A DNA stretch of 62,808 nucleotides, the filler included, from Phoronis australis (lineage: Eukaryota; Animalia; Phoronida): the NCBI GenBank assembly GCA_002633005.1. It is 3 parts of 3 records of this genome, joined end to end, with 100 filler letters (N's around TTAATTAATTAA, not from the genome) between each part and the next. Parts side by side here need not be neighbours in the genome. Positions count along the whole stretch, not along the records: positions 18,399 to 49,311 come from NMRA01001284.1; 2 more parts are not named here. The stretch is one strand, 5' to 3'. Below the pieces are notes generated by a model. The model searched no databases and was not told the origin of the DNA. It saw only the letters and a program-made list of their open reading frames with translations. A program made the translations under genes and the position numbers. This document shows, piece after piece, positions 1 to 62,808 of the stretch. Positions within the stretch are counted from its first letter, which is position 1. Each line of letters starts with the position of its first letter.

Positions 1-47
1 AAATTGTGGCGACTGTTGTCTCGCCATTTGAAACCACTATCCTGTAC

Positions 48-154
48 CTTAATGGCCTTCCAGCCAGCAGCTGCCACTTTAACCTTGGCTGCACAGGAAG
101 CTTGGGTAATGACAAGTTTAGTGGAGCTGTGCTCGAATTGGCGATGTATTTCCT
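48..154 (-). CDS. 4CL-like acyl-CoA synthetase, coding exon 3 (gene continues beyond window start)
   Basis: tttcag acceptor, phase compatible with exon 2; EEIHRQFEHSSTKLVITQASCAAKVKVAAAGWKAIK, then a probable GTACAG donor. Confidence 0.8.
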
Positions 155-1122
155 CTGAAATAAATTTGGAAATGTTTCATAACCATGGGGGGAAATTCTG
201 CAACAGGTCAAGCAGTGACAAGCATTAAACTATAATAATGTACTTCATTAAAAGTTAATGAAAAGTTATTGAAAGTCTGGTGTCGTGTGTGCTGGACAAG
301 GCTGAAGTAAGTTTCAAGAGGTACGACTGATTTGGAAGTGATTTATCCCAAAAGAGAGGGCTCCGAAAAGACCCGAGTTGAAAACACAATCAATAATGTT
401 CAAATCCAAAACAAAAAAAATGAATAGCAAAATCCAGATCTTTTCTGAATGAAATCAAAACCTTACACCAGTGTTCTCCATACATGTACTCAAACAATAT
501 GGCGCACCATATTTGAAATATTTTGCACCATGTTTGGAAATCTCAATTGAGGCATGCAGTTCGAAAAGCTCTGAGCCACGTTAGAAATCTTGAGCCATGT
601 TTGAAAGGCAATAGTCTTTTCTGTTTTTGAGCCAAATGATTGAAAATGTGTTCCCAGTGGTACATTTTTATTATTTAGCAATAAAAATGAAAATGGCATG
701 CCCTTGCAAATGGAACTAATGAGTAACTACATGTAGATGTTTTCGTGAATTAACTGAAAGAAAGATTTACTATGTGAGAACATAACATGCAATTTGCAAT
801 TCAAATTTTTGTTTAGGGAGAACCCTGAAGTTGAAAACTCTGTCAATAACTTCCAAACCCACATGGAATAAAAATGAATAGTAGAAATCTCTATCCTTTT
901 GAAATGCAATCATCGAAACCTAACGTCTAACAAATAACTTAACACGCGAACCTGGACAGCTTCTCCTCAAAATCCGAACACCAGCTGCACTTTTGTAACA
1001 TAACTTATTTCCCGTTTATTGAGTATTATACAAACAACATGATACTGTTAATGTCCATACCTCTCAAAGCACAAGAAGAAAGACTTCTAAAGAACAATAA
1101 CAGATATATATATGATACATAC

Positions 1123-1330
1123 CAGCAGTGTATATTGGGTTGATTGTAGTGACAGTTGCCCCTGACAACAGTGCACCAAACTGGGCCAGCACAAACTCAG
1201 GACAGTTCTGTAGACATAGGCATACGACATCTCCCTTCCTGATGCCCAGACGAGAGAGACCGCTGGCAATGCTGGTCGCACCCCGTCTCACATCATTGAA
1301 TGTATATTCAGCCCCGGTTATACCATTTAC
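1123..1330 (-). CDS. 4CL-like acyl-CoA synthetase, coding exon 2
   Basis: ttttccccag acceptor; VNGITGAEYTFNDVRRGATSIASGLSRLGIRKGDVVCLCLQNCPEFVLAQFGALLSGATVTTINPIYTA; GTATGT donor (phase 1). Classic AMP-binding N-domain motifs (G.RKGDVV, N.PEF, NP.YT). Confidence 0.92.
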
Positions 1331-1517
1331 CTGGGGAAAATAACATTGCAGAATAATACAGCACTATTTTCAGTAAGTAAGTCCTTAGTTTTAAGTGTAA
1401 CATATGGGTTTGCATATTAAGTATTTTTATACCACAATATTAGCCTCAAATATCCAATACAACCGTGTAATAACCCATTCAGTTATCTCACTAGTGAAAT
1501 AACATTTTGGTGGGAAC

Positions 1518-1586
1518 CGAGGCCGGTTTCGAACCTGGGCCGTAAGAGTTTCGGGTCGTCGACTTTACCACTGCACCACTCAGCAG
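1518..1586 (-). repeat. tRNA-derived SINE-like head / tRNA-like remnant
   Basis: Minus strand reads gctgagTGGTGCAGTGGtaaagtcgacgacccgaaactcttacggcccaGGTTCGAAACCggcctc, with Pol III A-box and B-box spacing; no convincing acceptor stem. Confidence 0.5.
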
Positions 1587-2321
1587 CTGACGTCATGGAA
1601 TGTGAAAATAGAATACTTAAATGAGTACGTGCAACAATGGCATGTTCAACAAAGGGCAATGTACCGACATTTATATGCTATGAAAAATAAGACGCATAAT
1701 TTCCAAACGATATTTTAATTCAGTGAAATTTTTCTCTCATGTTCTCTCACTTGTAAGTCACCGATCTCCAATTTGAATGCGGGTATCGTGTCGTCGGGAT
1801 CCTTTGACTTGAGCATTATACTCAGTTACCATTACTTTAGCAGACAATATTTTCATGGTCGAAGCTTAACGTGATAAAATGTGTAGCAAGCTATAATAGT
1901 TGCTAAACCTTAATTTATAGATTCCCTTTATATCTATTTTGTTTAAATTTTCAATTGGTTTTGAGTAAAAGCATTATTTGACAAAAATAGCTCAGCTTTT
2001 CTTAAAAGGTCACGACCTCCGACCCCAGGCCTCTGACATAGAAAGTAGTTACAAAGCTGAGGCGAGTCAAGAAAGATAGATCGATTCATTGCAACGTTTC
2101 TCATTCAGTATGTGGTATAGATTGTTACATGTTCTCAGTCGTTATCCCCCATATTCTAGAGCCCTCATGGACTTCACCATGTAATAATCTATATGTATTA
2201 CTGCGAATAAGATTGATAGTTTGCTGACGAAAGAATCGATGCCATTTCTCAACCAAAGAGTTTGCAATGACATCATTGCACATTCCGTTCATTCAATTCA
2301 TTCAAGAAGTTAATTTCTGAG

Positions 2322-2929
2322 GGAGTGTACCATTGCATCCCGGGTTCTGTGCATCCCGGGTTCTGTGCGTCCCGGGTTCTTTGTGTACCGGGTTCTATGT
2401 GTCCAGTTTTATGGTTTTTGGGTTCTTTATTACGTGACTGGGTTGTGATATGTTTTGGTCTTTTGCGTTTAAAGTCCAGCCGCATGTCGTGTGTGCAAGT
2501 TTTAGCAACAATCGCCATTTTAGGTCCACATGACAATTTTGAGGTAGTATACTTTTTCGATCCTGATATAGGGCAAAAAATTGACCTCATTAACCCTTAC
2601 GTATGATGAATTTCTTGGTTGGAGTGGTCAAGCACTGACCAGGCCCGTACTAGAACCCGGAGTGAAAGTAACCATGTAACCCTGGAGAAATTGTTTGGCT
2701 TGCGCGTATTTGAATGAAGCATCCGGGTAATCAACGTGTCCATATGCAGCTACATTTTCTACAGGGAGACAATCACAACTAGGCCTACCACACCGGGATA
2801 CATCCAGTGCGCATAGACGGAACGTCCTTCCGATGCACATAAAACTGGAACAAATAGAACCCCGATATGCATCAAACGGGCCACAGAACCCGGGACACAT
2901 AGAACCAGGAGCACATCGGGATGACACCA
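2322..2929. mobile_element. Non-autonomous DNA transposon-like element with 16-bp subterminal repeats in inverted orientation
   Basis: Left end has about four tandem units of cccgggttctgtgcat (2338-2404); right end has inverted units (acagaacccgggacacatagaaccaggagcacatcgggatgacacc, to ~2928). Confidence 0.6.
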
Positions 2930-3029
2930 ATTTCTGGGAACGATCTGGACGGAAGCTGTAAGGAGTATAGGATGCCTGTTACTGTTAGGCCTACTTATAA
3001 TCTGAGATTATCAGGCCTACTGATCTTAC

Positions 3030-3137
3030 CAAGGCTGTCTTGTCTCCGTGGGCAGAAATTCCATTCAAAACCAACTGGTGATAAGCAACATTCTCCGGGA
3101 TTTCCGGATCAGGATATAAACTCTTAACAATGCTCAT
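3030..3137 (-). CDS. 4-coumarate-CoA ligase-like / luciferase-like acyl-CoA synthetase, coding exon 1
   Basis: ATG at 3137 gives MSIVKSLYPDPEIPENVAYHQLVLNGISAHGDKTAL, then a GTAAGA donor (phase 0). Typical N-terminus of animal 4CL-like AMP-binding enzymes. Confidence 0.85.
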
Positions 3138-3754
3138 TTTGTGGCAGCCTGCACACTTCCCCCAATACCAAAGCACTGAGATAAATATGAAGTGCGAGTA
3201 TGGACTTTAACCCTGCTGACCTCATTCTACTGAGACTACGGGGTGGCCCAAACCACAGTTACGGGCAATCAGCCAGGCCTGGGATTCTTGGAGGATACAA
3301 TCTCTTAAAAATGCTCATTTTGAAGAAACCTGAACACTGACTTTCCCTAACCCGCGAGCTCAAGCACTGAGATCAACAAGAAGTCTGCCTGACCTCATTC
3401 TTTTAGGACGACAGAGTGACCCAAATCACAGGTCCACCGGCACCCACTGAGGTCCGGGATTCCTGCAACTACAGGAAGAGATAACCAGGAAGGGACAACT
3501 GTTTTAGCGCATTTTAACGTGTTTTCAAAGGTGATTTCAAAAGTAAATGTTAAAGTCGTCTGGAATCCAAGCATTGTGTTTGAAAGCTTAAATCTTTAGC
3601 TATAAAATGACACCACTTTGGTCCCCAAAGACTGCATATTAATGGCACAAGGATGCTTTGAACATGACTTGTTTTACCTTTCCAAAAGATGCCTCTCCCC
3701 AGGCATGTACTCGGGCATGATCCTCTTTTTTGAACCAACAGATGTCACTAATAT

Positions 3755-3794
3755 ATGCAAATGAGGCTCGCATCTCCTACGTCATATGACGTCA
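3755..3794. promoter_or_regulatory. Octamer (ATGCAAAT 3755-3762) and palindromic CRE (TGACGTCA 3787-3794) upstream of the 4CL-like ATG
   Basis: Exact consensus motifs about 620-650 bp upstream of the start codon; function is not demonstrated and they may lie in a repeat. Confidence 0.25.
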
Positions 3795-4300
3795 TACGAC
3801 GCGAACTTCCAATATTTGAACCCTCGGGTACCCTCTGACACAGCGCCACCTATACTGCACTGTGATAGATTGTAACCTCAGGTGCCTATAGTGAAAGACT
3901 TAAGTTGAAACACAGTTCTACCTGATTGGGCAGATCCGAGAAAATTAAGAGCTCACACAAGTCAATGTTCAAAGAACATTGAATGGTTTCACATAAAAAT
4001 CATTTAATTGTATTTGGATACGCTTGCATGTGTGTATGCGTGGACTTCGTCATGAAGCAGGTGTGGCCGGTGTCGTGGCGTCGCAGGGAAGTCTGATCCA
4101 TGCATGCGCACTTCGACGAACTAATGCTAGTCGCTGGTCAGCTCCGCTATGATTCATTTGAGACGTGCGGCTTAACTGGAACCTATACCCGTGTTCTGGT
4201 CATCTCTTCCTGGTAGTACTAGGCCACGTTATTGCGAGACATTTTGCAAGTAGGCCTACGCATGTACAGAGAAGTAGTACGTTGTGTGGGTCAAATATAA

Positions 4301-5885
4301 AGTGCCCGCTCCAAGAAAATCGACTTGACTAAATTTGAGTCAAGTATAAGATAAAACTTTAAATTTTCTCAGTCCGTTTACGAGAAGATCTTATGTTTGA
4401 CTAAGTTCATGTCTTCACAAAGTTTGTCGTCTTAGTTTTAACTAAGTTGCCGGATGAGCAGTTTAATAAACCGGATTTACTTGTACTGGTGGACTTTGAA
4501 AAGGCGTTTGACTCCTTATCTTGGTCTTTTATTGACAAAGTCTTAAATTTCTTTAGTTTTGGTCACTCAATGAAAAAATGGGTCCATATACTAAACAGAG
4601 GGGCAAAGCAATGTGTTATACAAAACGGTGTCACATGTAACTTTTTCGACATAGGGCGTGGTTGCAGGCAAGGTGGTCCGTTATCGCCATACCTTTATAT
4701 TCTATGTGCAGAGATTATGGGCTGGCTCTTTAGACTAGACAATAGCGTTAAGGGCATCCAGGTCGGATCGGTGGAATACAAACTGATGCAGTATGCAGAT
4801 GATACAGTTATATCTTTAGATGGCTCGGAGCAGTCTCTGCGGAAAACACTTCACATTTTAAACCATTTTTCAAAATATTCTGGTCTAAAGCCTAATCTGG
4901 AAAAAACAATTTGTATTTGGATAGGTTCTATGAAGGGTAGCCATCAAAAATGTGCTGTGACGTAAAACTGAATGGGCAACATCGGAATTCACTTTATTGG
5001 GTATTCAATTCTCCAGTGATTTATATAAAATTCCCGACATCAATTTTAACAGCAAGCTTGGTGAAATAGAGAAGGCTATTGGCATCTGGGGAAAAAGAAA
5101 CCTCTGACACTTTTTGGAAAAATCACAGTTGTGAAATCAATAATTATGCCAAAACTTATTCATCTTTTTACAAGTCTCCCGTCCCCCTCACAGGCCTTCC
5201 TGAAGCAGCTTAACAAAATGTTCTACTGTTTTATATGGAACGGTAAAACGGAAAAAATATGTCGTAAAATTATGGCTCAAGAGTACAATGTTGGCGGAGC
5301 TAGAATGATTGACGTCAGCTCCTTTATGAAAGCCATTAAACTAACTTGGTTTCGTAGACTACTTTGTCAAAGTACTACAAGTCCATGGGCAGTTTTAGCA
5401 AATGGTTTGTTATCAAAAGTATACAAAGTATGATTCTTTCCCTCGGAAAACACCACATTTATAAACAAAGATTGAAGTGCAAACATCCGTGTCTTGCAAT
5501 GTTTAAAAAAGAAGTTGCTTTCTACATTTGTACTGAACGGTTTATATATATAAACAAAATGAAGTACTGTGAATTTATACAGCGCTGGCAAGGTCTTGAC
5601 CTTGTTTGCGTAGTGTAATGAATCCTTGCCTCTACTGTGTTTATCTTTTCTTACTTTTGTACATATTAGCACTGTAAGTTAACACCTTAACTGTTCCTTG
5701 ACTAGAACAAAAAGCATCTGTAATTGGTAATTGTGTGATCTGTACTGCACCTATTATACTGAATAAAATTCTAAAAAAAAAAGTTGCCGGATGTCACGGA
5801 AGTATCAAAGTTTGAAAGTTGAAACAAATCTTCACTGAGACTTCAGTTAAAAATGAACTTAAGTCAGTTTCTAGGAACGGGCCCC
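4301..5885. mobile_element. PIF/Harbinger-like MITE interrupted by a LINE
   Basis: Ends gtgcccgctccaagaaaatcgacttga ... cttaagtcagtttctaggaacgggcccc are imperfect inverted repeats; an uninterrupted relative lies at 15741-16001. Confidence 0.7.
4457..5780 (+). mobile_element. 5'-truncated, frameshifted L1/Tx1-clade LINE (RT domain fragment) with poly(A) tail
   Basis: RT motifs DFEKAFDSLSW, GCRQGGPLSPYLY, QYADD, then post-RT L1-type GKITVVKSIIMPKL. AATAAA plus A-tract at ~5762-5782. 13-bp TSD aagttgccggatg at 4444-4456 and 5781-5793. Confidence 0.95.
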
Positions 5886-6239
5886 AAGCCCAAAGTGCAA
5901 AATATGATTTAAGGTAACGTTATGTCTGAAGAATCGACAAAAAGTCTATTACGAGTAGCCAAATATTTACAAAACCATAATTTAACTCATCAAAAGTAAA
6001 CATTATCTCAAATTGGAAATAGAATTTGATTTTTGGCTTCATACCAATCTGTCAGTAATTGGGTCGCGTGATCTTGCTTTTTGGCAAGTACTTGTAGCCA
6101 AAAACCAAAGGCACATAGAAAAACAACAGAATCAATAAAGTGACCAAATTTTGTATGATATATGTTCAAATTTAGACTCTCACAATACAGTTTCGTTATC
6201 ATTTTATCCAACTTTGCTCATTTTTTTAAATCTCGTCGT

Positions 6240-6360
6240 TCATATTTTTGATAGCCCCTCATGTAAAAGTGGAATATTTTAAAAACAGTTCCTAATAGAG
6301 TTTTTGAGAGTAGTGAATAAAGCATAGTATCTGAAAATTTCATGTGAATCCGACAAAACC
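6240..6360 (+). repeat. Dispersed repeat (DNA-transposon-like segment)
   Basis: Homologous by eye to the reverse complement of ~10637-10760; weaker relatives near 14480-14590 and 35900-36050 (shared ttttaaaa..ttcc..a.ag..tt.ggaga core). Confidence 0.55.
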
Positions 6361-9300
6361 ACACCTAAAGAGATTGAGCACTATCAAAGTACACCAGTCA
6401 GTGGAAGCTATGAAAACGCCACCCTTTTGTTTAGGTTTTCTTACAACACAATACTTTTGTAGGTCCTAAACCCCACATCTCTCGCGTATTCGCGTTCCGT
6501 GTTCAATTAAACTGTAACGCTATTTTATGTCGCGTGAAAAATGTAAACAAAATATAGACGCTATTGTTCTGCTCTGATGCTGGGTAAAATTCGCAGCATC
6601 ACTAGGATAAACAATCATTCTCGATCACGGAGTACAACAGAGCGCCGGTGGACACGGGACATTCTAGACAAGAAAAAAAGACTTTTGAAGAAATTAGCTG
6701 TAGCGCGTAATCAACTCAAATAGTTGAACACTCTGCCGGTCATGCTCTGAGCCATCCCCCACGCGTTCAATCCTTACAAATGCAAAGAAGAAAGTCGGAA
6801 GTGCATTATGATGAATGGACGCATTTAAAAGGCATTGCCGGCCTTAATTTCAGCGAATGTCAGGCAGACAATGGCGAGAAGTAGCGATTTGTAGTAATAT
6901 CACAAAACAACGGATTTTGTTGTTTTGCAGCTTTGGTCAAAGATTAATTACTTCACTAGAAGGCTATCCCATTCACCAACTGTCCCAAAAATGCTTTTTA
7001 ACTGTGTCCATTCCTCATAATGAACCGAATTTCTTCTTTGCACAAATCCCGCAATTCTGTTATTTACAACTACAACTCCTCTCATCAGCCACTCGATAAA
7101 TGCTAGTCGTCTTGGTTATGTTACCGGCCTTGAATCGGACTAGTAGACAAAGGCGAAAATTTGCCGTTGGCAATAAAACAACAAAAACAACGGATTTTAT
7201 TGTTTGACCATGAATCTGATAAAGTCCCTTGTACACGCTTCATACCGTCGAGGCTTTTCCATAACTGATTTGCCATCAATGGGGTTACTCAACTGGGATT
7301 TTCCAGGCTTTTACTATTTTAGGAATATGCATAGGTTTTAGTTCCCCAGGGCTTGTTGTACCCGCGAATTACCACGGTGTATTTCAGTCAACGACCTTTT
7401 TTCTTGTGACGAATATGGGTTTTCCATCCTTGAATCTGAATGATGTTCGTTTAACGTGCCTGGTACCACCAAGGCTTTCCAACACTGCATGCGTTATTCG
7501 TTTTTCCACCCCCTATATCTAAATAATCTCCCTTTTACGCCGCCGATGCCTTCCAATTAAACACGTACTGCATTGGGTGGTTTCCCAAGCTTTAATTTAG
7601 CAAATCCATGCTGCTTTTCTTTATGATGATGGGTTTTTCACTGAATAGGGTTTTCCCAGGATATACATGTGTTGTCACGGTCAGTGTATTTAAACGCACT
7701 CTCCTGGCATGTTTCCAGGCAGACACCGATCAGTGGTAGCTTTGTGCGTAACAAGGAATGATTCAGGTGAGTCCCATATCATAATCTGAGGAGACGGTAG
7801 AACGTTTGTCGTTGGAAAGGCAATTATAAGGTCGTCCAGGATATATACAGCGACACTGGAATCTCATTGTATTTACCCACAATGCCGTAAGCATCCGTCA
7901 AGCACATTTGCTGCTTCGTTTTCGTGCCTTTGGAGTTCCACATGTTCTTTGTTGGTGTTTAGCTGGTTCTTTAAAAGTTTTTCTCGGCGGCATTACTCTA
8001 TCGTCCTTCCAATGCTAACGAAATGTTACTTCTGTGCTTTGGGCTGCAACTTCAACGTGAGAATGTTTGATAAACGGCACAAACACCTGTGGATGCATGC
8101 ATGATGTCAAATTCTTTGCCTTCCCAATCCATCAATGAGAGACAAGAAAATGCGAAGGGAGTGGGTAATACAAGTTCGTCGTGTTAATTTTAAACCGTAC
8201 AGAATTCCCTTTCTTGAAGATACCCGTTCCTATTCTGGTGGGGTTGAAATCAGGAATATTTCCACGGATAACACTCGCCGGTCTCCGATATGATCTGCAA
8301 AAATGTGCCTTAGTGATTTCCAAAGCGTGGCCAAGCACTTTCTTCCGTATCTCCGGGACAAATCGTCGTTTAATCCCGGACGGCCCTAAAGCTTTCATTG
8401 TGTTGCTACGAAGTATTCAATTATACCCACTCGCGATCATGCAGTTGGAATCGAAAGGAAATTTCCGTTGTAACACGTACTTTTATTGGATGAGTTCACT
8501 ATTGTTATCCTTTTTAAACGACATTGATGGTCACCTACTGTATCTACAGCGCGCCATGAGTTGAACTACACTACAAGACAAAAGTGATCAGCCAAAATCA
8601 CCGATTTCCCGACGTACATGTACGTGACGTCTAATTCTGTTAATAGCCGAAAAATGACGTGTAATGACTACAAGGGCGGCATAAATCTAATTAAATATAG
8701 GCTTAGCCACCTTACTAACTTACCTGTTAATTAATCCCATCCATGAAGGAGACTGATTCGGCGGGAAGTCGGCTCTGAGGACAGGCCATTTTGTCTGGAT
8801 ACGTTTAGTTTTTATTGTCTTTGTACAGTGTAATTGATTGTGTCAAAAACATGTCTTTCAAAGCTTTATTACTGTTCTTTACTGTAAATGTGATTATTGA
8901 AGCTAATAATGAATTTCTGAGATTAACCTCTCAGCACAGGGTCGAACCCGTTTGCAACCCCCGCGATCACAGTCTCACGCTAGCTACTGGCAGAACCAGT
9001 GACTATAATCCCACTCCAACTCTCGGTTACGTAAAATTAGGAGCGAAAAAAAACAGCTAACCAGCCCTAAAATCTCGAACCCTGCTCCGGTGACAGGAAC
9101 ACTCGGACAATTTTTCAAGGTTCGTGTTCAGTTTTCGGGTTGTGGTTAGCTATTTTGAAGTCGGTGGTATGTTTTTACACCGGGGTTCCTTTTTCGATGG
9201 AATACCCTGCTCTAGTCAAGGCTAATAATCCCAAGAAAATTATCCCAGAACCCCAAAAATGCAGGTTTCTGTCGTAAATTCGATAATGTCTATCTCAGCC

Positions 9301-12300
9301 CAGTAGTTAGGAGGTACTTGTGAACAATAAGTGTATTGACAACCACAACGAACGCGACGACAGGGAAAATCCCAGTTGGCGTGATGTCATGGGGGAGACT
9401 CAGGTTCAGGTATTGAGCGGTGCTTACAATAGGTAATATTATGACTCATTATTACTTTGGGGCATTCCATTAAATCGCACAATGACGAGTATCGCAAATT
9501 TCGCGTTGCCTGTGACTTTGGGTTGGTAACGGAAACGGGATCCTTTCACGGTATGGAATATCATACAACTAGTGTCATGAGAGTCAAAGGCCTTCTCTGA
9601 TGTTCATTTCAAGGCAGCTAAACAGGACGAAACGTAACTTTAACCTATTAAGAAGTTTTTCATTTTTCCGATGGGCAAACGCTGAAGATGCTAACAGTCG
9701 TAAAAATGTTCTTGTGTCTTGAGTGATTCCACTTGGTGAGCTGATCCTTTGTAAATCAACAAGAAATTACATACATCTTCCACAAATCTGAGTAAAGGAA
9801 CTACTTGAGACGGGTACATAGCAGCTTAATTTACATAACGTTTGTTACCGTTGATCTGTTTTAGTTGAGCAATCTTTGTGGCAAGATCGGATATTGTCGA
9901 TGTCCAACTGCTGTACTCTGCATGGTATTCATTAGCGACACGAAAAGGCTTGTAACTAGATGACCTTCATATAAACAGGCAGGTAATTATTACTTATTAC
10001 TGCATTTGTTCCAATCAGAAGACACATTGCAATTATGCGCGAACTCCAATCAAGTATATGTAAAACACGTTACCCTACAAGTGAAGTAACGGAATAACTT
10101 TGTTATCAAGGATTGCATCGAGATCAACGAATTTTTCAAAAACACAATTTCATTTCATCTTTATTTTATTACATGTTTAAAGGTTATTTTTGAAAAACGA
10201 TCTTTGGTAACGCAGGCGGTTATGAATCCGCTTTCTAACTCAGTAAACAACCTTTGATTTAGACCACTTTTAAACGTGGTAAAATTGATCGCAAATTGTT
10301 CCTTAGTCAAATCAGAGTTTATTTCAGCACTGATATAGTAGTTCATTATTGCTGGAAACGAAGCTCTGCAAGTTGGTTTGTCACGGAGCGTCATTTTATG
10401 CGTCCAGCCTAGCCTCTAAGAAAGAACTCCGTCAGTTCTTTGCAAACATAGAGATCACTTCTCATTGGAGTAATGAACAAGTTGAGGCCAAATTTATGGC
10501 GGTAATTAGCCTCAAACAAAATGTTCTTCTTGGACGGAGCGCCGCTTTATAACCGCTTTAAGATAGTACATGCGCATGTAGGACCCAAGTAAATTGTTCA
10601 GTGTTGGCTAACTGCAAAACATCGTGTCTCAAAAACGGTTGTTTGGATTTATATGAAACTTTTAGATACTACGTTTTGTGCGCTGTTCTCCAAAGCTCTA
10701 TTAGGAATTGCTTTTAAAATGTTTCATTTGTGCATTAGGGGCAATCGAAAAATATTACTTTTATCAGAGTCAAAAGTGGCATAAAACGAAAACGAAATGA
10801 TGATTTAGAAAACTGTAAGAGGCATTTTTGAGGTTTTATCTTGAACGTTAATAATATTACATGAAGTTTGGTCTTGTTTTTGTTGTCAATGTACCCTTCT
10901 TTCGTGCTACAAAAATGTAGTCGTGTGATTCATTCAATGCCAGGCTGATTACAGCAAATACATACTTTTACTCAGTTACAATCTTTAGTTTTATTTTCTT
11001 TTGAAGACCGGGTTATAAGGAAAACATTAGGAAAACATTGATGAAGAGGAAACTGTACGAAACTGTCTGTGTCCATCAGTCTGTCAGGACTACTACCGTA
11101 TTTTTGATGACGGTGTACAGTGTACATGTCAAACGGATTAAGATGCTCAAAGTGGTCGCAAACGCAATTGTAATCAGCGCTTTCTGCGAGTTTAGAGTGC
11201 AAATTTGACTCATAAACCGTTTCAGGCCACCACTGCAACAAACCAAATTCACGTTAATTCGAATTAATTTTGAAAATTTCTTGGGAGAGTGCCAAAAATC
11301 CTTGTGGGGTGCCCTGTCTCCAGTGCTCTCCCGGTTGTCCGTCAAGTTCATGTATTTCGCGGAAATCGCCTATCCCAAACACCAAAGTGTAATGATTGAT
11401 TTTTGTCAATTTGAAATAACTCGATAATTAATTAATTAATTAATTTTGAGCGGCAGGATGATAAAATTCTGACTTTTCAATTTAAGTTGCAAACTCCAAA
11501 ATACCCATTTTCAACAAAGGAAGCAGTGTCCCTAATGCAGTGTACCAGCTAGGGAGCCCGGAACTGCACCCCTTCAAAGCGTATCCTTCAATAAAGGCAA
11601 TTTCCCCCCAAATTGGACTGAACCTTGATAATGTGAATCTTGACACTGAAGTGTCATTTTCTCTCTGGGAAATAGTAAGATAAATCTATAGATGAAGTCT
11701 CTGACGCGAATCCATCTATTCATTTTGAGCAGATACTTTTACTCCTAACATTTCTACAGATTTCGCAGCCTGGGCTAGAAGTTCTTTTTTACTTTACTTT
11801 TAAAAATTAATACACTCTGAAGAACGACTTGGATGGCACATCTCTTTGGCACCCTAATAAAGTGAAATGTCGCTAAGAATGAAAGTCATTTGCGGCCCCA
11901 CCCGTCAGCAACAAACTCCGGACGCCTATGGCGAGGGGTGCTATGATCAGAAAAGAAGTAATCTGATTTTGGGACCACGTGGGCAAAAGTCAAATTATTT
12001 TGTGCCCCCGTTCAAAATAGCTTACCTGATTCCCTACGGACCTGCTGAAGCGATTAAAGTGGAAGGCAGCTGATGGTGAGGTATAACCCGGAGAGTGCAG
12101 GCGGAGGTCAAACGAGTGTCGACTAGGGTGGAGGGGAATAAAGTTGGTCTCGACCTTGGGGGCGAAACTGGTTAGTAGCGGAGGTGAAACCGGAGTGGAC
12201 CGGGGAGGGTGTGCTTTTCTCAAACCAACCTCTGGCCCCTTTCTTCAATAGCCAGTCAGGACACCTATGGCAAAGTGCTAGGCTACGAAATTGGCAATGA

Positions 12301-13294
12301 TCAGGTAGGAGAAGCATTTGACTTTCGGATCACGAGGGCAAAACTCGAATTAGTTTGTGTCCCCTTCCTCAAAGAGGCCTTCCTACGGGTCTGCAAAAGG
12401 TACGTATTAAAGAGGATGGCAGGGTAAAACTGTTGGCGGGATGTAACTGGTGGGGATTGGGGAGGGGGGGTGGCAAAGTGCAGGCGGAGGTACTAAAACA
12501 GGTGTCGACTGGGGAAGAAGAGGAGCATACCTGTCCCATCCCATTAAAGCAAAATTGTCTACGCCTATGGACATAATTATAACAGTATTTCATTGGACAA
12601 CACGAACTGTAAATCCGAGTCTGTTTTTTGTTTTGCAGTGCTATGGACGACAGACCCAAAGTATCCTGTGGCGACAACATGTCTATGCACCTGCCTGGTA
12701 CACATAATTTCCAGGAAAAAATCTATTTGTCTGTGTATCTGTCTGTATGCCCGCCTGTAGCACTAGGGTCACATGAGTGGTTAAAACACTAGCGAAAATG
12801 TAAACGAACAGCCCGCGAAGGGGTGATTTTCTTCAGCAGCCTTGTTTCTTTACCACCCGAATCATCGCTTTTTAAAAGAAAATTGATGTCAAAGCAAGTA
12901 CACTCTCTGCAATGAATTGATTAATGTGACGATAAGCAAAGGTCTTGCACCCCTCCGTACATGCGTCCTTTAAGCGGTCTGGACACAAAATACCTGGCGA
13001 ATACGTTAGCTGTTTTGGGGTAACTCAAGTTGCCAGGATACGTTCAAATGACTAGCGTTGTTGCTGTTAGCGAAAATGCTAGCGTCTTAGTTTTTGAACG
13101 GGGTATAGTTCTATGCGTCTTGCTGTCTGCTTACCTGCCTGTGTCTTTCCATGCCTGAGTGCCAACGTGTCAGCATACCTGACTGAGTATTTGCCTTCTT
13201 GCCCTTTATATAGATTATCATTCTTCTTATTATTACTATTGTTAATATAATTATGATTAATATTGTTATTGTTGTTGTTATTTGTTGTTATTAT

Positions 13295-13352
13295 CATTTC
13301 ATCATCATCATTATCACCTTCATCGTCAACATCATTGCCATAATCATCGTCG

Positions 13353-13403
<51 letters not shown>
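13295..13403. repeat. (ATC)n microsatellite, preceded by an AT/GTT-rich low-complexity tract
   Basis: Long catcatcat run, which produces the spurious poly-His ORF. Confidence 0.95.
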
Positions 13404-13404
<1 letters not shown>

Positions 13405-13571
13405 TTTTGGCTACTTTTCTCGATAATGTGCACCCATTGTTTGCATCCGCCGCTTCGCAGTTTGTATTCTATTCAGTATCTGTGTTGCGAGTTCGCAACG
13501 TACTTCGAAAAATGTTTTTACGATTGTTTACTACACGAATCACCAGACAGTATCCCTTCACAGGTATTGAG

Positions 13572-13686
13572 ATGGAACAAGACCTTTCACAGCTTATACA
13601 AGATTATGCCGCAAGGAAAGAGTTGAAAGCAAATGCACCAATCAAAAGGAACAGAGTTTATTTGCTTCTGTTCGTGATCTTAACAG
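13572..13686 (+). CDS. Uncharacterised membrane protein, exon 1
   Basis: ATG 13572: MEQDLSQLIQDYAARKELKANAPIKRNRVYLLLFVILT G, then a GTACAC donor (phase 1). Confidence 0.6.
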
Positions 13687-14952
13687 GTACACATGCGCTG
13701 CTTTTTAACATATTTGGTGCAAGATTGGTTGAGCACTTTCGTTTATGCAGTGGCATCAAGAGATGTTAATTTTAGCTCACAACAGGTTAGGCACTATCGC
13801 AAATTTTACTGTCTTAGAAAAACGCAACAAGCAAAGCTACTCAGCCGTTTTAAGTTCGTTTGGCCTTCTGACTGGTCTTAGAAAAGCAGACTTAAAGCAA
13901 GTGTGTCTTTTTCACGCGATGCTAGACTTGTCTGGATTTTTTCGCATGGATGTTTTTTTGTTAATTAAATAGGTCAACTGTGAAATCTTCCTCACCTGGT
14001 AAAACCACATCGGATTGTGTTGCTTTATAGCTCTGGTCAAGGCTAATAACTTCAGTCTATCCCAATCAAAAGTAATCCCAAAAAATAATGTGTTTTCAGC
14101 TTTTAAACCCGATAAATGTTCCCTTAGCGTTCATAAAATGAGGACACAGAAAGTTGGAGAATGTGTTGCAAAGGTTTTGTGCAGGACACAATCCAGAAGT
14201 CTGAGCATTCAGCCAATAGTAAAACCAAGGAGCTTAAGTCAACAAAGGCATTCACTGAAAACAGAAAGCCTGTGAAATTTAGTTTTAGACTTTATAACAA
14301 TCTAACGTTAACTGGGTCACATAACCATGGCTTTTATTGAAAATTAGGAAAAGTAAAAAGGTCTAATCGTAACAAAACAGCAGTATCAATAATTAAGACC
14401 AAAGTTCGATTCATGCTCAAGATGAAATCTCCAAATCGCTATAATTTTCGAAGTTATCCGAATTCGTCATACAAATTTTCGATTTTTTTTTCATAATAAT
14501 CTTGAAAAACCTAAAAAATTAAACACGTTTAAAAATTATTCCTAGCAGCGTTTTGGAGAATAACATGAAACATAGTATGCAAAATTGATTAAATACACGA
14601 CACTTGTCGTAGTTGACCATCTTTACTCCATTCCGTTCGTATCCTCTGTACAAAGTTCGACATTCAACAGAACATTGGTGAAGCAAATGACCTGAGACAT
14701 CATGTCTCTTTTAATCATGATGATTGAAAGACACACGATATTTCGAAACATACTTGTTTCATTCTCATCAAGTGTCGTGTATTTAACCAAATTTGTATAA
14801 CGAAAATCTGTTACTCAAGTATAGATGGCATAGTATTTGAAAGTTTTAAATGAGTCCAACTGTACATTTCTGAGATATGATCTTCCGCAGTCAGCCAAAC
14901 CTCGGACATTTTTATGTTCTCTACTTACTTATTGAATTGTCTGTGTTAACAG

Positions 14953-15389
14953 GGACGACAATGGCGTTTAACTTCGCTTTTACTTCAACGACATCAAAGG
15001 AAACCAGCACACTTGTCAACTTAATGCGGGCAGTTTACGGTGAGACCCCGCCGCCTCAAATGCCTGAATTTCAGACAGGCAAGCCACTTCAACAAACGGT
15101 AGAACCCGTCACGCCTGTATGCGATGGCACAGCAGTCATACTGAGTGCCTTGTCAGCATTGGTTGTGTCATGGATACCATCACTGGGAAGAATGTATGAT
15201 CTGTCTGAGTTGCTGGAACAATTGCCAAACCAGGAGAAGTCGCGCCTTAGAAAGAGGGTAAAAGAGTTGATGGAAGAAAGAAAACTTGACGACTTTCAGA
15301 CAGCTGTAGATGAAAACCGTGATGACGACATATTGGATGTTCTCAAGATAGGTCTTTATGAAACCAGTGGAATCCATATCGTGTTGTAA
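14953..15389 (+). CDS. Uncharacterised membrane protein, exon 2 (terminal)
   Basis: gttaacAG acceptor, phase matches exon 1; 145-codon open frame (stop included) with a second hydrophobic segment (AVILSALSALVVSWIP) and a charged helical C-terminus. Confidence 0.65.
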
Positions 15390-15740
15390 CAACAGGTAGT
15401 TGGATTTGACAAGAAATTTCAAAAAATACTAGAAAACACTCCTCTGCGTGCCCATAATACACTTCAGATCCCAAACAGACTCTTTACTTCAGTCCTAGAT
15501 GGCCTCGAATGAGAAAATTATTCGCGGTGTAAATTTGTCTTGCGCTTTGTGTTTGCTCCTTCCTCTCTTCGCTTCCAGTGGCCAATTCTCATTCTATACT
15601 TACATGTGCTGTCGAGGGCTAGTGTCACAAGAGGGTAGATAATATGAGTGGCTGGTATGCAGATACTGTAGGAGATCTGGGAAGTTGATGGGAAATTAAC
15701 TAGGATAAGTGGAAATCGAACGTTGAGCTGTCACGACAAA

Positions 15741-16001
15741 CCAAGGGTACCGTTCCAAGAAAACTGACTTAATAGGTAATACAAATCTTAATTTAAGTCA
15801 ATTTTAACATAAAAGTTCAACTCGTCTTAAGTTCGTTCCAAGAATGTGATCTTAAGTTTGGCGTATGTTTTTGACCTAAGTTTGTCTTAAGCTCGACTTA
15901 CTTACCGGGCCGTCTGGAGGTTTCAAAGTTTGGAGGTTAAGAAACATTTTAGACTTAAGTATATTACGAGCTTAAGTCAATTTCCGGGAACGGGCCCCTG
16001 G
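15741..16001. mobile_element. PIF/Harbinger-like MITE (uninterrupted copy)
   Basis: TIRs ccaagggtaccgttccaagaaaactgacttaa ... ttaagtcaatttccgggaacgggcccctgg; internal cttaag-rich repeats shared with 4301-5885. Confidence 0.75.
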
Positions 16002-17401
16002 AATCAAACCAATAGCTACGAAGACCCATTCGCCTGTCTGCGCTTTGTGGGTTAAAAACATTACCACCATTAGCCTACATAATCTTCAAGTGCTACCGAA
16101 CAAGCTGACAACTTAAGTATCAGGAAATGCGTGCATGTGTCATTTTCGAATTCGCAATTCTAGGACTGGTCAACCCCAATAAACCCTGAAGCATTTCTTG
16201 TGTCGCTGATGGTTTCAATGTTCTTGTTGGTAACGGAAATCGAGTATTTTGGAATAGGCCCTACTAAGAGAACGATTTCATAAACATAAGTGGCTTAATT
16301 AATTTCTCGCTTTTATGTGTAAATGTTGAGGAAATTCAGTTTTAACTAGTTTGAAAAATATTGTTACACTGGTGTAGATAAATATCCAGCTCCCTCCCCT
16401 TGCAACTAAAACCGTCTATATTTATGAACCGCAACCGTCAACAGTGATATTATCAAGAGTAAGTGATTACACTTACACACAAGCGAATCTCTTTCTCATG
16501 GATGTATATACAGTGTGTAGTATTCGAATTACAATGCAAATAACTCCTTGGCATTTCATGTTTTATCACTTGCAGTTCTTCACATTTTTTGTTTTATTTC
16601 AGATTTCTTTTTTACTTGTTTGAACTTCATACAGTTACAGTTGCTGAAACGCTACTATGAAAATGTGCGTTCAGTTTAATTTTCTTACTACCGACTGCGG
16701 TTAAGTTACATGTATGACATCGGGGATGGTTGAAGATGTACATGAAATTTGATGGTAAGAAAAAAACGCGATCAGTGGGCTTGGAAAGAAAAGGCAGATT
16801 AGTATTACTCGAGACCATGCTCGGCCTCTAAATGATCCGCCGTGACAAGCCAGCTTGATCCTATTTTCAAGCTAGTTCAAACGAACTGACAGTTCCAGGG
16901 ATGTGACGAAGAGGTCCGAATAGGGCTGCGTCGTCACCCTCACTGTCAAGTTTATAGCCAGCGAACTTTCTCCTCAGTAAAATTCAAATTTTGACAATTG
17001 TCGTATATAGTTAAATAAATTTTAAGGTATTTTTTATTTCTACGGAAATACAGTAGCTTTTTACAGTACTAAAATACGTCATTAACTTGTGTGATTCTGT
17101 TCGCACGGCAAAGCTGAAAACCAGACCTTGTGAGAATCCGTGAGATATCGACGTGTATTTTCAACTAGAGCATGTGATTGTGGCAGGATTTTCTCGCTGC
17201 GAGACAGCAACTGAACTCTAGCCAGGCCTCGCGATATCTGTTGGTAAACCACGTTAAGCTGTGACAGCGAAATCAAATATTTATCATGCACGCTTGTTTC
17301 TTTTCTTATATGGGATAAACATGATATTGTCAATGTTTAATTTCTTATTATTTACATTTACTACTTACACATGTGTGATTTTCTTTTAAATGTCTATGTA
17401 T

Positions 17402-17469
17402 CATGGACGGCGCAGCACAGAAAATGTGGCGTTAAAGCCGCCGCAGCCCCCTGTGGTGCGCCGCCCATG
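17402..17469. mobile_element. 68-bp mini-MITE (CATGG(G/A)CGGCGCA termini)
   Basis: catggacggcgca...tgcgccgcccatg inverted ends; flanks tgtat/cgtat; relatives at 26608-26673 and 43025-43094. Confidence 0.7.
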
Positions 17470-20400
17470 CGTATTAACGTGCACCAAGTTGTGATTAGTG
17501 TAACGTGTCGCCACCTATCGGTCTTCTTGTAATTGCATGGGTATGATCGTGAGCACTTCCCGCCACTATTAGCAGATTTGCAAATCTGTCAATTGGCTTT
17601 TAAACGTCCATCCGTGCCAAGTTTGATGTATGTGAAGCACCATCAAGTTTTCACCGGTAATAGTTAGTTGTGTGGACAGTTGTGGCGGTTAGGGGTGATC
17701 GCAGACGAACAGTTGCGAGCTCTGGACTATAGCTCAAATGGGGTTACCGCCACACAGCGAGCAAAATTCTTACTTCGTCTGTCTATTCATTACGGTAAAC
17801 ATCCGTTGTAAATGTAGTACACGCGATTAGAATGCACAAGTGAGACATTTGTTGTTGTCTGGTGATGTAATTATTAACTTTCATTGCTACCAACGGTAAT
17901 CCGCTGCTGAGTCACGACCTCGCCCGCTTGTCGTGAGGAATTACATGTACGCTAACCAGGTGTGTTCCAATAAGCGGAACATTAGCTTCACTGCCTCGCC
18001 AGGCAAAATCCGTGCGGTTCATTTTGCTGCAGATTGTGTGCTATGATCTGAACTCATTTGCGTTCGAGGCACGTAACCCTTGGTCTGCGCTGGCCCTTTC
18101 ACTGTACTGTGGCGATTATAGGCGGCTTTGCCTTGGTAACTCTGTGTGTTGTATTTGTGGTACCAATAAAATGTTCCAGTTAAACTCACGGTGTTTCGTT
18201 TCATTTGCAACATTGCAAATAATTTACGGTGTGGATAGGTTTTTATCCAAAATAAATAAATGTAGTACTTCCGGATGGTATTGGTTCGTTCTTAATTGNN
18301 NNNNNNNNNNNNNNNNNNNNNNNNNNNNNNNNNNNNNNNNNNTTAATTAATTAANNNNNNNNNNNNNNNNNNNNNNNNNNNNNNNNNNNNNNNNNNNNCA
18401 ACCGCGGTTTGGAACCCGTATCCGGACGCGGCCTAGCCGCGTTCGATAGGACGTTGGATTCGATCAGCACTGTATACACCCGAGGACACAGCTAGTAGCA
18501 TCCTGCTTCTAGGTCCGGGAATCTGAAGATCTTAAAAGATGACTTATTGATTCAAAGACAATGTACACTGTACGTCTGGGAGCCAGATGAGGAAAAGTGA
18601 AAAAGTTTTCAGTTAAGTCCACACCTCAGAGTGGCAAGTATTAGGGGTTACCAGGACACAACGCTCAAATTCTAGCGCCACAAAACGCCTGATGCCACAC
18701 AACAGCGCCGTCCCGAATAACAAAGCGACACGCCAATCTCGATGCATTTACGCTCAATACCGTAAACATCTCTCAGGCACATATACTTTCTCGTTTTCGT
18801 GTCACTGGACTGTCACGATATTTGTTGTTGTCTTATTTTTTACAAGTACAACTTCGATTGCATTACTTTCTTCGTTCTTCCAATCCCAATGACATACTGC
18901 TATGCTGCGGGATGCAACTCATGAAAGTTTGATAAACTAGTCTAATACCCGTGGATGCGTGATCTGAAATTCTTCGCCGTACCGACACCAATGAAAGACA
19001 CGAAATTGTTCGGGATTTCCAAAACTAGGTCTCGCGCTTTCTTAGCTCCTGTAAAAAAGGAGATCTCTATAGCCGTGTAATCCGGGACGGCCCTAATAGT
19101 CATAATTTCCGCTAGACGCAATTTCCGTAGAAAATACATTAATGGATTTTTTCCTATGGAAACTTCCATAACTTTGGAATGGAGTGAGGTAGAGGCACTA
19201 TTCCCCAACATTAAAAGCATTATCTGCACTGACAACTGATAAGAAATGGAATTTAAAATTTCTTCAGAAATTGATTGGAACTTCATTAATGTGACAAGGT
19301 GTACGATTTGGAAGAGCGAAAATGCAAACAAGACTTGAATACCTTAAAATTTACAGGGATTTCGTAATGGATGTATTTTACGCACGATTAGAAAGTTTTA
19401 AAACCACACTTGCGAAATTTGAAATTAAAATCAATTGTTTATGCCTATACATTTTACGTCACTTTGGAACTCCAATGCCGTGATCTTGGATATAAGCAAA
19501 ATTCATATTTTGTCGTGTCGTTGTTATTAGTGCCTGTTCATGTTATTAATAAAGTCACCGTTCTTAACTTTACGTTTAACTCCCATTTAATCCACAAATT
19601 AGACCATACCGGTTTACAGTGGCCTGATATCAATTTTTTGTTAGTCACCTGGCTCAGTCTTTTATGCGATGTCACGACTCAAACTCCAATTATCTCTAAC
19701 GCTGAATGAATAAATGAACCTTAATTTAAACAGGCATCGACTCAAAACCGATATTAAGAAATAAAAACCCATAGCAGCATTTTGGCTAATTTTTGTCATA
19801 TATCTTCCGCGAAAGGTTTCGATGCACACTACTTATTCACGAGGAATTCAAATTCAGAAGCCAAATACGTTAGATAATTACCAATTTCTGTTCTTAACTT
19901 TTCAAGTAACTTCAGTGAATATGTTATTGACGTGAAGACATAGCTAATGGCGTAATTGCTCTGTAGAACACAATAAGAGCTCAGGTAAAAAATCGAGATA
20001 TCAAGGGCCGATGGAGACACCGGTAGTGACCTCAGTTGATCCAGAGAAGCATTGCCCAACTACAACATAGCTGTGAACGGCTCGTATTCCTAATGAAAGT
20101 TAGAGAGTAACATAGAGATCGGTACCAGGGTATCCTTGGTGTTGATTCTGTTTTGTGAAAACAAGACGTATGAAACGCCCTGTACTGGCACATGTGCGAC
20201 ACTACAACAGAAGTAAGGCAAAATTCTGCTAGCGTTACTGATAGCAACACCGTGTCTCCGCGCACTGTTTGCGCCAGTGCATTCTATGGCATTTGTCCTG
20301 CGTCAAGAACTCCTGGTACCTCAGCAGTTTTACCCTGAGGGGTAAACCAATGTTACAAACGTAGTCTGGCTCCCTGACTATAAAACTTGTTATAGCTTGG

Positions 20401-20986
20401 CACTGTTTCTATATTTGTGTGACACTAAAATGTATTGGCATCTGTAAGGGGTCTTGGTCGACGGTCTGAAAGTTTTTCGGAGTAAAAAAGAATGCACTTC
20501 ATCTTTCTATTATTGTATCGTAATTTGTAAATGTTGAAAATTGCTCCAAGTTCAATGGGTCACTGCTTCGGTGGGTCGATAGCACGACGTGAAAAAGGTA
20601 CTCCAAAGTAAAAGAGAAATGTGCTTAGCAATGTTTAATCACTTATGGTACAGAAGAAACGTATTTCACTTCAACTTCAAGCTCGTTTTTCTGATGGGCG
20701 TGGAGTATTTTAATATATCGTGGTTTTCGTTGCCGACAGTTATTTACACAAATGACTGACACTATGTCTGTGCAAATTACGTTAAAGTTGCAGAAGGTAC
20801 AAACATTTTAACATTGCACTGGAGCGTAGAATGTAGATCCTTATACATGAACATTGATAAGCTATACATTACATCAATCACAATACAAATTTTACGACAA
20901 TCTTATTCACCACCCATAACAAGGGAAAGTGTCTTTTTACATTTTCTTATCAGCTAGAAGAGAACCAAGTAACAGTTACGGCATAG

Positions 20987-21451
20987 TCACGTAGGTTCAA
21001 TCTCCGTCTCTTGGTTTTCAAGTCTTTTCCAGTTTTGAAGGTTGGCCTCGACTAGATCTAGTAAGAAGGCCAGATTAGGACACACGGTGGAAATCACCTT
21101 GATGAGAGTTTGGACACATTCTTTCATGAAAACCAACACTGACGTTCGAACTTTTTTCTTTGTGATCCTTGGATAGGACGAGAATGGTGATGACATCAGT
21201 TCCAAGCTACTGTTTTGCTCGCTCATGCGCCCAATCTCCTTGGTAACGAGAACTATGTCTTTCATGTGGTTCTTCTAAGGTTTAAACGCTGTGCACAAAT
21301 CACAGGTCACAATGAAGAGGCCTTTGAAAATCTGCTTATACCTAGGAATTTTCAAGTCAAATGAAGACGTTTTCAAGAGAGATTGGGCGAATCGCAGGTT
21401 CTCGTACATGACATCTTGTTTCAGAGCTTCGAAGTAGTCCTTAAAGAGATT
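20987..21451 (-). pseudogene. Cyclic nucleotide phosphodiesterase (class I PDE) catalytic-domain C-terminal fragment, intronless, with an in-frame stop
   Basis: ...SSFDLKIPRYKQIFKGLFIVTCDLCTAFKP*KNH...VFMKECV...CPNLAFLLDLVEANLQNW follows the PDE pattern GL..TACDL...K.W ... GF ... P..L...N...W; TAG (21275-21277) stands at the conserved Trp. Confidence 0.7.
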
Positions 21452-21970
21452 GGTTCACAGCTATTTAGTTGTAGTTAATAAGTATGCACATGTGTTGACG
21501 GTTAATAAAGTTTGCTTATAAACCACATTTCTTTTTATTTCATTCCCCATATTCTTCTATTAATCGTTTAAAACACGCTCCCACTTCCCCACAAAATTTT
21601 GAGAAAAGAAAATTTTGAACTATGGCTATCTTCTGAAACACGTCACATCAGGAACACATCAAAAATTACTGACCCGATATCTGCCCAGTCTGTCCACAGG
21701 TTTGTACTCTTGCCATGACTATATGGCACAGGTGGAATCTTTGTGTTTGTTAGAATCCGTTTATTATGCATGTTTTGCCCATTAATTCTCTGAAATGTGA
21801 CAAATATGTTGCCATAACCATTTTACAGTAGTTAGTGGGGTCGGAGTGACCTGATCATTGCAGTCAGCCAGACGGAGTCCACACTGTCCATTGCTGTATG
21901 CCAAGAGGAGTACTTTTTTCAAATGTAGACAGATTTTTAGATTTAAATTGGAGTAAATATTTGAAGAAGA

Positions 21971-22150
21971 ATGCCTGACCGTTGTGTAGTTTGAGGCTGT
22001 GGCAATACGCCAAGGGCTGGGATATCTTTGCACAAGCTCCCCACTGATCCAAGACTGCGTCGCAAGTGAGAATACTTTGCGAAGTCCTTGAGTGGAGCCT
22101 CGCCGTATTCGGTAGTATGCCGCGAACACATTTCTACACTCCTTATAGAA
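21971..22150 (+). pseudogene. Decayed THAP zinc-finger (transposon remnant)
   Basis: MPDRCVV*GCGNTPRAGISLHKLPTDPRLRRK*EYFAKSLSGASPYSVVCREHI: THAP C2CH pattern with two stops, one at the conserved Trp. Confidence 0.8.
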
Positions 22151-23750
22151 GGACAGCCTGTGATCCGAGTATGGTTGTAAACCAGGATGAGTGAACTTTT
22201 AGAGAGTATTCGAAATGATACATGGCGTCGCTTTCCAGAAGCTAGTGGGTCTTGAGCTAATATTAACAACCTAACATTTAAAACGGAGTATAGCGTCGAC
22301 GGACACTGTCAGACAGGATTAGTGCTAGAAGAAATCATTAGATTGCTTTTCTTTTGATTTACAGTTTTTGAAACATACCGGTAAGTGCTCATAGGTGGAT
22401 GTGCTGAATAGCTTAATTCTCGTTACCTGTCGTTGCAAAGCATTGAATTTTAGCCTAGTCCATCAATAGCTGGACTAAATGAACAGTAAGAGTAGGACTG
22501 TCCAACCGATCTTTTTTCGAGTTGCAAAAATACTTCAATATAATCTGAAAGAAAATGTATCCCACTCTATAAAAATTGAACATTTATCCAAATTGGGTTA
22601 AGCAGTGCACATTTATCGCAATTTTGGTGGCGAAATTTGTGTCATTTGTTTGGATCTGGTTGGCCATTTTGGACAACAGCAGCATAAGTTACGAGTTTAA
22701 AACCGTGCATAATTTATTTTCACCAATAATTTTTGATGAAATTTAGTGAGAAAGATCTATACCTACTATCCTGGGTAAAAGTCTACTTGCTGGGTCCCTA
22801 TTCAGACCCTACTCAATCCTCCATATCTCCCACAAAAATGATTACACATGGATGATATATACATACCTCAATCGATTCGTAATTGTTCACTCTTTACTTC
22901 TTTGCTTAAATTGTCTCGTTATTGTGCAGCCATCTTTCATTGCATTAGCTCCATTAACGACATCTAGCGTTGTAAATTACGACTAAAGTACCGTACAAAC
23001 CCGAATCTCGTTTTCCGGATATTTCTTCATGGCGTGGGAAAGTTATGTGAGTAAATAAAATATCCGAGTTCCCACTGTGTTATGAGACCAGGGCTGATTT
23101 CTATAAAAGTGCGCTGGACGGGTGGCGTGTAGTGACCGGGAGATGGGTTTGCGACTGGAGGGGGGAAAGGGGTGGCGAATGAGNNNNNNNNNNNNNNNNN
23201 NNNNNNNNNNNNNNNNNNNNNNNNNNNNNNNNNNNNNNNNNNNNNNNNNNNNNNNNNNNNNNNNNNNNNNNNNNNNNNNNNNNNNNNNNNNNNNNNNNNN
23301 NNNNNNNNNNNNNNNNNNNNNNNNNNNNNNNNNNNNNNNNNNNNNNNNNNNNNNNNNNNNNNNNNNNNNNNNNNNNNNNNNNNNNNNNNNNNNNNNNNNN
23401 NNNNNNNNNNNNNNNNNNNNNNNNNNNNNNNNNNNNNNNNNNNNNNNNNNNNNNNNNNNNNNNNNNNNNNNNNNNNNNNNNNNNNNNNNNNNNNNNNNNN
23501 NNNNNNNNNNNNNNNNNNNNNNNNNNNNNNNNNNNNNNNNNNNNNNNNNNNNNNNNNNNNNNNNNNNNNNNNNNNNNNNNNNNNNNNNNNNNNNNNNNNN
23601 NNNNNNNNNNNNNNNNNNNNNNNNNNNNNNNNNNNNNNNNGGGGGGGTGGCCACTGGGGAGAAAAACCAGGAGGTGGGGTGTTGGGTTGAGGACTGGAGG
23701 CGGGGCAACTTTTCCTGAGTCGTGCTGTCCATCGAATAAAGCCTTTAGCG

Positions 23751-25310
23751 CCTAAAAATCTGTTTACCCCGATTTCAAAACTGTTCTTTGCACTTTACCA
23801 TGCTATATGAATATCTCACGTAGTTAGTCTCCTGGTCATTGATCCTCAGGATTTGACTTCGTAAATTATAGCTAATTTTGACACAACTTTTCTGATATCG
23901 TGGAGGGATAGATCATTTAGGGGTCCTCCTGGGCCCTTACTATGGCCGGGAAATGTACAAGACTTATATTTCTAGAGAGAAGAGACAGGGAGCTATAAGG
24001 TGCACAAAGATTTTTTGATATTGAAAACGAAATAATTTTGGTCCCAAAAGGACCCTTGGGTGAGTCACTTGGGGCGCCACTGTGACCTTAATTAGCGGGC
24101 TGATCAATCTGCAACTTGAAGGCTCATCATTTGAAAGATTGGCCTTTCAAATGAAAACAGAAATTTTGAGATCAGAGACAAAAAGTTTTTCGAAAGAAAA
24201 AACCTAAGCCTCCAATTTCAAAAATTCATTTTTAGATCGACGTGGAGTGTTGGGAAACTAAAGCCCACCAAGTTCTAGTTCTATCGGATCATTAATAAGG
24301 TCACACGGCAAGATCAAATTTGAAAAACGTCATTTTGGGACCTTTTCGCACCTAAAATTTTTTTACCCCGATTTCAAAACTTCTTTCTTTGTTGGATAGT
24401 CCCTTACTTAATGACTTCAAAAAAAGTAAGTCGCCACGTCCGGTGTACGCTAATAAGTTCACAACGGTGAATCAAATTTGGAAAATTGGGGAAGTCTGTG
24501 ACTTTGACCTTGAACCTTTACCCCGAAAGAGATACATGTAGGAGCCAACAAATAAGACGCGTTCGAAAACTTGCACTTCACCATGCTTCGATAATATCTC
24601 ACTTAGTTACTCTTCTGGTCATTTGTCCTCAGGATATGACTTCACAAACTATAACTAATTTTGACACAACTTTTCTGATATCGTGAAGGGAAAGGTCGTT
24701 TAGGGGTCCTCCTGGGCCCTTACTATGTCTGGGAAAAGTACGACAGTTACATAACTAAAGAGAAGATACAGGGAGCTATCAGGTGCACAGAGATTTTTTG
24801 AAATTGAAAACAAAATAATTTTGTTCCCAAAAAGGACCCTTGGGTGAGTCACTTGGGAGCCACTGTGACCTTAATTAGCGGGCCGATCAGCCTCTATGGT
24901 TTAATTCGAATATACTGATACATGTAGATAACAAACCTGTTTTTCAGTGGTTTCAAAAAGGCATAACTCATGTACACGATTTACTTAATTCTGATGGTTG
25001 CTTCCTTAATTATGAGGAGTTTATACAGAAATTTGACTTTGCCCCCCAAGTAACTTTATTTTACGGTCTACGAAGCTCATTATATGCTACCTGGAGTCAT
25101 CTCAGAGAGGGAAAGCATCAAGTAATTTTACTGCATCGTCCACGATACATTGAAGTTATTTTGGGAGATGTCAAATTTTTTTTACCCCGATTTCAAAACT
25201 TCTTTCTTTGTTGGACAGCCCCTTACCTACTGACTTGAGAAAAGTAAGTCGCCACGGCTGGTGTGCGCTAATGTCACAACGATGGATCAATTTTGGAAAA
25301 TTTTGAGAAT
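23751..25310. repeat. Complex tandem/segmental repeat
   Basis: ttaccccgatttcaaaact recurs near 23765, 24364 and 25182; a ~320-bp block ~23788-24108 is repeated at ~24572-24889; 24351-24485 is repeated at ~25172-25300. Confidence 0.85.
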
Positions 25311-26739
25311 TAGGTGCGATCTGAACAGTAACTTGGCCAAACATGTAATATTTCATTTGTGTAATATTTTATTTGCTGATCAATTAAGAATTACGTGAAA
25401 GGTCAATCTAAATCTAGCATTTATTATAAAGTTTTTATTTCAACTTAGAAGTACTTTTGAACATTTCTGTAACATTCCTTCCTAAAGGCTGTAAAGAATT
25501 AGCATGCTGTACCAACAGTAAAATTTAGAATAATCCATTATAGAGTCGACATGTATGCATTGGGCTGGTGAGTATAATGAATAGGCCTGTGAACTTTAAC
25601 CTAACACTGAAGTTTCATCTAAAATTGACAAATTTGCTAAGTGCAGAGTGCCGAAAACTCTCGTAACAAGCTGAATGAATGAATACGTAAAAGTGTTTTA
25701 AAACTTTGCAAACTCTCTTGGACTATTATTAAAATTCTGTTGGTTTCTGGTTCCCGTCGCCCGACCTTCATTGCACGGACATTCGAACAAAAATTGTGTT
25801 GGTTGCAAGATTACAATGCTGAAAAATTGAATTCGCATTATCCAACGTTTCCAATTTGCATCCCACAGAGTTCAATAAGCGCATTTGCACGGAAGTGGTT
25901 GTGATTTAACGTTTCCGTGACATCAGTGTGTTCAGTCAAAATTAGTTCCCTTAAAAAATCACAGACTTTCACGGAAACTAACGTACGGTACATGTTGGCG
26001 AAAAGAAAAGTGGGTGTTCACCACTGGCGTAGCCACGGCGTGCGTCACAAGGGGGCAATTGTTTATTGCACAAAAAGCCAGGCTCTCCCGGTCAAAACTC
26101 GCAGCAATTTTGCGTTGCCCCCCAGCTCATTACCCCCAAAGCCCGGTAACCGTTGCTACGCCATTTCTGATCTACCACAAATAACATTGATTTTTAATCT
26201 GACATTTATGACGTCGACAACTACACAAATATCACAGTTACCCGCAGTCCGTGAAGCTATTGTACATGTAAGTGTTGCTTAACAGAGGTTAGGGCGTTAT
26301 TGCAGTGGGTGTCTGAGAGGTGGAGGGGGGNACGCCGGCTATCACGAGAAGCAATGTCCCTCGAAAATAAATTTTTGTCGGGCCCTCACATCTTTGAGCC
26401 CCCCGGCGGTCGCCAGCAAGTGTGCACCACTGTCAGTCCTGGCGTTAGCCTGTATTCCGGGGGTTCAGTGATAATTCTGGTAGAATGCACAACAGTCTCC
26501 GTTTTATAATTTGAAGGCCGAGTAAAGGCTAGCATAGGCTAAATCAACATACCCCTTGGACAAGAGCAAAAAAACCTCGCTGTCAGCCGAACGAGTTTAG
26601 CCTACAGCATGGGAGGACCAGTACCGAAAAAGTGGGGCTATACCCACCAGCCCCCTATGGTGCGTCCCTCATGTACCTGGATGTTGCTGACGTTTGCCTT
26701 TGCTAACTGTATCCAGGTCTAGACCCCTCGTGACATCCT

Positions 26740-28230
26740 AGATCCGACGGAGTAAAGAAGGAGGGAAGTACCGTCTGGGGGTGTCCTAAACATAAGGGAC
26801 ACAAGCTGTTGATAAGATCCGGCTCTTTTTTCGAGAAGTCACATCTACCACCGGGTACACTAGTTCAAGTGTTTTGGTTCTGGTCGTATAAATTAAAGAT
26901 CACGCACGTCGTGGAAATGTTGAACCTGAGCAACTGCACCGTGATACAGTGGTTCACGTACAGTGTATATCCGAGATATATGTTCCTTGTACTTCATGCG
27001 CGCACCCAGCCTCCAATATGGGGGGGGGGGCTCGAATTCCTGACGTTGTGGACCTTTTGGTAACAAAAATGCGGGCGGACTAGAAAAAAACACAAAAATG
27101 GGCGCACCGCTGTGAATTGCGCGTTTTCTTTAGTCTCATTACGGCGTTTTCCAGTTGCTCCCGACTTGTTCGATTCTATAGCCCAACAACAAATTGGGAA
27201 GATCAACCCTGTAGCCAATACCTTACACGACTGATTAACTCCATTCTGGCATTTATGGTTGGAGGGCAGACTTTTTTGTTCGATAATTGCTCTAATGTCC
27301 AATCAGATCTTAGCTATAGCCTGACTGGGCTGTGCTGCTAAAATGAAAGTTAAGTTAGTACATATTTGAAAATAAAGCAATAGAATATCTGAATCCCGTG
27401 TCAAATGCTGATCATATGTTTAGTTTTTGAATTACCAAAATCGCCCAACTACAACAGAAGTTAAGACAATCCATTCTGCCAGGTTTCAGTAACACTTTGA
27501 ATACTGGGAGATCATTGGCCTGGTTGTTGTCATACGGGACAAAAGACTGTGCTGGGCAGTTAACAATGGAGCCAGATGTTATCGCACGTTCAGAACCTCT
27601 CACGTCTAGAAAAAAGTTGTTGAACGACAGAAAGCCGTCATGTCATTTTCTCGGACGTTTTGTTTCTCAGAGGCGGACCTTTTTGCCCACTTCGCCTCGT
27701 ACTTGCTACATGGAAGCGCGTTACAGCGACTGGGTGGCTCAGGGATCGTAGTGGAAATTGAAGAGTTGCTGATTTCAAGGCGGAAATACAACCACGGACG
27801 ATCCGTCCCCGAGAGATGGGTATTCGGCACCTACTGTCAAGCTCAGCGATTGGGGCGCATCCAACTCATACGCTATCGGAATGCCAGAACGCTGCTCCCG
27901 CTGGTAAGACGCTGGATCGCTCCAGGCTCTATAATTCGTAGCGATCAGTGGGGGTGCCTACCATAGAATCGCCAACATTCCCGTGGTGCCGCCATACCAG
28001 CACCACACAGTCAACCACTCTGTTAACTTCATCGATCCTGTTACTGGTGTCCACACACAGAAAGTCGAGAACTACTGGAGGCACATAAAACAGCGTTTCA
28101 AGGCCATGTTTGAAGTGATTGACAACAGTCTGCCGGGATACCTTGACGAACAGATGCGGCGGTAGAGGTAACAGCGGCGGACGCATTTTACCAACATCCT
28201 CACTCATCTGTCTCAGTGGCCACAATATAC
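26740..28230 (+). mobile_element. Merlin (ISXO2/IS1595-like DDE) transposase pseudogene, split by nested insertions
   Basis: CPKH..IRSGSFFEKSHL...TVIQWF; after the insertion, GIVVEIEE...RRKYNHGR...RWVFG...TLLPLVRRWIAPGSIIRSDQW...HTVNHSVNFIDPVTGVHTQKVENYW...YLDE; frameshifts present. Confidence 0.92.
26995..27699. mobile_element. CATGCGCGCACCCA-type MITE inserted in the Merlin ORF, itself containing a nested ~500-bp element (27137-27642)
   Basis: Homologous to the reverse complement of 61860-62118; TACTT duplicated at 26990-26994 and 27700-27704; nested piece has cattacggcg.../...gccgtcatg inverted ends. Confidence 0.7.
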
Positions 28231-28370
28231 CAGACGCCATGAAACCAGAAAATATATTAGAAAAAAACAAAACAGAAAACAAAAAACAAAAAAGAGGTCA
28301 ATAATTGGGCCTATAAACATCCCTACACTGACACACCCTGTATAGAAATGATGCCTGCTGATCACAACTG

Positions 28371-28601
28371 CAGTGGAGTAGATAGGTTTATCAGCTTATC
28401 AACGCCGGGGGGCAGAAAACGCCACCAGTTTGAAGCCCTGCCCCCTTGCCAACAAACTGGCGCCCCTCCCATACCACATATTTGGTGCCCACCCCCCGGT
28501 GGCCACCTATTTGCCCTCTGGGTCTGCCTGACGTGCCTGCTTTTCTGACGCCCGGTAACAAAACTAAGTGACCCCTGCCACCGAGGCTCGCTACGCCACT
28601 G
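28371..28601. mobile_element. GC-rich MITE (CAGTGG(C/A)GTAG termini)
   Basis: cagtggagtag ... gctacgccactg; a related element lies at 26022-26165. Confidence 0.6.
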
Positions 28602-31600
28602 CTCATGCAGCATGTAGATGTACATGTACCTGTACTGAGATGCATGGTTTCTACAATGCAGATCATGGCTTTTAAAATGCAGCCCAGAGTATTTGGACTT
28701 TTGCTGTTTGGGGGTGGGGGGGGGGGCGGCAACTGAAAGTTTTACCAAATTTTTTTATTTGTCCGATTTTTTCCCTAACCTGGCTGCATATTTCACATTT
28801 TTTTGCCCCAAAATGGGTAGACAATAACCCCCCTCCCCCAATCCTATGAATGCAGCGCACGTACATTTCATAACGTCTCGTTACCTCTTTTTCAGTTCCG
28901 TCCCAACCGACACAATGTACATGTATGTTTCTTTCACAGTTGACGCATTTCGACGCTCGGTGTCCTTGTCATAGCACCTGAATTTCAATGCGAAGTTTGG
29001 CGTTAAATTTTTGGAAAGTGAAAGTTTAAATCGAAACAATTTTAGCACAGGAGTAAAGACTGAACAATCACGGATCGATTGAGGTATATATTATCCATGT
29101 CCGATCATTTTTTCGCAGATATGAAGGATTGAATATGGTCTGAATTGGGACCCGGCAACTAGACTTTTACCCTATTCTGAGTCATTCAGTAGTTTTCATT
29201 GGATTTCAGCCAAGCACATGTTACTTATTGAGTGTTAAAAATGCACACATTTCCCGTTGGACTTAGTCTCATTTCCGGGCGCACCGACAACATGGCGACT
29301 TCTGCTGAACTGAGGGCATGTTCAATGGCTATTTTGTACTTGGTGAAGTTTTAACTTTGATAGATTTTGATGAAAGCTGCTATAAAAAAACAACTTTGCA
29401 CAATGTTTATGTTTTTGTGCAAAAATATAAGGAATATTCTAATTATTGCAGTGTGAATATCCCATTCAGTTGACCATATACTCAGCTTAAAAATAATTGA
29501 AAATGTTTTGAAATCGTTTTTTTCTTTGAAAGTCAATTGCGCTTCAAGGTTTGATTATGTGTCACAACATAATTCACATTTTTCTAAATTTTACGTATGA
29601 ATCGTTCTTTCAATATATGCGTTGTAGCTTTTTGGTTTCTTAATTCAAGTTATCAAGGCCCAAAATGTAAAGGCTCTTAATTAGAGAAATAGGCCATGGT
29701 GGATTGTGAAGCGTCCAGCCTCCAGTCCTTTTTCCATGCAACTTTTATTTTTTCAAATCACACTTGTCGAATTTTAATTTAACGAAATACCTGGTCACCA
29801 TGGTAATAGTTAGGCATATCCACTTTCACATCATGTAAATTTGTCTTGTTGTTGGATAACGTTTGTAATGCTTAAATGTTCTAAAATACTGTGCATTCTA
29901 AGTTACATGTACTTATTTTGGTAAAAGATTAGATCATTTTGACTCACATATAAACTTGACTGTACTGAGATTATTTCAGCTGTGACTTATTTACAGTAGC
30001 GGTAACCTTCAACAACCTTGAAAGTTTTTCACTGTGGAAACCAAATATATAGATCCGACTGAAAGCACTTGATGTTTATTTGGACTGTGGATTAAATCAT
30101 AATCGTCCTCTGATTTATTCTTTGATTTCTATGACTCAGTGACCAAAGCATGATAGAATTAACTTGCCTTAATGAAAGGCTGAAATAATATGTTCAGTGG
30201 CATCTTCAGGTAATATTTCGTGATGCTTTGGGTTTATTATCATTTCAATAGATTAACACATGAATTTAAAAAACCAAGTTCAGAAGACTTCCATTTCAAG
30301 TGTTCTTGTAATTCTGTCAGTGAGATTTCCACCTCCACTCAAATTTCAATTATATACGTGGTTAAATTAAAGGTGGCAGCCTTTTTATTTACTGTTGAAA
30401 ATGAAAATAATGAAAATTGCACTATTTTGTATTAGGCTTGATTATCTGTGATACACTGATCCTTACATCTCCTTAGCGAAAAACAATTTAGTTGCGCCAT
30501 TAAATTGAGTTGAAAGGAATTATCAATTGAAGCAAGCAAAATTTTGAAGGGTTGACTGCTTGTAGCCATTGCAGTACACAGCTGTCTTCCTTATCTGACA
30601 CCACAGCCGGTTATGTAAATGCCTGTTCTCAGAATTGACTGGGCTGAAGTCAGATAAGGTCATTACGGCTAGGCTTTTCTCATTAACCAAGCTGTGCGGA
30701 CAAGAACTGCCCTGTGCAACAGATTCATACAGTGCTATTATTTGTTTTAAAAAGCAGCTGTTTTGGTGCGAAACTTTGTTTTTAAGTTCAAGAAGAAACT
30801 CCCTGTATTCATCCGGGTCAAGTGCTCCGAAAATGACATTGCTCTGAAATCAAAATCTTAGTAACAATTTATTACCGGTTCCGTGTTAAATTCGACATAT
30901 TCTAATTCTTGTACCGATTAACAATTTGACTTAAATTGATCAAAGTCGTTCTAAAAATAACCCAACTCATCCTACATTTCCTCAGAACTTCCTCAAAACC
31001 TTTGCCAACTTTGATCAATAAAAAATGCCACGTAATTTGTGTCAGATCAGTTTTGAGACAAAGTACTTTGAAAACAGCTGCAAAATATATGTGTAGCATT
31101 GTAGGCCTCTGTATAATATCATCATGGCTCCTCGAACCGGTAAGCATAATTATCAGGGTATTTAACGACGCTATGTCTCATTAAATTGTGAATATGCAAA
31201 ACAACCCTCAGTCTTCCGGGGTGTCGAAAACAATACTAGAGCCACTTACCGTTACAATCTCGCTAAAGTCTCGTTTTGCAACACCGTGTTTTTGTAGATA
31301 AGTAAAATGTCGTCGTTACTCTAATAAAACGAGGCACAGTTTTTACTATTTGCTCATTCCACTATCAAATAATGATGTCGTGATGTATGGAATTACTAAA
31401 TAGTGTTGCAGTTGTTTGCGCATGTTTTTCAATGTATCAGTTATGTATGTGTTTTTCGAAACTGCACTTTATTTACAAATTGTTCCTTTTCCTGACTATG
31501 CTCGTTTTCCATTAGGTCAGAATGTGGTGTTTGTTAGAAATTTAAATATCCACGGCTTTAATCACACGTAGCATCTTTAATAAACGGCCAGAACTGGACA

Positions 31601-32790
31601 CGAGATGTACTAGGTGAGCTTGAATTTTAACACTGCGACTCTTAACGTTGTATTAAGAAGTTGAGTACAGAATGAAAGTTTCGGATTTCAACTAGGTGAA
31701 ATATTCCCACACACTCAGGCACTTTTGAATAACAAAGCAAGGCAGTAAATTATTCTATATTGAATTTTCTCAATTTGGTATGGATTACTGAGCTAAATAC
31801 ACCCCCTATTCGTTCTGGTCACAGTGTTCCAAGTTTTATTGATTTACCGTATTCATGGGAAGAGTTCAGGAACGCTGGGACCTCACTAAAAAGCAATAGT
31901 TTGCGAGATTACGTGAGGCATTGCCGTGTATTTTAAATGAGAACACGTGAATTTGGCTAGATTTGAAGGAAGTTCTACCGTTACTGAACTGTGCCAAGGA
32001 TCTACCAAAAAGTCACGATTTCCTCCGTTGGAGCAACTGTAACCCATGGGCGATATCGCCACCTGTTGGGAAAGATTTTTAATTATAATGCTAAGCTCAA
32101 TGAATCGTCGCACATTTTTGTTTAGTTTTAACAAGATGACGATGTTGATTATGTCTCAAAACACGAACACAAACAAAAGACAACGTTTTCGAGAATAATG
32201 CATTAAGTATAGTGTCGGAGTCTTTCATTTGAATCCGCTCAGGCTCTTCTGAGACGTGATGTTGTGAAATGAGACAAAGTATTTCATTTTGGTAGTATTT
32301 AGCATGCCCTTCAAGTGATTTCATAAGACATGTCTCAATTTGCAGATCTTCAACTGAACCTTAACAAGGTTCACTATAATTTAAGACCTTGTAGCTTATA
32401 CAGTACTCGTGCGAGCAAAATCTGAGATTTGAACCATTGTTTTTTATTTTATTGGAACCATTATGGAAATTGGTCGCCTTGACTCAATCGTCTGTTTGTT
32501 GCACGAGGTGGTTATTGAGTGAATCAAATTATTTCTGGAATATAGAACCACTATACGTCACCCTAGTTGCAATGCCTTATGTACAAATCTCACCAGCAAG
32601 AGCGTTCAAACTAAACCCAGCCATGTTTAATAAAGGGACAAGGGCATTTAACATTGTGGTTTAATATCAAATGAGTTTACTATTCGAAGCTTGAAAATTT
32701 AAAAATTTTGGTCTAACAAATATATTTCTGTATTAAGCTACTATTGCTCGACACTACTAATTATTCTAGTTTATTTATAATATTTTACAG

Positions 32791-34061
32791 CATACGGATG
32801 TTCTTTCTACACTGCCGTACCTACAACCACAGACTCTTCGGTTCAAAGCGAAGACCGAAGTACAGACACCATTATATATTCAGCGCTGCTAACAACCCCT
32901 TCTGCAACATCAAAAGAGGGATCGGAACATAATCTTACAACAGAAACAACGACTCAAGTAACAACCACCAAGGACGAGGCATCTCAGAGCAATACCGATA
33001 CTGAGTTTCCTCCTTCTGATACTGCCCGCAACACGCCCATCGTGTTTCAGACAGTAACCTTATCTTTGACACACTCTACGTCTATAGTTGACCATGATGT
33101 TTCCACTGCAATTGGCGGTATAACCTCTGATAATGATGCTACTGAGATGCCGAAGACAACGACGGTTGTAACGTCAGCAACCGGAGTACACGTATCTCCT
33201 CATCCCGACGAGAAGACCACTGAAGATAGCAAAGTTAAATTGGCGACAACAACCTCTACCATCGAGAAAAAGGTTTCACATGCTCCCTACTTCATGACTA
33301 CTGAAGACAGCATGACTAAAATCACGTCAACGATTGTTAGAACGTCTTTAACGGAGGAAAATGTTTCTCTTGGAGCTAACACTAAGACAACCAAGGGAAG
33401 TGCTGCTGAAACCATGTTTAGCACGTCTACAATAGGTAAAGAAGTTTCTCTTGGTACCGACCTTAAGAATACTGAAGACACTACCAATAAAATGGTTACG
33501 GCGACGGTTAGTGCACCGGCAACCAGAGCAGATGAATCGCTTGACCATTACCTCATGACCACTGACGCTGCAGTAATGACAAAGACGGATAGTAAATTGA
33601 CATCTGTAACAGGTGCTTCCATTGGGTACGACACCAGCGTCATCGACTCGGGCAAAAGCGGTACTCCTACTGTGGCAGACAGTATGTCCACTGATGATGG
33701 CAGCACCGGCACGAGAGTAACTAGCCACATAGCGTCAACAACTTTCAACCGTAGAGCAGCCGTACATAATCAGACAACTACCAACAAGCATGTGTCATTG
33801 GGTAGAGCAAGTGAAGCAGCAGCAACAACAACAGCAGAAGCAGCGCCAACAGATTCGACCATCAGAGTCACTTCTGAAGCAACCCAGGGCTCGGCTCGCC
33901 ATAACAAAGATGGAATGAGCGATCTACATATTGGTCTGATCACAGGCGCTTGTGTTCTTCTGGTGGTTGTGATTGTGGTTATTACAGTATGTGGCCTAGG
34001 GAAAGCCAAACACAGGTACAGTGGTTATGGGCGTGTTTCAGGAAAAAGCGGCTTAAACTAA
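32791..34061 (+). CDS. Mucin-like Ser/Thr-rich single-pass membrane protein, terminal exon
   Basis: tattttacAG acceptor; open frame extends 251 nt upstream of the tracked ORF; S/T-rich ectodomain, TM LHIGLITGACVLLVVVIVVITVCGL, short basic tail KAKHRYSGYGRVSGKSGLN. The upstream signal-peptide exon was not securely found. Confidence 0.85.
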
Positions 34062-37000
34062 AACATAAAATGTCGTTCTATCGCACTTTAAAATCGCCGA
34101 TTAAACATTAATTGTATAATTTTAGGATGACATCACAGCCCGGAAATTGCTGATACAGATTATCGCTGTAACTGGCAGTTCTAAGAATATTGTCACAGAC
34201 ATTGTACTTCTTCTAAAGTCAGATTTTTTGTTTTCAAAAATAGTTATAAGAAGCGTTAGTTAATATTTCTTTTAAGACTTCAGAGGTTTAGGTTTCTTTT
34301 CATGAAAAAGACCCCCGTGATAGAATTTGAAAACATCAGAAGATTTTATGAATTGCATTTTCAAATTGTGTGACCCGGAGCATAAACTTTTTGACTGCAA
34401 CTTTTCACCAAAAGTTTTCTTTTCATCAGTAAACCGTTGTATAGTACTAATAGCTTGCAGCATTTAACAATTGCGACAGCAATGTGTAAATGTGCCTCGC
34501 AGTTTTTTGTACTTGACCTGCCACAGGGGAGACAATTCAAATGTTACCGAACATTTACTGCAACCTGCAGTGACTGGACACTTTAAACAAAACAGCTTAG
34601 ACTTCTATATTTGTATCTTGTTGTACCTGTTAAAGTAATCTGCAAATTAAAAGTGCTGGCAAAGCAAATGAATTTTCTAATTTGATTTCAGGGGCAGTGT
34701 TGCACCATGCGGCAGTAGTAAAGATATTAAAACACACCTGTTGGTGCCTAAGTATGGCATGGATCGCGCTGCCTCACCACTCTCACTGTCTTCAAGCGAT
34801 GGAGCAGGTTTCCAAACATCCGATAGCAGGCCTGTGTCCGCCACCTTCCTTACCGGCGGTTTAGAAGTCTAGTGTTCTATACGGTCAACATCCGTTGCTA
34901 TTGACGTACCGTTTTTATGCGCCCATATATCCAAATGCGGGTGCATATTGCAGTCGTCGGATATTTCACCAATAGTTTTGAACTTGGGAGGTGATGGACG
35001 ACGTGATTTCATTCCTACTTATTCTGCATGTGTAGTGATGCCGTACACTCCACGAGACTGTTATGACAGTCCTGGTGTGATTATGTTTGGTCTGTATTTT
35101 CTGAAACGACGGAATTTAGAGAAAAAGTGATGTCATACTGACTGCGCGTCGAATATGTATAAGTTAAAACGATGCCTATTATATGCTAATACCGATTATT
35201 ATTATCAGTGTTATTGTTAATATTATTGTTCTTACTAAACAGCCCTCATTGAAGTGTAGTCGCGTGTTCACTTTAACGCTTTATTTTGCTGCTGTTCATG
35301 TACATGTATGTAAAGGCACGCGTAAGATATTGTTTGAACAATGTACGAAAGGTGGCGAGTGTTGTTTGAAACTCTTTGTAGTGTGTTTACGTTTTCCAAC
35401 TCAGGAGTTACGTACAGCGATATTAAAACCACAAAGCAACGACCAGACAATGGGTTACTTCATAGTTATACGCATTTCATTAAAATTCCGCTAGAGGACG
35501 TAGCAGATCACTGTCAATATCGTGTCTTTTGATAGAGATTTCTTACTTTCGCCAGCCATTTATCGTATTTAGCATACGTCAACTTAAACGGTACGAATTG
35601 TGAAGTGTACGTCTGCCGACATTCTATCCTGACTCTTTTAGTATCTTTCTCACAAAAACATCAGTGGGAAGTACATGTAAAATTAACATGGAATAAAGCA
35701 ATTTAAACTGAAGGTACTGACGGGTACCATTTTCTTGAGATAATGTTTGACAGAAAGTGCGAGAGAGGTCTTTCAGTCCGCGGGCCTCCTTTTCGATCCC
35801 TGGGGATGCTATTTTAAAGATCGAGGTGAACCGTTTTGAATTTGCTGCAGTCGGTTTTAGAAACCTAAATTAATTATCATTTCACTCAAGGCATATTTTG
35901 TATTTTTCATAAATATCATGAAATTGTTTTTTAGATATTCCTGCCTGCAAAAGTGGAACATTTTTAAAATAATTCCCAAAACATTTGGAGACCACTACCT
36001 GGCAGTCTTAAATGAATCTTATCAGCCATTTCTGAGATATGACGCTCCAAATTTAGTCAAATTTCAACAGTTTCCTGTAGTACGGTCCTAAATAACCTCC
36101 TGAGGATACTTCTCCCTCGTTAATGTACTACTTTTCATTTTCGTCAAGCTGCCAAAATCGCTTCTCACTTGTTAGTGTCGGCCGACTACGCTGTTATTGC
36201 TAAGGTTTCATTGCCATCCTAATGCACCCCACGTACTGTGTTTGAATACCTGAGTTTCTAGTTCAGACATGTTCTGCTATTCATTGTGTTGTTATTGTTT
36301 GTGGTCAACTAATGCCAATAAAACAATCGATCAAAGAATCAATCAAACATTGTTTGTGTACCGAGACGGGTTCTAGGAGTGGAGGTACATAAGTCACTGT
36401 CTCTGAAGACCATGTCTTTCCTCCCGTATTTCCCACTCCTGTCCCTATGACCATGTGACAGTCGGGCATGTCAAGCTTTTTAACTTACCGTACAATAATT
36501 TTTATCCTGATTTACATGTGTTTTTGAAAAATAGATGCGCTCTTTCTTAATTGATTGCCATTTTACCATCCCCAGACTCGGTACATTATTTTTGAAAGTG
36601 TTCTGATGAATTTGATCCTGCAGCACTCCGTGTTAGGGACCTACCGACTTAAAGTATAGATTCAATTGTTCTTTGTAGTCTAGTTTAGTCGGGTGACGAT
36701 TGGTATGCAGGCCTTATTTTCTAGTTCAGAACTCAGCACTTCAGAAGAAGAGGTCACATTTTGAATTTGTGTACAGGACTCAAAATAAACAAGGAAATAA
36801 TCTCGCCAATAAAACTCCCAGTCCATTCAAAAGGGAGCCCATTGTGTGTGGCCGGGTGTAAGCCTCTTGGGCTTTCTAACACTTTCACAAAAGTTATATC
36901 TCAAACTTAAACATTATATATTTTCAGAACAAGCTTTTACATTGTGCGGCTTGGTAAACAAATACAGTTTACGATAGCGGGCATTGTGCGCACAGTTTAA

Positions 37001-39385
37001 CACGCATACAAGGAAACGCTCACGTTAAAAATACTTCTCTTTTTCCTGTGCAGTATAAACGCACTTTCTTCACTGCAAGTAATCACAAGGAAATATACTT
37101 TACACTAAATATCAGCAACACACATTGTCACCTACAAAACACTAAAAATGTACTTTGTACTGGCGTAAACCAGTGACGGGGAATGCAGTTAAGATGACTT
37201 GAAACTGGAAGGGTTATAAATCCGTATTCTATCACCAAAATTTTTGACTTAGATGACAAAAAATCGCAACATTGGTATCAAATTGTTCTTTAATTAAAAT
37301 TGATTTGGATAGGGTTCAAATGAAGTGGCCGTTCGTGCCTGTTTTAGAGTTTTAGAACAGGCTCTACAAGTGGACTTGGTCACGGCGGGACAGTAACGGG
37401 CCAAGTCGGGTCGGTATAGCGAAATGTCACTTATTGCATCACTAGGCATCTGATAAAAGAAGAGGATTAATAGAATTCTTTAGTAAATCAAAAGTTTACT
37501 TCTTGGACGCAACGGAGGTTTAGAGTTTCTTCAACTCAGTTAACACTTCATCAGCGCTCGAAGACTTTTCATCATTTTTTTGACTTTCTCAGATTAATCA
37601 TTTAGTTTTTGGAACCACAAAACCAAGCTCAAGATCGTTTTAATAGCACTGGCATGGCTGCTATAACAAGGCAGTGTTACAATGCCTAGGAATAACACGT
37701 ATTCACTTCACTGCTTAGGGAATTTCGTGCTAGTATTTTGCATTATTTGAAACACCTGATTTATCAACCCGATAAGCTCACAGGAGAAAACTCGACATGG
37801 TTGATACTGTTCTATGTTCTATAAAGTCTCATACCTCGTTTGAGCCCTACGTTATGATTACATCTTATTGCATGGGGTCGCATATCTAAACAGCAGCATT
37901 TAATAACACAAGTTCAATCGGAGCAAAAGCTACAATATTCATTAAAAGTAGTAATATGTATTTTCAAATTCAATATTTTGTATACGCGCACATTTTTCAA
38001 GCCATTCACGTTGTTCTAAGAGGACTTTTCAAAGTACATGTAGCAATCTCTACAAACACGTTCCTTCTGCAGATAAAATAAATGTCCATTATTGTCACAC
38101 AAAATAACCATCGAACGAGTTCATCTTCATAAACACTTGATTCAACGATAAGTTGCAACCTGGCAGTTCAAAGAATTAAAAAAATTGTTGCACTTGGTCT
38201 TCCAACACTTTGCGTTGTTTGAATAAGGGACAACCATGCTCAAGCGCATTATGACAATCCCTATCCTCGCACGCCCTTGCCTTCTTTCGGGTCATTCCGC
38301 TTTACCTAAATATAGAGTATACTCTTCGAACACAATTCAACATTCAATAGTCCTTACATGCAAATGTTAAGAGTTTTACGAAAGCTATTGAGCTTAGCCT
38401 GTGCTCAAGAAAACATGTTGGATGTTCTCGTATTCCGAGATCCCTCTTACAAACAACCTATTAATTTTTTTCCTATATTTTGATGTGAACTGGATGTGTA
38501 GTGAGAAAAAGGCACAGAGTGTTCATCAAGGTTCCACTTTTGTTGATCAAATGTCATATGGATGCTCTACCTTTAATTGCTTTCTATATAGAGATGACAC
38601 AACTCTTAGCAATGGCAATTTTCATGGTATTTAAACCCAGGACTCTAATCATCTTACTTTTATTATTTATTTATTATTATGTTATTTAAAAAGAGGGTGA
38701 CCTCTTCAGTGATAGCACTGCTTTCCAAGACGGCCCTCAACAAGAAAAACAGTAATATAATATAATGAAGTAATATGACAACAATGAAATATACGTAACA
38801 AAGATACAATTAAAACAGGTTGAGAATTAAGACAAAAACTAAATGACAAATAATGGTAAAAATTTAACTAAGACAGATGAAATAAATTAAGAGATGATTC
38901 TAGACAGTGAGAGTATTTAAGACAATGAAAAAATGACCTGATTAAGACAGGCAGGGTATAAAAGGTCAAGTAAATTACAGCCACTTTTAATATTTACTTT
39001 GAAGGTAGTAATTCAAGTTGGTAGAATTCAAACGTGGGATACACCAAAAAAGTTAGTTCTCAATATGAACAGATTCAAGTCTATGTGTTTTTCATTCCCG
39101 ATGTAAATCGATAAGTAACAATATTCCAATTAAAAGAGTATTGAAATAAAACGTTTAAACATTTAAATTCTTACGACTAGTTATTGAACAAAATTTGTAT
39201 TGGGGAAATCACATGGCAATAGCATAAGTAATTGATTGGTTTACAGAAGAAAGTTATTAGAATTAGACTTTTTGAAAATTAAAAGTTTACTCAAGACAGC
39301 AGGCACAACCACTGTCATCCAGTAGCAACACTGTTGATATGATCGTTTTCGTATTCTACATAACACGAATTAGAAGCATTACTCC

Positions 39386-39386
<1 letters not shown>

Positions 39387-39419
<33 letters not shown>
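39387..39419. repeat. (GTT)n microsatellite
   Basis: Direct reading; flanked by a duplicated gtattctacataacacgaa. Confidence 0.9.
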
Positions 39420-42400
39420 ATCGCCTCATTGTAGATATCGTGTTCGTACATGTATTCTACATAACACGAAATACACGCAGTACTACCGTTGTTGCTGCTG
39501 CTGTTACAAGATGATAGTTTTTATGCAACCGTTCACGATTGGTCAAACCACCATGTAGCACCTGTTTACGACTGTTTGCGATTTGTTAGTGGCAGGGAGT
39601 TTTAAACATAACCATCGACCGGGCAACAATCAGTTATGGCCTGGTGATTGTCCGCTACCACTACGATCACGGCTTTTGTGTCAGAAAGGTCTTATTAACT
39701 TGATCTTAACGGGGCAGTGTGGCTGAGTTAGCATAAGTTATTCGCAGTTTTAGGATTGCCGTGCAAGATGTTTTGAGAGTTTCTTTTGTTCTGAAATGAT
39801 AGTCCTGAAAAGATGAGCGATATCCACAAGAGATACACACGTGAAGGTGGAGCATCTTTAGAAGACCATCACTTCGGAGGACAGGACGTTTCCTCAAAAC
39901 CCTGTTTTTAATATGGATTTTTTGATTAAACGACATTGCTTTCGTCAAATATAGAGATTTTAGGCATGAATTTTTCTAGACCCTAAACGATTTTTTTGTA
40001 AGACTGGGGAAATGCTTGGCATCAAACGTTCATGACAAACTTAAGATGAGTATAAAGACTGCACAAAAACTTATACAATATTTTGGTGAATTGCTCGTGG
40101 TTATTGTGGTACACACAACCGGAAAGTGTCCACAAAAATATCTCTAGTTAACACCAAATTGATAAAAACACATGTCCTTTACGCCTATATATCAGTTTTG
40201 CAACGCCTCGCGGATGAGTCCTAGAGACTCGGTAGATAATCGCACGGTAACTACTTGTTTGCTTTCATAGTATATTCCATCTATATTTGAAGCAAGGTTT
40301 AATTTTAGCACCTTGTCCAACTTTACCTCTCTGGGCTTGAACACAAATCACAACTGTGTTGTGCGTTAACTGGCAGATGGTAAGTTACATCGACGCTCGT
40401 GTCAGTTTGTTCGTCAACTGATATAGTAAATGAAACCAATCCAGTCGTTGGATTAGAGTTCAGCCTAATAAGGTTTGCTGCCCATGCGCCTTGACTTCCG
40501 TTTGGACTGAAGAATAACTAAAATAAGCGTGTATAATGAAATAAATGACAGATCCATACACATATTTCATGGCACACACGCTAAATTTTTTACCTTGTAC
40601 ATTAAGTCATTTTAAATATCTCTTTGTGGAGGTAATTAAAATACAGATCACCAAGTAATCAATAAAATGATTATAAAACACTGTTCAAAACAATACACGG
40701 TACCGTAATATGTGACTGTCGGAGAAGTGTTCCAATCGTGTCGTAATACAACGGATTTGGTCATTGAATTCATGGAATTAAAATGAATTAAAAGCTCTTA
40801 CATGTATTTGTTTGGGGAGGTTGTCACTGTTCTTCTGCAATACTCAGTGGAAGAAACAAGTATTGGCAACAAGCTAACCAACGCACTGCGTGACAGATTT
40901 TGGTAATGAAGCAAATAAAGAGCCAGGCTGAAATACAAACTAGAATCAGTTTCTATAGACCCTGTGCTCTACTAGACACATTTGGCATGTCGGAAAATAA
41001 TTTCTATTTCGTTTCCATTGTACACAAGCATCAAAGAAATAAGTATGTCAGGAAACTGACATTATGTACATAATGTATAGAATTATAATTTATAACCTAG
41101 GTATTTCTCCACGGACGTTAGCCCTACATGTTGTCTCTACTGTCGGGGAATCTGTATGTCGGATAAAATGAACCCACCCCTCAAATATTCGAGGTGGTTT
41201 ACTTGGAGTTAAGCCACGCTGGTGATGTCATTTTCGTTTTTCTGACGACGTTTTTTGTTTTTTTATTTTTTATTTTTCGATCCTGCCTCAAGGGGTTTGG
41301 GTTAAGACCACTAAAGCCCCTCGTATGCCGCTGGATCCTCAGTTGTGGGGTTTCCGAAATACACAACTTACAATGTCCACCGAGCCACTGCAGCTGAATG
41401 TGTCGTAGGCGATTACGCGATAGCAGATGCACTGGACTAGAAAAAGCGGATGAGCGCAATATTCACCTTGTATATTATATTTTATCATAAACGTTCTGTA
41501 GCTCAATTGTTTTCATACTTTACAAGCAATGCATTGGGATATACATGTATTAAAGAAGATAAAAACAAGTATCTATTTCGAATCGCGCATTTTGTTGCTG
41601 GTTTTTTACGTAGAATAGTCCCATTGGTGGTCCTGTAGACTTCTAAGCATCAAAATAAAGGTAGTAGCCGTGTATAAAGTCGTTCACCATAGACGGCATA
41701 TTTACTCTTATTACTTCCTTGTTCCTATCCAACAAAGCCTGTTTACACTGTAGCCAAAACATCAGTTACGCGCTAATAGCTAAACACCACGGTCGGTTTG
41801 AATTTGACAACATTGACTTGCAAAAACCGGGATGGCTGCATCAAAGTTCCGATCCAATTTTCTGTTCATAATTAGCTGTAGCGTCTTGACCTCAACTCCA
41901 GGTAAGCATTTAACATATACGTGCACTTACTAGTTTTTATAATATAATGTTTAATTAATTGATCCTTCAAGCTATACAGTACTTTTCAAAAGAACCTAAA
42001 CAGAATTCAGTCAAATTTGGATAAACTCCTTATTTCAAAAACTTGTCAAACCTTTGTCTCAGTAGAATGGATTTTTTGTCGGACTCTAATCACAGTTTAC
42101 TATCACGTTAGAGTGAATAGCACCTAATTGTATAGTTGTACATGCATTTGCGAGGTAAGTTGTTGCAAGTTAGACAAATGCGTGGGGTCACACCAGCAAA
42201 GTAGTTTATCGAGAAATTAGTTGTTTTCACAGACGTACTCTAATGCAGTCGAAAAAATGTTTATGCGTCGAAGACGACGCTGTTTCAGTTAGTTTTAAAA
42301 GTACTGTGAGTCAAAACGAGCCATTAGTTATAGTAATCCTCACAGTTAAAAAGCATCAGTGTTTCTTTTAACCTTCATTACAAATAATAGAATATACAAT

Positions 42401-45084
42401 AATAAGAGTCAGCCCATACAGCACTAGAAAGCGATGGCGCAGAAATCCAGGGTGAATGAACTTACGGAGATAGCAAATCACGAATTCAAATGAGCTCAGC
42501 TCATTACTCATGCACGTCTGCGGCAAAATTAACCGTGACTTTGTCTCGCACGGCTACGACGCGAATGTCTCAGTTGTTGGATTTCTATGAAATGGCCAGA
42601 GTAAATCCTCACCGCTTGCACAAGCAAACGCAGACGAGATGCTAGAAGTAGAGTTGTCGCCCTCGAGAGGATGCACGTTTCAAACAGATTCAAATGTAAT
42701 ACACGCGATAACAATGAGTCAACGACAGAGATTTGTTGTTGTCAGGCGATACACTGGTTAATTTTTACAGGGGGATAAGCACTGAGCACGAAGTGGCCCC
42801 ATGCCGTGTGGATTTACGCACGCCGGGAGAATGAAGGTCACCATGCGAAATTCGTCTCATAGTCCAGCGAAACAAAATCCTCGAGATTAATTTTGTTGCA
42901 GATACGTATGAGCAATGAGCTGAGCCTATTTTATGGGCGGCACAGCAATTAAAAGAGTGTGTGTTTGGGGGGGGGGGTGGATGAAGTCCCCTCAGCCTCC
43001 TTGTGGTGCACCGCCTATATAGACCATGTGCGGAGTAGGACTGAAAAAGTGGGGGGTTATAGCCCCTCCAGCCCCCTACAGTGCGCCGCCCATGTATTTG
43101 AATTCGAGGTGCCTAAATTTCCGTCTGCGCTGGGTGGACAGTGATCACCAGCCAGTCTTATCATGAAACTTGTTCTGTCTGAACTTAGATCGAATTCTAT
43201 TAAACTCAAGACAAATTTCAAAATGCCTTTTTAAGATCAAAAGTAAGACCGAAATCTGTCTAGCCTATGGCCGAAAGTTCGTATGCTAGGGAACAAGACC
43301 ATAATCACTGTTAACAAGTTTCGTAAACATTTTCACAATCTAATGTCCCTAAACAAAGTCAAACTGAAGATTTTGTGCTTCGATTCGAGAACCAGCAAAG
43401 GACCGTGGAGAAAATACAGTGCAACTTCAGTAGAGGCACAATTGAAAATACATCTTGCAGGCATACCGAACGAATTCTCAGGTGTTTCCAAAACAAAAAT
43501 AAACCTCGATTTAGACTTTCAAGACCATGATTATTCTTGAAACAGTATTTTACACTTGCATCTTTAACTTTTGTGAGTTTACAACAGGAGGCGAAGTTGT
43601 AGTCTACATGATTATCTACGGCAACCGTCTACGATACCCTCGGCGAAATCTATATGTACCACTGGTACCACAATAAAAACCCGTGACAAGATTTCTTACC
43701 ATACTAACACGTATAAACACCACGGTCATTAGATACGAACTTTTTCTATTTTCGTGTGACGTTATTGTACATTACAGTCAAGTGACCTAATTATCGGACG
43801 TTTTGGCACGTTTTGCATTATATTTAATTGAAAATACTACGGATTGTTGTAAATTCTTTGCTGAAATAAAGATTTACCTTCACGGAATTGTTCTGTTACT
43901 ATATCTTGTCACTGAAAGCCACATTTATGTTCCGACTGATCTTCAAAAAACACAACAACCAAACCTAAATATCGGACACCATGTTTCTCCATACGCCACA
44001 CCGCGGAAAACTGACTAACCATGTAATGGCCGCGGGCACCTTGTCGCCAAATTTCAGCTCGAGTGTTTTGACATATATGCTGCTAGAACCCAGGTCCATT
44101 CGCAACAAAATTATCCATNNNNNNNNNNNNNNNNNNNNNNNNNNNNNNNNNNNNNNNNNNNNNNNNNNNNNNNNNNNNNNNNNNNNNNNNNNNNNNNNNN
44201 NNNNNNNNNNNNNNNNNNNNNNNNNNNNNNNNNNNNNNNNNNNNNNNNNNNNNNNNNNNNNNNNNNNNNNNNNNNNNNNNNNNNNNNNNNNNNNNNNNNN
44301 NNNNNNNNNNNNNNNNNNNNNNNNNNNNNNNNNNNNNNNNNNNNNNNNNNNNNNNNNNNNNNNNNNNNNNNNNNNNNNNNNNNNNNNNNNNNNNNNNNNN
44401 NNNNNNNNNNNNNNNNNNNNNNNNNNNNNNNNNNNNNNNNNNNNNNNNNNNNNNNNNNNNNNNNNNNNNNNNNNNNNNNNNNNNNNNNNNNNNNNNNNNN
44501 NNNNNNNNNNNNNNNNNNNNNNNNNNNNNNNNNNNNNNNNNNNNNNNNNNNNNNNNNNNNNNNNNNNNNNNNNNNNNNNNNNNNNNNNNNNNNNNNNNNN
44601 NNNNNNNNNNNNNNNNNNNNNNNNNNNNNNNNNNNNNNNNNNNNNNNNNNNNNNNNNNNNNNNNNNNNNNNNNNNNNNNNNNNNNNNNNNNNNNNNNNNN
44701 NNNNNNNNNNNNNNNNNNNNNNNNNNNNNNNNNNNNNNNNNNNNNNNNNNNNNNNNNNNNNNNNNNNNNNNNNNNNNNNNNNNNNNNNNNNNNNNNNNNN
44801 NNNNNNNNNNNNNNNNNNNNNNNNNNNNNNNNNNNNNNNNNNNNNNNNNNNNNNNNNNNNNNNNNNNNNNNNNNNNNNNNNNNNNNNNNNNNNNNNNNNN
44901 NNNNNNNNNNNNNNNNNNNNNNNNNNNNNNNNNNNNNNNNNNNNNNNNNNNNNNNNNNNNNNNNNNNNNNNNNNNNNNNNNNNNNNNNNNNNNNNNNNNN
45001 NNNNNNNNNNNNNNNNNNNNNNNNNNNNNNNNNNNNNNNNNNNNNNNNNNNNNNNNNNNNNNNNNNNNNNNNNNNNNNNNNNNN

Positions 45085-45730
45085 TACTAGTAACCTCAGA
45101 CGTTACATTATCAGCGTTGTGAGCAAGTGTGTCTACGTGCCATTGGTTCAGTAACCATAGTAAAAATTCATGGGCATCCTGTTGACTTCCGTTGCCAAGA
45201 GAGTTGTTCTGTAATCTTAGTTTATTCAAAATTTCGGACGGAGTTGATGTATACCTTTTAGTTGCTTCATATGTGTTCACAAGGATGGTTTTCATATTGT
45301 TTTTCTTGTTGATATTGTCTTTGTGCCAGTTGAGGTTGCATGAGGTTGCTTGAAGTGTAGAGTTCACAAAACACGTGTTTCCAACATTGCAAAGACCAAA
45401 TCTTTTATCTTTTGTTGATTTTTCGTTTGTCTTCCTTGATATCGGGGATGACAAAGTACATGTAGCTAATTGCGTTTCAATCACGGGCTTAGAAATGTTG
45501 CAGAGTTGCCATTCCGTAAATTGCTTGTTGTTTCTTGATAAATATATTGTATAGCTACATCTGAGAGATGTCTGAGAGGCCGTTTGGTATGTTTGTTTTT
45601 TGATTTCTTTGGGGACCTCGAGGAAATTCATTAGCTTCTTTAATGATTTGTAGATGAATCCTCTACTGCCAACTTCAACAGGGAACAGGACTGTTTGCCA
45701 TCCTGCGTTTTTACATATAGTAATATCAGA
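45085..45730 (-). mobile_element. Intronless reading frame: restriction-like endonuclease (RLE) C-terminal segment fused to a USP/C19 ubiquitin-specific protease N-terminal part; probable 5'-truncated non-LTR retrotransposon; runs into an assembly gap
   Basis: Frame open from 45784: ..ICKNAGWQTVLFPVEVGSRGFIYKSLKKLMNFL...ASQTSLRCSYTIYLSRNNKQFTEW (RLE tail pattern), linker, then GLCNVGNTCFVNSTLQA (Cys box) and QQDAHEFLLWLL. Confidence 0.75.
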
Positions 45731-46079
45731 TTTTGTAACGTATACAGTGTTTTCAAATAAATTGAAATGCTTAAGACTACCCCGTCAAGCTCAGTCCAAG
45801 GCTATGTGGGTAGCCTGTGATATAGTTATTTGCCATCGTTTCCATCACAGCTACCTTCAATGTATTCAAAATACGTCTTTTAAGACTTAAAAGTCGTTGG
45901 GTTTGCACATTTTGAACTATGGACTAGTTTTACATGTCACTCGATAATCGCTAAAAGTTCTCGATTTAGCTAGAACTAAATCGCACATTGTCTCAGGATT
46001 AGATATGTTTCAACTCCGCCCTTTAGAATAACTCAATCCATCTCGACTTCAGGCAAAGGAAAACATATTGCGAAGTAAA

Positions 46080-47350
46080 GTAGGGTATTCAATTGGCATG
46101 TTGACTTACACCAGTGTGCTGAAATTGAAAAGAGTTCCTTAAAAACGTAAGAGATATAACATGTTGGACGTTACATGACCTTTACACTAATTGACCCTAT
46201 CCGGTGCATTATAAGCATCCTTAGGAGAATTAATGCAAAGCCCACGAAAAATGTGTTTAATGCTGAGAATCACAGTTGTCTGACGGTTGACACATCAGAA
46301 TACTTGCTGTTTGAAAAGGTCAAATTTTCAGAAGAGAAATGCACCTAATGACCCCATGTTTGCACTAAATGACCTGAAACTTTGGATTCCGAATTGAATT
46401 TCCTGTGCCAATCAGACCTATGAATTTGAAGTGTCTAGCTCAAAATTTTAGTTTGCACCTAATTACCTTTGACCTATTTCGCCTGATTGGATGACCCGAT
46501 TACTTAGAAAAGTAATTTTTTGAATTATCATGTTCACTTATACCTGTGCACCGAATTTGAAAAAGATGGCTTTAAAACTGAAGGAGGAGTAGCATTTTGA
46601 AAATTATATGACCTTTGCAACAAACGACCTCTTCCGGTGCAATATGGGATATGATTATATAACCAATCAAAAGTTATATACTGTCAAAAATCATATGCAC
46701 CCAATTTGGAGTTATTAAGCCTCAAAGTTCGTCGGAAGAAGAATAAAAATGAGAAGAATAAGAATAAAATTGCAGAAAACCCAGGAACAACAGTACTCTG
46801 CGCTTACACGCGCAGAGTAATAAGAATAAGAAGAATAAAATTGAAGAAAACCCAGGAACAGCAGTACTCTGCGCTTACACGCGCAGAGTAATTATGAGCC
46901 CCGATGAGAGAGTAATTGTTAACTCGATTAAAAGTGTGGTTACTGCTAAAACTCACAGATGTTTTACTTCAAGCACTTCAGAACACAAGATGAATGAATT
47001 GGTCAAACTTTCAGAAGAAAAATGCACCTAATGACCCCATGGGTGCAAGAAATAACCTGAAAATTAAGAAATCAAACTCAATCGCACTTAGTAAACAGAT
47101 ATGTAATTTTGAAGTCCCCAGCTCAAAATTTTAATTTTGCACTCAATGACCCTTGATCTATTTTTTCTGATTAGTTATGCCTATTGCGTAGTTAGGTAGG
47201 TTGTTTAATTGGCATGTTGACTTACACTAATGTGCTGAAATTGAAACGAATTCCTTGAAAAACGTAAGAGATAAAACATGTTGAACGTTAGATGACCATT
47301 GCACTAATCAAACCTATCCGGTGCATTAAAACCTCCTTTAGGAGAATTGA
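46080..47350. repeat. Rearranged dispersed repeat with a duplicated hairpin end (HINE/Helentron-like)
   Basis: ~46080-46230 matches ~47195-47350 and ~46315-46490 matches ~47000-47170; tandem ~71-bp unit aagaataaaattg.agaaaacccaggaaca.cagtactctgcgcttacacgcgcagagtaat at ~46760-46892. Confidence 0.6.
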
Positions 47351-47512
47351 CCTATCGCCAGGATTATGACGGACGGCTTAATTGACCAATCAGAACGCAA
47401 CACTCTTGGCACACCTTCGTCTGCGTTTCCAAGCCGCCATTTTACCAGACAAACCACACGTAGTCGAGTAAAGAGTACTTTAATCTATAGCTCAAGAAAT
47501 TGTCCGCTATGA

Positions 47513-47729
47513 ATGGGGAAACGGTGTTGATATCACGTGTGTAGCACCGACAGCCGTTATGCTGCTCCAGAATAATATCCGGTCATTTTTTGGCATGTCC
47601 TAAGCCGAAAAATGATGTTGAAAAGCGTAAACTATGGATCAAACTGTACGGCCACTCGAGCAGCGGAACTTAGCGATGTTGCTTGATAACTCGATGGCTA
47701 TAATAAACACAAATATATTAGTTCCAAGA
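47513..47729 (+). pseudogene. Decayed THAP-type domain (transposon remnant)
   Basis: MGKRC*YHVCSTDSRY ... PKPKNDVEKRKLWIKLYG ... NKHKYISSK, read across frameshifts. Confidence 0.6.
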
Positions 47730-48406
47730 TACTAACTTTTCAGCTTAGTGGTGGCTATGGTGCAGGGCTATCTCAGATTTTGACTCCCGAGTTTCCTACG
47801 TCTGGCCGCCTTTGTCTCAGCACCTGCTGGATCTCAGCACTCTAGCGGTAGTCCCCGGAAATTGTTGTTTTCAATGACATTTTTATGTTATTTTATTTAT
47901 TTCAACCTAATTGACATTATTTTGTTTCGTATCAGAGGTACATTTTTGTTATTCATAAACCGTAGGCTGGCGTTCAACTGAACTTCTCTCCCGGTCAAAA
48001 TTCAGAGATTCGATCGGCACAGAGAAGGGCACTGGATTATTGCCAGAACACAAAGCCTTGGTCGAGCTGTTGTCACTATAAATAAACTGTTGAATTACTT
48101 TTTGACGTGTACCTCTAATATACAATATGTCTGTAGAGTTAGAGAGAACTCATTTTGAAGTTGTTCAAACATGATATTTAGATTGATGAAGCTTTAAAAA
48201 AGAATTTGAGTTATTTTTGTAAATACCCTATTTTTGCAACTACCACACCAGACTAGTAATCATTTGTAACCATACCACGACTTAGTGATCATGCTACCTT
48301 CAAAATTAAATGAAAGCTACCTTTATGGAACGAAACTACAAAAAATGCCAAGTTCATAAGAAGGTAGGCCTAATTTAAATGTGTTAATGGTGCAAACGGA
48401 CAATTC

Positions 48407-48889
48407 CATAGGCGGACCTGGGCGGGGGGGGGGGCAGGGGCCCCGCAAGCAAAATGAAACAGCAAGAGCGTGAGGAAATATTGAGTTCAGTAACTAGGAC
48501 CGGTAGCGGAAGAGGGTGGCTCAGACTCCATATCGCGGTGGAATCGTGTTCCTGTTTTTTTAGTCCACCGATAGATTTTCTGAACAGAAGGTCCAAAGGT
48601 CTACATCCCTGGCCCCTGCAACTTTCGGGCCGCCTGTGCACATANGAGGAAATATTGAGTTCAGTAACTAGGACCGGTAGCGGAAGAGGGTGGCTCAGAC
48701 TCCATATCGCGGTGGAATCGTGTTCCTGTTTTTTTAGTCCACCGATAGATTTTCTGAACAGAAGGTCCAAAGGTCTACATCCCTGGCCCCTGCAACTTTC
48801 GGGCCGCCTGTGCACATACAATCACAATTTGCCGAATTCCACGAGGCAACATATGTTGGGCCCCCTGTGGTATCCTAGATCCGCTACTG
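48407..48889. mobile_element. GC-rich MITE with 5-bp TSD
   Basis: cataggcggacctgg ... ctagatccgctactg; AATTC at 48402-48406 and 48890-48894. Confidence 0.7.
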
Positions 48890-48900
48890 AATTCCAGACA

Positions 48901-49311
48901 TTAAAGACGAAAGCAACCTTTTTTCATGTCATTTTTAGCAAAAATAGGGTTCGTTTATTATCCCAGACATATTTTTCACTTATTTCCAGCTTTTCGTAAT
49001 TCAATAAATTACTCGTCGTCTACTCCGGAAGTGACGTTTTGGGAGGCAAGAATTTCGCGCCAATTTCTTCAGTCGAGTCAGCCATTCTTCTACCTCGGTG
49101 GTGATAAGTTCGGTCGTCGTTTGCTCTTGTTTACGAGTCAGTCAACATGCCACGCTGTTGCTGCCAACCGAGATGTACTCATTATCGTCTCACGTACAGA
49201 GGAAGAAATGTCACACTTGCCCGAGTGTACCGTGACACACTCCCAGTGGATGGTGACTTGAGCACCCAAACTGCTTACAAAGTCCCGCCGTGCGACTCTC
49301 TCGTTACACAA
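48901..49311 (+). mobile_element. Partial, rearranged relative of the Kolobok-like element at 56024-57222
   Basis: TTAA plus a ~155-bp TIR homologue, THAP start MPRCCCQPRCTHYRLT at 49147, then a segment matching ~56197-56310. Confidence 0.8.
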
Positions 49312-50651
49312 NNNNNNNNNNNNNNNNNNNNNNNNNNNNNNNNNNNNNNNNNNNNTTAATTAATTAANNNNNNNNNNNNNNNNNNNNNNNNNNNNNNNNN
49401 NNNNNNNNNNNGCCTGTTTTAAGCAGTACAAGCAGTATATGCACTGCATAAAACTGCACAGATTCACTTCCATGAACGGGTTGGCTATCTAGCTAGTATG
49501 AAACATAGTCACGGTTTTGCTTTATAGATTTGCTAGTCTCTTGTTTTTTTTCTCAATAACTCAAACTGAATATTCCAGTTAGTGAAACTATTTAAACTTT
49601 ATGATTTAAAATACACAACCACTCCGACAAGGTATGCGCCAACGGGACACCTGTCAACGAGTTTGTTTGTTCAGACTTCGCGAGTATATTGAAGATATGT
49701 CTCGACAAACTGACCAATCTGCACTAGGTTCACATGAGTAACGAAAACGCTAGCAATTTTATTGGCTAAACTTATGCTAGCGTTTTAACCGAACAGAGGT
49801 CTTTTCGGGCAAATAGTTAGTTCGTCTCGTCACCGCCTGTGTCGCTTGTAAGCGAAATGTGATGACAAAACTCGTTCACTCCCTAGCATATAAATGAAGG
49901 CCTCTTACGCCTGCGCATCAGTAGTTTTTGAAGTGAGCGACTTGGCTACAAAAGTGCTCACGAAAACGCCAACAGTTTTGGGATAACCCAAACCTCCAGC
50001 AAACCGGTAGCGGAACTGAATTTTGCGATCGTTCAAAAAACGACAAAATGATATTTCTTCCTTAAGTGACATGTTAATAATGCGACCACCTTGATATTTT
50101 TCTATGTTCATTGATTTTGACTGAACTGTTCAGTTAGAAATTCTGGCTACCCTGTGTTGATTAATCTTTTAATGTGCCGCTGGAGTTCAACAAAGCGCCA
50201 TAGTTTAGTTTACGTCTGATAGCGGTAGCTGTTCCTATGATTATCAGAAGGAACGAAATTCTTCTGTCATACATAGATGGATTTTAATATCTTAAATACA
50301 CAGTGTAATCAAATAAACATGAGAGAATGAAGGTCAAATTATGACGAACTGAAATATTTTCCTCATGTTAAAGCGGACATACCCCCGCCTTGCCTCAAAA
50401 AGTTTGATTCACACCAGTCACTGTGATGAAGGTGGTCTTTTAAAATTGTTCCTCAGTCTAAATGGAGGTGATTTCAAGACTTCAAAAGCACTGACAGTTC
50501 GTTATTTCTTGAGATCAAGATCTACAAGTTGACTTGTCCTATCGTGTCACTTATCTACAAGGGACATTTTGAGACCATTTCCCAAAATTAATCGTCTATT
50601 AAATCAAAAGTAGCCGCTTTGAGATAGTATGAGTAAAATGACTAACATTAA

Positions 50652-52174
50652 AGGAGAATGCCACCCAAAAAAACCACCAATATTGTATCAATTTTGATCG
50701 AGTAGTTCTACTCGATAACGGCACGTTCGGTTGCGTTACCTGACACCTGACGGCAGACGAGGTGTTGAAATTATCCAATGACGTCAATGGTTTCACACGC
50801 AATCTGTTAGCAGTTTACAACACGGGTTACTGGTGTTAGCTTTAACGCTTGAATTTATCGTTAAACACCAATAAATCATCAAACTTCGATATAAAACCCT
50901 TAAAAATACACCAATTTCTTATAAAAACATGTTATTTTATTTCGCTGTTATGAATTTATTGGTATTTAGACACACCGTAAGCTACAAAGTTCGGCAGGCC
51001 AATTTACTAAGGTCCGTAGCAGGAGTTTGGGGCCTGTTCGGAAATAAGTTTTAAGTATTCTTCCGTGAAATACATACAGGAGAACTTAGATCTGTGTTGT
51101 TTAGACTTGTGATTTTTTGAGTTCTAAACACACAAAACGCTTGTTATCCCGGCCAGTAGCTCAGTCGGAACCCGATCTGGCCCGTCGCGGCCGCCGGGAC
51201 TGGCGCGAACATAAACCAGCTTGAGTTGGAAACTAAACCTCCAGTCACGAAAAGACTATAACAGTGAGCCAAAGATATAATGTGCACGTAATTATTTATG
51301 TGAATTAGCCACAAAACTGAAAATCTACTTACTTGTTGGGGGCAGCGAAGTCGGGTTCTCCTTCCCAGACCGTCAGGGCAAACGTTGTACAGTAACAATG
51401 ATTTGAATAATATATTTGTATTTCTAAATAAAGATTCCCCTAACATGTGAACATAGCATATAAAATCGAGTAATTGTTCCACAACAGCTTTCTGTCAGCA
51501 AACACTGAATTAGCATGCGCTCACACGGCCTCGATGCCCGGTCAATTACCTTTATTGCCGGCATCAAAAGCCGATAACGCAGTGGTTTATTAATTGCTGG
51601 CTTCTCAACATTTGCACTCAGCCGGCGCCAATTCCGAATATTAGTCAAGAGCTCATCCGACGAAGACTTCACGGGTCGGATCGTTAGGTTTCACAGGCTA
51701 TCAGTTCGAACTGGAATACACTGATCAAGAAATACCACAGAGGCGCCGTGAACATGCACAGGCAACCGAACGTATGGATAGTTCTTTGGTAAGCCGCAAT
51801 TCGTCTCTGTCGACGAAATGCCGGCCACAGACACGGAGAAGCTTCACGGCCTCATACTTGCTATTAACAGCGTACCTTTCATTCTTCACTACCGCGAGCC
51901 ACTTCCTAAGCATTTCGAGCTCACGAGGAAGTCGAAAAAACGATATAACCGCTTTCTTCGCAGTTTCATAGTTCGGACAAGCGGAAACGAAGCACCACAA
52001 TATAGCGACATTCACTCTGCAGACGAACCACTGTCGTCACTGCGTCGTTTCTCACCTTCCTCACAGCTTAACGCGACACCTCTCAGCAAGGTGAGGTCGA
52101 CCGTATTAGAGGCGATGTGGATATAGACCGATTAGGACGGTAAAAAGACTAATTAAACCGGGTGGCATTCTCCT
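50652..52174 (-). mobile_element. TTAA-flanked non-autonomous DNA transposon (Kolobok-like) with a THAP remnant
   Basis: Perfect 15-bp TIR AGGAGAATGCCACCC, TTAA on both sides; ORF 51725-52015 reads CFVSACPN..ISFFRLP..LRKWL..LRVCGRHF. Confidence 0.85.
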
Positions 52175-52813
52175 TTAAGCATATCGGAGGGTGATTAAGT
52201 AAGGAATTACTAATCAAAGTGGATATCGTACATTTTCCCTACATCTGTATGCAAGTACCATTGCCTACAGTTTTTTATTTTCATTTCCTTTTCTTTTCAA
52301 CTCCCCAGCTTTTAACAAAAACATTGAGGTGTTTTACGAATTCATAAAGAGGCTACGGACCCAATAGTTTTACCCGCTCACTGAAAGATGTCTGCGGCAA
52401 AAACACCCTTTTCTGTTATTATTGCGAGACTGAAAGAGTAAATAACATAGATCCACGATGCTTAGCCTTCTGCAAGCACGTCATGAAACGGAAGTTCACG
52501 AGCTTAATGTTCTTTGCATTTTTGGCCATTTATATTTGCCTGGTTCGATGAGCAAAGCGAAATGTGACAGTAATTTTTACTTGGGCAAGAAACAGCAAAA
52601 TGTATGTGTAGTTAACGTGCAACAGATAGCGACATTTAAACATCACGTCATCGGTACGTTATTACCACCTTTCTGGTGCTTCAATTAGCATAACTACGGT
52701 AAATTTTCTAGAATTCACCAATCCAACTTCATGTCTTATACAATTCTCGAAACGTACATATGTACCAAAGTGTTACGTATTAAATTTTATCTGATACGAT
52801 TCCAGAATCTACC

Positions 52814-53265
52814 ATGGGTCGCCGGAGCGAAGAAAACGAGGAAAATGGAAATAAGTGTCTATCATGGTTGAAACGGAACGCCATCCTGATCGCGCTTGTC
52901 ATTAGCATGTGCGCCGGCGTTGGGTTAGGTCTTGGATTACGCGAGCTGGACCCGCCTATGGATAAGAAGTCCATTGTGTACTTGGGATTTCCTGGAGATC
53001 TTTTATTACGCATGCTGAAGATGCTCATCCTTCCTCTTATTATATCGAGCATGATCACAGGTGTCGCTGCTCTTGGTAAAACTTCCGGTCGAATGGGAGG
53101 CATTGCGGTGTTGTACTATATGTCCACTACGTTGTTGGCGGTCATTCTGGGCATAATTCTAGTAGTGGCGATAGGGCCAGGAAATCTCGAAGACGTAGAC
53201 AATATCGAGAAGAAAGGCGAGGCGCAGATTGTATCAGTAGCCGACTCCATCCTTGACTTAATAAG
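52814..53265 (+). CDS. SLC1/EAAT excitatory amino acid transporter, exon 1
   Basis: MGRRS...FPGDLLLRMLKMLILPLIISSMITG...YYMSTTLLAVILGI...DSILDLI R; GTAGTG donor. Confidence 0.97.
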
Positions 53266-53424
53266 GTAGTGTGACAGGAATTGACCTAGTTAATTAAAGT
53301 TTCAGATTTTGTTTAATTTATCTTATTAAATAAGACGAAAATTTTATGATTTGCTAATGCTATGGAGTGATGGAACTGAACACGATGCACGTGCCAGTGT
53401 GTAATGTTGGCGGACTTTTTCCAG

Positions 53425-53467
53425 AATGATGTTTCCTGACAACCTGGTCACAGCATGCTTCCAACAG
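53425..53467 (+). CDS. SLC1/EAAT exon 2
   Basis: ttttccAG acceptor; MMFPDNLVTACFQQ; GTAAGG donor. Confidence 0.95.
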
Positions 53468-53735
53468 GTAAGGCAGAAANNNNNNNNNNNNNNNNNNNNN
53501 NNNNNNNNNNNNNNNNNNNNNNNNNNNNNNNNNNNNNNNNNNNNNNNNNNNNNNNNNNNNNNNNNNNNNNNNNNNNNNNNCATATTCTCAGTTTGTTCTA
53601 AGTCATTAAGATACATCCCGCTTCGTTAGCCCTCTAATCATATTCTGCGATTGAAAAAGTCTATTTACTGAGCTAAATGCACTGGAAAGAGTTTTCACAA
53701 CGATGCAGAATGGACGGCTTTGGTTTACATTTTAG

Positions 53736-53790
53736 CAAAAGACAAAACAGGAATACGTGTTAGTGAACGACACAAAGAACGACTCAATCG
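53736..53790 (+). CDS. SLC1/EAAT exon 3 (extracellular loop)
   Basis: ttacattttAG acceptor; QKTKQEYVLVNDTKNDSI; GTAAGT donor. Phases 0/1 bridge exons 2 and 4; N-glycosylation sequons NDT and NDS. Confidence 0.85.
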
Positions 53791-56023
53791 GTAAGTGAAG
53801 GACACTTGGTGTGGCTGGAGTCGAAATCCATGTTCAGGGGAGCGTTCAATTACGATAGACATTGGTGGGACACTTGTGTCGTGAAATCGGGGCTTTTAGA
53901 ACGAAATAGTGAGATCACAATATATCCCACAATTCAACATTCCAGCCTCGCTGACCAATTACTCATTCGGCCATTTTGCAGTATACACTAGAAAAGTCCT
54001 CAACAATAGAAAGGCCGCGCCTTACTTGCTAGCTTTTCACTAATGTTATTTCGTGTGATTCGTGTGTAAACCATCACTTTTACATTTTTACAAAGAAGCT
54101 GACGCAATGACTTTCTAAAACCGCTGTGTGATGGTGGCGTGTTACAACTATTATTAAAATCTCTTGGTCTACACCGATCTCCTGTCTATTTACATTGTCA
54201 CGACGTTTCGGTCGGCCTATTCTTTGGCCATCATCAGTGTTCCTGCGTTCTTAGAAGAACAAGCACGGATATGTGGTACACTCATCACGGTGTTAGTTTT
54301 TGTCATTATATCCCTCTAAGTAAATGGATGACTCCGTGGTGTAGTGGTTCAGAAGTGGTGGGTTCAAATCCTTCCAAGGACAATACATAATAACAAAAAA
54401 TCACACTATGATGAGTGCACTACATATCCATGTTCGTTCTTCTAAGAAAGCAGGCCGGAATACCTGTCGATGGCCGGATAATAGACCTAATAATAGTTGT
54501 AAGCCGACTTAAGCTGTGAGAGCCGACGTCTTTGGTAGAAAACAAGTGCCATAGTAATAGCTCATATTTAATTGACGTTCTCCTGGTCCTCAATAACAAT
54601 ATGCAACGAAGTGACGCAGTTGGCCTAACAATGAGTCTCTCTCAACTGCTTTTTATGTGCCCACCTATATATGTTTAGCTGCCCGCTCTTTTTAACATTA
54701 AGGATTTTATTTTTGTTCTTTCCCGTCCCTCGCTCTGTCAAACCTTTCGAACGATTGAAAAATGACACAGGTGCTTCTGCTGAGAATAACACTCCTGAAC
54801 CTCTTGCAGGATCTTTATGGAATGTGACATGTGTTTTTCTGAGAATGTGGCTATGGAGATCAACGGCAATCGCTATACCCCACTAGTGGCAACTTTGATT
54901 TTCCACGTTTACTCATGCATCTTCAGATTTCCTTTACAGAATTTCATTAAATCTGACAAATAGGCTTATATTAAAGAGACCAAAAACATCGAATTAGATG
55001 TATTCTGTGCCAGCTGATGGTCATTTTTACTATTATTTCCGGGTCACTTTTTTGTGCGAGTCCGCTGAACTGCCCAAAGTATCATTGAGAAACTTGACAG
55101 ACGTTTTCCTATTGACAGAACAACAACTGGGATTAATGGACACTCCTTTGTGGTATTTGTTATATCTACATTTGAATCTCCTAAACCCCTTGTAGCGTCT
55201 ACAAAATTTGACAAGTGAATCCCTATGAACGCGGCATCAGATGAAAATTTCTGGCGGGCGGATCCGACTACCTTTGTGCCTCAGAATCTTCAGAGTTCCT
55301 GTACAGATTTCATGAAATTTTGCCGTTTCTATAGACGACGAGGCCTTCCCATTTTAGGACGGGCCACTTAGTGACCGTTTGCGGTGCTCCCTAGGACGCA
55401 TGTCACCGCATTATGTTACCCTTGTTTCATTCGCGTTCATTGAGCAAACACAATGACTGAAACATTGCAGTATTAAATTCAGCCTTTTTTCGAGTTTTTA
55501 TATCGCGCAAGTCTTCGCGAGATAGCAGCATCCCTCACAAGCGAAGCACGTTTTCTCACTAGCTTTCACTTGCTTTGCACAAACGTGTCCCGTATCACCT
55601 CGGTGTTAAAGTAATAAGCGATCGATTGTTGACACAGGAGATTATTATAATGTACCCCACCCATATTTGATTTATTGTCGCTTTGGATCAGTGGGTAATG
55701 TATTGCACTAAGTTGCGTTCAGAAACGCCAGATACTTGCGATAGAAAACAAGATCACGTGACTCGCTTGTAAGGTGTCTCTTGCGTCAATGGTCGCACAA
55801 AAACTTGCCTGGTCTCGCCAAACTCGCAAGATACTAGCTTACAGCCTTCCTCGAACATTTTTTTGTTATCCTGGATATATTGAATCTTTTGTCAACACAT
55901 GAAAATATTTAAATTTCAAACATTGGCACGTCAAATGTTATGTGAAGTAACCTTTTTACGCCACATTGCGTAACCAGTAGAAAAAGCAAACAAAGGACTG
56001 TCAATTGCAGCACCTACACTTAA

Positions 56024-57222
56024 AGGCGAAGGCAACCTTTTTCCATGTCATTTTGAGCTAAAATAAGGTTGGTTGGTTATCCTAGACATATTTTCCACTT
56101 AATTACAGGTTTTCGTAATTTTATTAATTACTCGTCCGCTACTCCGGAAGTGACGTTTTAGGAGGCAAGCGTTTCNGACCTCCGGCATACCACGGACAGA
56201 GGAACAACTGTCCCACTTGCCAGAGTGTGCCGCGACACACTCCCACATGGATGGTGACCTGAGCACCCAAACTGCTTACACCGTGTCGTGTGACTCCCTC
56301 GCCACTAACCTGGCACCTTCGAAATAGCTCCAACACTTTAGACAAGTCCAAAATAAACTTAGCAAAGTTTGGCTCACCGATCTGTTCACTGGACGACGAA
56401 CTGTTCTCTTCACTGGGTGTCGAACTGAGCCTGTAATCACTCCCACTACTCAATATCAGCAGGGCTGCTTAGAGGGTCTGGGCTTGAGAAAACAGCACAG
56501 GGCGAAATACTACTGGTTCCAGGAATTGCACGCTGTGGGGTACGTTCGGAGGCACGGGTGACAGTAGATGAAGTGCCCCCACTGGATCCAGTCATTGTAC
56601 TGGCCACAGCTCGCGAGGCTTCTCGCTTCAAAAACGCACTTCTCGGGGGTGGCGACGGGGCACTGCCGGGAATCAACACAGACGGAATGGCATCCTTCTT
56701 CAGGCGTTGTTTCGCAGGGACCTTCATAAGTTCAGCGTACAAATCCCTTTCGTAATCGGACGGCAGAAAGTGCTTGCCACACACACGGTAATTCTCCACT
56801 GCTTTGTACGTTGCGTGGACGGGTAACGCTGCGTTCTTCACACGAACGAGCCAAGTACGGCAAGTGTGTCATCCATCGGAAAGCGATGCAAAGGTACTCC
56901 CAAAGCGCGCGTGAGCCGATAATTAGTACATTCCGGTACGTAGCAACAGTGTGGCATGTTGCCTGACTAGTAAATGAAAGCAAACGACGACGGAACTTAG
57001 CACAACCGAGGTAGAACAATGACTGACTCGGCAGCCCTCACAGTCAGACTGTATGAAAAGAAATTGGCGCGAAATGCTTGCCTCCTAAAACGTCACTTCC
57101 GCAGTAGCAGACGAGTAATTAATAAAATTACGAAAAGCTGTAATTAAGTGGAATATATGTCTAGGAAAACCAACCGACCTTATTTTAGCTCAAACTGACA
57201 TGGAAAAAGGTTGCCTTCGCCT
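56024..57222 (-). mobile_element. Kolobok-like DNA transposon (internally deleted or misjoined) in SLC1 intron 3
   Basis: ~155-bp imperfect TIRs AGGCGAAGGCAACC..., TTAA at 56020-56023 and 57223-57226. THAP from ATG 56957 (MPHCCYVPECTN..LHRFP..[fs]..WL..RVCGKHF..RLKKDAIPSV) followed by a KFILDLSKVLELFRRC..G..C segment typical of Kolobok transposase N-termini; no DDE core. Confidence 0.88.
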
Positions 57223-58093
57223 TTAAATTTGCCGACCAACCTCAATAGCAGTATGTATCTGCTCGGGTACCATAGTATATTAATAGGACACCAATATAAA
57301 TGGATATTAATCATAGTTGCTTGAATTTATTGAGAATTCTCGCAGTCAAGCAATAAGCATTGTCTTTGTCAATTTATGATTCCAGGGTAGTCGGAATCGG
57401 ATGCTTTTAATATATTTTAGAATTTGAAATTGATGGTGTTGCCGTTCTAAGTTGGCTTTAGGTAGCTGCGCCCAATGCAGCCTCAACTGTGAGTAATTGG
57501 TTCTTAATATACTGCATCGTGTGGTGATCCAAAATTACCTCTGTATTGTCCGCGTTTCCCACTACTTTGGATTTCAACAGCGCTGGCAACCTCCAGTCTC
57601 CTACTGTGTGTAGGGACTTTTATTCGAGTGCTCACGTACATGTGTAACACATTCAATGTGGTTGCGTGTATTCACGTATCTAGGAATATAACCAGTCATG
57701 TGACATGTCAGCAGGACACATGAAGCGAGTTCCGGTGATCTCTGTGTTCGCGTAAGCTGTGCCATACTGGTAAGACCACACTCAATTGAACAGTTGTCGC
57801 ACCGTGTGCGGCGACCCTCACTGACCGCAATCACCTGTCAATGACACTACACAGTTAAATCTTCGTGCTAAAAACTCCTTTGAAACAGAAAAACGGAGTT
57901 GTTTGTACTTAAAAATGGTAAAATTTCGAAATCCGTAGGCCGCAAGTGTAGAATTACACTAAAGTAATATTAAACAAAAATGTTAGATTAATAATACAAA
58001 AACTTAGTTGAAAGTCTGCATGTGCATGTTCAAATCACTGATGTACAAAAATGTGAAAACTTCAAACTTATTTCTGCTTTGCTCTCATTATAG

Positions 58094-58289
58094 CACCGTC
58101 TCAGACGGTGAACATCACGGGTTTCAGCGTGCAGAAGTCTGACGGAACCAACATCCTTGGCCTTCTTGTCTTCTCCATCGCCTTCGGCCTCGTTCTTGCT
58201 AACATGGGGCGTGACAAGGCCAAGCCACTAGTAGACTTCTTTGATTGTCTCAACGACGCTACTATGAAGCTGATCACAGTAGTCATTTG
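58094..58289 (+). CDS. SLC1/EAAT exon 4
   Basis: cattatAG acceptor; PSQTVNITGFSVQKSDGTNILGLLVFSIAFG...FFDCLNDATMKLITVVI W; GTATGT donor. Confidence 0.96.
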
Positions 58290-59030
58290 GTATGTGTTTA
58301 GTTCGGTTGGATTCTGATAAAACAATTACACTGAGTTGTTTACACTCCGTATAACCGTAGACTATAATGCATGGACCACCGACTCTGTATATTCGTAACT
58401 CACAAAATCTGTGATCGTACGCACAAAGCGCGACCAACACTATTGGCCGAGAAGTCGCTATTCACTAGCGGCGCCTGGTGTAAGTCGTAGTTTTATTTCT
58501 AGTAAATAAGTCGTCTGCTCACAAGCCGGAAAACGACGCCTCTTCTGGGAATTCTTCATGGAAATATCTGAGTTGAGATTCTGCTATCTATGGTGTGTGG
58601 TCTCATGGAGAACTAGAGTGACCAATAGTCAGAAATACATGCATTTACGATAGAGCCGGTCAAACGAGCGTAAGGTGCACATTTATTAGAAATCGTTATT
58701 TTGGTTTTCACAACATTGAAAACCTGCCGTGAAAAGGTCGAGTCAGGGGATTGAATCGCTGCGGATAAGTTCCTGAGTAGGCAGATTTGTACAAATTGTT
58801 ACAAACCCTGTCATTTAAGTCATAAAAAAGAAATAGTTGGATAAGAGAAAATGCTACTCGAATACATCGAACTCGAGTGTGAATAAAATCTATCAAAATG
58901 ACAACATTTGATAAAATTATGTGATGTTCCATATAATTGTCTAAGTACATGTATTGAAAGTGCTTCTTATTACTAAAAATATATACCCCAGTCGCACTTA
59001 GAGCCTACCGTTCGTTGCACACTTCCGTAG

Positions 59031-59264
59031 GTATTCTCCCATTGGCGTCATGTTCCTCATTGCCGCCAAGTTGGTTGAAATGGACGACATAGGCAGGTTA
59101 TTCAAGATGTTGGGTTTGTACGCGGCGACTGTGCTGGCTGGACTCGGCATACATGGCCTAATAATTCTACCTTTACTTTACCTGATACTTGTTCGAAAGA
59201 ACCCGTTCAAGTACATGTACGGGGTTCTAGAAGCTCTCGTTACAGCCCTAGGTACAGCGTCGAG
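59031..59264 (+). CDS. SLC1/EAAT exon 5
   Basis: ttccgtAG acceptor; YSPIGVMFLIAAKLVEM...RKNPF...ALGTAS; GTAGGT donor. Confidence 0.96.
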
Positions 59265-59822
59265 GTAGGTGGAAATTTGTCATAAAACGTCTAAGAGTAT
59301 TGTCGTCAACTTATAAAAATACTGGAAGATAGTCCTTCTGTCTCCTCCTGGCGGGGATTATGCTAGGTATTCTAAAAGGATTGTGATTAACTCCAGTGGA
59401 TTACATCAGTTCTTGGCCATAATAGAATCAAAAAAAAAAACAAAACAGAAACATGTATTGACGAAATGTCAAATTAATACGATTTTTTTCATTTGTGCGG
59501 CTATTGTCCGTTTTTTGATTTTAACTCCACTGGTTTCATTTCATGGAAAGTGACTGACTGTTACGTCAGAAATGTTTAAAGCGCCCCACAAATTTATCTG
59601 AAAAATCAAATTCAAGCTCGCTACTGATTAGTGTATATTTTGCCGAGAACTCTATGGCGGGATGGGGGTGAGAAACAAAATTTCTGACTGAAGGCTAAAG
59701 TCACTTTTCATGTCATGTGAAACGGCAAGGTAACGACGTTTTCACTACTAATATGCAACTTTGGCTTCTGGGAACATTAAACGATCACATAATATCACGT
59801 GTTATTAATCAAATAATTACAG

Positions 59823-60017
59823 CTCTGCCACACTACCAGTAACGTTCAGATGTCTTGAAGATAACAATCACATCGACCAGCGAGTCACTCGCTTCGTTCT
59901 GCCAATAGGGGCCACAATCAACATGGACGGTACCGCCCTTTATGAGGCAGTGGCAGCCATCTTTATTGCACAGCTCAATGGCTTGGAGCTTGATGTCGGC
60001 CAGATTATAACGATCAG
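59823..60017 (+). CDS. SLC1/EAAT exon 6 (HP1 end, TM7)
   Basis: [65 protein letters not shown], containing the NMDGT motif; canonical splice sites. Confidence 0.97.
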
Positions 60018-60320
60018 GTAGTCTTCTTGTTGATATTGCCTTTGCTTAAGGCTATGGCAATACCCACAAACATTATTGGTCAACTTTTATATTCCAAAAA
60101 TGCCGTATTCCGAAGAATGTTGCGGTGCTAGTTCTGTTTTGAATGCATCGCTACCGTAGCCAGGTTCCAACGAGTGCATATCACCTCGCAATTTTCTTTG
60201 GAAATCACATGAAAAGTTTTTAAAATAGATGCTATCAGACTGTACATTCGAGTGCAACTCCAGTTTTACAAAAAGTGAAGCTGAATTTAGCGCTTGACTG
60301 GTTTTTACCTTAATTTGCAG

Positions 60321-60360
60321 CATCACCGCCACCTTGGCGTCGATTGGTGCTGCTGGAATC
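60321..60360 (+). CDS. SLC1/EAAT exon 7, truncated
   Basis: taatttgcAG acceptor; ITATLASIGAAGI, after which homology stops (KHFH*) with no donor site. Confidence 0.85.
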
Positions 60361-60448
60361 AAGCATTTTCATTGATTCCTGAAGTATTATCCAAGAAAAA
60401 AGACAAAAAAATCACGGAGAACGTATCAAACGGGAAAAACTGCATGTA

Positions 60449-60512
60449 CCACAGTCTCGAACCCACGACCTGGGGTTTAGAGCGCGCGTGCTTTACCAGT
60501 ACACCACCATAG
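60449..60512 (-). repeat. tRNA-derived SINE-like head
   Basis: Minus strand: ctatggTGGTGTACTGGtaaagcacgcgcgctctaaaccccaggtcgtgGGTTCGAGACtgtgg (A-box and B-box). Confidence 0.55.
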
Positions 60513-60835
60513 TTTACTACGACTACTAATCGTATACTAAGAGACCTACTCGTTTATGGTCCACAGCGTTTGCGCGCGAAACCAACTTCTTTTTGTTATG
60601 CTTATTACGCGTTTTATATTTTGTGCAATCGGTTCTTAACAAATTTGTTGTATTTAAAACAGTCTTCAAATGCCCAAAAGACCAAATCCGTTTTTCGTTT
60701 TCGCAATAATGACGGGATTGCTTTGAAAATCGTCTTAAGTTAAGGTTTGACAAAGAGAGAATTATGAGTTTCTGAGTGATTCACTAAGGCTTCGATTAAA
60801 ATTCACATCTTACCAGCAGCTTCTGTTTTTTCATC

Positions 60836-61085
60836 GTCACTCAGGTTCCATTTTCTTTAAAAAATGAAGTAAATTTCCTTCATTGCACAGTGGAGCAGAC
60901 GACGGAAACGGAGTCGTAGTGCGCAACGCCACTGTCGGTGGCCTGGGATATCGCGGGAGAGTCACTCAGGTTCCATTTTCTTTAAAAAATGAAGTAAATT
61001 TCCTTCATTGCACAGTGGAGCAGACGACGGAAACGGAGTCGTAGTGCGCAGCGTCACTGCCGGTCGCCTGGAATATCGCGGGAGA
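60836..61085. repeat. Tandem duplication, 2 x 125 bp
   Basis: gtcactcaggttccattttc...tatcgcgggaga repeated head-to-tail with a few substitutions. Confidence 0.92.
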
Positions 61086-61163
61086 GCCTATACTTAGCCA
61101 TAGTTTCGTTACGAATGCGCCGTGTTCCGAATTTGACAGCAGAGAACTGGTGAAGGGGTCAAC

Positions 61164-61606
61164 AATTGGTTGGACTTCAAAACCACCTACTCGGACTTCA
61201 AAAATCCCTGGCTGGACTCTCCAAATTCAAAATGGACAGTGTTCTAACTTGGTGGTATGACCTTGGATTGGCCGGTACCTCAAAACCAGATGGTCGCACC
61301 TAAAAACCTGGTTGGCCGGTGTTCAAACACAATGGCCACACAAATTTTGAACGAAAACGTGTACGAAAAATAAACACCAGTATAGTCGCGTACCTGAATC
61401 CTTCGAGACATTCAAAGCGAGTCTCTGAGAAAGTCCGTCGTGATTGATCACTGGCCAAGTGGTTATAGCACCGGTCATCGCGTTTTCGGTCCAGCCCATT
61501 AGTTTTTTTGGGTGGGGCCATCGAGTTTTGAAGTCCGGACAAAACTTTTGATCACCGGTTATATGGTGCTACACTCCAGCCGACTGGTTTTGAAGTCCAA
61601 TCAATC
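61164..61606. mobile_element. MITE-like element with inverted ends
   Basis: attggttggacttcaaaacca ... tggttttgaagtccaatcaat; the ggacttcaaaa motif is repeated subterminally. Confidence 0.6.
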
Positions 61607-61859
61607 TCTCTTGGTAATAAAATTTATTTTAAACAGTTCACGTTTCTGTGAAAACTGCACGAAATATTCAAAACATAAGTCCTAGGTAAACGATTTTGTT
61701 ATCTTATTACAGCTACGCTGTCACGTGTGCTTGGTGGAAATTTTTGTGATATGTCTTGATGCTTTTATGTTGCGCCTTCCAGCTAGCTAGTTGGCGGTAG
61801 TACCAACAGTCGGCCTCAGAATCGCCTTACCGAAGCAGGTGATCCTCCGCTTGACAATG

Positions 61860-62118
61860 CATGCGCGCACCCAGGGGGGGCTCGAAGGAGCCCCCCCCCC
61901 CCCCCCCNATTTAGCGAAGTAGGCAAAAAGGTTCGCCTGTGCGAGCGACAAAATGTCCGAGATAACTGGACAAAAGACCACTAAATAAGCGCGAATGCGC
62001 ACGTCACAGTGGTGCTCCTGTTTTTTTTTTTTTAGTCCGGGAGCTGTTTTGTTAGGATAAGGTCCACGACGTCAAGAATTCGATCCCCCCCCCAAATTGA
62101 AGGTTGGGTGTGCGCATG
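61860..62118. mobile_element. GC-rich MITE with 5-bp TSD
   Basis: catgcgcgcaccca ... tgggtgtgcgcatg; CAATG at 61855-61859 and 62119-62123. Confidence 0.85.
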
Positions 62119-62808
62119 CAATGTGTGGGCCCTTGAACCGCGAAATTTGTTCGGGACAAGTTTTCGGTGATAGGTTTGTAAATTTCTTCTGTACTAAACA
62201 AACGTTCCACCCTACGCCCAATGTTAACAAAAAACAACACCGTAAACAAACCACATTCAAACAAGTCTCACCCATGTGCCACACAACCTTAGCTACGAGA
62301 AATCGAAGTTGGACTCCCATCTCCAGACTTCACCAAATACAAATTGAACATCATCTTCAACTGAGTTCGAGATATACCGTATACACAACTTTTTACCTGG
62401 TGGATATTCAACATATAGCAACAAATTGCTACACGCAGGAAAAGAGTTCCAGGCCTACTGAGCCAATAAGGAAAGCTCGGAACGTAGCAAATTAATTTTC
62501 ATATACTCCTCTTCTCTACTTAAGTTTTATTATAGACGAAGCCCATACATTTTTGAATAGTTACAACATGCTCAGATTTTGAAAACTAAGACTGAAAAGG
62601 ACCATGTTGTTTAACATTACTTGTCCTGCTATTTCTGACAACAGGGTAATCACATCTGTTATCTGTAGAATCCCATCCCACTCACATAATCCCCGTATAA
62701 AGAATATGTAGAGCAATGTCTTTGTTGTCTAACAGAAAACATGAGGATTTTCAGTGGCGGATCTACGGGGGGTTCAGGGGGTTTAAACCCCCCCCCCTCG
62801 GGCCAGGA

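Follow-up and report, generated by a model that had tools for sequence, protein, structure and literature searches.

In R2 elements, the encoded protein binds its own RNA, its restriction-like endonuclease (RLE) nicks DNA, and its reverse transcriptase (RT) copies from the 3′ end, a process known as target-primed reverse transcription. Early termination is frequent in R2-type elements and yields 5′-truncated, 3′-anchored fragments. In HERO-type elements, the ORF typically ends with the RLE.

Proteases of the ubiquitin/SUMO type have also been described in transposable elements. According to the accessible text of PMC4640811, NeSL and Utopia-1_TSP are RLE retrotransposons with an Ulp1-like protease in the same ORF; that protease is of the C48 type and N-terminal, whereas the domain described here is a C-terminal USP (C19), and full-length members of our family (P0154, P0168, P0181, and P0309) gave no match to a C48 domain. 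The Ginger paper, in its accessible part, reports OTU or Ulp1 domains in Ginger1, Mutator, and Helitron and one C19 fusion, the Trichomonas transposase XP_001314237.1 (PMC2836005). These resemble our case in being transposon proteins with C-terminal ubiquitin/SUMO proteases (PMC2836005), but Ginger1, Mutator, and Helitron are DNA transposons, and the C19 case is a single protist protein rather than a retrotransposon lineage. In the literature we covered, we found no description of an RLE retrotransposon with a USP; Repbase and key reviews lie outside that coverage and may already note the domain. The word "ubiquitin" was not met in the accessible portions of PMC4640811, PMC13580325, PMC6338049, PMC7650587, PMC10294476, PMC5348765, PMC5678591, and PMC11203168, the Ginger paper (PMC2836005) being the exception.

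The window analyzed here is a 62,808-nt stretch of DNA from Phoronis australis (assembly GCA_002633005.1). We conclude that the locus under study, in its NMRA01001284.1 part, is almost certainly one 5′-truncated member of a multi-copy family of HERO-like non-LTR retrotransposons in which the single protein carries a USP at its end, behind the endonuclease. The HERO-like label is a provisional one, based on motif comparison by eye. A C19 deubiquitinase domain at the C-terminus of a HERO-like RLE retrotransposon is probably new, as far as the literature covered goes. The family shares with the HERO clade a single ORF with the order ZnF-RT-CCHC-RLE and RT motifs that look alike by eye, but where the typical HERO ORF ends, with the RLE, the ORF here goes on through a linker to a complete USP. 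It likewise resembles R2 (R2Bm, R2Tg) in its RT (E = 4e-15) and its ZnF-RLE fold (Z 17-19), whereas R2 is rDNA-specific and lacks a USP, and identity is ~15-20%. Host USPs (USP2, USP12/46, USP8, USP15, and USP21) have the same fold and the same Cys, QQD, His, and Asp boxes; by comparison, the element USPs are compact (about 260-290 aa), intron-less, and 25-30% identical to them in structural alignments.

A sequence-only reading of the locus had proposed an intron-less minus-strand frame, open well upstream of an ATG, in which an RLE tail is followed by a USP. Translation of the window bears this out, with a frame that is open from 45784 down to an assembly gap at 44119-45084. Its product, P0001 (the minus-strand translation of 45781-45086, with the ATG at 45631), contains the motif C..AGW..LFPVEVGSRGF, the USP Cys box GLCNVGNTCFVNSTLQ with its Cys codon at 45373-45371, and a QQDAHEFL box at 45184-45161. 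Residues 128-220 match Pfam UCH (E = 5.8e-13), and the nearest solved relatives of the USP half are USP46 and USP12 (E = 7e-11). A Pfam scan of the RLE half (45781-45400) returned no match, Pfam having no RLE-tail model. However, against a profile of the RLE tails of 24 full-length elements, P0001 not among them, this half scored E = 6.6e-19. In an hhalign comparison with 26 RLE proteins that lack a USP, its score was 99.7%, a value that is partly circular because those proteins were found using P0001; their profile independently matched the solved R2 RLE (E = 4.6e-5).

The frame is thus an RLE tail fused to a USP domain. On the minus strand, profile matches place the C-terminal third of the RLE (C..GW..VEVG.RGF ... 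SLRCSY.IYLSR ... W) at 45509-45716, followed by a linker of ~36 aa with low pLDDT in the models (45401-45508) and, from the Pfam UCH and structure matches, by the N-terminal part of the USP (peptidase C19) catalytic domain at 45085-45400, which enters the gap. The catalytic Cys codon (45371-45373) belongs to a column kept in 101 of 102 relatives, and the QQDAHEF core (45164-45184) is supported by both the translation and the USP46/USP12 matches. The distance from this Cys to the Asp of QQD, earlier put at ~50 aa between the boxes, is 65 residues, which is at the short end of the family range (64-91; median, 75; n = 91), and 3 nt present in the family reads are absent from the window copy at 45344-45347. 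The AlphaFold model of the window fragment (pLDDT 58.5) was too poor for use. The PD-(D/E)xK core, the CCHC knuckle, and the RT are missing from the window copy, and nowhere in the window did we find another piece of the USP-bearing element or a further USP exon.

We assessed copy number from two DNA runs (X1 and X3) of one sample, possibly that of the window. Contig depth over the USP compared with that of the flank contig was 200.8 versus 5.65 in X1 and 1,503 versus 22.7 in X3; as a rough measure, the ratios of ~36 and ~66 can be read as "tens of times" only, since depth is not copy number. A 409-nt contig spans 45687-46095 without differences and joins host flank to element, and, from a second study, a contig of 780 nt extends over 45085-45574 (the last RLE helix, the linker, and the USP) and then ~290 nt into the gap. 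RNA reads from two runs of a further study (303 and 295, from about one-fifth of each run) cover 45085-45724 unbroken; none lies beyond 45724, and no splice joints are listed.

The sequence-only reading had homology begin near 45730; loose ends of the reads move this start to 45716, where 13 RNA reads and one DNA contig depart from the window sequence. When read by hand in the ORF frame, the departing sequence gives K-Y-x-x-L-x-x-x-C, the motif that precedes GW in the RLE of relatives. Since the family reads continue the RLE in frame, the family extends upstream and the window copy is cut at 45716, in agreement with the earlier view of a 5′-truncated copy without RT and core. The truncation junction occupies 45712-45716, the family reads departing at 45716 and three flank-sharing contigs at 45712, which weakly suggests, with no more than fair agreement, an overlap of ~5 nt. 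Beyond it, contigs and RNA reads mark 45717-46040 as low-depth host flank outside the element. Loose ends also occur at 45652 (26 and 15 reads, with in-frame stops) and at 45689 (29 and 17 reads); they seem to come from further truncated copies with different flanks. The element is therefore a multi-copy dispersed repeat with variable 5′ truncation, and the window copy is dead and incapable of transposition. That it keeps only the USP and the RLE tail is explained by early-terminated reverse transcription, which leaves 3′-anchored fragments. Farther out, the repeat at 46066-47348 is present in very many copies (X1 contigs reach a depth of tens of thousands); it has internal direct repeats and two 71-nt units that each hold a 26-nt near-palindrome (46794-46819 and 46865-46890) beside A/G-rich short repeats, and it looks like a non-autonomous transposon.

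At the other end, the remainder of the USP, together with the 3′ end and any target-site duplication, would lie within the 966-base gap (44119-45084). At 45090, the family reads run on in frame for at least 10 codons into it. The part of the USP missing from the window copy amounts to about 190-200 aa by comparison with P0224, P0309, and P0004, which fits the size of the gap. The His and Asp boxes of the window copy would fall there, and a full His box is present in P0224, the closest complete relative. No shared 3′ tail was found in the 3′ flanks of eight USP-bearing loci. On the far side of the gap, 43773-44118 is a further high-copy repeat, and loose ends show its continuation into the gap.

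Reads that are at least 99% like the window copy make up 27 of the 303 and 14 of the 295 RNA reads. Most of the depth sum (97% and 92%) lies on one strand, a sense that is uncalibrated against any host gene. Under the usual library convention, the majority strand here is antisense to the ORF, and the RNA reads over the window copy may be antisense. To compare the two domains, we used 34 of 78 read differences, drawn from 40 that were listed after leaving out six (three from an indel region and three confined to X5 or to a single read). Among 28 listed differences, the USP part has 4 silent and 10 non-silent, and the RLE has 9 silent and 5 non-silent (p = 0.13). The non-silent excess in the USP fits decay and positive selection alike. 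One expressed variant changes the His of QQDAHEF.

A word-indexed search with the window protein gave no longer relatives among 564 candidates, and a scan of metagenome contig DNA gave none among 198 stretches; longer relatives were recovered instead by an index-free search and by profiles. The index-free search yielded 324 matches, the best 150 of which (each a representative of a 50%-identity cluster) comprise 53 with an RLE tail and a USP, 67 with an RLE only, some of them cut by contig ends, and 30 with a USP only. Within the 120 RLE-bearing proteins of these best 150, the RLE is followed by a USP in 53, and 55 end within 60 aa past the RLE tail. Matches to one full-length relative had both Pfam RT and UCH in 24 of 42 cases, and a profile search, whose query is biased toward the fusion, found RLE plus USP in 74 of 84. 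In metagenome DNA, a USP followed the RLE in 8 of 79 loci, many of the others stopping before the RLE, and in five of the eight a single frame without stops encodes RT, RLE, and the entire USP. Cluster look-ups and additional searches yielded many full-length ZnF-RT-CCHC-RLE-USP proteins of 1.4-1.9 kaa (e.g., P0154, 1,631 aa; P0168; P0169; and P0309, 1,523 aa), which supports the suspected retroelement lineage with a C-terminal deubiquitinase domain. Their domain order is N-terminal zinc finger (seen in 19 of 37 long relatives), RT, CCHC knuckle, RLE, linker, and, at the very end, USP.

Clusters of 84-364 members lie on different contigs, which fits dispersed repeats. Nearly all relatives come from ENA, JGI, or Logan assemblies, the labeled contigs being marine metagenome, and the sole named member of the big clade, the Hydractinia gene model P0316, ends before any USP. 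Repeat masking may be the cause of the family's absence from annotated proteomes. Among viral contigs, 0 of 31 stretches were confirmed and there is therefore no sign of a viral carrier. Three fish and rodent gene models (P0002, P0006, and P0049) carry 6-10 tandem USP domains per chain and may be merged tandem genes. In another protein, P0315 (XP_063677760.1, named as a sushi/vWA/EGF/pentraxin protein), the first ~100 residues are a group-B-like RLE tail, so that either the model is chimeric or a piece of a retrotransposon has been exonised.

We next consider conservation. After removal of sequences at least 90% alike, 138 complete RLE-linked USP domains were reduced to 102 with a median pairwise identity of 28%. 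Counts of retained triad residues are 101 (Cys), 102 (His), and 102 (Asp), and 99 domains have the oxyanion Asn, although the completeness (coverage) filter favors intact boxes. Of 53 full-length proteins, all keep the RT xDD motif and 52 keep the RPD..E..K core of the RLE, and the USP ends 0-9 aa from the C-terminus. The RLE-USP linker has a family median of 53 aa (range, 35-456).

Structural modeling gave a similar picture. The AlphaFold model of a relative, P0017 (pLDDT 87.8, with a disordered linker at 368-404), is predicted to adopt the thumb-palm-fingers USP fold: residues 409-668 superpose on USP2 with Z = 29.9 and an rmsd of 2.1 over 260 aligned positions (Foldseek E = 2.6e-23), and residues 86-362 superpose on R2Tg with Z = 19.2 and an rmsd of 3.5 over 220. 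Foldseek on the two-domain model had only USPs in its output. The best structural matches of the P0017 USP are the ubiquitin-specific USP2, USP11, USP12, and USP30 (Z about 29-30), with USP18 at 26.5 and USPL1 at 19.0. The element USPs are predicted to be catalytically active, with ubiquitin as their probable substrate.

Phylogenetic trees of RT-RLE, built from 47 of 127 rows after thinning and left unrooted, resolved three strongly supported groups, with one row unplaced. Group A has 23 rows (16 with a USP, 5 without, and 2 with a long tail), group B has 9 (P0309, P0004, and P0018 with a USP and 6 without), and group C has 14, none with a USP and fish elements included. The window RLE falls in group B, a weak placement on 57 columns only. 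P0224 and P0016 join the window USP in one group (support 97-98), and P0224 starts with the same last RLE helix as the window copy. A single origin of all element USPs was not rejected (p-AU = 0.70). By eye, the RT motifs of groups A, B, and C match the rows of HERO-2_DR, HERO-1_BF, HERO-1_PP, and HERO-1_SP in the accessible part of supplement 6 of PMC5678591. P0309, which belongs to the group of the window, appears nearest to HERO-1_PP and the large clade nearest to HERO-1_SP, and short motifs taken from these HERO rows recur in 34-54 of 54 proteins (PMC5678591, same part). By the same visual comparison, the rows of R2, R4, and CRE seem much farther away than those of HERO. Two USP-less HERO-like elements lie head to tail, 185 nt apart, at L041:1-7165.

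The possibility that the fusion is an assembly join, or an RLE fragment inserted by chance beside a host USP exon, is raised by the adjoining N gap and by the best named matches of the USP half, which are host USP46/12. We regard this as virtually excluded, since depth is high over both halves, the 780-nt contig of the second study spans RLE helix, linker, and USP, RNA reads cross without splice joints, the window USP groups with P0224 outside the sampled USP12/46 clade, and the window holds no further USP exon; a join or chance insertion is thereby refuted. The identity of the locus as a host USP12/46 gene was rejected as well, the stretch being multi-copy, unspliced, and outside that clade. 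Absence of RLE similarity and a single-copy fusion or contig join, which the sequence-only reading had itself set out as grounds against it, were both looked at, and neither was found, in view of the RLE profiles, the multi-copy depth, and the second-study contig. A different kind of doubt concerns whether the USP matters to the element at all, as it could be a neutral passenger gained at the 3′ end and carried along since reverse transcription starts there. In favor of a passenger, the USP diverges faster than the RT and RLE (46% versus 69% and 57% in 70 mid-distance pairs), the RT-RLE trees imply several USP losses, and many of the USP read differences in this genome are non-silent. Nevertheless, neutral drift would not keep the frame open and the triad in place in 101-102 of 102 domains with a mutual identity of just 28%, and we consider a passenger very improbable.

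As to what the USP would do, we favor cis protection, counting for it the recurrence of the fusion, the conserved triad, and the modeled fold. The LxGG motif is absent from all 53 linkers of the full-length proteins, so the USP probably remains attached; polyprotein self-cleavage at LxGG is accordingly unsupported. Tethered to the element protein and acting as a deubiquitinase, the USP would strip the element's own protein or RNP of ubiquitin and so save it from degradation. By analogy, human L1 ORF2 protein is ubiquitinated and degraded via TRIM41/cGAS (PMC10716122, accessible text), a precedent that counts less because human L1 belongs to a different clade. Against cis protection, the USP is absent from 5 of 23 group A rows and 6 of 9 group B rows and is hence dispensable, and we judge the chances that this role is the right one to be evenly balanced. 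The same element might instead use its USP at the insertion site, deubiquitinating histones, PCNA, or repair factors and so easing second-strand synthesis or limiting damage signaling. The position of the USP directly behind the endonuclease on a flexible linker would suit such a role, which the accessible text of the Ginger paper proposes for transposase OTU and Ulp1 domains (PMC2836005); however, no nucleosome- or PCNA-binding module was identified and USP-less relatives are abundant, and we see this as a possible but rather unlikely role. It is improbable that the USP fold cleaves a ubiquitin-like modifier (SUMO, NEDD8, or ISG15-like) or the element's own polyprotein. USP18 and USPL1 do have the same fold, weak sub-threshold matches to Peptidase_C98 (SUMO isopeptidase) occurred in 2 of 51 proteins scanned, and NeSL/Utopia carry an Ulp1-like protease (PMC4640811, accessible text), but USP2, USP11, USP12, and USP30 score far above USPL1, and the linkers offer no LxGG site for self-processing.

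A bolder reading, which we advance tentatively and think more doubtful than probable, is that these elements form an old, widespread, and undescribed HERO-like branch that captured a host USP once and kept it catalytically intact across two deep sub-lineages. The USP would then serve in counter-defense against ubiquitin-mediated restriction, its surface changing fast through an arms race with the host, as a retrotransposon counterpart of viral deubiquitinases. The lineage would be one of non-LTR retrotransposons with a C19 deubiquitinase inside the integration protein. The reason for which transposons retain ubiquitin/SUMO proteases has been a matter of guesswork from the Ginger paper onward, if not longer (PMC2836005, accessible text). 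In this family, some close relatives form natural pairs, one bearing the USP and one lacking it, so that a Cys mutant could test the question directly. In addition, the family provides more than 100 compact stand-alone USP domains and may be relevant to protein stability where RLE retrotransposons are employed for gene insertion.

Several other features of the window were also observed. THAP-domain frames at 51728-52036 and 56452-56868 on the minus strand (Pfam E = 3e-11 and 5e-6) are probably remnants of P-like transposons, 4405-4962 (+) is a fragment of another non-LTR RT (E = 3e-20), and 27610-27963 (+) is a weak ISXO2-like transposase fragment (E = 1.6e-4). An exact 173-nt tandem duplication at 48472-48818, with one N between the units, is probably an assembly artefact. 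A 426-aa Thr/Ser-rich open frame without a Pfam match at 32781-34058 (+) is possibly a mucin-like exon, and 52784-53266 (+) holds the first coding segment of a gene for an SLC1-type sodium:dicarboxylate symporter (Pfam SDF, E = 9e-24).
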